Assembly (NCBI GenBank): GCA_030390025.1
Contig: CM059439.1
Coordinates: 82,522,001-82,586,000 of the forward strand
DNA from: Squalus acanthias
Lineage: Eukaryota
Length of the DNA stretch: 64,000 nt
Reading direction: 5' to 3'
The notes under the pieces: generated by a model
Database searches by the model: none
What the model was told of the DNA's origin: nothing
The model's input: the letters and a program-made list of their open reading frames with translations, nothing else
Program-made: the position numbers and the translations under genes
In this document: one piece after another, positions 1 to 64,000 of the stretch
Position numbering within the stretch: position 1 is the first letter of the stretch
How the letters are laid out: each line of letters starts with the position of its first letter

Positions 1-1234
1 GGAAGCCTGCCTGAGTTTTCCCCTTACTAGCCATGGGATCACTTGCAACAGCCAACTGCAGCCCGATGGAGACCAGCTAACTCAGCTAAGGCCAGGAATC
101 ACACCTGGGACCCTTCTGGTGTGTACAGCTCCATGTTCCACCGTGTCTTCACCCACTGGGGCACTGAGAAACCAAAACTTTTACGTTAAGGTAAATTGTC
201 CACTCAAAAAAAGGTGGCTGGCTGCCCAATGTTCATGGTATCAATTCTAAGACTCGGCATGAAAACTTGACATTTCCTCATGACGCAGCCTCAGCTCCCG
301 GTCTCACCGCAAGTAAATCACCTACGCTCGAGTTGAAAAGTGTTTTCTACACGTAGGATTGTAGTTTTCAGATCAACAATCAAGCATGGCCTTTTCTTGC
401 AGTTCTTTTAAAAGCATTAACACTCCCTATGGGCTCTGCAGACTGCTGCACCCCCAACAACCCCACCCACCCCAGATGTACCCTCTCCCAACCCCAGCCA
501 TCTGATATAACGAAAATGCAAGACAGCTTCCTACCTGCACAGAACTTCAAATAGTAGGAAATGAGATAAAGTCATTCAGCCCATTAAACCCACTCTCTCC
601 ATAGACCATGTATTTAATTCACACAGTTGGTTTCAACTCAACTTATTTGATCCCCCCAAGGGAGGCGAATTAACTGCAAGGAGAACTTTCAAGAAGATCA
701 AACTCTTGTTAAATTTCTCCAACTTCTGATTTTTTTTGTTGAGCCTACACCCCCCACCCCGCCCTTCTTTTTCTCTTCCTCTTGCCCAGTTTCTGTCCAA
801 TTCTCCAGAAGGGATCAGCTCCACACTAGGATCCAGTTACACTGCGAAGCTGCCTTTTGGTGCCTCATCTCAAAGGCCATTCTGATTTATGAGCCTTGAC
901 AGTGAACAGAGGCAGGCTTTTCAACTGCAACATGCATCACAGCCGAACCCAACCCAATCTTTGTCTTAAGTCTCAACATGTATACTCCCAGCAAATAACT
1001 CTGGATATCGATCATAATCGGAAAAGCTGATTAAATTTACCAACAGAGTCACTTTTTTTTTTAAAAAGGTGAATGACAGCATCTAGCTCGCCCAGGTTAG
1101 ATGCAGAGAAAAGCTTCGTCTGCTCTGCCCCATCAACAAGCTTCAATCGCCATTTAACCAGTATGATTTTTTTTTTAAATTCCCACACCTGTCATCCAAT
1201 TGAGCTCAAGTGAGATTGCAAATTTTATGCAAGC

Positions 1235-1545
1235 AGGTAGGTAACTGTAATGGTTATGGTCCTGGATTCGCAACTCAGAGATTGTGAGTTCAAATCCCAC
1301 TATAGCAAGTTGTAAAACTGAATTAAATAAACCTGGTAATTTCTGGGCTGGCACCAGAAACTGCAGTGAAACCTGACGGATTATCATAGAAATCCAACTG
1401 GTTCACTAATCCCTTTCGGGGAAGGAAACCCGCCACCCCTACCTGGTCTGGCCTAGATGACACTCCACTCCTCAGTACATGGTTGGCAGTTAGGGCAACT
1501 AGTGAAGGAAAGTAAGTATCGGCCACATCACAAGAATTAAAAAAA
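1235..1545 (+). mobile_element. tRNA-derived SINE sharing its head and tail with the LINE at 23975-26436
   Basis: B box GTGAGTTCAAATCCCAC. Body CTGGTTCACTAAT..GGAAGGAAA..CCTGGTCTGGCCTA as at 24120-24180. Tail AGGGCAACTAG...CCACATC..GAAT-A-run as at 26364-26436. Confidence 0.7.
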
Positions 1546-4201
1546 TTATTAAAGCTAATTTTGAGCCTTATAAAGATTCAGTTCACTGTGTTCCATTGTC
1601 AACTACTGAGAAGCACGCAACAAATATCATAACTGTTACTTCTTCGAAGATGAACGTGACCGCCCAAAGATATGGCCCTCATTGGCTGAAGGCTATCAGA
1701 CGGAACATGAGTAAGCTAAACACATCAAAAACTGAAGATACAGATTATAAAAATATAGATCCTTATGTGATTTCAAGCCTTTAATCACCTTTCAGAGTTG
1801 AGATAACCAAATTAACCTTGCGATGTTTGATATAGTTGTTAATGATGCTCTGAAATCCATGAGATTAATGACTTGTAGTCACTTCAAGTACCCATTTTTC
1901 TACATATGAAAGGCTTCTATCATAGACGCTGTGTGGTCCTTTGAAACTGCAAGATTTCTTTCCTAACTGCAGCGTTATCTTGGAGTCACACACTCTGAAC
2001 AAAGCACTGTACTGATTAAATCCTCAGATTATGGATTAAAGAATTGCTTCCTGCTCGAATTGTTAACTGACAGTAAACAGCAATCAACATATACTCACAG
2101 TCTCTAGCCTTTGTAATAAACGATTACAGGAGCCAGCACTCCTATACTAGCTCAGCAGATCCCTGCTTTACCTTGGGATCCCAACAGAAACAATGATACC
2201 TTATATGAATTGTTTTTTTTAATATCAGTTAAATCAGACTCTGTAACCTCCAAGTCCAACAAGTGGAAACGTGTCTGTACATTTCATGGCAAAATCAACA
2301 ACATTGACAGGTACTGATGTGTTTGGCACCGCAACATGGAGCAAGCAGACTGGCTTCCTGTGATCCACTTTGGGCTCTGCTGTTCTGAAATAAATCCGTA
2401 ACTATATTTTGTTCAGCAAGAACCAAGTGTACAACATAAAATAGGTTGCTTGCCTGCAGCTCAATGAAAATACCGAAAATAAAAATGTAAAGCACTTCAC
2501 TAGAGATCGCAAGTCAAGAGCTTTGTAAGGATAGTTTGCTGCAGCGAACGATATTTGATACAGACATCAGAACATTCCATGACAGCAATTCACTTTCCAC
2601 TGGTGCAGCACTTCTGACAAACCTACTCACTGTGCAAGAGGAATAAAGTTAGCATCACTGATAGCTTTCTCTTCAGTGGCAAAACTGTATTTAAAAAGAC
2701 CCTGACTATAACATGCCTTTTCTATGCTTCCCAAAGATCATAGAGAAGTCCAGTGTACTAAGAATGTCAACTGCTGAGACAGATTATCTTTTTTCATTAA
2801 ACAGTACTGTGAAGCACTCTGACCATGTGATCACTTTAATATCCTGTGGCTATCTTCTAAGCAAAAGGAGATGCAATGTCAAATCAAATCAAAACAGAAT
2901 GCCCTTTTCATTACAGAGACAACCCATGCTTTTCAGATATTGGGAAAATGCTCCATTATCTTGAAAATGACATTTCGTAAGCACAAAGCTGATCTGATCT
3001 AACATTTGTCTGTGCACAGAATGCTGGATGCATATAATACCTGTACTGCAGAGTGCTGGGAAAGTAGGTGACCAGACCTCGCTTAACAATAAACACTGGC
3101 GACATAGTGAAAGCTCCTTCATGCAGACTGCAGACGAAAGGACCCTTGCTCACGCAGAGCCTGCCAGAGATTTACCTCTGTCCTCCTCTAATACCTTAAA
3201 GCCTACTTTCCTCCAATCACTATTATGTCCATGGTTCTTCAGCGAGGAGGATCAGCTGCTGCATCCAAGAGACCAAGGTTTAATTATGAGCTCAATCCAT
3301 AGTCCAGCTGTCCACAACAGCTTCATCCCAGCCAACTGCTGTGTCTGCTAACCTGGAGTTAAATGAAGCCTTGCTTCAGGTGACAGAGATCAATCACCAA
3401 GAACAGAATGATAAATTCACAACAAATAACCTATAATAGCAACCATAAAATTTACTTCAAAAACGAAACTTCTAATACACACAAGGCAACAATTAGCTTA
3501 GAAACATACTTCGCTGTATTTTCTTATAGTGTCGCTTCCTGTCACCTGATGCTTGACCACCAGGATAGCCTTACCACAGTATTGGTTACACCCAGGAGTG
3601 GAAAAAGCCAACAGCCTTGTATTTATTTTTTTCGTGGGGGGGTATTGCACATCCCGCAAATAACAGCAGCTGCCTCAGAGAGAATGAGAAGACCTCGTCA
3701 CCAACTCAAGGTTAAAATGACATTAATTTACTGCGAGACTGAAGCTCTTTTGGGGGGGGGGGGGGGGGGCGCGGCTATTAGGAGGTTACACAAATATCCC
3801 AAATGTGTAACAACCTCAACATTCCTTTTATTTTGCAGGCAATACCTTTATTTGAATCAATGGATACTTTGGCAACATAATAGGATAATATCCTGTTATG
3901 AATGATCGATTACTGCTTTTAAATGGCCAACTCTGCAATGAATATTAAAACAATATGCTGAATCTGGCCAAACAGTAATTCAGAACAAAATAAGGCAAAG
4001 CACCACCTTGGGATATGCACTTGATGTCATTTGTGGAGAGGAATGGAGTAAACAGCACACATTCCAAATGCCAACCTAGAAAACTCGCACAAGCTCCCTC
4101 ACAGCTTCCAAAAAACCGACACAGGCCACTAAAAGCTGATGGCTTAAGAATGGCCTTTGATTAGAAGTGAAAACAGGCAGCCAAATGGGATTTGTAACTT
4201 T

Positions 4202-4645
4202 GTGTCAGCTGTGGCTCAGTGGGTAGCACACTCGCCTCTGAGTCAGAAGGTTGTGGGTTCAAGTCTCACTCTCGGGACTTGAACACAAAGCTAGGCTGAC
4301 ACTCCAGTGCAGTGCTGAGGGAGGGCTGCACTGTCGGAGTGGCCGGCTTTCGATGAGACGTTAAACCGAGGCCCTGTCTGCTCTCTCAAGTGGACATAAA
4401 AGATCCCATGACACTATTTCGAAGAAGAGCAGGGGAGTTATCCCTGGTGTCCTGGCCAATATTTATCTCTCAACCAACATAACAAAAACAGATTATCTGG
4501 TCATCATCACATTGCTGTTTGTAGGACCTTGCTGTGCGCAAAGTGGCTGCCACATTTCCCACATTACAACAGTGACTCCACTTCAAAAAGTACTTCATTG
4601 GCTGTAAAGCACTTTGAGATGTCCGGTGGTCGTGAATCTTTCTTC
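4202..4645 (+). mobile_element. DeuSINE (SacSINE1/AmnSINE1-related) tRNA SINE
   Basis: A box TGGCTCAGTGGG and B box GGTTCAAGTC. Deu-domain-like core GATGAGACGTTAAACCGAGGCCCTGTCTGC..GTGGAC.TAAAAGATCCCATG..CACTATTTCGAAGAAGAGCAGGGGAGTT..CCTGGCCAATATTTATC. L2-type 3' tail. Confidence 0.8.
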
Positions 4646-5807
4646 AATTCAACCAGCCACACTTCTCCCCTCTCCTTAATTCAAACAGGCATCCTTCTTC
4701 TACCCCCTCAGCCCAACCCCGCTTCCAGAAAACACTCCTCCCCCAGCTCCCCATCAATCAAACTGCCACTCTTCTTGCCCTCAAGCCCAGTTCATTCTCA
4801 AAGTCTTGCACCGATCCATGTTGGCACTCTTTCTCTCGCCTCAGTTCATACTGGCACTCTGCTTTCTCTCTCTATTCCAAAGTGCTGCTCCCAATTTCTT
4901 TCATCTTTCTCTGAAAAAACTGCCCCTGGTTTCTGGCCCTTCCTCCCTCCTTCAATGCCATCCATGTCACCCATTCCATTTCCCCATCACATGATATCCA
5001 ATTTCCCTTTACCTATCCCCTAAATTACCACATTCCCCCTTGCCTTAGAATTTCATTGCTATCCAATTCCCTCTTCCCTTCTCTGCCATCCATATCCCGC
5101 TTACATTGCCATCCATTCCACCTTCGTTGTCCCAAAACAACCCAGAAAATTGATTAGGCTCAAATTCCAGATCAATTATCTATGTATGTTTAAATGTGGT
5201 GTTGCACTTCATCCATTTTGCTTAAAAAGGACTAAATGAAAAAGGTGACTAGTTTACTAATACAGTATACCAGAGCCTCTGTAGATTGTGCCACAGAATG
5301 GGAAGTTGGAGGGCTCACACTTACAATGGACCATCCATCTCAGCCACTCCATTGTGGAGAGGCGAGTTACCTCCTCACAGGGATGGATGTGGGAAAATAA
5401 CAAGTTGGAGGAAGAGTAATAGGCTTGTTTACACCCCCGCCACCAACCATCAGTATCAAGGCAGCATTGGACAAAGCCTGGAACTGCTCCACCAGCCGTT
5501 AACCAGAGGGTGGGGCATGTTGCAGGGAAATCCAAGAAGCAGGAAAGGGAAAAAATAACTTCTGTATTAAAATAGAAATCTGAAAAATAAAATGGCTCAA
5601 TAAAGTAGATTTAAAAAAAAAAAATCAGAAATTGCTTGCTGCATCTGCTAACCTGTTTGCACAGGTCTGTTCACACCCTTATCGCAAATCTAAACATTAA
5701 ATTCTGTACCCCAGAAATCTCATGCCAACTATCTGGAGGACTAGATTAACATTTCTCAGAGAGTCACTTGCACAGTTCCCGACTGCTGTTTTATGAGCTG
5801 TGATCAC

Positions 5808-6815
5808 TTTTTTTTATTTGTTTATGGGATGTGGGCGTTGCTGGCAAGGCCAGCATTTATTGCCCATCCCTAATTGCCCTTGAGAAGGAGGTGGTGAGCT
5901 GCCGCCTTAAACCGCTGCAGTCCATGTGGTGAAGGTACTCCCGCAGTGCTACTAGGGAGGGAGTTCCAGGATTTTGACCCAGCGATGATGAAGGAGCGGC
6001 AATATACTTCTAAGTCAGGATGGTGTGTGACTTGGAGGGGAACTTGGAGGTGGTGGTGTTCCCATGTGCCTGCTGCCCTTGTCCTTCTAGGTGGAAAAGG
6101 TCGCGGGTTTGGGAGGCGCTGCCGAAGAAGCCTTGGCTGCAGTGTAGATGGTACACACTGCAGCCACGGTACGCCGGTGGTGGAGGGAGTGAATGTTTAA
6201 GGTGGTGGATGGGGTGCCAATCAAGCGGGCTGCTTTGTCCTGGATGGTGTTGAGCTTCTTGAGTGTTGTTGGAGCTGCACTCATCCAGGCAAGTGGAGAG
6301 TATTCCATCACACTCCTGGCTTGTTCCTTGTAGATGGTGGAAAGGCTTTGGGGAGACAGGAAGTGAGACACTCGCTGCAGAATACCTAGCCTCTGACCCG
6401 CTCTTGTTGCCACAGTATTTATGTGGCTGGTCCAGTTCGGTTTCTGGGCAATGGTGACCCCCAGGATGTTGATGGTGGGGGATTCGGCGATGGTAATGCC
6501 GTTGAATGTCATGGGGTGGTGGTTAGACCTGTGTGGCGCGAATGTTACCTGCCACTCATCAGCCCAAGCCTGAACGTCGTACAGGTCTTGTTGCATGCGG
6601 GCATGGACTGCTTCATTATCTGAGGAGCTGTGAATGGTGCTGAACACTGTGCAGTCATCAGCGAACATCCCCATTTCTGACCTTATGTTGGAGGGAAGGT
6701 CATTGATGAAGCAGCTGAAGATGGTTGGGCCTAGGACACTGCCCTGAGGAACTCCTGCAGCGATGTTCTGAGGCCGTGATGATTGACCTTCAACCAGCAC
6801 AACAACCTTCCTTTG
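5808..6815 (-). mobile_element. 5'-truncated CR1-clade (Zenon-like) LINE, RT C-terminal half
   Basis: ORF 6087-6800 has [10 protein letters not shown] and FADD RT motifs plus YK.Q.RS.MEY and SLHHRR.VAA motifs. A-rich 3' end at 5808. Confidence 0.85.
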
Positions 6816-7909
6816 TTAAAGGAGCTTAAAATTTCTTTCACCTCTGGAAATGTTCAGTGTTCATTGAAGTACGTCGTCAGACAGGTAGAACTTCACGAGG
6901 AGCTTGGGTCAACAGCGAGTGGTTCCAGGATATGTTGCTGCCTTTACTCAGATCTGCCAGCTGTTGGTCACTGTTATTTTCTCCTCAAAAGACACCCTGC
7001 TTCTATTCATCAAAGGATACAACAGAAGCTCAATTCTGCTTGAAGGGAAACTGCAGTCATCCAAATTGTCACATAATGCTATACACTTTGAAGGGATGCA
7101 TTTCCACACAGGCGAGGATCTCTCAGCCATCCATCTTGCTGCTTTGTTATTTAAATCTGGGGATCTGGGAACAGCCTGGGAACAGAATAGTTAACGAACG
7201 TGGACAGTGGACGCTGAAAATGCACTCCCCATTCATGATGTCCTTGGAGTGGAATTTCACCATGTTGCTGCTGGAAAAACCTTACACAAAATGTCTGTTG
7301 TCAAGTTGTCCCAAGCAGTAATTAACTGTAAAAGACACAGGTGACAGACACACTAGCAACCTACGTATTTCTGCCTTTGCATCATTTAAGACAATAAGGC
7401 AAAACAGATGCCTGCTTTTCCTCCTTCAAGCCAGTGACACAACTACATAAAAATACATCAAATGTATTTCAAAATCCTTCATGTCATTCAATCTCTTTCT
7501 GAACACAAGAAATTGCCCGAGGAGATGTTGAAGATTGAAGGACCCAGCAGCTTATTGAAATCAAAAGCTAACTAGCATAACCAATAAGCTTGCCCTCATT
7601 TTTTTTTTTTTTTTTTTACAACACTGTTCATTTCAAACTCAACAGGGCAATCTACACATAAACACACATTTTAAAGTATCTCGCTGAGGAGCACTGCTCA
7701 AGAGAGACATCAAAAACAGGCTATCCACTGCTGCTTCTAGAATATTAGAAAGTGGGGATCGCTGATGTAGCAGAGCCTGGTCTCCAATCATCTTGGATCC
7801 CCTTGCCATTGGACCAAGACCTTGCTCTGTCAAGCCCATGTGGTAGCTGGTGTGCAACGGCCACCCCACGTTAAAAGAATTTACGCACAGGAATCTTCCA
7901 CCCTTTAAA

Positions 7910-10900
7910 ATGAAGTTCGGGACCTGGAACGTCAGGACCCTCATGGACAACCCCAACAGTGACAGACCGGAACGCCGTACTGCTATCGTTGCCCGGGAGC
8001 TCAGACGTTTCGACAAAGACATCGCCGCCCTAAGTGAGACCCGGCGGGCAGGGGAAGGCCAGCTAAAGGAGCAAGGCGGTGGTTACACCTTCTTCTGGAA
8101 AGGCAAATCTGAAGAAGAACGCCGCCTCCATGGGGTAGGCTTCGCCATAAAAAATTAGCTCGTTGAACGTCTCAGAGACTCCCCTTGTGGAATAAACGAA
8201 CGCCTCATGGCTCTACGGCTCACCCGAACCCGGAACCAGTGCGCTACGGTCATCAGTGCGTACGCCCCAACACTGGAAGCCACATCGAGACCAAAGAGGA
8301 ATTCTACTCCAGCCTCGAACAATCCCTGTCCCGAGTCCCAACAGGCGACAAGCTGATCCTCCTTGGCGACTTTAATGCCAGAGTTGGAAAGGACACAGAT
8401 CTCTGGGGAGGTGTGATCGGCAGAGAGTGGGTAGGGAAAGCCAACTCCAACGGTACCCTCCTCCTGACGAGATGCTTAGAACATGGCCTTGTCATAACCA
8501 ACACCTTGTTCCGTCAGAGAGACAAGTATAAGGCTTCATGGCAACACCCTCGCTCCAAGCACTGGCATCTGCTGGACTACGTCATCGTCTGAGTGAGGGA
8601 CCGCAAGGACGCCCGCATCAGCCGCGCCATGACAGGAGCTGACGACTGCTGGACAAACCACCGCCTAATCCGTTGTCATCTCCATCAACGTAGCCCCAAA
8701 ACAGCGGCGGCAACAGAAGCAATGCCGCAGGAAAATCAACGCTGGAGCACTCAAAAACCCTGCTAAGAAAGCCCTATTCAGCCTGCGCCTCACAAACAAC
8801 CTGACGACTCCCAGTGATTCAGAGACACAGAGTGTCCACAGCGCCTGGTCTGCACTCAAGGCCCCCATAATCAGCACCTGTGAAGAGACGCTCGGTCACT
8901 CGACCAGGAAACACCAAGACTGGTTCGACGAGAACGACCAGGAGATCCAGGAGCTAATAAGCCACAAGCGTAAGGCATTCCTGATCTGGAAACAGCAACA
9001 GAACTCGAGAGCACGAAAGCAGCTCTACAGACGCCTGAAGGTCGAGGTCCAACAAAAAACTCGCGACCTAAAGAACAGATGGTGGGTGGAGAAAGCGCAG
9101 GAGATCCAGCAGCTAGCCGACAACCATGACATGCGTGGATTCTTTAGCGCAGTCAAGACCACCTGCGGCCCAAGCACCCAAGGTCCTACCCCACTGCGGG
9201 CCAAGAATGGAAAGGTACGCATCGAGGACAGAGAGGCAATCAGTGCCCGCTGGAAGGAGCACTTCGAAGATCTCCTTAACTGAGACTCTGTCTTCGACGC
9301 GAGTGTCCTCAACTCCGTCTTCGACGCAAGTGTCCTCAACTCCATCCCGCAGCATGCTACCTGCCACCACCTCAGCACAACTCCAGTCCGGCATGAGGTT
9401 GAAGAGGCCATCCGACAACTGAAGAACAACAAGGCCTCAGGAGCAGATGGAATCCCCGCCGAGGCGCTAAAACATGGCGGAAAAGCACTATTGGCGCTAA
9501 TACACGAACTAATTTCTCTTATTTGGAAAGAGGAGAGCATGCCAGGGGATCTCAGAGACACCGTAATCGTGACCATCTTCAAGAAAGGTGACAAGTCCGA
9601 TTGCGGTAATTACAGAGGAGTCTCGCCGCTGTTTGCCACAGGGAAAGTCATCGCAAGAATCCTCCTCAATCGCCTTCTCCCAGTGCCTGAAGAGCTCCTC
9701 CCAGAGTCGCAATGCAGATTCCGCCCATTGAGGGGCACAATGGACATGATCTTCACCGCGCGTCAACTACAAGAGAAATGCAGGGAACAGCACCAACCGC
9801 TGTACATGGCCTTCTTTGACCTCAGAAAGGCCTTCGACACTGTCAACCGTGAGGGATTATGGAGTGTCCTCCTCAAATTCGGCTGCCCTCAAAAGTTTGT
9901 CACCATCCTCCACCTGCTTCACGACGACATGCAAGCCGTGATCCCGACCAACGGTTCCACCACAGACCCAATTCACGTACAGACCGGGGTCAAGCAAGGC
10001 TGTGTCATCGCACCAACGCTCTTCTCGATCTTCCTGGCTGCAATGCTCCATCTCACCCTCAGTAAGCTCCCCGCTGGAGTGGAGCTAAACTACAGAACAA
10101 ACGGGAAACTGTTCAACCTCGGTTGCCTCCAGTCCAGATCCAAGGTCATCGAATTACAGTATGCAGACGACGCTTGCGTCTGCGCACAATCGGAGGTCGA
10201 ACTCCAAACCATCGTCAACACCTTCACCGAAGCATACGAGAGCATGGGCCTTACACTAAACATCCGTAAGACAAAGGTCCTCGACCAACCTGCCCCCGAT
10301 TATCAAAATCCATGATGAGGCCTTGGACAACATGGACCACTTTCCATACCTCGGGAGCCTACTGTCAACAAGGGCAGACGTCGATGACGAAGTCCAACAC
10401 CGCCTTCAGTGTGCCAGTGCAGCCTTCGGTCGCCTGAGGAAAAGTGTGTTTGAAGACCAGGACCTCAAACCCAGCACCAAGCTCATGGTCTACAGAGCAG
10501 TAGTGATACCCGCCCTCGTGTACGCTTCAAAGACGTGGACCATGTACAGCAGGCACCTCAAAGCACTGGAGAGGTACCACCAACGCTGCCTCCGCAAGAT
10601 CCTGCAAATCCATTGGCAGGATAGGTGCACCGTCAGTGTTCTCGCTCAGGCCAACATCCCCAGCATCGAAGCTTTGACCACGCTCGATCAGCTCCGATGG
10701 ACGGGTCACATTGTCCGCATGCCCGATACGAGACTCCCAAAGCAAGCGCTCTACTCGGAGCTCCGACATGGCAAGAGAGCCCCAGGTGGGCAGAGGAAAC
10801 GCTTCAAGGACACCCTCAAAGCCTCCTTGAAAAAGTGCAACATCCCCACCGACACCTGGGAATCCCTGGCCCAAGACCGCACAAAGTGGAGGAGAAGCAT

Positions 10901-11074
10901 CCGGGAAGGCGCCGAACACCTCGAGTCTCTTCGCCGGGAGCAAGCGGAAGCCAAGCGCAAACAGTGCACGTCAACCCAAGCACCCCACCCATCCACCCCT
11001 TCAACCACCGTCTGTCCCACCTGAGACAGAGACTGTAGATTGGACTCATCGGTCACCTGAGAACTCATTTTTAG
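7910..11074 (+). pseudogene. Disrupted RTE ORF: APE endonuclease + reverse transcriptase + C-terminal CCHH knuckle
   Basis: MKFGTWNVRTL, LSETR, LGDFNARVG and LDYVIV (APE); GVKQGCVIAP and QYADD (RT); CPT..C...HLRTHF end. Broken by several stops and frameshifts across consecutive ORFs. Confidence 0.93.
9290..9343 (+). repeat. 27-bp tandem duplication inside the RTE ORF
   Basis: GTCTTCGACGCGAGTGTCCTCAACTCC followed by GTCTTCGACGCAAGTGTCCTCAACTCC. Confidence 0.9.
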
Positions 11075-11292
11075 TGTGGAAGCAAGTCATCCTCGGTTCC
11101 GAGGGACTGCCTAAGAAGAAGAGCAGGAGAAAAAGAAAGTGGGGATTATAAAAACAAAAAGATAAAAAGGAATCTACTGTCTTTATTCTGCCCTTTTTAT
11201 CATGAACATATGTTTTGATAAAAAGGTCAGATTTTCTGCTCATCAAGACAAGGGATTTTACTTCTGGGGAAAGGAGTACCTCTTCCTAGAGT

Positions 11293-11785
11293 AAGCCTTT
11301 AGGAAGGATGTCAAGGCCTTAAAGAAGGTGCAGAGGAGATTTACTAGAATGATACCAGGAATGAGGAACTTCAGTAATGTGGAGAGACTAGAGAAGCTGG
11401 GATTGCTCTCCTTCGAGCAGAGACGGTTAAGGGGAGATTCAAGTGTTCAAAAATGATGACGAATTTTGTGAATAACGGAAAACTTCTTCCATTAGCAGGG
11501 GGGTTGGTAACCAGAGGACACAGATTTAAGATAATTAGCAATAGAACCAGAGAGATGTGGAAAAATTATTTTACACAGTGAGGTGTTATGATCTGGAATG
11601 CAGATGGGTGTTGTGAGCAGATTCAATAACTCTCAAAAGGGAATTAGATATATCCTTGAAAAGGAAAAATTGGAGGGCGATGGGGGAAAGATTGGGGGAA
11701 TGGGACAAATTTGATGGTTCTTTCAAATAAACGGCACAGGCATGATGGGCAAAATAGCCCCCTTTTGTGCTGTATGATTCTGTGA
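11293..11785 (+). mobile_element. CR1 LINE 3' fragment
   Basis: Matches the 3' part of other CR1 copies here (TTTAGGAAGGATGT..GTGCAGAGGAGATTTACTAGAATG; ACCAGAGGACACAGATTTAAG) and ends in a TGTGCTGTATGATTCT tail. Confidence 0.85.
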
Positions 11786-12135
11786 CCTTGAGTTCCCACA
11801 TCTCCAACCTCCTCCAGCAATAAATTGCAACCCCCACCCCCGCAACCAAAGTTTATGTTCCTCTAATTCCAGCCTTGTAAATCCCCCCTTCCCATGCCCC
11901 ACACTTGGCAGCCATGCTTTCAGTCACCTTGGCCCCACTCTCTGGAATTCCCTCCCTGAACCACTTCGCTTCGCCACCTCCCTCTCCTTTAAGTCTCTCC
12001 TTAAATCCCACCTCTTAAGCTTTTGGTAACCCTTCCTAATCTTTCCTCTTTGGGGTCTGGTTTTACTTGAGACCTCTGTGAAGCACCTTGGGATATCATT
12101 CTAATGTTAAAGACACTTTATAAATGCAAATTTAT
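11786..12135 (+). mobile_element. L2 LINE 3' fragment (old)
   Basis: Similar to 22070-22430 (CTCTGGAATTCCCTCCCT.AA; CTGTGAAGCACCTTGGGA; TATATAAATGCAA). Confidence 0.7.
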
Positions 12136-12817
12136 ATTGAGAAAACCTAACTGGCAAAGCAGAGCTCAAACTTGTGTATATGGGCTTGCAAAATGTGTTT
12201 GATAAAGTATTGTTAGCAAAATCGAAGCCTATGTGATAAAAGGGGCAGTATAAAATTGGCTAAGGGATAGAAAACAGAAAGTTGTGGTGAATGGCTGTTT
12301 TTCGGACTGGAGGGAAGTATACAGTGGAGTTCCCCAGGGATCAATACTAGGACCACTGCTGTTTTTGATGTACATTAACGACTTAGACTTGGGGGCACAG
12401 GGCACAATTTTGAAATCTGCAGATGACGCGAAACTTGGAAGTATAGTAAACAGTGAGGAAGATAGTCATAAACTTCAAAAGGACATATACAGGCTGGTGG
12501 AATAGGCGGACACATGGCAGATGAAATTTAACGCAGAAAAGCATGAGATGATACATTTTGGTAGGAAGAATGAGGGGAGACAATACATGCTAAATGGTAC
12601 AATTTGAAAAGGGGTGCAAGAAGAGAGACACATGGGGGAGTTTGTGCACAAATCTTTGAAGGTGGCAGGACAGGTTAACAAAGCAGTTAGTAAAGCATGT
12701 AGGATCCTGGGCTTTATAAATAGAGGCCATGATGCGGAGATGCCGGTGTTGGACTGGGGTGGACAAAAGTGAGAAGTCGCACAACACCAGGTTATAGTCC
12801 AACAGTTTTATTTGAAA

Positions 12818-12855
12818 TCACAAGCTTTCGGAGCTGCTGCCCCTTCGTCAGGTGA
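12818..12855 (-). ncRNA. Minimal type-I hammerhead ribozyme motif (antisense arm)
   Basis: Reverse complement reads TCAC-CTGACGA-A-GGGGC(AGCA)GCTCC-GAAA-GCTT-GTGA. Confidence 0.75.
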
Positions 12856-12857
12856 CT

Positions 12858-12894
12858 TCACCTGACGAAGGAGCAGCGCTCCGAAAGCTTGTGA
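12858..12894 (+). ncRNA. Minimal type-I hammerhead ribozyme motif
   Basis: TCAC-CTGACGA-A-GGAGC(AGC)GCTCC-GAAA-GCTT-GTGA: stem I TCAC/GTGA, CUGANGA core, stem II, GAAA, palindromic AGCT stem III. Confidence 0.78.
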
Positions 12895-14641
12895 TTTCAA
12901 ATAAAACTGTTGGACTATAACCTGGTGTTGTGCGACTTCTCACTTTTATAAATAGAGGCAGAGAGTACAAAAGCCAGGAAGTTATGCTAAACCTACATAA
13001 AACACTAGTTCAGCCCCAGTTGGTGTATTGTGTCCAATTCTGGGCACCACACTTTAGGAAGGAAGTGAAGGCTTTGGGGAGCGTGCAGAAGAGATTTACG
13101 AGAATGGTTCCAAGGATGAGGGGTTACAGTTACGCGGATAGACTGGGGTTGTCGTTCTTAGAGCAGAGAAGTCCAAGAGGAGATTCGATAGAGGTGTTTA
13201 AAATCATGAAGGGTTTAGATAGAGTAAATAAAGAGAAACTGTTTCCGAGGGCTGAAGGGTCGATAACCAGAGGACACAGATTTAAGGTGACTGGCAAAAG
13301 AAACAGAGGCGACATGAGGAAAAACTTGTTTAAGCAACGAGTGGTTAGGATTTGGAATGCACTGCCTCATAGGGTGGTGGATACAGATTCAAGAGTCACC
13401 TTCAAAAGGAAATAGGATAAATACTTGAAGGAGGAATAATTGCAGGGATATGGGGAAAGAGCGGGGGGAGTGGGACTAACTGGATTGCTCTTCGAAAGAG
13501 CCGGCACAGACCCGATGGGTCGAATGGCCTCCTTCTGTGCTGTACTGTTCTCTGATTCAATCAGAGCAACAGAAAGTTAATATTTGGAGTTTGTGCTTTC
13601 TGGCTTTTTGTGGCAAGCTTGTGGATACATTCAGTGTGAAAATGGCAATTAAACTACAGTATAGGAATGTGGTTAGAAGAACAAAGAGCTGTCAACTGAT
13701 AACATTCTCCAGGAGGAGGAAATTAACATTTCCACAATACTCTGTGTTGCTGGTAATTTTGATCCAGTGGAGTGTTCCCCTTGGAAACGTGCATTTGCAA
13801 AACAACAGCACGATAGTACAGGGGAGTCAAGAGGAGCAAAAAAAGAAATAGCCACCAACATGCACAACAAATTGCTGCCCAAAGTTGACTGAATAAACTG
13901 AAAAGGGTTTCCTTTTCAGATGGAGTGCAAAAATCCAACTGTGGACCTTGACTAATGAAAGAGGAATGCAGTGAAAAGGTCCCAGTATTCCCCACTCCAT
14001 TAATCATCCATGAAGTTCAGAAGCGCTTTTCTTTACCGAGCTCATGTTCTTGTTTGCTCAGCATTTGCCAAAAGTCAACACAAATGGGTTCAAGTTCAGT
14101 CCATTTTAATGACTCTGTCTCTGCAAGTGCACAAACAACTGAGAACTCTTTTGCAATCCATACACAAACGTTCGTTTTTTGCAGGAGTACACAGCATATA
14201 ATCAAACATGCAAGAATCAAGGTCCAAGAATTCCCCCATTCTTTGAGTCCTCCACTTCTGGAAGCAATGACTCAGGCCACATATTGCAATTGAGAAAGCC
14301 CAGACCATTAGTACAACTAGGCTATTAAACTATTACCACAGCCAACTGTGACCCAGCCTTCCACCCAACCACACGCTGACCAATATTTCCTCTCCAGCCT
14401 GGTGACCAACTGTACCACTCCCACTTAAAACTGAGACAAGCTAACTGAGCACAGACCAGCCCAGCCCCTTATGGGTTTGTATGGTGCCGGCACAGCCCAC
14501 ATAATGATTTATGCATCCCACAGCCACAGGAAATAGGGGGAACCTTGGCTCATGTCCAAGGACTTTTAAACACAGGAACAGCATTGTGCATTTAGTCCTC
14601 ATCACTGCTCTAAAATGCATGATAATAAAATGATGTCTTAC

Positions 14642-14760
14642 CGGTCATTGTCCGAGTTCCTCAGTGACGGTAGTATCTGGCGGAAGCTGGTGTTACGGTC
14701 AAGCTTTGGCTGGCTCTTGGTTCGTTTGATAGAGCCCTTTAATCGTTTGCTGAAAAAACC
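14642..14760 (-). CDS. RASAL2: Coding exon of RasGAP gene RASAL2/nGAP (N-terminal/PH region)
   Basis: Minus strand reads ttgtag|GGT...GAC CG|gtaaga, 119 nt, phase 0 to phase 2. Translation [39 protein letters not shown](R) is the conserved motif of the RASAL2/DAB2IP/SYNGAP1 family. GFFSKR, NTSF and PSLR point to RASAL2 (recalled, not searched). Confidence 0.92.
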
Positions 14761-15396
14761 CTACAACAAAGGGGGAAGCAAAAAATAACTATTAGTACAA
14801 GTAAGTCAAAACAAAGCTGATCTATGATGGACAAAGTGAAGCTAAGGAACGCACGAGCTGAGTAGTCGTCAAACATATTACAAGAACAAAATTTAAATAA
14901 CCAACATGTGACACTCTGCATTCAACCCTCTAGACATGAGGCCACTAACTCATTCATACTTCTCAAACACTAGGCAACTCTTCAAAATGATAAAATTACA
15001 TATGCTGAAACAAAAAAGTGTGATTTCTCCAATTAAAAATGATTAATAGCCATTGTACTAAATCCCAAGAAAATAGTAAATGCAGACGTATTTTCCAAAG
15101 TAACAAAAACTGAACAGGAACAGCTGATGCTGAGAGCAATCCTCTGAGTCAAAAATTATACGCACTTTACAGGGGTGACAGAAGAACTGGGTTGCGGAAA
15201 GGTACAGTACTTGTAGTATAATCACCAGAATATCCCCCGGTGATTGTGCCTAAATATAGAAACGTGGATTTTTATTTTTATTTCCAGAAATTTTCCATCT
15301 TTACAAAGTTCAGGCTCATAAGACTTGTCCTTCACGCGTGTATTCTAGAGGTTGAATTGAAAACTGTGCATATGAGGTATCTGGGTCAGTGATAGC

Positions 15397-15397
<1 letters not shown>

Positions 15398-15429
<32 letters not shown>
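15398..15429. repeat. (TG)n microsatellite
   Basis: Seen directly in sequence. Confidence 0.95.
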
Positions 15430-15433
<4 letters not shown>

Positions 15434-15864
15434 GTGAAAAGTTACAAAACCAGTTGCAGGTGGATACCAGGGGACCATCACTAACATCAAATCAGCAGCT
15501 GGTTATGGACCTTATCCAGTGTCAGTAGAATGTCCATACAGGCCAGTGATGGAAAAACTACCTTGCTGACCTGTATGGACAGGGATAGCAATCAGCATAC
15601 TTATTGTTACAATGGTGGCACCCTGCGGTGGCACATCACAGAGTCAGCTGCTTAAGTTTACCAACACTGGTGCAAAGAAGAAAAAGCTCCAGCTTGTAGC
15701 CCTCACTGCCAGGATCATGAGTGCCACTTCATTTGTAGATCAGTTCCACTGAAGTGATTCCCACCACCAGCAGGGTCTATAAAAATGGACCGTTAACAGG
15801 GTAGAAAGATATGAAGCAGATACAAATGGATTAGCGCTATCTTGGCATTTAAATTACAAGTTAC

Positions 15865-16027
15865 CAATGTTCGCTCTAATTTTTTTTGGGCTGCGTGGCC
15901 CCTTTAACGGGCTGTGCGGCCCACTCAAAAGTCCACACATGCACGGTTTTTGCATTTAAAAGCCGGTGAGCTGGCTGCGCAGGAGCTCCAGAATGCTGCA
16001 CAACTGTGCAGCTTAAAAGGAACATTG
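15865..16027. mobile_element. hAT-type MITE with 8-bp TSD
   Basis: Termini CAATGTTC.../...GAACATTG; TSD CAAGTTAC at 15857-15864 and 16028-16035. Confidence 0.85.
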
Positions 16028-16202
16028 CAAGTTACCGATTCCTTTCATTCTATTCTGAAGTGCACAGATCATAACTACTTCAATTTGGCACTTTAAGTTT
16101 ATACGTCCGTTATATATTTTGCTCCGTGGGAGTTTGCCAATTCCAGTTCTTCTCAATGGCATGCCCATATGTTTCATCATTACATCCAGGAGAGGAGGGG
16201 TA

Positions 16203-17297
16203 GAATCATATAATCAGAGACTGATACAGCACAGAAGGAGGTCATTCAACCCACTGTGCCTGTGCCGGCTCTTTGAAAGAGCGATCCAATTAGTCCCACT
16301 CCCATGTACTTTCCCTATAGCTCTGCAATATTTTCCCTTCAAGTATTTATCCAATTCCCTTTTGAAAGTTATTGTTGAATCTGCTTCCACCACCCTTTCA
16401 GGCAGTGCATTCCAGATCATAACAACTTGTTGCGTAAGAAAAAGTTTCCTCAAGTCGTCTTCAGTTCTTTTACCAATTACCTTAGATCTGAGTCCTCTGG
16501 TTGCCGACCCTTCTATCACTGGAAACAGCTTCTCCTCATTTACTCTGTCAAAACCCTTCACGATTTTGAGCACCGCCATCAAATCTTCCTTAACCTTCTC
16601 TGCTCGAAGGAGAAGAACCCTAGTTTCTCTAGCCTCTCCATGTAACTGAAGTCTCTCATCCCTGGTACCATTCTGGTAAATCTCCTCTGTGCACCCTCTC
16701 TCAGGCCTTGAAATCCTTCCTAAAGTGTGGTGCTCAGAATTGGCCACAATACTCCAGTCTGGGCCTAACCAGGGTTTTATAAAGGTTTAGCGTAACTTCC
16801 TTGCTTTTGTACTCTATGCCTCTTTATAAAAAAGACAAGGATCCCGTATGCCTTTTTTAACGGCCTTCTCAACTTGTCCTGCCACCTTCAAAGACTTGTG
16901 TACGTACACCCCCAGGTCTCTCTGATCCTGCAGCCCCTTTAGAATTGTACCATTTAGTTTATATTGCCACTCTTCATTCTGCCTCGCAAAATGAATCACT
17001 TCACATTTCTCTGCGTTAAATTTCATCTGCCATGTGTCTGCCGATGTCCTCCTGAAGTCTGTTACTGTCCTCCTCACTGTTTACTACATTTCTAAGTTCT
17101 GTGTCAGCTGCAAACTTTGAAATTATGCTCTGTATACCCAAGTCCAGGTTATTAACATATCAAAAACAGCAGTGGTCCCAACACTGACCTCTGGGGGGGA
17201 CACCACTGCACAGTTCCCTCCAGTCTGAAACCAACCTTTCACCACTACTCTCTGCTTTCTGTCCCTCAGCCAATTTCATATCCATGCAGCCACTGCT
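16203..17297 (-). mobile_element. CR1 LINE fragment
   Basis: ORFs 16214-16747 and 16814-17077 (WQMKFNAEKCEVIHF; IWNALPERVVEA); CR1 3' tail at ~16203. Confidence 0.9.
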
Positions 17298-17380
17298 GAG
17301 GATAGTCTCCTGTTCACCTGCAGGCCATGGTGCCACAGCTGCTGGGTGCCCTCCGATACCTGGCCCAAGCAGTCATCCTT

Positions 17381-18421
17381 CATAGAATCATAGAAAGTTA
17401 CAGCACAGGAGGCCGCCATTTCAGTCCATCGTGTCCACGCCGGCCAACAAAGAGCTATCCAGCCTAATCCCACTACCCAGCTCTAGGTCCGTAGCCCTGC
17501 AGGTTACAGCATCCCAAGTGCACATTCAAGTACTTTTTAAATGTGGTTAGGGTTTCTGCCTCTACCACCCTTTCAGACAGAGAGTTCCAGACCCCCACAG
17601 CCCTCTGGGTGAAAAAATTTCCCCTCAAATCCCCTCTAAACCTTCCACCAATTACTTTAAATCTGTGCCCCCTGGTTTTTGACCCCTCTGCTAAGGGAAA
17701 GAGATCCTTTCTATCCACTTTATCTAGGCCCCTCATAACCTCAATAACATCTCCCCTCAGCCTCCTCTATTCCAAGGAAAACAAACCCAGCCTATCCAGT
17801 CTTTCCTCATAGCTAAGATTCTCTACTCCTGGCAACATCCTTGTAAATCTCTGTACCCGCTCTAGTGCAATCACATCTTTCCTGTAATGTGGTGACCAGA
17901 ACTGCACGCGGTACTCTAGCTGAGGCCTAACTAGTGTTTTATACAGTTGAAGCATAACCCCCCTGCTCTTGTATTCTGTGCCACGACTAATAAAGGCAAG
18001 CATTCCGTGTGCCTTCTTAACCACCTTATCTACCTGGCCTGCTACCTTCAGGGATCTGTGGACATGCACTCCAAGGTCCCTTTGTTCCTCTACACTACTC
18101 AGTGTCCTACCATTTAATGTGTATTCCCTTTCCTTGTTAGCCCTCCCCCAATGCATTACCTCACACTTCTCTGGATTGAATTCCATTTGCCACTGTTCTG
18201 CCCACCAGACCAATTTATTGATATCTTCCTGCAGTCTACAGCTTTCTTCTTCAGTATCAACCACACAGCCGATTTTAGTATCATCTGCAAACGTCTTAAT
18301 CATACCCCCTGTATTCAAGTCTAGATCGTTGATATATACCACAAAAAGCAAGGGACCTAGTACTGAGCCCTGCGGAACCCCACTGGAAACAGCCTTCCAG
18401 TCACAAAAACACCCATCAACT
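17381..18421 (-). mobile_element. CR1 LINE fragment nested in an older SINE-like repeat
   Basis: ORF 17767-18351 has FADDTK and YKTLVRPQLEY; (CTATGATT)-type tail. Flanks 17298-17380 and 18422-18690 read as two halves of one old repeat. Confidence 0.88.
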
Positions 18422-20689
18422 ATTCATCTGAGCTTATACAGCGAGTGTTAGCTACCTCCTTGACCTTCAGGGAGTGAGGAGCATTACAGCTAAATCACAT
18501 TGTGATCTCACTCCGTGTCCACACACATGTAGATTTTCTGGCATGGATCACTGGGCACCCATTGGGCAGGAGCTTTGTATAATTCCCCATCACCTCACCC
18601 TACTCCAACACAGAGATCAATTGCAATCGTAGTTGAGATCAGCGAACTCAGCACAGACCAGGGATCAATCATAGGAGCTTACGGGTCATGCTTTTCTTCC
18701 CTGGTTGTTGAACAGTTACAACCAACGTTCCCCCTAAGGCTGCGCACCGATCACAACATCCCGCACAGGCCACTCACCAGTGCTGCCGCTGGAAGAGATA
18801 CCATATCAGCATGTGAGAAAAATCTTGTTTTATAGCACTTTGGAAAATATCATCGATACCTCAAAGTTTTCCAGTAATCTGTCTCACAAATAGAGGAATT
18901 AAAATACCACAGCACAGCAAATTTAAAGGGAAGAAAAATTAGAAGGAATATTGGTTACAATGCAAAGTAAACCAATTTGAAAGAGTAAATACCTCAAATG
19001 AACCAAGAGCAAAACAAAAAGAAACTCAAACAAAAAGACAAAAATAAATGATGACAAGCAATTATCGAAACTCACAACAAAACACATAATGGCAGAGAAG
19101 CAATAGCAAGATGTCAATCCAAACCTCAGTTAATGTATCCAAGTTTACATTGTAGAACAAGGTAATAGTCAAAGCGTGAGGTCTATTAAATGTGAGATAA
19201 GCTAGTTGTTTGTCTGTTTGCCATGTCAGGAACAGGAGGCATAAAGTGGAAGGCCAGGTGCTTCCACACAAAGTTGGAGAGACGGTGAAACATTAATCAA
19301 ACAGACAGCAAGTCACCCCAGGTTGTTCAATCACACAAGTCCTAGGGGTTGGCCACAGAGCAGCCTGGTTGCAGATTCCCTGCCACCCCTTCGGGCGAGT
19401 AAGAATGGATGGAATTGATGAATAAAAGATAGTTCAGAAAGAAAGCATGATAGAGGGAAAACAGGTAGCTGTAGTATTTTATTTCCTCTATTTGTGAGGC
19501 AGATTACTGGAAAAATTTGATGTAGCGATGTTGATATTTTCCAAAGTGCTGTAAAACAGGCTTTTTCCACACATTCTGATATTATATTGAAAAACTAGGC
19601 AAAACATTCACTGACAAAATGCTATTCATAACTAAGGTGAAGGTTATTGACAGAATTTAGCTAAATAATCAAAAGCAGAAAGCTTATATCAAATATTAAT
19701 ATGTTGTTCATTTGTTCATAACAGAAGTAAGTCATCCTTGCAGTAGAAGAATAAATCCTTCTGCTTGTCTAATTTAATAGCTTGTACTCTGAATTAAGTG
19801 CAGAGGCGGTCAAACCTTAATAATAAATCTGATTAAAAACTCCACTCCAGCACTTCATGCAATCTGAGCAATATTGCTGTCTGAGCTATAGCATTAGTGC
19901 GGTGTAGGGCAATTAGTGCAACATTTGTAATAAGCTACAATAGTCAGCACTGTCTGTATTTGAAGCAAATCTGTCCAGTGCACACAGGCTACGGTTTTAA
20001 ACTCTTCCTGCACTGCTCTGGGTTCTAATGTACAATATGCCTGTTATGTATTTGGGAAAGTAGTTTGTAAATATAACTGTCTGAAACATATGGAGTCTGC
20101 TGACAACCCCTTCTGTCTGAACACAATCTTTGAACAGAATGTTCACTGAAAGAGGGAGATAGAATCATCCCCCTGTTCAGAAGCAGCATGTTAATCTGAA
20201 AAGCAAGCTATTGGCCTAAAAACTTAGGGAAAAAAAACAGCCTGTTCAATTTGATTAAGTCCAGAACAAGTACTTGCAAACGACAAAGGGAACTGAACAA
20301 GGGATGATGTTTTGTATTCTCTAAGACTGTAAAAGCTCATCTTGTACAACAAACTGTTCTGCTATAATCCTCCAGCTTTCAGAAGGGTGGTGCACACTGC
20401 ATTTAAGAACCGATAAAAATAACACAAACTCCACCTACACATTTGGCAGAGACAATACGAAGTGATAAGATTCTTCCCTGGGTGTGCCGGAGCCAAGCAG
20501 AACATTTCATTTATAATCTAACTATAAATGGTTTATGCCAGACCCAAGTGTTTCAGGGAGATAGCAAGAGTTTCATCCTTTGAGAAAGAGCAACAAGGAG
20601 GAATAAGGAAAGAATCAACATAGACTTGGACTTATTGTGTGCAATGCCATGAGAGATCGACTAGTATATTTTAAAATTTCTTGCCTGGT

Positions 20690-22432
20690 TCCATTCTTAT
20701 CGAATCGTAACCAGAGAATCACCTGCAACAGCTTCTCTTCTCGCTCCCGCATCGTTACCTCTGGTGTTCCCCTGAGGATCTATCCTTGGCCCCCTCCTAT
20801 TTCTCATCTACATGTTGCCCCTTGGTAACATCATCCGAAAACTACTTCTTCTTAGGCAGTCCCTCGGAACCGAGGATGACTTGCTTCCACATTAAAAATG
20901 AGTTCTCAGGTGACTGATGAGTCCAATGCGGGACCTACAGTCTCTGTCACAGGTGGGGCAGACGGTGGTTGAAGGGACGGGTGGGTGGGGTGCTTGGGTT
21001 GACGTGCGCTCCTTGCGCTGCCTGCGCTTGGCTTCCGCTTGCTCCTGGCGAAGAGACTCGAGGTGTTCGGCGCCTTCCCGGATGCTTCTCCTCCACTTTG
21101 TGCGGTCTTGGGCCAGGGATTCCCAGGTGTCGGTGGGGATGTTACACTTTTTCAAGGAGGCTTTGAGGGTGTCCTTGAAGCGTTTCCTCTGCCCACCTGG
21201 GGCTCTCTTGCCGTGCCAGAGCTTCGAGTAGAGCGCTTGTTTTGGGAGTCTCGTATCGGGCATGCGGACAATGTGACCCGTCCATCGGAGCTGATCGAGC
21301 GTGGTCAAAGCTTCGATGCTGGGGATGTTGGCCTGAGCAAGAACACCGACGTTGGTGTGCCTATCCTGCCAATGGATTTGCAGGATCTTGCGGAGGCAGC
21401 GTTGGTGGTACCTCTTCAGTGCTTTGAGGTGCCTGCTGTACATGGTCCATGTCTCTGAGGCATACAGCAGGGCAGTTTCCACATGTACGCTGACGACACC
21501 CAGCTCCACCTCACTACCTCTTCTCTCGACCCCTCCACGGTCTCTAAATTGTCAGACTGCTTGTCCAACATACAGTTCTGCATGAGCAAAAATTTTCTCC
21601 AATTAAATATTACGAAGACCGAAGCCACTGTTTTCGGTTCCCGCCACAAACTCCATCCCTCTCCCTAACATCTGTCTGAGGCTGAACCACACTGTTCGCA
21701 ACCTTGGTGTCATATTTGACCCTGAAATGAGCTTCCGACCACATATCCGCAGCATAACAAAGACTGCCTACTTCCACCTCCATAACATCGCCCGTCTCCG
21801 CCCTTGCCTCAGCTCACCCGCTGCTGAAACCCTCATCCATGCCTTTGGTACCTCTAGACTTGATTATTCCAACGCACACCTAGCTGGCCTCCCACATCCC
21901 ACCCTACGTATACTTGAGGTCATCCAAAACTCGGCTGCCCGTGTCCTAACTCGCACCAAGTCCCGTTCGCCCATCTCCCCGTGCTCATTGACCTACATTG
22001 GCTCCCGGTTAAGCAGCGGCTCGATTTCAAAATTCTCATCCTTGTTTTCAAATCCCTCCATGGCCTCACCTCTTCCTATCTCTGTAATCTCCTTCAGCCC
22101 CACAACCCCCCCTAGAGATATCTACGCTCCTCTAATTCTGCCCTCTTGAGCATCTCTGATTATAATCGCTCAACCTTTGGTGGCCGTGCCTTCTGTTGCC
22201 TAGACCCTAAGCTCTGGAATTCCCTGCCTAAAGCTCTCCGCCTCGCTACCTCTCTTTCCTCCTTTAAGACACTCCTTAAAACCTACTTCTTTGACCAAGC
22301 TTTTGGTAACCTGCCCTAATTTATCCTTATGTGGCTTGGTGTCAAATTTTTTGTCTTAAAATACTCCTGTGCAGCACCTTGGGATGTTTTACTATGTTAA
22401 AGGCGCTATATAAATACAAGCTGTTGTTGTAG
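20690..22432 (+). mobile_element. L2 LINE fragment (RT to 3' end), interrupted by RTE
   Basis: SGVP..., MYADDTQLHL and SRLDYSNA motifs; L2 3' end AAAGGCGCTATATAAATACAAG(TTG)n. Confidence 0.9.
20843..21473 (-). mobile_element. 5'-truncated RTE copy, same family as 7760-11133
   Basis: ORF 20892-21509 is nearly identical to the C-terminus of the full-length RTE and ends HLRTHF; (GAA) tail. Confidence 0.93.
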
Positions 22433-23974
22433 CACACACTTCCTGTCCACACACCTTACTTGCAGTTGTCACAATTTTTAGTCACACTTAAGATGTTATA
22501 TACCAACCACTTGCAATGTAGCAATGACAGGTCAACATTTGTAATGTAATGTTGGTATCTCAACTATTACCCATCATGGATGTCAATCAAATTACTCAAT
22601 TAATTTTGAAAAATTTTCATTCGGCATTTTATTCCCTCAGTAACTGTAATCAAAATAAAGTTTTTTCAGATCCCAGGATTCCTTTCCCAGCAATCCCAGA
22701 TTCTAGGATCTGTCGCAGTATTTCCACGACCTCTTCCCCCATCATGTTCCAGGGACCAGAGGGCCCTACTTTCAGTACTGCCTTAACCTTGAGATCCTCC
22801 TCAAAATAAGGCTCGGCCCCGAAACTCCATCCCATTACTGTCAGACTCTGGGCTTCCCCCAAAGCCTATACATCAGTGTCTCTAATAATGTTATTTATGT
22901 AACACCCTATTCTTTCAAAACCTCCAATTTACCATTAGCGGTTCCATGGGAGATTTGTTCGTGCAGATACATTTTCAAGAACGCTTGGAAGCTAGAACCC
23001 TCAGAAAAAATTATTATTTTGTGTTCAAAGTGAGAGATATAGCTGATGGGAAATGGAACACTTTTGCCACTTTAGGATGTGAGAAAATAGTCCTTGGTTG
23101 GGTGTAGCATGAATTCAACGTAGGATAAAACTTGCTTTTTGCCAACCAGTCATCTTTAGGAGTGAGATTCCAAGCTCATGCAGATGTATGGGTGGTTTTG
23201 CAATATGGACCCATGTCCATTATGAACCCATGTCCATTATGAACTGTGCCATAAACGAATTACATTTAAAAACTTTACAGCAGAAAGAACACTTTTAGCC
23301 CATCACTCTGGGTTGGATCTGAATTCAGAGATCAACCGACAGCGTGTGCAACAGCTAGTGTTTTGGATATCAAATCCGTCACTAGCTGCAAGTTGGGATT
23401 CAGGACTTCTATATCGTGATTGTCCTGTACCAGGAGGATGGAGTTGGCTACTTTATTTAGAGGATGAGGTACGTGGACATTTGGGGAGAGATGGGGGATA
23501 GCTGAGAGACAAAATCAACAATTACCAGATACAAACTAGGATTCCTCAAAAAAGGTATATCTCAAACCCATAGCAAAACACTTCACCCAACAAAAGAACA
23601 AAGTCGCAGTTTAAAAGAAACAACAATCTATCCTCCCCAACCACTGGACAGAAAGGACGATCAACATAACAATGAACTTGCTAACCCATCCCAGCTATCT
23701 CCACCCACTTGGTCTTGACTGGTTTACAGAATTTTCCAATCGTTATAAATGTCTTGGAAGTGAATTAACATTACATCACAGTTAAGATTGATAAGTATAT
23801 TGATTTTTAAAAATAAATTCTTGATATTTATCTTAACAAATGCATCATCTAAATATAAATCAATTTCAGTTCCAGTTGCTCAAAAATTTCTCATTCTGTA
23901 AATGGAGAAAATAATGTTTATTCTGCTCAGTCTGAAACATCTGCGACAATACGCCAACAAACACATGACAATCA

Positions 23975-26436
23975 TGGGGAACGGTAGCGTAGTGGTAATG
24001 TCACTGGGCAAGTAATCCTTACTAATGATCCAGAGACGTGAGTTCAAATCCCACCATTTAAATAAATCTGGAATAATATCAGTAATAATCATGAAACTAT
24101 CGGATTGTCGTAAAAACCCATCTGGTTCACTAATGTCCTTTAGGGAAGGAAATCTGCCTTCCTTACCTGGTCTGGCCTATATGTGACTCCAGACCCACAA
24201 CAATGTGGTTGACTCTTAACTCTGAAATGTTACTCAGTTGCAACAAACTGCCACAAAACCGGACGGACCACCTGGCATCGACCCTGGCACCGGCTACGGA
24301 CACGGGAACGGCACACCCAGCCCAGTCAACCCTGCAAAGTCCTCCTCACCAACATCTGGGGACTTGTGCCAAAATTGGGAGAGCTGTCTCAGACTAGTCA
24401 AGCAACAGCCTGACATAGTCATACTCACAGAATCATACCTTTCAGCCAATGTCCCAAACTTCTCCATCACCATCCCACCGGCAGGACGGACCCACCAGGG
24501 GTGGCGGCACAGTGGTATACAGTCGGGAAGGAGTGGCCCTGGGAGTCCGGACCCCATGAAGTCTCATGGCTTCAGGTCAAGCATGGGCAAGGAAACCTCC
24601 TGCTGATTACCACCTACCGCCCTCCCTCAGCTGATGAATCAGTACTCCTCCATGTTGAACACCACTTGGAAGAAGCACAGAGTAGCAAGGGCACAGAATG
24701 TACTCTGGATGGGGGACTTCAATGTCCTCGGTAGCACCACTACTGACCGAGCTGGCCGAGTATTGAAGGACATAACTGCCAGTCTGGGCCTGCGTCAGGT
24801 GGTGAGAGAACCAACACTAGGGAAAAACATACTTGACCTCGTCCTCAATCTACCTGTCGCAGATGCAGGACAGTATTGGTAGCAGTGACCACCGCACAGT
24901 CATTGTGGAGACGAAGTCCCGTCTTCACACTGAGGACATCCTCCATCGTGTTGTGTGGCATTACCACCGTGCTAAATGGGAGAAATTCACAACAGATCTA
25001 GCAGCTCCAAACTGGGCATCCATGAGGCACTGTGGGCCATCAGCAGCAGCATTGTATTCCACCACAATCTGTAACCTCATGGCCTGGCATACCCCTCACT
25101 TTACCATTACCATCAAGCCAGGGGACCAACCCTGGTTCAATAAGGAGTGTAGAATGGATCAGATCAAAGCTCTGCAGTCCTGCCACATCCAGTTGTAAAT
25201 GGTGGTGGACCTTATTACAGCCTTGGTCCAAACATGGACAAAGGAGCTGAATTCCAGAGGTGAGGTGAGAGTGACTGCCCTTGACATCAAGGCAGCATTT
25301 GACCGAGTGTGGCATCAAGGAGCCCTAGTAAAACTGAAGTCAATGGGAATCGGGGGGGAAAACACTCTGCTGGCTGGAGCCATACCTAGCACAAAGAAAG
25401 ATGGCTGTGGTGGTTGAAGGTCAATCATCACAGCCCCAGGACATCGCTGCAGGAGTTCTTCAGGGGAGTGTCCTAGGCCCAACCATCTTCAGCTGCTTCA
25501 TCAATGACCTTACCTCCAACATAAGGTCAGAAATGGGGGTGTTTGCTGATGACTGCACAGTGTTCAGCACCATTCACAACTCCTCAGATAATGACGTAGT
25601 CCCTGCCCGCATGCAACAGACCTGGACGACGTTCAGGCTTGGGCTGATAAGTGGCAGGTAACATTCGCGCCACAGAAGTGCCAGGCAATGACTATCTCCA
25701 ACAAGCGAGAGTCTAACCACCTCCCCATGACATTCAATAGTATTACAATCGCCGAATCCCCCACCATCAACATCCTGGGGGTCACCATTGACCAGAAACT
25801 TAACTGGACCAACCACAAACACTGTGGCAACAAGAGCAGGTCAGAGGCTGGGTATTCTGCGGCGAGTGTCTCACCTCCTGATTCCCCAAAGCCTTTCCAG
25901 CATCTACAAGGCACAAGTAAGGAGTGTGATGGAATATTCTCCACTTGCCTGGATGAGTGCAGCTCCAACAACACTCAAGAAGCTCAACACCATCCAGGTT
26001 GATTGGCACCCCATTCACCACCTTAAACAAACATTCACTCTCTTCTCCACCACCGGCGCACCGTGGCTGCAGTGTGCACCATCTACAAGATGCACTGCAG
26101 CAACTCGCCAAGGCTTCTTTGGCAGCACCTCCCAAACCCGGACTTCTTCCGCCTAGAAGAACCAGGGCAGCAGGCACATGGAAACACCACCACATCCAAG
26201 TTCCCCTCCAAGTCACACATCATCCTGACTTAGAAGTATATCGCCAATCCTTCATCGTCGCTGGGTCAAAATCCTGGAACTCCCTACCTAACAGCACTGT
26301 GGGGGCACCTTCACCACACGGACTGCAGCGGTTCAAGAAGGTGGCTCACCGCCAACTTCTCAAGGGCAATTAGGGATGGGCAATAAATTCTGGCCTTGCC
26401 AGCGACGCCCACATCCCATAAACGAATAAAAAAAAA
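23975..26436 (+). mobile_element. CR1-clade (Zenon-like) LINE with tRNA-like 5' head and internal deletions
   Basis: A box TAGCGTAGTGG and B box GAGTTCAAATCCC at the 5' end. APE motifs DIVILTESYL, YRPP, GDFNV, SDH; RT motifs LDIKAAFDRVWH, QGSVLGP, FADD; A-rich 3' end matching 5808. Confidence 0.85.
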
Positions 26437-27712
26437 CCTGCCTCTCCTTTACTCCCCCATTAAAATAGCTCTCATGTTCCCTCGACAGCCTGGCAGTGAA
26501 GGCACCAACTTATGTGGTACTGTACTAAGGTGCACAGATCACAAGGCACCAGGTTTGATCCCTGGTCTGTTATGACCTAAATGGCAGTGACAGATGAGGG
26601 TGTGCATGGCAGAGAAGAGGAGGGGTAAGGGAGAAAAAAATGGTAGCAATGAAGGGGGAGGTCCTAGCTTCAGTTCGGTCCTTCAACAAGAGGGGAAAAA
26701 TGGGGTGCAATAAATTAGAAAATCCCTCAAACTAGCTCATCTATGACCTGCTTCCAACCCGCTTTAATGAGCCACTATTTAATGATTAATATGCCCCAAG
26801 TTGACTCATGATCCAATATTGCTTTGTTCCAGAGAGAGAGAGAGAGAGAGACACAGAGAAAGACAAAGAGAGGCACAGGGAGATGGGGAGACACAGTTCG
26901 GGACAAACGGTCAAACTAAAGAAAAGTGAAGATGACAGCAAAAAAAGTTAAAATGTTCTAGAGAGAAAAAAAAATATTTCCACACATAGTACTTTGCGCC
27001 TTGATTTGCTTGGTAGTTTTCCTGTAAGTATACTCTGGGTCAAAATATTATTTTACATGGTTTCTTCTTTGACTTTCTCATCTGTGCACACAGTGGAAAG
27101 CAGCAAAAAAAAATTACAGGGGCAGAAAATTGCAAGTCTAATCCTAATTTAGTTATCGTATTTAAATTAAATTTCCCATTACACAGGAATTATAGTGTTG
27201 CTGGAGCTGCTCTCACTGGACACTTAATCATTCTGGTAAACCAGGCATAATAATTATTGGATCCCACGACATTCAGGGCTATTAAGTGAAATCACTACTC
27301 TCCCACCCACCACTAACAGAGACAGAGCCCATGGACCCTTTCACAGCTGAATATTTTGTTTTTAAACCAATTGAAAGGTCCCACTTTCCTTGGCCTGCAT
27401 TACAACATACACCTTCCATCAAGAATATATCAACATTATATGACCCATCTATTGATTTACTGGAATGTGAAATCATATCTCAGCCACTACCCTGGGCCCA
27501 AAGTGGGACTGCTTACTAATTCATAAGTCTTCTATTATTGATGAGAAAAATGATGTCATGTAAAATGTATTACAATTACAGGTGGCTCCAGATTGAGAAA
27601 AATCACTGATTGGGCACCCATTAATAAAAGTGGACATTGTGACATCATAGCTAAATGAGAAATAACTGAAGATGCAGCAAAAATGAAGAAATAAAGACGT
27701 GCATTTATAGAA

Positions 27713-27843
27713 GAACATAAGAATTAGGAGCAGGAGTAATCCATATGGCCCTGCAAGCCTGCTCCGCCATTCAATAAGATCATGGTTGATCTTCGACTGC
27801 AACTCTACTTTCCCCCCGCCGATCCCCTTATCGCTTGATTCTG
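27713..27843 (-). mobile_element. CR1 3'-end fragment inserted near the tail of a DeuSINE
   Basis: AAGAACATAAGAATTAGGAGCAGGAGTA...GCCTGCTCCGCCATTCAAT is the reverse complement of a CR1-type 3' end. Confidence 0.7.
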
Positions 27844-27844
27844 C

Positions 27845-28392
27845 TAGCGCCTTTCATGACCGCAGGACATCCTAAACCGTTTACAGCTAATTAAGTACTT
27901 TTTATGTGTAGTCACTGTTGTAATGTACGAAACTCAGCCAATTTGCACACGAGGTCCCAGAAATAGCAATGTGATAAATGACCAGATAATCTGTTTCAGT
28001 GATGTTGGTTGAGAATAAATGTTCGTCAGGACCAATGTTCCCTGTCATTTTTTTTGGTGCGCGGGCCCTTTAACTGGCTGCACGGCCCATTCAATTTTTT
28101 GTGCGTGCACGGTTATTTACATTGAAAAGCCCGTGAGCAGCCTGCGCGGGACCTCCAGATGGCTTAGCGGGAACGTTGGTCAGGACACTAGGGAGAACTC
28201 CCCTGCTCTTCTTCGAATAGTGCCATGAGATCTTTAAATCTATCTGAAAGGCAGCACCTCAGACAGTGCAGCAATCCCTCAGTGCTGCATTGAAGTGTCA
28301 GTTTTTGTGCTCAAGTCTCTTGAGTGGGATTTGAACCCACAACCTTCTGATTCAGAGGCGAGAATGCTACCACTGAGCCACAGCTGACACAA
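27845..28392 (-). mobile_element. DeuSINE (SacSINE1-like) copy, interrupted by a MITE
   Basis: Reverse complement of 4202-4645 (CCACTGAGCCACAGCTGACAC head; CTCCCCTGCTCTTCTTCGAATAGTGCCATG core). Confidence 0.8.
28033..28178. mobile_element. hAT-type MITE, same family as 15865-16027
   Basis: Termini CAATGTTCCC/GGGAACGTTG; TSD GTCAGGAC at 28025-28032 and 28179-28186; shared internal GGCCCTTTAA..GGCTG..CGGCCCA. Confidence 0.87.
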
Positions 28393-28727
28393 AATAGGAA
28401 CACAAAAGGACAATATTGGAATTTCTAAAAAAGTCAATCCACAACAAACTTGACGCCTGTTTGTTGAGATAGTCTGGTAGAAATGGAATAGTCCCATTTA
28501 CTAAATTGCCTCTGTCAACCAAACACCATGAGTATGGACTTTTAGCAGTATACTGTACTGGGAGGCATTGATGCCCATGAACATTGCAGTTTGTAAGCAT
28601 TAATTCCCATTATTCTAACACCCTCTGTATATTGACTTTAAATAATCCTGTGAACTCTGTAAAAAGAAGTCTTTTCTTCCTCTAGTGCTACCAATGCAAA
28701 ATGTTGGGGCAATCAAATGTGACTTGA

Positions 28728-30012
28728 TTTAAAAACAGAAAATGCTGGAAACTCGCAACAGGTCAGGCAGTATCTGTGGAGAGAGAAACAGAGTTTCAGG
28801 TCGATGACCTTTCGTTAGAACTGGATAAAGTTAGAGATGCAACGGATTTTAAGCAAGTGCAGGGGAAGGGAAAGGGGGAGGGGAGGAAAGAACAAAAGGG
28901 AAGGTCTGTGATAGGATGGAAGGCAGGAGAGATTAAATACAAAAGGGATGATGGTGGAAGGAAAAAAGGAGATAGTAATGGGACAAGTAAAGAAACAAAA
29001 GATGACTCTTGAAGAGGTGTAAATGGGAATGGCAGAATCATCAACAGCTGCCACGTGAAAAAATTGGGGCAGAAGTTATGGTCTGAAATTATTGAACTCT
29101 ATGTTGAGTCCAGAAGGCTGTAATGTGCCTAATCAAATGACGAGGTGTTGTTCCTCGAGCTTACGTTGAGCTTCGTTGGAAAAGTGTAAGAGGCCGAGGA
29201 CGCAGAGGTCAGAGTGCGAGTGGAGCGTGAAGATGTGTTTGGTGGTGGGATCATGCTGGAGGTGGTGGAGGATGATCCATTGAATGTGGAAGCTGGTGGG
29301 GTGAAAAAGGAGGACAAGGGGAACCCGATCGTGGTTCTGAGAGGGAGAGGAAGGGGTGAGAGCTTAAGTGCGGGAAACAGAACGGATACAGTCGAGGGCC
29401 GTGTCAACCATGGTGGAGGGAATCCTCGATTGAGGAAAAAGGAAGACATATCGGAAGCACTAGTATGGTAGGTGGTATCGTCAGAGCAGATGCGACAGAG
29501 ACAGAGAAACTGGGAGAATGTAAGAGTCCTTACAGGAAGAGGGGTGAGAGGAAGTGTAGTCCAGGTAGCTGTGGGAGTCAGTGGGCTTATATTGGATGTT
29601 TGTTGATAGCCTATCCCCAGAAATGGAGACAGAGAAGTCGAGGAAGGGAAGAGTCGGAGATGGACCATGTGAAGGTAAGGGAAGGGTGGAAATTGGAAGC
29701 AAAGTGAATGAAATTTTCGAGTTCAGGGGGAGAGCAGGAAACGGCACCCATACAGTCATCAATGTACCGGAAAAAGAGGTGAGGGAGGGGACCTGAGTAG
29801 GACTGGAACAAAGAATGTTCCACATATCCCACAAAAAGGCAGGCATAGCTAGGACCCATGCAGGTTCCCCTAGCAACACCTTTAATTTGGAGGAAGTGAG
29901 TGGAGTCAAAGGAGTTATTGTTCAATGTGAGAATAATTTCAGCCAGGCGGAGGAGGGTGGTGGAGGATGGGGATTGGTTGGGCCTCTGTTCAAGGAAGAA
30001 GCGGAGCGCCCT
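28728..30012 (-). mobile_element. Penelope-like element fragment (RT C-terminal part, internal deletion, pLTR)
   Basis: KGVA.GT.MGPSYACLF and FRYIDD motifs (PLE RT); pLTR-like terminus at 28728-28830. Confidence 0.88.
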
Positions 30013-30067
30013 GATGACCCTTAAGCTGTAATGTAGTATTATGAAATACCATGAGCCACAAGAGGGA

Positions 30068-30290
30068 GAACAACAACTTGCATTTATATAGCTTCACAGG
30101 AGCGTTACCAGACAAAATTTGACACTGAGCCATAAGGTGATATTAGGGCAGATGGTCAAAGAGGTAGGTTTTAAGAAGCATCTTAAAGGAGAAATGAGCG
30201 GTAGAGAGGCGGAGAGGTTTAAGGAGGAAATTCCAGAGCGTATGGCCCAGGCAGCTGAAAGCACGACTGCCAATGGTGGAACAGAAAAGA
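30068..30290 (-). mobile_element. L2 3' fragment
   Basis: CAACAACTTGCATTTATATAGC..; homologous to 34966-35220. Confidence 0.75.
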
Positions 30291-30309
30291 AGGCCTCCAA
30301 GCTTTTTTT

Positions 30310-30990
30310 TCCATTCATTTTTTTTTCTCTCTCCCACATGGCAGCTGTCTTTCATTCTGCCACTGTCATTTACACTTCATCTAGAGCCATCTTTTGTTTC
30401 TTAACTTGTCCCATTACCATCTCCTTTTGCCTTGCACCATCTCTTAATCTCTCCTGCCTTCCATCCTATCACAGACCTTCCCTTTTGTTCTTTATCCCCT
30501 CCCCCCACCCCTGCACCTGCTTAAAAACCTGTTCTATCTCCAGCTTTTTCCAGTTTTGACGAAGGGTCATCGACCTGAAATGTTAACTCTGTTTCTCTCT
30601 CCACAGATGCTGCCTGACCTGCTGAGTATTTCCAGCATTTTGTTTTTATTTCAGATTTCCAGCATCCGCAGTATTTTGCTTTTGTACTTTTATTAGGGAA
30701 ATTTGATTTTGCATATATGTGCGCACTTTTAATCATACCGTTTACACCTCCTCTAGACCCATCTTTTGTTTCTTTATTTGTCCCATTAACACCCCTTTTG
30801 CCTTGCACCATTATCCCTTTTGTCAGTTAATCACTCCTGCCTTCTATCCTGTCACAGACCTTCCCTTTTGTTCTTTCCTCCCCATCTCCGCCAACCCCCA
30901 ACTTCTTGCCCTGCCTCTATACTTGCTTAAAAACGGTTAAATTTCTAACTTCTCCCAGCTCTAATGAAAAGTCAGCGACCTGAAATGTTA
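30310..30990 (+). mobile_element. Two tandem Penelope 3'UTR/pLTR pieces in the opposite orientation
   Basis: 30310-30690 and 30720-30990 are reverse complements of 28730-29070 and 30993-31250. They carry degenerate hammerhead cores (TTGACGA..GAAATGTT). Confidence 0.8.
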
Positions 30991-30992
30991 CG

Positions 30993-32885
30993 ATAGCAAA
31001 ATACTGCGGACGCTGGAAATCCGAAATAACAACAGAAAACGCTGCAAAAACTCAGCAGGCCAGGCAGCATCTGTGGAGAGAGAAACAGAGTTAACGTTTC
31101 AGGTCGAAGACCTTTCGTCAGAACTGGAAAAAAGCAGGAAATTAAATAGATTTGAAGCAAGTATAATGCTGGGAAAAGGGGGAGGGGATGAAAGAACAAA
31201 AGGGAAGGTCAGTGGTAGGCTAGAAAGCAGGAGAGATTAAGAGACATTAAGAGATATTCATGGCAAGAGGAGGTGGTAATGTGACAGGCTGAGGCTAGAT
31301 GAAGTGTGAAATGCGCTGGCAGAATGAAGGACAGCTGCCAGCTTCAGGGAGGGAAGAAAAAAAGGCCAAACAAAAGGGTGAATGAAAAAATAAAATAAAA
31401 ATATATATATATGTGATAGGGGCCGGGGTTATGATCTGAAATTGTTGAACTCTATGTTGAGTCCAGAAGGCTGTAAAGTGCCTAAACGAAAGATGAGGTG
31501 CTGTTCCTCGAGCTTACGCTGAGCTTCCGTGGAACAATGCAAGAGGCCGAGGACTGTGAGGTCAGAGTGGGAGTGGAGCGGAGAATTAAAGTGACAGGCC
31601 ACCGGGAGCTCGGGGTCCCCCTTACGGACTGAACGGAGGTGTTCCGCAAAGCGGTGACCCAATCTGCGTTTGGTCTCCCCAATGTAGAGACGACCACATC
31701 GTGAGCTGCGAATACAGTATACTAAATGACAGGAAGTACAAGTAAATCGCTGTTTCACCTTGAAGGGGTGTTTGGGGCCCTGGACAGTGGGAAGGGGGGA
31801 GGTATAAGGGCATGTGTTGTATCTCCTGCGCTTGCACGGGAAGGTGCCGGGCAAGGGGGAAGGGGTGCTGGGGGTGGTAGAGGAGTGGACTAGGGTGTCA
31901 TGGAGGGAGCGGTCCCTGCGGAATGCTGAAAGGGGAGGCGAGGGGAAGATGCGTTTGGTGGTGGGATCACGCTGGAGGTGGCAGAAATGGCAGAGGATGA
32001 TCCGTTGAATGTGGAGGCTGGTGAGGTGAAAGGTGAGGACAAGGGGAACTCTATCGTGGTTCCGGGAGGGAGGGACAGGGGTGAGGGCAGAAGTGCGGGA
32101 GATAGAACGGACACAGTCGAGGGCCGAGTCAACCACAGTAGAGGGGAATCCTCGGTTGAGGAAAAAGGAAGACATGTCGGAAGCACTAGTAAGGAAGGTG
32201 GCATCGTCAGAGCAGATGCGGCGGAGACAGAGAAACTGGGAGAATAGAATAGAGTCCTTACAGGAGGCGGGGTGGGAGGAAGTGTAGTCCAGGTAGCTGT
32301 GGGAGTCAGTGGGCTTGTAGTGAATGTTAGGTCAATAACCTATCCCCAGAAATGGAGACGGAGAAGTCGAGGAAGGGAAGGGAAGAGTCGGAGATGGACC
32401 ATGTGAAGGTGAGGGAAGGGTGGAAATTGGAAGCATAGTGAATGAAATTTTCTAGTTCAGGGCGAGAGCAGGAGACGGCACCGATACAGTCATCAATGTA
32501 CCGGAAAAAGAGATGAGGGAGGGGACCTGAGTAGGACTGGAACAAAGAGTGTTCCACATATCCCACGAAAAGGCAGGCATAGCTAGGACCCATGCGGGTA
32601 CCAATAGCAACACCTTTGATTTGGAGGAAATGAGTGGAGTCAAAGGAGAAGTTGTTCAATGTGAGAACAAGTTCAGCCAGGCGGAGGAGAGTGGTGGTGG
32701 ATGGGGACTGGTTGGGCCTCTGTTCAAGGAAGAAGCGGAGCGCCCTCAGGCCATCCTGGTGGGGGATGGAGGTGTAGAGAGATTGTACCTGTTTCTCTCT
32801 CCATAGATACTGCCTGACCTGCTGAGCATTTACAACATTTTCTGTTTTTATTACAGATTTCCAGCATCCGCAGTATTTTGTTTTG
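30993..32885 (-). mobile_element. Penelope-like element: RT C-terminus + GIY-YIG endonuclease, with an inverted pLTR piece at the truncated 5' end
   Basis: ORF 32327-32659 has GT.MGPSYA and RYIDD. ORF 31429-32175 has LVYCI..C..LYIGET.R.L..RF.EH and GLN (GIY-YIG). pLTR at 30993-31130; inverted pLTR segment at ~32788-32885. Confidence 0.92.
31089..31125 (-). ncRNA. Minimal hammerhead ribozyme motif in Penelope pLTR
   Basis: Reverse complement reads AGTT-CTGACGA-A-AGGTC(TTC)GACCT-GAAA-CGTT-AACT. Confidence 0.78.
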
Positions 32886-32973
32886 TTTATTCATACCATC
32901 TCAGTCAAAGAGTCCAGGTAGCAGCCAAGAATAACCTGCTCGATCACCTTTGAGCCACACCCCCACAGCACAG

Positions 32974-33413
32974 GGAATCAGTGGATTAGCGAAAATAACA
33001 CACTAAGTGACATATCACTGTTTGTGGTTTGAGCTGTTTGTGTCAGCTCAGCTATGGTTGAAGAGAAAGAATACAAAAACAAATGAGACATTTTGCACGA
33101 GGCACTGTCTTCACAAGAGGGGAGAAAATTGACCACAGAAGTAAATAATTCCTACTGCACATTTACTGAGGGTTTAGTGGCGTGCGTGGCTATGTGAACA
33201 TTTTCTGAGTGTGCAAAATATTCCTCCAAAGCCACACTCCACTCACTCAGTGTTTAATGATCGACTTCAGCAGGGAGTTACGCGCGGAATACATGACAAG
33301 GAATCAGTGGATTACCATAAAATAACGCACCAAGTGACATCACACTGTTTGTGGTTTGAGCAGTTTGTGTCAGCTTAGCTTTGTTGAAAAGAAAGAAAAC
33401 AAGACATTTTGCA
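32974..33413 (+). repeat. Diverged ~120-bp direct repeat (32974-33097 and 33300-33413)
   Basis: Both copies read GGAATCAGTGGATTA..AAAATAAC.CAC.AAGTGACAT..CACTGTTTGTGGTTTGAGC.GTTTGTGTCAGCT.AGCT...AGACATTTTGCA. Confidence 0.85.
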
Positions 33414-33423
33414 TCAAATCCTA

Positions 33424-33439
33424 GCCACCAGAGGGAGCT
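33424..33439 (+). promoter_or_regulatory. Putative CTCF site
   Basis: GCCACCAGAGGGAGCT is close to the CTCF core CCACCAGRGGGCGC. Motif match only. Confidence 0.4.
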
Positions 33440-33554
33440 TCACACCACCAAAGATGGGGACACGTTTCTCTCTACTGCGAGCACACAACCTGTTGAGCAG
33501 TAAGAGACTCAAATGTGTCTAGATGGTCCTGCGGTCCCAGTTAAGGATGACCAT

Positions 33555-34245
33555 TACATAGGCTTATATCAGATATATGGCACAGAAACAGACCATTCGG
33601 CCCAACCAGTCCATGTCGGCGTTTATGCTCCACTTGAGCCTCCTCCAGTCTTTCCTCATCTAAATCTATCAACATAACCCTCTAATCCCTTCTCCCTCAT
33701 TTGCTTGTCGAACCTCCCCTTAAATGCATCGATACTATTCGCTTCAACCACTCCCTGTGGTAGCGAGTTCCATATTCTCACCACTCTTGAAGTTTCTTCT
33801 GAATTCCCTGTTGGATTTCTTGGTGACTATCTTATATTGATGGCCTCTAGTTATGCTCTTCCCCACAAGTGGAAACATTCTCTCTGTATCCACTCTATCA
33901 AAACCTTTCATAATTTTGAAGACCTCCATTAGGTCACCCCTCAACCTTCTTTTTTCAAGAGAAGAGAGACCCAGCCTGTTCATCCTTTCCAGATTTCCTT
34001 TCCTCACATTTCTGGTATCATCCTTGTAAATCTTCTCTGCAACCTCTCCAGTGCCTCTATATCCTTTTTATAATATGGCGACCAGAACGGTACGCAGTAC
34101 TCCAAGTGTGATCTAACCAAGGTTTGATACAGGTTTAGCATAACTTCCCTACTTTTCAATTCTATACCTCTAGAAATAAACCCTAGTGCTTGGTTGGCTT
34201 TTTTTTATGGCCTTGCTAACCTGCGTCGCAAATTTTAGTGATTTC
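33555..34245 (-). mobile_element. CR1 LINE 3' fragment
   Basis: ORF 33744-34007 (LEKRRLRGDLMEVFK, TRGHQYK). Confidence 0.85.
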
Positions 34246-34965
34246 TTTGTTTACCAACAAACAAATCTGCAAAGTGAGAAGGAAAATAATTTTTTAAAAA
34301 GGAAAATATATTTTGAATAAAGCTGTCTGGCTCATGAGAAAGTGAGTGGAATGGAGGGAATTAAATTTGTACTCCACCCCGCCAACTACACAGCGCTACA
34401 CCTTCATATTCCAGTGCTCAGCATCAACTGTAATTGGCACCGAGATATGACCTGGACTTATTTAGAAACAAGAAATGACAGTTTGTCTGTGCAGTTAAAA
34501 AGCTCAAATTGTTCACATGCATCATTGATTTGAGAAAACTTTCTAAAACCATCGAGAAATCATCAGCTAGCTCCCCCAATGCTCACTGCTCAACGTGGAA
34601 CTGAAAAGTTTCAGCAAACTGTCTACACACACATACTAGTGACGGCACTGCAAAAAGGAATTAATCGGCAGAGAGGAGCTTTAGTAAATTCTGGGAGATG
34701 TGATAAAGGCTGCAAGTAAATCCAAGTTCTTTCTTTTCCTTTAATATTGAGTATTTAAGTGTGTAGATTTCGATGGTTGTCGAGAGTCTCTAGTGCTGCT
34801 GAGCGGTTCATGTTGACAGCATGGTGCTACTGGTTATGTGGTCAGAACAGAAACATCAGATCTCAAAGCCTAAAACAGAAATCGACAACAGCAGTTCCCT
34901 GCAAATTACACCTGTAGTCGCTCAAGCCAGCCCCGCTCCCAACCACCAACGCCCCCCACACACAC

Positions 34966-35810
34966 AACCAACAACTTGCATTCATATAGCGCCTTTAACT
35001 TAGTAAAACATCCCAAGGTACTTCACAGGAGCGTCATCAAAAAAATGACAAGGAGCCACATAAGGCGATAATAGGACAGGTGCTTGGTCAAAGTGGTAGG
35101 TTTTAAGGAGTGTCTTACAGGAGGTGTGAGGTAGAGAGGCGGGGGGGGGTTTAGGGAGAGAATTCCATAGCTTAGGGCCTAGGCAGCTGAAGGCATGGCT
35201 GTCATTGGTGGAGCGATGAAAATTGGGGATGCGCAAGAGAACAAAATTGGAGGAGCACAGAGATCTCGGAGAGTTGTAGGGCTGGAGGAGGTGACAGAAA
35301 TAGGGAGGGGGCGAGGCCATGGAGGGATTTCAAAAAAAGGCTTAGCATTTTAACATTGTGTTGCTTAACCGGGAGCCAATGTAGGTCAGTGAGCACAGGG
35401 GTGATGGGTGAACGGGACTTGGTGCGTGCTAGGATACGGGTAGCAGAGTTTTGGATGAACTCAAGGTAACAAAGGGTGCAAGGTGGGAGGCCAGCCAGGA
35501 GAGCGTTGGATTAGTCAAGTCTAGTGGTAACAGGCATGGATGAGGGTTTCAGCAGCAGATGAGCTGAGGCAGGGATGGAGACAGGCGATATTACCGAAGT
35601 GTAAGTCGGCAGCAGTCTTTGTGATGAAGAGGATATGGGGTCGGAAGCTCAGCTCAGGTTCAAATAGGATGCCAAGGTTGCGAACGGTCTGGTTCAGCTT
35701 CAGACCGTGGCCAGGAAGAGGGATGGAGTTGGTGGCTAGGGAACGCAGTTTGTGGTGAGGACCGAAGACAATGGTCTTCCCAATATTTAATTGGAGGAAA
35801 TTTCTGCTGA
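34966..35810 (-). mobile_element. L2 LINE 3' fragment
   Basis: LTDLHWLPV and GPKLWNSLP motifs; L2 3' end at ~34966; homologous to 21590-22430. Confidence 0.87.
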
Positions 35811-38800
35811 AATGAGCGCCCTAAAACAGCTCATCTACCAGCAAAATGCTCATCCCGACTCATCTGACGTAACTGCCCAAACCTCCTTCCATGATCCATC
35901 CTTCCACGCTCACGGTCTGCCTGCATCTGGCTCACTCCTTCTCTCAATGCCTGGGATCTGCCTGCCTCCCATCCATCCCCTCAGCAGCAGTCTGCCTCCA
36001 CAACCCCTCTTTCCCAGCCTCATCTCGCATCTGCTCAGCCTACCTATTTCTATTCTGGTGCCAGCACAGCAATTCAGACGTCTCTACTGGCAGAGCAGCG
36101 ATCTGTGGATCGATAAGCGGTGCGGAAGTTTTAAGCTGCACAGACTAGCTTCAGGGTCCGGATCAGGATCAGCTGCAAAAGCTGATTTCCTAAGCACGGC
36201 CCCTTCTTAAAAAAAATACAAGCAGCAGAATCAGCACTCGGGAAATAAGCTGATCAACCCCTCCCCTGGGGAGCTGCTGACGACTCCCACTCCACCACTC
36301 CCTGTTAATGCCATCAAAAGCAGTGCAATGGGAGGTCAGCTCGATTTACAATACATAGATACAGCAATGGGGTACAAAATCAGTCTCAGTGCACTCAGCA
36401 AGGGGAAATATCGGCCAGTGGTCCCCCCCCCCCGCCTTATAATCAGAATTGAGTAATCCCTGTTGAAAAGTACATTTGGGTGGACACAGCTGTGTTCAGG
36501 TGCAATGATCTCCTTCATCAAACAAACACCCACTGCCTTGGCTGACACAGGAAGAGTCGCCATTTGGGCCAAGTGCCAGAGGGCTGCAGGTGCCCACAGT
36601 GCTGTACGTCACCCTGAGCTGGCCTCTTCAGTAGAGAATGGCACAACTGGGTAAAATAAAAAGATGGACTGGACATAAATGTTCTTTTTTAAAGTTAACA
36701 AAAATTATTACAAACTATTCTTATCGACTGTTCTTTGCCCTACCAGATCCAGCCAGAAACATGGTCATAAAACTACACAATCAAAGGAACTAAAACATGG
36801 ATTAGATGATTAGAATTTCTTTGTCAGTCTCCACAAATGAGCAACGAGCTTTGATAGTATATCTTCAACTTGATGGTTTCAAATTACATTGATTAAAGCA
36901 GTTACAACATTCAAATTCCTCTTGTACTCCAGGCTAATAAACTCCTGAATTCTATCCCAAAGCAGAACACAAAGAGTTAAAACCATAACGCCGTCTAAGA
37001 ATGCTATAAACAGAGCCTGGAGACGACAGCCCATTTTTCCAATAGCACTAACAGATACAAGGGCTGCAGTGCCTCAATAGATCATTTGCGCATACATTTT
37101 GATGCTGTCAGAGATTTCGGTATCAACGTCTCTTCGCTGCATGACGAATTTATATAAACGGAAATAACCAGATAGCCAAGATGTTGGGGGAGAAACTGAA
37201 CAGGCAGATCAGAGATCAAATTCTACTGTCAACTGGCATTTGCACTTCGCCTGAAGGGTGCACATCAGATCTCGGCCAGCTCGTCTGGGAGAGAGGGGAA
37301 GGAGGCTCCTTTCCATATCACGGAAGTGCAGTCCGGTTCACCAAAGATCGATCAAGCAACATGATTGATCACCCGTGTAGATATCCATGAGCAAGATCAA
37401 TGAAGGCTCCCAAATAAGAAAGGTGCAACAGAATTTATTTTGGGATGGAGTGGGGGTGGGGGAAATAATGAAAAATGCAATAGCAGAAGTACAGTTTTAA
37501 ATTTGAAAAACGCTCTGGGCTGACTTTCCCAGGGGGATTTACTGTGCCTAGCCAAGTGCTTGCAGCAAACATTTGATATGCTGCAGATGCCACATGTTCC
37601 CAAGTACTTGTACTGTTCTGGACAGGCTACCTCTGTCAAACAACTTCACGCCAACTTAAAGCAGTCCTTTGTAAGCTCTCTTCACCACAGTGAAAATGTT
37701 AACTATAAAGTTAAAAGATCTTGTGTGTGTCAGGCATAGTTCGAGCCCTTTCTCGCTCGTTCCTGCCTCCTCCCCCACCGCAACTCGCCGCCAAATCAAA
37801 ATATTATAATTCTTCAACAACTGAAAAATAAATAAAATGCTGCACACTATTAAATTAATGGTGCACTCTTAACTTAATCTTTTGTTTAAGCACAATAAAA
37901 AACAATTCAGCACAAAGTAATCAACTCAGAGAATTACAGTTCCCCCAACTAATGCCCTCCCCACCGGAATGTGAGGTTGATATTTCGGGGTTTTTCTTTT
38001 CCCTGATTCCATTCAACTTTTATTTTTATGAACAAAGGAACAAAGACATTGAGTTGATGCAAACGAAAATTCACTCAAACTGAAACGAAAAATATACACA
38101 AGGAAGACCGGAAACAACGCAAGACAATATATACTTACATCTGCTGCAGGCAAGAATCAGTATTATCTCAGTAACTGAATTGGAAAAAACAGTCAGGCCA
38201 ATCCATGCTGAGGAGCCTCCTGCAATTATGCGGTGCGTGATTAAACCACCTGTCCTCCAGTTCAGCAACAACAAAGCAGCATGCCAGGGCATCCATTCAC
38301 AGCCCTCATGTTTTCAGCAACGCCACACCACCAGACGAGACTCCCAACTGAAAATCAGCACATTCAAGCAGAATTCCAGCGTTTCCACTTGGTACGGCTG
38401 AAGGTCACCAGATCATCCCCCCCCCCACCCCCCTCCCCGCACACAAGCTAAACTCAGCTCTTCAAGCTTGCTCACTCAAACACAGAATTACTTCTCTCCC
38501 AGATGTGAATGTTACCATGGCTGGGAACCCCTCCTTAGCAACGGGCACTTTCCATCTGGAGCCTATCAGTGCGATCTTTTTAGGGCGAGCCAGGTGTCCA
38601 ATTCCTCCTGACTGACTCGCCCAACATAACCTGAGACAAAATCCCACATGTCGGGAAAAAGCGGCTTTCTTTAAAAAAAAAGTATCAAACAAGTTTTAAA
38701 CACGCATCTAAATCCACTGAAGAAAGGAACTGTTTCAACATTCAAAATCTGAGTAAAACACATAGCACACTGGTGGGAGTATAAATGCTTACAATGCTTA

Positions 38801-40144
38801 CAGTGGTGATCAAGCTTATCTGGACTGGAGTGAACCACAATGTTTGCAATCCATCTTAACCCTGAAGTAGCTCATTCATGCAGTGCCAGTGTTGAATTAC
38901 AAGTTAACCATTTACCCTGCTGCACTACCATTAAAACAAGCCTCCGGTAAGAATTTCAGGAGTGACTCAGGTACTTAAAAAAACAAATCCAGTTTAACTG
39001 CTGTAATGTAAAGCAGACTTAAAGCCACTTCCCAAGATAATGAAACCGAGTTATTTGATGGCTGAGAGAAATGAAAATGTGCCTCAAATTTTACAACCAA
39101 CATATCTAGTCATGAACGATTCTGCTCAGTGTACTTCGAAGCAGGGAAAAGAGAGTACCCAGTCGGAGACTGAACTTTATAACCATCCATCAAGAGCAAA
39201 GGGAACAACGAAAGCACAGCATTTAAGGTGCTGCCTGTCTCTTGGATTTTCTTAGTGTGGTTTTGTATAACACAGAATCAGGAAAAATGAAGAAGTCTGC
39301 TCCTGATAATTCAGTCATTTTTTACACTCAAATTATCCACCATAAATAACGCAAAGTGGGAATTTAGTGCTTAAAAACTGGAATTATTTGATAATTTGAC
39401 TGAAGTTACTTTGAATAAAGTGTACACTCTAATAGTTACCTACATTACAACAGTGACTGCAGTTCAAAAGTACTTTATTGGCTGTAAAGTGCTTTGAGAC
39501 TTCCTGAGGTCATGGATTTAAATACAAGTCTTTCTTCCTTCTTTTTATCAGTGCTCGTATTTGCATCACACCAAAGATACACATACACACCTTCCAAAAA
39601 AAAAGTATTGACTCATTTTCTACTGATAAAAGATAAATAAAATTTGCAGACTGTTGTGAATCTCGTTATCCTTTATCTGCCATCACACGAGTGAGCTGGG
39701 AACCTCTTAGTGATTGCACAGCATGTCCTCAAATGTCACAGAAGCCCAGAGAAGTTAAAACGATATTGATTTGAGATGAATTTTCTTTTTCTGCAAAGAC
39801 GGCATGCAGCTTGTGGAGGGCAATGTGGTCTACCCAGCATGTTGCTTCCGGACTTTCCAGATCTGTATCATTATTTTTGTAACAACATGTTCTAATCAAT
39901 TTGTTGATTGGATTGCAATTAAAAAAAATTGCTTCTCAGGTTGAGAATTAATTTTACTAAGATGTCAAGTCACTGAGGCACCATTACAAAAGCTCTCCAA
40001 CTTTACCAGGTGGTCACGCAGCCTATTGAGAGCTCTCAGGATGAATATTTACTTTCAAGCACCAAGTTATCAGGTTCGAAGAGATTTTGTCCTAAATTGC
40101 CCCAAATTTTCAACACTTGATGACCCAGTTCCTAAATCCACTGC

Positions 40145-40440
40145 CCAGTGTGGAACTAAGCCATACAGACCATGAAGGCTCTGGGTTCATTCCTTAGTCT
40201 GTGCTCAATTATCTCACTTCAGTTGGGGCAGTGCTGGGGCACAGGTTTCCAAGGCAAGAAGGATAACATCAGGCCTTGTTGTGATGCCACACAGTCAAAT
40301 AATCTGCCAACACTCAACATCTAAGCTTCCAAAGAAAGAACAGCCACCTAAGCAAGGTACTGGAGTGCAATTGGTGCCTGTGAAATCTTACCCCAAGATG
40401 AGTCAATGTCTTCAGGGGAGGAGCAGATAAAATTGGGGTT
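40145..40440 (+). mobile_element. Old, diverged tRNA-like SINE family (other copies ~40-170, 17298-18690, 26510-26590, 43790-44040, 47255-47560)
   Basis: Recurrent ACT.AGCCA.ACAGACC..GAAGG..C.GGTTC.AT.C.T.GTCTGTG.T.A.TTAGCT.ATCTCAGC motif with a B-box-like GGTTC. Confidence 0.5.
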
Positions 40441-43250
40441 AAAAACACATTGGAGGAAACTTAAAGAAACCAGTTCAAGTCACACTGCCTCATCTCCAAT
40501 TATAGCGTATGATTGACAGTGTATTCTTATACACATGCTGGCCTGGGCGCCAACAATCACGAGGCAAATTTAATGAGCGAGCCTGATAGACCAGAAGGAA
40601 TCCAGCTTTTATCCCATGTGTGTGCCATTACTTGTTCTCTGCTGGGATACCGGTGCTATGCACCAATTGGCGTCAGCACGCTCAGCTGGCGAGGTGAAAA
40701 ATCAAGCAGGGTTCCCAACCCTTGTTGATATCCACTGACCCCAGCTGCAAATACACGAGTAAGTTTAAAGTGAGCACGGGATTAGGCTCTATTGTGATGC
40801 TTTTGTGGTAGAATAGCCGGCCAACATTCACCGCCAAGTCTCATGTATGAATAATGGCTACTCGGGCAAAGTGCCAGGGATACACAGTGCCCATGGTACT
40901 GTTCCACAACAAAGTCATCACTTTCAAGAGAGGGTAAAAAGCTAAGACCTATGTCATCCCATCTTTTGGCTGCACAGGTACAGTGGCAAACAGCGCAGAT
41001 AAAGAAACTTCATGATATCTTACCATTTCTTTTTATGAAGGGAAAAGAAAGGTAGTAAACAATAAAATTCTCACATTTTCTATTGCAAATAAACCAAACA
41101 ACAATTCCATCGCAAACATAAACAAGAACATATCACTAGAAGTAATGTATGCATTTAATTAAACTGCACTATTTGAAGCTAAGAGCTTAGATAGTCATTT
41201 ATCCTGCAATGTTCAATAAACAGAGCACAGGCATCAGGAATTAGAAATTTTTCAAAATATGTATCTCAGAGAAAAAGTTAATTATAAATGTACTTTTTCA
41301 AACTTATTTCACCACTTCTCTGAGTCCCCTACCTCCACGATGCACTCCAGTTGAAATCGCAGTGGTAATTCCAATCAAACAATTTAAGTAAAACAGGATT
41401 TTTGGTTTTTTTTTTCACAATTTCAAATTGAACTAATTCGAATGAATATTACCTGCACTGTATATTGCCAATAGTACACGCCTCTGTCAATACTGCTCTA
41501 AGTGTCTGCTAAGAGGTAAGCAACTGTGGCTTGGGTTGCTTTGTTCTCCTTGTTGGAAAAGGTATCATTCCTGCTTGCTAGCTCTTTCACTTGAATAGGA
41601 TCAAGAACTCACTGGGGGTAGGGGAGATTGTGACCATGTCCACCAATGTTATCACTCTCTGGCAGAGAACATTTATATGCTCACTCTCCCGCACACACAA
41701 AACTCCACAAAGGAAAACGTAACCCACAAATATAACTGCACCCAATTAGGTATCAGACGACAAAATGAAATGGGAACTAGAAGTGTCGTCTTTGTTCTGC
41801 ATACAGATAATGACGAACAAAATTTGAAAAATCAAGCGTAGGACAACCTGGAAATAAGGTTTTATTCTAAATGTGTGTGAAGTCTACACTTTCAAAACAC
41901 ATTGAGTTGGAAAAAAAATTGCCTGTGACTATGGAAGATTCTCACTGAATTGCTCTCTCCAATTTAACCAGACAAAATATATCCAGACATGGTCACTTTT
42001 CCAAGAGTATTGGGCAAAAAGTTCAATCTCTCGTCCTCCCATTGTTTGCATCTCCTTGGATTGTCCCTCAGAGGGGGTGCTATCAGGGAGGTGAGTGATG
42101 GGCACGATGAGTTTGACAGATTGAGTGACAATCAGTGGGCCGATTGTTTGTCTCCTTTTACAGCTTGTACTCGTCAGTCACGACGCCCAGTTGGTTCCAG
42201 ACTCTCTCGGCCCACTGGGTTCACATAATGACCATCTGGGATCCTTTATTGACTACCAATCTCTCCAGTTATTGAGTCAATCTACTGAATACTGCCTTTT
42301 TCCACACTTTATTTATGCTCTTAAATTGGTGTGTGTTTTAATATCTTTTAGTTTGAATTGAAAGTTTATGAACAAAGTAATGCGCAAGTTTGGCATGAAC
42401 CCATTAAAATGGCTGACCGTTCAAATTGAGGAGTCCGCGCTGTTGAGTTTCTTCCCCAAAGCTGGTCCTTGTAAGCCAGAAATGACGGTAAGCAGTTATC
42501 CTTTGTCTATGACTCAGTAATACCAGGAGTCTCAGGAAGACTGCACAATAAATCTCACTGAAAAGCGAAGAGTTCTTTCTGGACTATTAATTGCAAATTC
42601 ACTGCAGTTGCTGTGCAGCTGCATTTATCTTGAGAAGAATTCCATGCCTGTTCCAAAAATGCCATCATACACCATTAGCATATTGTGTTTGAGCCTGATG
42701 GACTACACTGGCTAATAACTCTTGATCCCTTCAAAGTGAGGATGTGCACAAAGTGCTCCACCCTCTTCCAACATGCAGATGGTCCCAGCCATTTCCTGTC
42801 ATGATTTAGTCTTCAATTTATTCTGTTACTTTCTGGTCAACGAAGACTCAAGTGCGAATTGAACCCCTTCCCCCATCACTGCTGTACATTTCAGTAGTTT
42901 TCTCACTGAAAAGATACTCTGCCATCCACGCTGAGGAGAAATTTAGCTTGAAACAGTGCAGCCAAGAACGACGCCCTTGCTTCTCCTTCATGCAGTGCAT
43001 TTTGGGTAACAATATTCAGTCACATCATGATACATTCGCGTCTGTGTGTGCGCTTTATTTTTGATCACACCTAAACAGATCTTCTGGCGCTGCTCACATT
43101 AAGTCAGAGGATATGCTGTTGTATAATGATAGCACCATTATAGCATGTAGTACACAATCTATCTGTTAGTGTGGAGTTGTGTGGTACCATTCCTGTTCCA
43201 TTAAGGCCACATGGTCTAACTGCTGTCAATAGGCATATCTCAAGGTCAAT

Positions 43251-43770
43251 TAGGAACATAGGAACAGGAGTAGGCCATCCAGCCCCTCGAGCCTGTTCTG
43301 CGATTCAATTAAGGGCGTGGTAACAGAGCACTTGGAAAATCACAATACGATTAGGCAGAGTCAACACAGTTTTATGAAAGGGAAATGGTGTTTGACAAAT
43401 CTATTAGAGTTTTAAAGAGGGTGTAACTAGCAGGGTCGATAAGGGGGAAACCAGTGGAGGTAGTATATTTGGATTTTCAGAAGGCATTCGATAAGGTGCC
43501 ACACAAGAGGTTGCTGCACAAGCTAAGGGCTCATGGGATGGGGGGTAACATACTAACATGGATTGAGGATTGGATAAAGGACAGAAAACAGAGTAGGAAT
43601 AAACGGATCATTTTCGGGATGACAGGGTGTAACTAAGAGTGCCACAAGGATCAGTGCGTGGGCCTCAGCTATTTGCAATCTATATCAATGATCTGATGAG
43701 GGGACAGAGTGTAATATATCCAAGTTTGTTGGCGATACAAAGCTAGGTGGGAAAGTAAGCTGTGAGGAAG
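43251..43770 (+). mobile_element. CR1 internal RT fragment (+) joined to a short inverted CR1 3' end (43251-43310, -)
   Basis: ORF 43454-43636 has YLDFQKAFDKVPH; the left 60 bp match the minus-strand CR1 tail seen at 27713. Confidence 0.8.
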
Positions 43771-44282
43771 GTGGGGAAAATCACAGCTGACCCCAAACCT
43801 GTGATTACCCCATGTCCTCAAAAGGGCATTTTCCAGCATAGGTCACTGCATGACCATCAGCACGAGGATCACCAGAAAATCCACCCCCCACCTTCCGAAC
43901 TAAATTGTGCCGAGGATATTATAGCATCCCTACCATTATCCCAGCTGACATTAGCTAATAGATCACAGATTAATGGTCAAATCTGAGACCTCCACGTTTG
44001 TAAAGCTTACCACACATCAGAAGGTGCCTTTAAACGCTTAAGACATGGGGAGAGCTCTCAGTCTGTATTTTCAAGAGAAAATGCACAAGGCCATTGCAAG
44101 GCATGGTGCTGGAGGATTCTTTATATTATATCCACACTTTTCTTTTGTAATAAGATACAGGGAGTCATGATATCACTATGAACTGCCCAACATGCAATGG
44201 GCAAAGCAGAAATAATGGCCTCCCCGGGTACATTCCTGGCTGCCAGAATTCTCCACAACACTCAAAGGAGGATTTCAGTAAT

Positions 44283-45255
44283 CGAGTCAGAGAGTTAAAC
44301 AGCACAGAAAGAGGCCCTTCGGCCCATCGTGTCCACACCGGCCATCAAGCCCTGTCTATTCTAATCTCATTTTCCAGCACTTGGTCCGTAGCCTTGTACG
44401 CTATGGTGTTTCAAGTGCTCATCTAAATGCTTCTTGAATGTTGTGAGGGTTCCTGCCTCTACCACCCTTTCAGGCAGTGAGTTCCAGATTCCAGCCACCC
44501 TCTGGGTGAAAAAGTTTTTCCTCAAATCCCCTCTAAACCTCCTGCCCCTTACCTTGAAACTATGCCCCCTGGTTATTCTCTACTAAGGGGAAAAGTTCCT
44601 TTCTATCTACGCCCCTCATAATTTTGTACACCTCAATCAGGTCCCCCCTCAGCCTTCTCTGCTCTAAGGAAAACAACCCCAGCCTGTCCAGTCTCTCTTC
44701 ATAGCTGAAGCGCTCCAGCCCAGATAACATCCTGGTGAATCTCCTCTGCACCCTCTCCAATGCAATCACATCCTTCCTATAGTGTGGCGACCAGCACTGC
44801 ACACAGTATTCCAGCTGTGGCCTAACTAGCGTTTTGTACAGCTCCATCATAACCTCCCTGCTCTTATATTCTATGCCTCGGCTAATGAAGGCAAGTATCC
44901 CATATGCCTTTTTAACCACCTTATCTATCTGTCCTGTTGCCTTCAGGGATCTATGTACATGCACACCAAGGTCCCTCTGATCGTCTGTCCTTCCCAGGAC
45001 CCTACCATTCATTGTGTATTCCCTTGCCTTGTTAGTCCTCCCAAAATGCATCACCTCACTTTTCAGGGTTAAATTCCATTTGCCACTGTTCTGCCCACCC
45101 ATCTATGTCGTCCTGTAGTCTGAGGCTTCCCTCCTCGCTACTTACCACTCCACCAATTTTCGTGTCATCTGCGAACTTAATCATACCTCCTACATTCATA
45201 TCTGAATCATTAATGTACACTACAAACAGCAAAGGACCCAGCACCGATCCCTGTT
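44283..45255 (-). mobile_element. CR1 LINE fragment
   Basis: ORFs 45056-45244 (FADDTK) and 44560-45102 (YKTLVRPQLEYC). Confidence 0.9.
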
Positions 45256-46086
45256 TGAATAAATGACTGATTGAAATCTAAACAAGGTAGAACAATAAAT
45301 TTAAATTCTCTTAATGAAAATATGCCACACATTATTACTCGCAATTGGTTTATAGCAATTGTTACACTTACTGTTCATTAATTACTGTTTGTCTGTTAAG
45401 ATGCATAATTACAGAGACATATAATGACTATGTGAGAGAGCTGTATTCTGTTATCTGTGTCTAAGCAATTTCCTTTCAACAGTAATTAGCACTTGTAAGT
45501 AAACAATTCAGATATGACTTGTAAACCAGTTAACAAAGAGCATTTCAGCAACAATATTCTGCATGTAATAAAAACAGAATTATCACACATTTGTTATATA
45601 TAGAGTTCGAGTAAATTAGTTGACTTCCAACAAATTTGAAAACATTAATTCCAAAAATCCAGAAAATAACTCCGTATCGAGCTACCTGTTAGATTGTTTC
45701 TCTCCATCTCTAAAAGGATTAAATATTAAAAGATAATATGATTAAACCACTGGATCTCCCATAATGTAGCTCACAGATAGTCAGGATATGCTAGTTCATC
45801 AGCGCAGGAGTGTCATACAAGGTAACGCACAATATATAATGATGCTGCTAAGGTCCAACTGTGTGTAATCTGGCCTCTCCCTTCAAGGGCACAAGGTCGA
45901 ATTGATGTAATATTCTGATGTTAGTTTGAAACCATTCGCTGCTAGGTAAATCCTGAGGTCAATTAAAAGGAATTTTCTCTTGTTGGGGAAGTTTTGCTAG
46001 TGATTGGGAAATGATCACTCTTTCGTAATGATACCGAAATGTATGTAATTGTCTAAGTGTGACAAACAATATCTATGAATATATAT

Positions 46087-46293
46087 GATGCGGAGATGCC
46101 GGTGTTGGACTGGGGTGGACAAAAGTGAGAAGTCGCACAACACCAGGTTACAGTCCAACAGTTTTATTTGAAATCACAAGCTTTCAGAGCTGCTGCCCCT
46201 TCGTCAGGTGAAGTGAAGGGGCAGCAGCTCCGAAAGCTTGTGATTTCAAATAAAACTGTTGGACTATAACCTGGTGTTGTGCGACTTCTCACT
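46087..46293. mobile_element. Second palindromic hammerhead-bearing insertion with 13-bp TSD
   Basis: Near-identical to 12728-12944. TSD TATGAATATATAT at 46074-46086 and 46294-46306. Intact hammerhead core on the minus arm (46174-46211); the plus arm lacks CTGAC. Confidence 0.88.
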
Positions 46294-46317
46294 TATGAAT
46301 ATATATAACAAGATATA

Positions 46318-46625
46318 CAGGGTCAATAAAAAGAGGACACAGATTTAAGATAATTGGCAAAAAATCCAGGGGGGGGGGGGGGGGGCGGAAATGAAGAGAA
46401 TTTTTTTTAATGCAATGAGTTATGATGATCTGGAATGCACTGCCTGAAAGGGTAGTGGAAGCAGATTTAATAGTAACTTTCAAAAGAGAATTGGATATAT
46501 ACTTGAAAAGGAGAAATTTGCTGGGCTACGGGGAAAGAGCAGGGGAGTGCGACTAATGGGATAGCTCTTTCAAAGAGCCTGCACAGACACAATGGGCTGA
46601 ATGGCCTCCTTTTGTGCTCTATGAA
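46318..46625 (+). mobile_element. CR1 3' fragment
   Basis: AGAGGACACAGATTTAAG, TCTGGAATGCACTGCCTGAAAGGG and GAATGGCCTCCTTTTGTGC. Confidence 0.85.
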
Positions 46626-49103
46626 GATACTGTACTTCCAATATTAAAACTATGTTCTGCTAAAGATAGGGATTATGGTATAATGCTGGGGTTCAGACAC
46701 CCTCTCATTCAGTTGAAATAAAGAAAAAGTTGCTTTATAACGGCAACTCATCACATCTCTCAGAAACGTCTCCAAGTGCATCACATACAGTGAATTGAAT
46801 TGAACTGACTGTTTGGGAGGCAAACATTTGTCCCAGTTGCTGAGATTTCCGAGAACTCACTTTGCTTTTCCAAATATTTTAAATGGAATACAACTGCTTC
46901 ATACAGCGTCTGCTATACAGAAACAGGGGATACATTTTTTGCCTCACAGGGCAGTGAAGTAGCAGAAGCCGGCAGGAAACTGAGGCAGTGTCGGCGGATC
47001 AGGGACCTTCCATAGGGACAAGAGCCTAATTTTCTCAAATTGCATGGCAATACCACTCATGTATAACGCTGCCAACAAGTAATTCATTGATTACATAAGA
47101 AAAGTGAGCACTGTAGAGCTACACAATGTTTAAATCAGAACTTCAAACTGCTCCTTATTCATCACAACCAGGTACGTTAGCTGTAGGGTCCACTGTCATT
47201 TTCAAAAGCAATATTCCACACAGTGGCTATATAACGTACCTTTCAAATATGACACCAGTCAGACTAAGAACCCAGGTTCAATCTTTGGTCTGTGTTAGGT
47301 TAGCTAATCTCAGCCAATCTCAGCCAAGGGGGATCTCAGCTACAACTAAACTTGGTGTCCCTGGACCACAGAGAAAAGAATAAGACAGCCGGAGTCCTGG
47401 CTGCAGATCACTTATCCAAAGACCCCACTGGTAAGTATGTTCGTTGTGGATATCAGCTTAAGACAGGATCGGGATTGGCTGTGATGGACTCCTTACCCAG
47501 TGTGACAACACTTTGTTTGGATTCGCAGTGCTGGCAGTGCCCGTGGAACTGGACCCGGCAAGCATCTTTGCTTCCAAGGATAACAGTAGAAAATATGAAT
47601 GAAAAGTTAACTATTCAACCAGTTGGTGGCATCCCTGTTTCTGACACGTTCTGCCCTCTCAGTGCTGCATCCCATGCTCAGCAATACCAAGCACTGAAAG
47701 TTTACTAAGTCATTTTAGGAATTTCCCCCCAAATTTCCTCACTCTGCTCTTCCTCTGCAGAAGTCAACGATTCATGCTGGGCAACAGTTTCAAAAGTGCC
47801 CACAGTAATCTTCCACCTTGCCGAGTGGCAATCTTCGTGTGTGAAGATTATGGGGGCAACATGGCTGAGCTTGGGGTACTCCTGTCGATGCCTGAAGACA
47901 GGTTTGAACTCAGGCATGGCAGCTCCAATGGTAAAATAGTCCGCCAATATTTATTGCTTCTATGAAGTCACACTTAATCTTGTTTGACTGTCTTCAGAAA
48001 AGAACACAGTATAGTTCTAAGCAAGGCTGCCACTTGTGCTGTTTTGGACTGGATAGCTTGGGTTTTCTAGCCATGTGCCTAGAAATTCCTAAACTATTTC
48101 AACTGGACACCAAGTGTGTGATTTCTCAGACAGAAATCAATTTGCCCACTTAATTCGATGACTTGATGTAAAACACTGGTTATTAATGGGGACGCAAGTT
48201 TTCCAGAAGTTTGGTCACCAGAAAAGCAAATGTCAGAACTCAAGCAAGGAATCTCGGAAGGTGGACACTGAGTTCAGGCAGATAGATTCATTATTGGGAA
48301 GAATGCTGTCTCTCAAGGACAACTAGAGAATGAATTGTTAACCATCGCCTGTCTTGCACCAAAATGTTGCATAATGTGCACTGTAATATGCCTGGGCAGA
48401 TACTGGGCATTCAAGTTCTATTTCTTTATGTTGTACAACATCAGTACTTCCATCTAAGATCACAGTTTCTAAATAATCAAATGATTACAGTTAAGCTGAC
48501 TTATCGGTTCTACTCTATGCTTTTCCCAAAAACAAACGGTCTAAGATAAGGGACTCCAGACATGGAGGTTCAGGATTGAACCCACATCTAACCATATTAT
48601 CATTTGATTAGTTCAACATGTTAATTTAATCTTCCACCTCCATTAACGGCACGTTTTGAGAACTGCATTTTTAAGATAATTTTGGAGTACTCAATCCACA
48701 GGTCATTTTATTTCCCCTTATAGTTTTACAACTCACGCATCATTTCATGAGGTGGCCAATCAGGGATCTGTCCACCATGTCTTCAGGTCAGCTGGAGTGA
48801 GAAAGGATCTTGAAACAACATTATAATTTGCTCAGCCTGTGCGAATGAAAGCAGTAGCCTTCTTGTGGGGGTAGGTAGCAGGATTGTTGTGCAAATTGAA
48901 TTAAAATAAAAACAGTTTTGCACGTGGTGAATTGTTGGTGGTATTACTGGAATATTACCCAAATCACAGCAGATAGCACTTTTAAAGCTTCAAAAACATG
49001 AGGTACTAGTTAAAAGCTATACGTGCAATGTTGCGTGTATGGAGAAGAAGAAAAAAACAGATTTACAAGTAAATATTTTAACTTTATTAATTATTGAACA
49101 CAC

Positions 49104-49204
49104 CACCTTGAATGGAGATGTGGAGTCCTCCATTCCATTCGCTTTCTCGGACGATCCTGGGCCTGATATACTCCTCCGCCGCGGGGAACGTTCTCCAGGT
49201 GGCT
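49104..49204 (-). CDS. RASAL2: Coding exon of RASAL2, directly upstream of the 14642-14760 exon
   Basis: Minus strand ttgcag|AG CCA...AAG GTG|gtgtgt, 101 nt, phase 1 to phase 0. Translation (E)PPGERSPRRRSISGPGSSEKANGMEDSTSPFKV resembles RASAL2 EVPAERSPRRRSISG...SPFKV and joins in frame to GFFSKR across a ~34-kb intron. Confidence 0.9.
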
Positions 49205-49316
49205 CTGCAACAAACAAATGTTTAAAGTCAGCTTTGACATTCATACAAGCACAGCACTGTGGTAGAAACACAGTTAACACAAAGACTGCTTTTACTGCAG
49301 CCTCAATGTGACTGGG

Positions 49317-49319
<3 letters not shown>

Positions 49320-49367
<48 letters not shown>

Positions 49368-49372
49368 TATAT
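49320..49372. repeat. (TA)n microsatellite ~115 bp upstream of the RASAL2 exon acceptor
   Basis: Seen directly in sequence. Confidence 0.95.
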
Positions 49373-51484
49373 CTCCAAAATGGCTACTGGAATTGGAGAG
49401 TAACCCACACAGACAGGCTCATTTACCAAAACTGTGCCAAGAATTACTTTTAAAAGCCCTTGTTGACATGGACTACACTGCAGCAGGTTGTGCACGGGAA
49501 CATTGGCCACGAAGCAGTTGAAGACCAAGAATTGTGAGAATCGCCCTGGGACAATTCGTGCATCTATCCTGGGAGTCAGTTACAAAGCAGCATTCACAGC
49601 AGTCTGGGACCACATCCCCTAGCACATCTTTGTCGGGCAACGAATCGTGTATGGTACAGGGGATCTGGAAGGAAAAAAATGGCCAATGCTCTTGCTATTA
49701 CATCGACTGACATCAGCCCAGTCAGCTCAGGCTGGGAACTGCACAGGGGGGCGTCACGGAGGTGAAATACCTCAACGCCAAACAAAATACTCCTTTTTCC
49801 CATAATTCGCAAACTAACAAAATTGCACATTACAAATGAACACACTTCCACGATTCTTCTTCAGGAAACATTAACTCCATTAACAGAGTTATTTGACACC
49901 CTGCTCTGTACGGCTCAGCTACACAGTGAATTCACCACCCCAGCCTGCACTGGAGCTTTAATGCTAATTACCCGCCCCCCAATTCTTCACTGCTCTCCAC
50001 TACAGATGACGACCTGGTCACTAGGAGGTATGCAAGACCTTCCTGGCAATTGTCCCTCCTGGGAAAACTAGGAGCTTTCACTCACCAACTTCCTTCAAAT
50101 AGCACATGCGAGATCACAATGCAATGGAGGGAAATATGGGATCATCCACGCAAGAAATTCAACACTCCACTTCCACGCAATACCAAATGAAAGAAGAAAG
50201 CAAAGCAAATTATTTCCCTCACCTCCCCCCAACTTTAAATAAATTAATTAATTTTACCACCTGAAATTGAGAATGTCAAGGCCAATGCTTTTCTATTCAA
50301 CGACAGTGCTCCAGTCATGCCAGGGCTGATTTGACATTATTCGATGTGCATTTGTGCTTTCGCTGCTCTCCATAGAAAGCAGCAGGCAGGACAGAGGAGT
50401 TTAGATCATTCAGCTGTTCCTCGTGAACACCTGGAGCAGTATCAGTGCTGGAGATTGCCATCTCTATACCTGCCCGAGGAGCCACGGTCATTCTACTTGC
50501 AATGTTGGTCCCAAGCAGAATTTAACATGGCTGGTCATGAATCATCACCTCTTCATGAGCTGGGCACAGTGGTACTCTGAGTCAGGGATTATGTAATTTA
50601 CATTGCTGGACAGACAGCAAGAAGCAGAAACTGGAATAAGTGCAAGAAACGCCATTTAGCAGTTAATAAATTTCCCACTTCACAGAGTCTGGTTATTAGT
50701 CTTGTTACAGAGATGACCAGATTAACCTGCCAAATAATGGAGCATTTTTTGTAGAAATATACTTTTAGTTTTCTCCACACTGGTGTGGACAATGATTTCA
50801 TTAACAATAGCCTCGAGAAAGTAGAAACACACAAGGCAACTCCATTTTTAAACTGGGCCCCAAAATTTCAATTCTAAACGTTTGTGCTTTTTAATTTTTC
50901 CCCCCTTTTGGTTAAGAATGTTGCCTTCCTTTTCCCCTTCCATGTCCCAGGGGAGTCAGCCACCAGTGCTTTTCTTGGCTTAACTATAACCCGCTGAGAA
51001 TCTGCACCCCTATTTGTAAAATAAACTCGTCTCCCAACAGCAACACCCCTCCATCGAGGCCACTCTGACGCTGCTCATTCCTAAGCCCACAGGCAACACT
51101 GCCAAGAAACCAATTGCAATATTTTAAATGTGCTTGGCAAGGACATTACTAATTATATTAAAACCGAGATTGTGTCAGCATGCTCCAGTCAACTCCACTT
51201 GCAATAAATGCATGCTTAATAAATGGTAGGAATTGAAGCCAAAATACCTTTTTGTAGAACTAATTCTGTTGATAACGTAGGAGGAACATTTATTTTGCGT
51301 ACTATTTTCCAATGCAATGCACATCAGAAATTAGAACTTCCTGATCCCTGTTCCGAGATAGCAGTTCACTGTCAGGGCAACTGTTGGGGAATAGTGGCCT
51401 CAAGTATCAATACAACTGGATGGGGGGGGGGTGGGGGGGGGGGAATAAGAGAGAATAAAATCAGCCAAAATTTTAAAAGCTTCC

Positions 51485-52835
51485 TCAGTTTAACCTCGGT
51501 AGTGGGGAAGCTTTTAGAAACAGTGATCAGGGACAAAATTGTCACTTGGATAGGTGTGGATTAATTAAGGAAAGCCAGCACGGATTTGTTAAAGGCAAAT
51601 CGTGTTTAACCAACTTGATCGAGTTTTTTGATGAGGTAACAGAGAGGGTTGATGAGGGTAATGCGGTTGACGTAGTGTACATGCATTTCCAAAAGGCGTT
51701 CGACAAAGTGCCACATAATAGGCTCGCCAGCAAAGTTGAAGCCCATGGAATAAAAGGGACAGTGACAGCATGGATATGAAATTGGCTAAATGACAGGAAA
51801 CAGAGAGTAGTGGTGAATGGTTGTTTTTTGGACTGGAGGAAGGTATACAGTGGTGTTCCGCAGGGGTCGGTTCTGGGACCACTGCTTTTCTTGATATATA
51901 TTAATGACTTGGATGTGGGTGCACAGGGCACAATTTCAAAATTTGCAGATGACACAAAACGTGGAAGCATAGTGGAGAGTGAGACACTTCAGGAAGACAT
52001 AGACAGGCTGGTGAAATGAGCAGACACATGGCAGATTAAATTTAATGCAGAAAAGTGTGAAGTGATACATTTTGGTAGAAAGAATGAGAGGCTTTATAAA
52101 CTAAATGGTACAATCCTAAAGGGGGTGCATGAACAGAGAGACTTGGGGGTATATGTGCACAAATCATTGAAGGTGGCAGGGCAGGTTGAGAAAGCGGTTA
52201 AAAAGGCTTATGGGATCCTGGGCTTCATAAATAGAGGTATAGAGTACAAAAGTGTGAAAATTATGATGAACCTGTATAAAACACTGGTTCGGCCCCAACT
52301 GGAGTATTGTGTCCAATTCTGGGCAGCACACTTTAGGAAGGATGTGAAGGCCTTAGAGAAAGTGCAGGAAAGATTTACGCGAATGATTCCAGGAATGAGG
52401 GACTTCAGTTACGTTGATAGACTGGAGAAGCTGGGGTTGTTCTCCTTGGAGCAGAGAAGATTGAGAGGAGATTTGATAGAGGTGTTCAAAATCATGAGGG
52501 GTCTAGACACAGTAGATAGAGAGAAACTGTTCCCATTGGCAGAAGGGTCGAGAACCAGAGGACACAGATTTAAGGTGGTTGGCAAAAGAACCAAAGGCGA
52601 CGTAAGAAAAAACTTTTTATGCAGCGAGTGGTTAAGATCTGGAATGCACTGCCTGAAAGGGTGGTGGAGGCAGACTTAATCTTATCTTTCAAAAGGGAGT
52701 TGGATAAATATCTGAAAGAAAAAAATTTGCAAGGCTACAGGGAAAGGGCAGGGGTGTGGGACGAGCTGAGAGTCGGCACGGGCTCAACGGGCCGAATGGC
52801 CGTCTTCCATTCTGCAACCATTCCTTGATTCTAAG
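51485..52835 (+). mobile_element. CR1 LINE fragment (RT to 3' end)
   Basis: [41 protein letters not shown] and TRGHRFK motifs. Confidence 0.92.
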
Positions 52836-52914
52836 ATTTCGGCTCGATTACAATTTGGTGACCTGTTCTGAGGGGGGAGAAAGAGGGAAGGAGGGAGGGG
52901 GACAAAGAAAATGG

Positions 52915-54786
52915 GGATGGACGGAGGGAGAGAGGGCGCGGGGAGGGAACGGAGGGAGAGGGGGCGCGGGGAGAGGGGGCGCGGGGAGAGGGGGCGCGGG
53001 GAGGGACGGAGGGAGAGGGGGCGCGGGGAGGGACGGAGGGAGAGGGGGCGCGGGGAGGGACGGAGGGGGCGCGGGGAGGGAGAGGGGGCGCGGGGAGGGA
53101 GAGGGGGCGCGGGGAGGGAGAGGGGGCGCGGGGAGGGAGGGAGGGAGGGAGAGGGGGGCGGGGAGGGANNNNNNNNNNNNNNNNNNNNNNNNNNNNNNNN
53201 NNNNNNNNNNNNNNNNNNNNNNNNNNNNNNNNNNNNNNNNNNNNNNNNNNNNNNNNNNNNNNNNNNNNNNNNNNNNNNNNNNNNNNNNNNNNNNNNNNNN
53301 NNNNGAGGGAGAGGGGGCGCGGGGAGGGAGGGAGAGGGGGCGCGGGGAGGGAGGGAGGGAGAGGGGGCGCGGGGAGGGAGAGGGGGCGCGGGGAGGGAGG
53401 GAGGGAGAGGGAGGGAGGGAGAGGGGGCGCGGGGAGGGAGGGAGGGAGAGGGGGCGCGGGGAGGGAGGNNNNNNNNNNNNNNNNNNNNNNNNNNNNNNNN
53501 NNNNNNNNNNNNNNNNNNNNNNNNNNNNNNNNNNNNNNNNNNNNNNNNNNNNNNNNNNNNNNNNNNNNNNNNNNNNNNNNNNNNNNNNNNNNNNNNNNNN
53601 NNNNNNNNNNNNNNNNNNNNNNNNNNNNNNNNGAGGGAGAGGGGGCGCGGGGAGGGAGGGAGGGAGAGGGGGCGCGGGGAGGGAGGGAGGGAGAGAGGGC
53701 GCGGGGAGGGAGGGAGGGAGAGGGGGCGCGGGGAGGGAGGGAGGGAGGGAGAGGGGGCGCGGGGAGGGACGGGGGGAGAGGGGGCGCGGGGAGGGACGGG
53801 GGGAGAGGGGGCGCGGGGAGGGACGGAGGGAGAGGGGGCGCGGGGAGGGACGGGGGGAGAGGGGGCGCGGGGAGGGACGGGGGGAGAGGGGGCGCGGGGA
53901 GGGACGGGGGGAGAGGGGGCGCGGGGAGGGACGGGGGGAGAGGGGGCGCGGGGAGGGACGGGGGGGAGAGGGGGCGCGGGGAGGGACGGGGGGAGAGGGG
54001 GCGCGGGGAGGGACGGGGGGAGAGGGGGCGCGGGGAGGGACGGGGGGAGAGGGGGCGCGGGGAGGGACGGGGGGGAGAGGGGGCGCGGGGAGGGACGGGG
54101 GAGAGGGGGCGCGGGGAGGGACGGGGGGAGAGGGGGCGCGGGGAGGGACGGGGGGAGAGGGGGCGCGGGGGAGGGACGGGGGGAGAGGGGGCGCGGGGAG
54201 GGACGGGGGGAGAGGGGGCGCGGGGAGGGACGGGGGGAGAGGGGGCGCGGGGAGGGAGGGAGGGAGAGGGGGCGCGGGGAGGGAGGGAGGGAGAGGGGGC
54301 GCGGGGAGGGACGGAGGGAGAGGGGGCGCGGGGAGGGAGGGAGGGAGAGGGGGCGCGGGGAGGGTCGGAGGGAGAGCGGGCGCGGGGAGGGACGGAGGGA
54401 GAGGGGGCGCGGGGAGGGACGGAGGGAGAGGGGGCGCGGGGAGGGACGGAGGGAGAGGGGGCGCGGGGAGGGACGGAGGGAGAGGGGGCGCGGGGAGGGA
54501 GGGAGGGAGAGGGGGCGCGGGGAGGGACGGAGGGAGAGGGGGCGCGGGGAGGGAGGGAGGGAGAGGGGGCGCGGGGAGGGAGGGAGGGAGAGGGGGCGCG
54601 GGGAGGGACGGAGGGAGAGGGGGCGCGGGGAGGGACGGAGGGAGAGGGGGCGCGGGGAGGGAGGGAGGGAGAGGGGGCGCGGGGAGGGAGGGAGGGAGAG
54701 GGGGCGCGGGGAGGGACGGAGGGAGAGGGGGCGCGGGGAGGGACGGAGGGAGAGGGGGCGCGGGGAGAGGGGGCGCGGGGAGGGAC
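52915..54786 (+). repeat. G-rich ~27-bp minisatellite, with assembly gaps at 53169-53304 and 53469-53632
   Basis: Unit approx. GGACGGAGGGAGAGGGGGCGCGGGGAG with GGAG/GGAC/GGGG variants in blocks; plus strand almost devoid of T. Confidence 0.95.
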
Positions 54787-56795
54787 AGAAAGTATACTTC
54801 AAAAGTACTTCTTTGGATGGAAAGCACTTTTCTTTCTTCATTTTGTATTGAGGATGCAAAGTTGCAAATAATTATTTATGCAAGCTAGCATCACAGGAAA
54901 GCACAATTCATCAATAGCAGCACAAGCTGCATCTCAGTCAGTTTGCGCACAGGCTGATTACCAGGTCAGACCAAGTGTGCAACTAACAGCACTGAGTTTT
55001 GTGAGCTGGAAAATCTTTTGTGAAGAATTTTTAAAAAATCAGCTGCCTAATGTTTTTATTTTTGACTTGTCATCAAGGTCATCACCAAAGCAAAGTCACA
55101 GTGCCAATTCTGCCACAGTAAGCACCTCCAGAGTAGGCAGTTTCAAATCAATGCAACGTCACCTTGGGCTGAAGCCAGAAGCAGTTGAAATGCTCCACCC
55201 AATCCGCAATGTCCTAGCCAGCAAAGTAGCTAACATCGGCCTGTATGGTTCTCCTGCAGTCAAACAGTTGCTTAAAACTGTAGGAGACGCTGTCCTGTAA
55301 CCAAGTGGAGAAGGGCCGCCCGACCCCCGTCTCCCATGCAATCAGTTACTTCAGGAATAGGATCTGCAATGCAGGTTAAATGTGTAATGCGAGCAGAGAA
55401 AATAGACTGCAACGGTAAAAATCCAACATGGCTGTAAAACAGCTCTCGACATTCTTATACTTCGAGTCTACCCGGTGCGCGCACATATCTTTAAGCTGCC
55501 CTGCAGAGTCAGTCAGCTTTGTGAAACAGCATCTTTTATTTGCCCATTACTTCTGACAAATGTGCACACTGGGCAGGTGGATACAAATGATGCAATTCAG
55601 TTCTGCCGTCAACAGTAATCACTGCATTTACTTTACTACAAGTTTCGCCAAGGGAATAAGCAACAAAACGGTCACAAAAAGTCTTACTGGATCTGGAGCA
55701 TAAGGACTGCATTATCTTTGCCATCAATGCTGCTGCCTCCTCTGCTCAGTGACCCAGTGCTGCCATTCCCAAACGAGTGTGATGTACGACTCCAGTTTAT
55801 TCAATCGATGGCTTTTTCCCCCCCACAGAACCCCATTATTCACAAATGATTACTAACGAGTCATTGCTCACTACTCTCTGTATAGCTGCAGTCGACGGGT
55901 CAGATAAATGGCTCAGGAACAAATGCTGACTGAAAAGTATTTCTCGCCAATACATCGATACGTCAACACCATGAGCCTGTCAGACTGAGGTGATGATAAT
56001 TTATCTGACACTTTCTCTGGCTTTAACAAATCTTTTCTTCAATTGCGTGCAATTGGGATAATCAGAGAAGTTACTGTTTTATGATTAAACCACAAGCAAC
56101 AACAGCACACCATAGTGCAATCTGTCTATTATGATCACAATGAACTTTGGGGAGAGAGCAGGGTAGCAAGATTCGTTTTGGATTACTCGAAGAAAGACTC
56201 GATGGGCCGGGAGGCCTCCTTCTGTGTTGTAAATTTCTATCTGTCTATGACTCATGGACCGCAATTTACAGCTGGCCATTTTATTAACGATCTTAAGGAG
56301 CAAACCCTAGCTACCACCCAACTACTGCATAAGTAAAATCAAAGTTTTTAAAATATGATTGAAAATATAATATGACAATGGAAACTTATCACTATCACAG
56401 TGCATATAAAGTTACAATGAGAAAAAAATCAAACTCCTTTGCTGGAGACAAGTAGTGGGCAACTTCAGGGATTACAATTCTCGGAGATATAACAGAAGAT
56501 AAGGGCCGGCATTTTCTGTACCTGGGCGGGTTGGGTGCGGGCGGTCGACATGGCGGGGCGCTCCCCCATTCCTCATTCCATTCCGCTCCCGAGATCCACT
56601 TTCACTTAATGGTGCCTGTTAAGGCAGCCCTGCATGTTACCCCGGCCCTATTAAATGGTGCGGGTCTGATGACATCATTGATGTGTTTTCAGCCGGGATA
56701 TTTAAAGGAGCCATGGCTACATTGCATTTGAAGGTTCATCTAGGAGTGTGCAGGCACTGTACTGGTGCATTGGAGTGTTGCGAAGACTTGGAAAC

Positions 56796-58924
56796 ATGAC
56801 TGCACAGAGGCAGAGGGCTGCACCCAGGTTCTCCGATGACTCCCTCCATTTGCTTTTGGAGGGAGTCAGAGCATGCAGGGAGGTCCTCTTCCCTTCTGAT
56901 GGGTGGAAAAGACCTCCCCAACAGACCAAAGGAGCCTGGTTGGAGATTGCAGAGGAGGTGAACAGCAAGGATGTTGTCAGGAGGACCTGGGTGCAGTGCC
57001 AGAAACGTTTCAATGATCTCATTCGATCAGGAAAGGTGAGTGCAAAGCCAAACTCGACATCCTGCTGTGCCTCTCATCACATCCCAACCACTCTGCCTTC
57101 GCAAGCCTGCTCCTGCACCTCATTACTCGCACCAGCATGCCTTGCAAGTCCACCCATCCCTCTCTATCTACATTATCAGATCCCCATCTGACTAACCACC
57201 CCTCACACTCATCTTAATGCAATCATACCAACTAACAACACACAAGGATTTGGCATTGGCACCCCACTCCATCACAGTCACCCTCGAAAGATGTAACCCA
57301 TCCATTCCTTAGTCATTAAATCACTCTCACTCAAACTTATCTTCTTTCCCTCCTTGCAAGAGAGCCCAAAATAGTTGGGAGAGGGAGAGAACCAGAGGTG
57401 GCCCTTCATCAGTGGCCACCTTAACTGCAGCAGAGGAGGTTGCCCTGGAAGTATCAGGAGTCACAGAGCAGCTGGCGGAAGAAGAGGGAGACATCTCAGC
57501 AACCTGGTGACAAAATTACATCTCATACAGCCACATGCCATACAGCAGTCACTAATATAGTCACTCATATAGGGACTGATGTCAGCAGCCAGCGAATGCT
57601 CATCATGTGCATAATGGTATCGTTACCCATTCTTGACAGCACACTTCTAAATCTCTTTACTCTCCCACAGGTCCATTGAGAGCCCCCTCTCCCACTGTCG
57701 AGGAGGACGGCTCCTCAGAGGAGCCTCCAGCCTTTGAGGTCGCACCGTCACCAGACTTAAGCGCATCCAGCACCCCCGCAGATACTTACACCTCAGTGGG
57801 TCCCGCGCGAGATAGAGTAGTGCTGTCACCTGGTGTGCCACACGTCACAAGTGAGCAAAAGCAGATGGAGGAGACAGTGACAGCAGTGGAGACTCCTCAC
57901 CAGAGGGCGCAAAACGTTCCCAGCTCTGCTCAGCTGCATGCAGACGCTGAGCCTCGGGGGCCAGCCAGAAAGAGAGCGATCCTAGTGTTTTTTTTTATTA
58001 GTTCATGGGATGCGGGCGCCGCTGGCAAGGCCAGCATTTATTGCCGATCCCTAATTGCCCTCGAGAAGGTGGTGGTGAGCAACCTTCTTCAACCGCTGCA
58101 GTCTGTGTGGTGAAGGTACTCCTACAGTGCTGTTAGGGAGGGAGTTCCAGGATTTTGACCCAGCGACGATGAAGGAACGGCAATAGACTTCCAAGTCAGG
58201 ATGGTGTGTGACTTGGAGGTGATGGTGTTCCCATGCGCCTGCTGCCCTTGTCCTTGTGCAGGAAGAAGTGCAGGAGGCTTTGGTAGGTTTTGCAATAACG
58301 ATGTCTGCAAATGTGCAGAGAATGGAGGAGTCCATCTCCAACATGAGCATCCCCGTGTCGCAGGCGATGGCGACTGTATGCTCTTCCATGGAAAGGATAG
58401 CCACCTGTATGGAGCAGCTATTGCATCACTCACAGAAGCACATGGTATCTATGGCGAATAGATGGCTATCTATGGAGAATGGATGACTATCTATGGAGAA
58501 TGGATGGGAGACGCTCATAGACCTCCTCTCTCGGAGGGATGTCAACGTAGACTTGGGTCCTCATGGCCCCACTACTGTGTAGCAAAGTGCTCTCCACCTC
58601 CTCGCTAGCTGAGAGGGATGATGGCGAGGGGACATGGAAGTGGGGGCTCCTCTCAAAGCGTTCTCACTTCTCCCCCGTTGCCTCCCTCTCAGTCAGAGTC
58701 CCACATGCCTCCTGGGATCGCGATGGCTGGAGTCTGCCCCTGCATAGTTGCAGGAGGAACAGACTTTGGCGGAGCCATCACAGGCTCCAAGACCCAGAGG
58801 ACGTCCGCCAAAAGTGTCTATGCAGTCGCAGCAGGGAAGTGAGCAGGCTGCCTCTACCTTCGCTGAAGCCACAGGGGTAGCACCTTGTAGAAGCATGCGT
58901 AAGAGAAAGATGAAACACAAGTAG
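56796..58924 (+). pseudogene. Harbinger ORF1 Myb/SANT-like DNA-binding protein (spliced, disrupted)
   Basis: Exon 56796-57035 encodes RAAPRFSDDSL..LL..V..AWLEIAEEVN...RTWVQCQKRFNDL (Myb/SANT), with donor AAG|GTGAGT. Further pieces at ~57361 and after the acceptor at 57670, a coiled coil from 58256, and a basic end RKRKMKHK*. Confidence 0.8.
57988..58255 (-). mobile_element. Zenon-like LINE 3' end inserted in Harbinger ORF1
   Basis: Matches 5808-6087 (poly-T, GCTGGCAAGGCCAGCATTTATTGCC). Confidence 0.9.
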
Positions 58925-59200
58925 ATGATGCACAAGGGTAAGCACTTGGGTGTTTTATTAACTGTGTGAGTGACGTTTCCGTTAATTTGATGTCACAGAT
59001 AAAAATTATTTTCAACTCTTTCCGGTCATGGCCAATTCTGTCTGCAACTTTGGAAGTGGCTTAGTGAGTTGGAGTGAATGGTGAGACCTAATGTTACCTC
59101 CAGCAATGGTGGTCAGTGTGAAAGGAATGGCCTAATCGCTTTATGGAGTTGCTGTGGGGTTTTGGGAGCCTGGCGCAGCATATAGGTGTAATGCCTTAAG

Positions 59201-61663
59201 TTAAATAAATCTGTCCATTATGAGGCCATCCATGGCCTCCGGGCAGCAATGTGCTCGGGTGCTGATGGGATCTGGACCGCAGGTTCCTCCTGCTTCTCCT
59301 CCTCTTCCTCCTGCTCTGAAGAGGCTGTGCACTCAAAGCCTTACTCCTCATGTAGCGCTAATCCTCGCCGCTGCGCTATGTTGTGCAGGGCACAGAAGAC
59401 CACGACGATTCTGGAGACCCTGGCTAGTGCGTACTGAAGGGCTCCTCCAGATCTGTCAAGGCATCTGAAGCGCATTTTCAGCATGCCTATTGTCTGCTCT
59501 GACACATCTGGTGGAAGTGTGGTTTTTATTGTATCTCTCCTCAGACTCAGTACATGGCCCCCTCAAGGGTGTCATGAGCCACATCTTCAGTGGATAGCCC
59601 TTGTCTCCAAGCAGCCAGCCAGAAAGTCTGTTTTGAGGAGGGAAGAGCTGAGGGAGGGTGGACTGCCGCAGGACGAAAGAGTCAATACAGCAGCCAGGGA
59701 ATTTGGTGCACACATGCATGATGATCTTCCTATGGTTGCAGACAAGCTGCACATTGAGGGAGTGGAAGCCCTTGCGGTTGACAAAGACACCCTGCACCCG
59801 TGGGAAGCCAGCCAGCCAGAGCGGCAAAGTCGAGCGCCTGCTCAGTAACAATGGCTTCATCAGTGGCAAAGTTGATATAATTGGCTGACGTGACAAAAAG
59901 AGCATCGGTGACCTGTGTGATGCATCTGTGGGCAGCCGACTGTGAGATACCGCAAATATCTGCTGCAGATCCCTGGAAGGAGTCTGAGGTGAAGAATTTG
60001 AGGGCGATGGTGACTTTGACAGCCACTGGTAAGGCGTGTCCACCTGCTCCTCTGGGCTGCAGGTCTTGCTCCAGCAATGTGCAAATGTCTGCGACAACCT
60101 GGCACGATAGCCTGAGCCTCCTTTGGCACTGCTGCTCAGTCATGTTGAGGAAGCTCATCCTCTGCCTGTAAAAATTAACGGGCACTTGGAGAGGTTTAAG
60201 CTAATTAAGGAGAGCCAACACAGATTTGTAAAAGGAAGATCGTGTTTGACTAATCTAATTGAACTTTTATATGATGTAACAGAGAGGATTGATGAAGGGA
60301 ATGCAATGGATCTTGTCTACATGGATTTTCGGAAGGCGTTTGACAAAGTACCACATAGAAGGCTGGTTAACAAAATTGAAGCTCATGGAATAGGTGGGTC
60401 AGTGGCAGCTTGGATAAGGAATTGGCTTGAGGACAGAAAACAGCGAGTTGTGGTAAATGGCTGTTTTTCAGACTGGAGGATGGTCGACAGTGGTGTTCCC
60501 CAAGGGTCAGTGCTGGGGCCACTGCTTTTTTTGATATATATAAATAACCTGGATATTGGAATACAGAGTAGAATTTCTAAATTTGCCAATGACACCAAAC
60601 TTGGGGGCGTGGCAAACAGTGAGGATGATACTAATCGACTGCAACAGGACGTAGAAAGGCTAGCAGAATGGGCAGACAAGTGGCAAATGGAATTTAATAG
60701 AGAAGTGTGAGGTGATGCATTTTGGCAGAAGGGAGAGGCAATATACACTTAATGGTACAGTTTTAAAGAGTGTGCAGGGACAGAGGGACCTGGGAGTTAA
60801 TGTGCATAGGTCCCTGAAGGAGGCAGGACATATTGAGAGAGTGGTTAGCAAAGCATATGGGATCTTGGGCTTCATAAATAGGGGTATCGAAGTACAAAAG
60901 TAGAGAAGTTATGCTGAACCTTTATAAAGCGCTGGTTAGGCCACAACTGGAGTATTACGTCCAGTTCTGGTCACCACACTTTAGGAAGGATGTGAAGGAC
61001 CTTGAGAGGGTGCAGAGGAGATTTACCAGAATGGTTCCGGGGATGGGGGATCTTAGCTACAAGGACAGGTTGGAGAAGCTGTATTTGCTTTCATTAGAGC
61101 AAAGGAGGTTGAGGGGTGATTTGATAGAGGTGTACAAGATTATGACAGGTTTGGATAGGCTAGACAGGGGAAAGGCTGTTCCCACTAGTTGATGGTACAA
61201 GGACTAGGGGACACAGATTTAAGGTTTTGGGCAAGAGATACAGGGGGGATGTGAGGAAAAACTTTATGTAGCGAGTGGTGAGGACCTGGAACTCGCTGCC
61301 GACGGAAGTGGTGGAAGCGGAGACACTCAATGTTTTCAAGGGGAGACTGGATAGGCACTTGAGGGAAATAAACTTGCAGGGGGATAGAGCGGGGGAATGG
61401 GACTGACTGGATTGCTCTACAGAGAGCTGGCACGGACTCGATGGGTTGAATGGCCTCCTTCTGTGCCGTTATGACGCTATGACTATGACTCTACGACCCT
61501 GTGTTTGGTGGGATCACTTCCGGTGCGGTGCAGCCCTGCGCTGATGCCCTCTGTCCTGTGCAGCATCAGGTGGTTGAGGGGAAGGTTGGTGGTGCTGCTG
61601 GTGTTGGGGCTCATCGTGGTGCGATTCTGAGGACCAAGGTGAGACAGTATAAATGGCACCCAT
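59201..61663 (-). pseudogene. Harbinger DDE transposase (HARBI1/DDE_Tnp_4-like), frameshifted and split by CR1
   Basis: [37 protein letters not shown] (HTH), [34 protein letters not shown] and YN..H..TR motifs. Putative ATG at 61663 and stop at 59201-59203. Confidence 0.88.
60171..61494 (+). mobile_element. CR1 LINE fragment inserted in the Harbinger transposase
   Basis: [21 protein letters not shown] and FANDTK motifs; ATGACT-type tail. Removing it restores AGGGTC|TACAGG (R-V-Y-R) in the transposase. Confidence 0.92.
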
Positions 61664-62284
61664 GCTTATGTAATAGATGGCAGGTCAAGTAGAGATGAGA
61701 AGCAGCAATCCGTCAATGGTGTGATCGGTTCTACCAATGAGGTGACAGTGGATCCTGACTTTGCTGAAAACACTAGCAACCTTGAGAAAGCCAAGTCTGT
61801 GCTGACAATGTACTCAGCAACAGCATCTGCCTTAGCAAAGTAACCAGTTATCAGGTGAGAGAGTATTTATTGTGCTTTCCATGTAGTGCACTAATGAGTT
61901 CCATCAATGGCCACTCAACTTCCGCCTCAGATGTGGTTCCCGAGCTGCGTGATTCCCGTGGTCATCCAGTGAAATTGGAACGGTAGGGTTAAAAAGACGC
62001 TTAAGGATCTGACAAATACCTAATAATAATCGAAATTAGCTCGGCTGCCTCTGCCGTTCAGGTCGCTGCCACGCTGGCAAACACACCCGAGGGAAAGGCA
62101 CATGGAGACAGGATGACGACAGGTTCCTGACCCGCTCCAAGTTATTTCAACGTTCACTCCCGCCCCACCTCCAATCCCGCCTGCACGGACGGCAGAAAAT
62201 TCCAGCCACGATAATCACCACCCTTTCAAACCTCAGCACAAGTAATCCATTTGCAAAAAATAGATGAATAAATCCATACTGCCA

Positions 62285-62430
62285 GATTCCACAGCCTCCA
62301 GTTCCTTCCTAATTCTGGCCCCACCATGCAGCCTCCCATTCTAGCCCCACCATGTAGCCTCAGGTTCCTGCCCAATTCTGACCCCAGTGAGCAGTCTGAT
62401 CCTGGCCCCATTCTGCAGCCTCAGCATCCC
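62285..62430 (+). repeat. Degenerate C-rich tandem repeat
   Basis: Recurrent (G)CAGCCTC...TTCC...ATTCT.GCCCCACCATG units. Confidence 0.55.
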
Positions 62431-63907
62431 AGCAAATCCTAGCCTGACAATTAATCTTGCTATTCAAGATAAATCAACAGAGCCTGCATACTGAATCCAC
62501 TTAATTCTATCAATCAGAAGACAATTGCCAAAGTGGCCACAAATAACTGTACTAATCTATATTACCAGCTTCTCCTTGCCTGCCCAACGGCACTAATCTG
62601 GTGCAATTCAGTGACCATCATAGTAAATGGGAGGATTGAGTAGCTGCAATACAACGTATACTATAGATGATAACTCTCCTCGACTTGAATTAGCTGTTGG
62701 TCAGAACCACCAACAGGTTCTGGGTGTACATGCAGCAATTATACAACAAACTAGAATATAGGAAGACCCAACTTTTTTGACTTTGTGTGTCACATATGAA
62801 GTTGAAATCAATGATTCTATTAATCTGCATGCACCTCAAGTTGCAGATACTAAATAATCTTGGCAATCTGCCTGACTTTTATACAATTTATGATTCAGGA
62901 TCTAAATTAATGCATGTTCTCTTTCTTTCTTCAAACAGCAAATGAGGCAACAACCTCCAAACTCATGAAATTCAAACAGGACAAGCCAACGAATAAAAAA
63001 CTCAAAGCACAAGTAGAACTGAGTTGCCTGGACTTCACAGTTTGGATAGCCAGGGCTCACTGGGTGCATGCAGACCATTGTTTGGATATACCTGCTGCAG
63101 TGTTTCCATGCACAGGGCACAACGTGGCTGTGTACTGAGAGATTATCCTGGGTTAAATGGTTCAACCAACTGCAGCGCAGGCAAACAGTAACAGTGCTCT
63201 GCAGATGTTGAATTTGAAGGTCTGAAACGAACGAGGTGGAACGGAGGACCGGGGAGAATAACTCATCAGCAGACTTGATGGCAATCTTAAATTGTGACCT
63301 CAGTGAAGGCATGCACACACAAATCACATTGCTGAGTAAGGCCTGAGCATTTTGCAAAAGTTATCGCAAACCCCAAGGGTCAACAACGGTTTGGTTTTGT
63401 GCTATCATCCCAGTTTCTGAATGGGCTTTCCAGAAAGTAATCGAAGAAGCCCAAATAGGTCTTGTAAAAGCAAGGTCAGTTTTTTCCCCCCACACCTGGT
63501 TTACGATGCTTTGGTTTCAGCGATTAATGTTGAAAATTTGTTGAAAACGTTCACAACAGAATCAAAGCAAACCTCAGAACTCGAGTCACAATCTCATTCA
63601 CCCTCTTTGTCCTGTGCCATCCTACCTTGATTTGGACCCGAGAACAGGTGTTAACCCTACTAGGTGCCTTACAACCTTCAACTCCCTCATGACGAGGTTT
63701 TACCTGTTACACAAACGTGTCAATTGCGGCAATCAAAAACACTTCTGCTCTCTAGAATTTTCTATTAAGGAAAAACTTTAAAATGTATGAGAAACTGGTG
63801 AGCAAGCAGATGTTATCTTCCAACACACCTGCCCATCAATTGATGTGTTATGTATACTGAACACATAGGCTTTTTAAAAAGAAACTTGTGAAATTCCACC
63901 GACTTAC

Positions 63908-64000
63908 CAGTAGTACTGAGAGCAGAGCTGGGACTTGGCTGGTCTCCGAGACAGCCATACTCGCCGGAGGACTGCACTGTGCATTGGTGACAAAATGAAA
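63908..64000 (-). CDS. Candidate upstream/alternative first coding exon of RASAL2 (truncated by window edge)
   Basis: Consensus donor CTG|GTAAGT at 63907-63902. The frame is open to the window end (SFCHQCTVQSSGEYGCLGDQPSPSSALSTT+G). The phase-1 G completes GAG(Glu) with the AG that starts exon 49204. Sequence is non-repetitive. Confidence 0.5.

Follow-up and report, generated by a model that had tools for sequence, protein, structure and literature searches.

A 217-bp palindromic insert at positions 12728–12944 of the window (a stretch of 64,000 nucleotides of Squalus acanthias DNA, contig CM059439.1) is a new instance of a published form of Penelope insertion, and not a new ribozyme element. 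We consider it highly probable that the whole insert is explained as two back-to-back pseudo-LTR (pLTR) ends of a very abundant autonomous Penelope family, most likely left by one landing. As a locus it is unremarkable, and it is of value for the trace that it keeps of how Penelope elements likely copy themselves.

Removal of one copy of the TSD rejoins the reading frame of the surrounding LINE (GFINRG-REYKS). This, together with the exact 15-nt repeats and the pairing of the arms, bears out the initial annotation, which had described a 217-bp inverted-repeat insert with a 15-bp TSD inside a CR1. The LINE, which has no Pfam match, we take to be a CR1 from its motifs. The same CR1-type site (12713–12727) has been struck independently in at least three loci (the window, L126 and L178). 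The arms of the insert are ~91 bp long and pair over 70 nt at 100% identity (12765–12834 with 12878–12947) and over 20 nt at 95% (12836–12855 with 12858–12877), around a centre of 2 nt; the short arm reaches 12947 by sharing a 3-nt microhomology with the TSD. For one strand of the insert, the computed folding energy is −170 kcal/mol (z = −23.7), a stability reached by 0 of 200 shuffles, in agreement with the hairpin RNA that had been predicted on read-through. The palindrome is asymmetric, with the left 37 nt forming an unpaired tail, and what separates the two arms is a single substitution and a 1-nt indel, both in stem II/loop II. Each hammerhead consists of stem I (UCAC/GUGA), CUGACGA, an extra A, a 5-bp stem II, GAAA and AGCU, with the cut predicted after CUU. 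Hammerheads had been claimed for both arms and both strands; there is indeed one complete core per arm, and the claim needs refining in that the palindrome is asymmetric and each strand carries one hammerhead, not two. Among 17 Rfam matches at E ≤ 10, none was to a hammerhead family at the locus, so that the proposed model scan did not recover the motifs; this is expected because they are minimal forms.

Table 1. Features of the insert, its target site and a related copy in the window.
Feature	Position	Strand	Basis or remark
Decayed CR1-type LINE 3' fragment, target of insertion	12200..13550 (limits approximate)	+	name presumed from motifs
TSD, left copy	12713..12727	.	last 3 nt also match the start of the element's ORF (microhomology)
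Long arm: Neptune-type Penelope pLTR, from hammerhead to ORF start codon	12728..12855	-	126/128 (98.4%) identical to the pLTR-ORF junction of intact L252
One-sided 37-nt tail; its ATG (12730-12728) starts the RT+EN ORF in full-length copies	12728..12764	-	such a tail is described in PMC3846280 and PMC8557442
Minimal type I hammerhead, variant G14 with 4-nt loop II	12818..12855	-	sequence motif
Head-to-head junction	12854..12857	.	+ arm starts at the A (12855) of the putative initiator, with G (12854) before it; start-site reading presumed
Short inverted arm: pLTR copy stopping ~34-37 nt short of the ATG	12855..12944	+	93/93 identical to the pLTRs of L252 and L250
Minimal type I hammerhead, variant A14 with 3-nt loop II	12858..12894	+	sequence motif
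TSD, right copy	12945..12959	.	exact repeat
Second stub of the same Penelope family	46085..46293	.	same asymmetry, other centre, ~13-nt TSD

The second stub has outer ends similar to those of the insert; its arms are joined via a 5-nt microhomology, and the hammerhead of one arm is truncated. Rfam returned only miRNA-like matches to this copy, far below gathering scores.

An autonomous RT and GIY-YIG partner sharing the pLTR, as the initial annotation had anticipated, was found in L242 and L252 (at least 2 of 40 regions around junctions), where intact frames of 891 and 892 aa, with RT and, at the C-terminus, GIY-YIG, run from the arm's ATG. At a further locus, L061, the tail leads directly into an ORF beginning MTTIDTTNC. 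This ORF matches RVT_1 in Pfam (E = 2e-9); the GIY-YIG model gave no match in the frameshifted copy scanned, and a GIY-YIG-type motif (VVYLIRC...WYIGET) is read directly in the ORF. Since the arms are the pLTR of intact RT and GIY-YIG elements, the insert is of Penelope origin, as had been proposed, and is not a separate protein-free element. Between RT and EN, the two intact frames carry the linker CHGNLCKTC (CxxxxCxxC), a motif common to Neptune and Nematis. A CX2-5CxxC linker in this position is a criterion for the Neptune clade in PMC8557442, and by this motif the autonomous element would be Neptune-type. The repeat unit of the family is 3,136 bp, and tandem or partial-tandem pLTR units are confirmed by 14 direct 5'/3' pLTR pairs and a 4-copy array on C2. 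Counted as exact pattern matches, the genome holds 66,315 copies of an arm 29-mer, 12,739 of a tail 27-mer and 549 of the pLTR-ORF junction. The minus strand of the window also holds, at 31075–32800 and ~28800–30100, pieces of another, distant Penelope family whose hammerhead is different. We rejected membership of the insert in that family, as the partner ORF and the 31-kb Penelope are 25% identical over 241 aa; the earlier distinction between two PLE families is upheld. A candidate intron of ~70 nt (12755–12822, minus strand), resembling the 75-nt intron reported for D. virilis Penelope (PMC2377424), would lie between a GU at the predicted ribozyme cut site and a branch-point/pyrimidine/CAG-like signal in the tail.

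The exact 28-nt centre of the insert occurs in 414 genomic copies. We sampled 71 loci (the window and 70 of these 414) and were able to score 66. Of these, 20 carry the tail on one arm, 39 on the other and 0 on both. In 58 of the 66, one arm ends at −2 to +3 relative to the ATG and the other at least 25 nt upstream (mostly −34 to −39). The TSD of these loci has a mode of 13 nt, a range of 8–17 nt and 32% G+C. Copies with an identical centre vary in tail side, arm variants and ends; a master palindrome, suggested by the 414 shared centres, was rejected on these grounds. By reading, about 57 of the first 70 of the 12,739 tail loci have an inverted piece adjoining, with junctions among the 70 that range from within the hammerhead to far into the ORF. 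Genome-wide, the spacing of inverted (−/+) arm pairs is continuous from ~60 bp to ~3 kb. Given this continuum, tails on either side and no double tails, we conclude that the palindrome is the short end of a continuum and is rebuilt at each insertion, although a whole palindrome may occasionally have moved secondarily. A giant inverted insertion (L061:1980-8153) combines a full-length copy with an inverted copy of ~2.9 kb and has the same tail asymmetry.

The palindromes consist of an inverted, 5'-truncated copy with a tail of 30–40 bp on one end and a TSD, as PLE insertions do. We compared them with published systems. EN+ PLE insertions (PMC3846280, PMC8557442) share with the insert the head-to-head pLTRs, an inverted copy ~37 bp shorter, a single tail, a TSD and a hammerhead in the pLTR. 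In Pen2a_Av, the inverted pLTR is 37 bp shorter, with a one-sided tail and a TSD (PMC3846280), and D. virilis Penelope has a 34–37-bp repeat (PMC2377424); the general scheme of EN+ PLE insertions is given in PMC8557442, PMC8969392 and PMC2377424. The insert differs from these in comprising two pLTR ends only, with no ORF; TSDs are ~13 bp here and 8–10 bp there, and the young copies of the present family number in the tens of thousands. Like this family, PAc (Poseidon of Anolis carolinensis; PMC11167929) has two internal RT starts bounding the tail, AT-rich targets and use of both strands, which are cut and extended. However, RT starts ~111–118 nt into the ORF in PAc, as opposed to the ATG and ~36 nt upstream here; the PAc hammerhead overlaps the ATG whereas ours lies ~90 nt upstream of it; and the Neptune-type CxxxxCxxC linker of our ORF is unlike PAc (PMC11167929). 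The same source describes PLE integration past first-strand synthesis as still unresolved.

In full-length copies, TATATAT lies ~30 nt upstream of a YYANWYY-type initiator, whose A is 3 bases before stem I; we take YYANWYY to be the initiator consensus. We mapped the ends of 158 arms from loci not selected by centre. Relative to the initiator A (+1), 45 arms run far upstream, 15 break at −57 to −8, 71 at −5 to +9 and 27 at +10 to +39; 11 of the 71 breaks near +1 sit at +5, probably a subfamily variant. Genome-wide, the base before the initiator A is the template C in 17,520 cases and another base in 5,033. The base before +1 is non-template in ~15% of 22,553, compared with 4.1% (722/17,520) one base further up; one base down, 2,860 are non-template. 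By hand tally, the first 100 listed non-template bases before +1 are G (53), T (33, a natural variant) and A (14), and the first 100 listed one base further up are G (41), A (33) and C (26), so that G:A is 53:14 before +1 versus 41:33 one base up (p = 0.004). In about 12 of 19 inspected cases with G before +1, the partner arm also offers a G; because the partner can often supply it, part of the excess could stem from a bias in microhomology alone. From these sequences we infer that the 5' ends of the arms mark the point at which reverse transcription ran off a capped 5' end and copied the cap as an extra G. Copying of the cap is known for other retrotransposons; a literature search on an extra guanine or cap in element ends found no paper (subscription papers were beyond reach). 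In eight of eight mini-tandems (L233, L235, L237, L239, L241, L253, L255 and L261), the initial ~70–170 nt of the ORF lead without a break into a pLTR that begins at the putative start site, the arm resuming within −2 to 0 of +1; the join is close to ORF nt 70 in six of the eight, which suggests a preferred template-jump site.

The predicted ribozyme cut site shows no such accumulation: 597 purine-preceded matches against ~66,000 arms, with no hot spot. This is in line with PAc, whose insertion ends likewise bear no mark of ribozyme cutting and for whose insertion cleavage is dispensable (PMC11167929). Two other causes of the centre were rejected: the ribozyme cut site, as the centre lies ~35 nt upstream of the cut, and stalling of RT at the hairpin, as the ends appear to lie on the 5' side of the structure. 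Added here are the pile-up of arm ends at a TATA/Inr-like start, the excess of G immediately ahead of it, and arm pairs with two family variants, the window's among them.

The stubs suggest the following mechanism. In AT-rich DNA, the endonuclease of the element would nick the two strands at points ~13 nt from each other. Each nicked 3' end would prime reverse transcription inside an RNA, aided by a microhomology of 1–3 nt; one start would be at the ORF start codon, the other ~36 nt upstream. Both cDNAs would extend to the RNA 5' end, which would lie immediately before the hammerhead at the TATA/Inr start, and the G before +1 would likely be a copy of the cap; the two cDNA ends would be joined through microhomology. 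In at least some events, the arms may derive from two pLTR templates (two RNAs or both pLTRs of one RNA). Read-through from the host would yield an RNA duplex of ~91 bp that traps the hammerhead. Published data on PAc likewise have two internal start sites bounding the tail (PMC11167929). More tentatively, we read the stubs as the genome-scale footprint of a dimeric enzyme with two RNA templates, one subunit starting at the ATG and the other ~36 nt upstream, with capped run-off and head-to-head joining. If this reading is true, tail, inversion and TSD are explained together, the stubs are dead-end products of the mRNA's 5' end, and the hammerhead plays no part in setting the insertion ends. 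Literature searches returned no paper on PLE mechanism for Penelope twin priming or inverted insertion (subscription papers and Repbase beyond reach) and no relevant paper on template switching or two RNA templates (subscription papers beyond reach).

The two differences between the window's arms are both known variants of the family, and 5 of the 71 loci show the same pair of differences, which can fall on either arm. At three diagnostic sites, arms are discordant in 13/68, 5/70 and 4/68 loci, versus 23.9, 15.0 and 34.0 after shuffling. Since discordance is well below that of shuffled pairing yet present, the templates usually have one source, and sometimes not; since arms agree far above random, one template or fold-back could also account for most events. 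Arm pairs with two family variants would imply two templates in some events. The direct 5'/3' pLTR pairs of full-length copies are discordant in 3 of 14 cases, and a single RNA could therefore supply both templates through its two pLTRs. Discordant arms may also stem from two RNAs, or from gene conversion at a later time with one of the other ~66,000 copies as donor. Where the TSD is exact over at least 10 nt (48 loci), arm ends overlap the TSD by a mean of 1.5 nt (long arm) and 2.1 nt (short arm), values obtained without a shuffle control; in the window the overlaps are 3 nt and 3 nt. These short microhomologies differ from PAc, which primes in vitro without homology (PMC11167929).

Fold-back (self-priming) of one cDNA, as proposed for PLE inverted junctions (PMC3846280), would make the inverted arm from a single template, with arm differences arising later by mutation or gene conversion. 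We consider this unlikely. The agreement of most arm pairs fits it, a cDNA end that snaps back over a 2-nt loop would give the commonest junction, and fold-back requires the tail to sit on the +1-reaching arm, which is the case in 39 of 59 scored tailed copies. However, 20 of the 59, among them the window, carry it on the opposite arm, where fold-back from the +1 arm cannot supply it. In addition, the same two-change arm difference is found in five loci, and the fixed end of the short arm at −34 to −39 matches a second priming site (PMC11167929).

To assess the ribozyme itself, we surveyed 144 arms anchored downstream of the motif. A hammerhead is recognisable in 117, the other 27 being truncated or unmatched. 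Position N7 is free (C/G/U/A), GAAA is kept in 114 of 117, stem I is changed from CAC/GUG to UAC/GUA in 12 arms, and a subfamily has U-A/A-U for G-C in stem II. The core is thus conserved across copies, as the initial annotation supposed, and its sequence pattern suggests that selection acts on the parent elements and not on 12728–12944. Forcing the hammerhead fold costs 57.1 and 56.7 kcal/mol on the two strands. Because each hammerhead follows its own antisense at a penalty of ~57 kcal/mol, a dsRNA hairpin is predicted rather than self-cleavage. The self-cleaving RNA that had been envisaged for this locus is therefore unlikely, and an RNA duplex is predicted from either strand. Minimal hammerheads were inactive as monomers (PMC4209133). 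Those of PLEs resemble ours in being type I, with no real helix III, a palindromic 15.2–16.2, an extra nucleotide before stem II and a 4-bp helix I; opposite-strand pairs 100–700 bp apart are already known (PMC4209133), whereas here the pair abuts, stem II has 5 bp and the cut triplet is mostly CUU. A literature search on Penelope hammerheads in sharks and on shark repeat landscapes found nothing relevant (subscription papers and Repbase beyond reach).

The initial annotation had inferred a Penelope-mobilised, protein-free unit. On such a view the insert would be a non-autonomous retrozyme- or MITE-like unit that is transcribed, cleaves itself and is re-mobilised whole by Penelope protein. This now appears highly improbable. 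It would account for the shared 28-nt centre, for a second window copy with similar outer ends and for the conserved core with compensatory stems. Animal retrozymes have been proposed as PLE derivatives (bioRxiv 10.64898/2026.07.22.740005), and non-LTR retrozymes (PMC7229834 and the same preprint) are, like the insert, non-coding, PLE-related and equipped with a type I hammerhead. However, same-centre copies differ in tail side, arm variant and ends, centres and spacings across the genome vary continuously, and the arms are those of autonomous pLTRs. Retrozymes are direct tandem repeats, whereas the insert is made of two inverted copies with a single ribozyme on each strand and no tandem monomers at the locus, and the palindromes are without the fixed structure of a self-propagating unit. 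MITEs have symmetric TIRs and a short fixed TSD, as opposed to the asymmetric ends (58/66) and TSDs of 8–17 nt found here. The unit is also without the upstream TATA box and the ORF-start region needed by the Anolis protein (PMC11167929), its hammerhead would be trapped, and conservation is explained by selection on autonomous parents. Four internally deleted elements (L258, L260, L265 and L269) have the ORF start joined to the 3' UTR, keep the promoter and the second pLTR, and form a unit of ~300–450 bp; these are better candidates for non-autonomous or retrozyme-like elements than the palindrome.

A RasGAP-domain exon lies on the minus strand at C15:82484381, ~37 kb beyond the window start, and exon-like peptides are found on the same strand at ~49190 and ~14750. 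Because these flank the insert, it is intronic in a minus-strand RasGAP gene, as had been annotated; the gene is presumably RASAL2, judging by its sequence. That the insert has been co-opted in this gene as a regulatory hairpin (an editing, small-RNA or poly(A) site) is scarcely credible: it is an intronic, near-perfect duplex of ~91 bp with an AATAAA on the host-sense strand, but it belongs to a set of near-identical young copies numbering tens of thousands, is 98–100% identical to source pLTRs and sits inside another transposon. Copies of the family would load host pre-mRNAs with long perfect hairpins, likely a large pool of substrates for A-to-I editing. With tens of thousands of young, variant-bearing copies, the two-primer, two-template and cap-copying ideas can be tested by counting.

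Elsewhere in the window, positions 52850–54800 hold a long, purine-rich, low-complexity tandem array that includes both N runs; all its frames are open and it is probably non-coding. Fragments at 56700–60200 resemble what we take, from motifs in the translations, to be a Harbinger-type transposase and a Myb/SANT-like partner.
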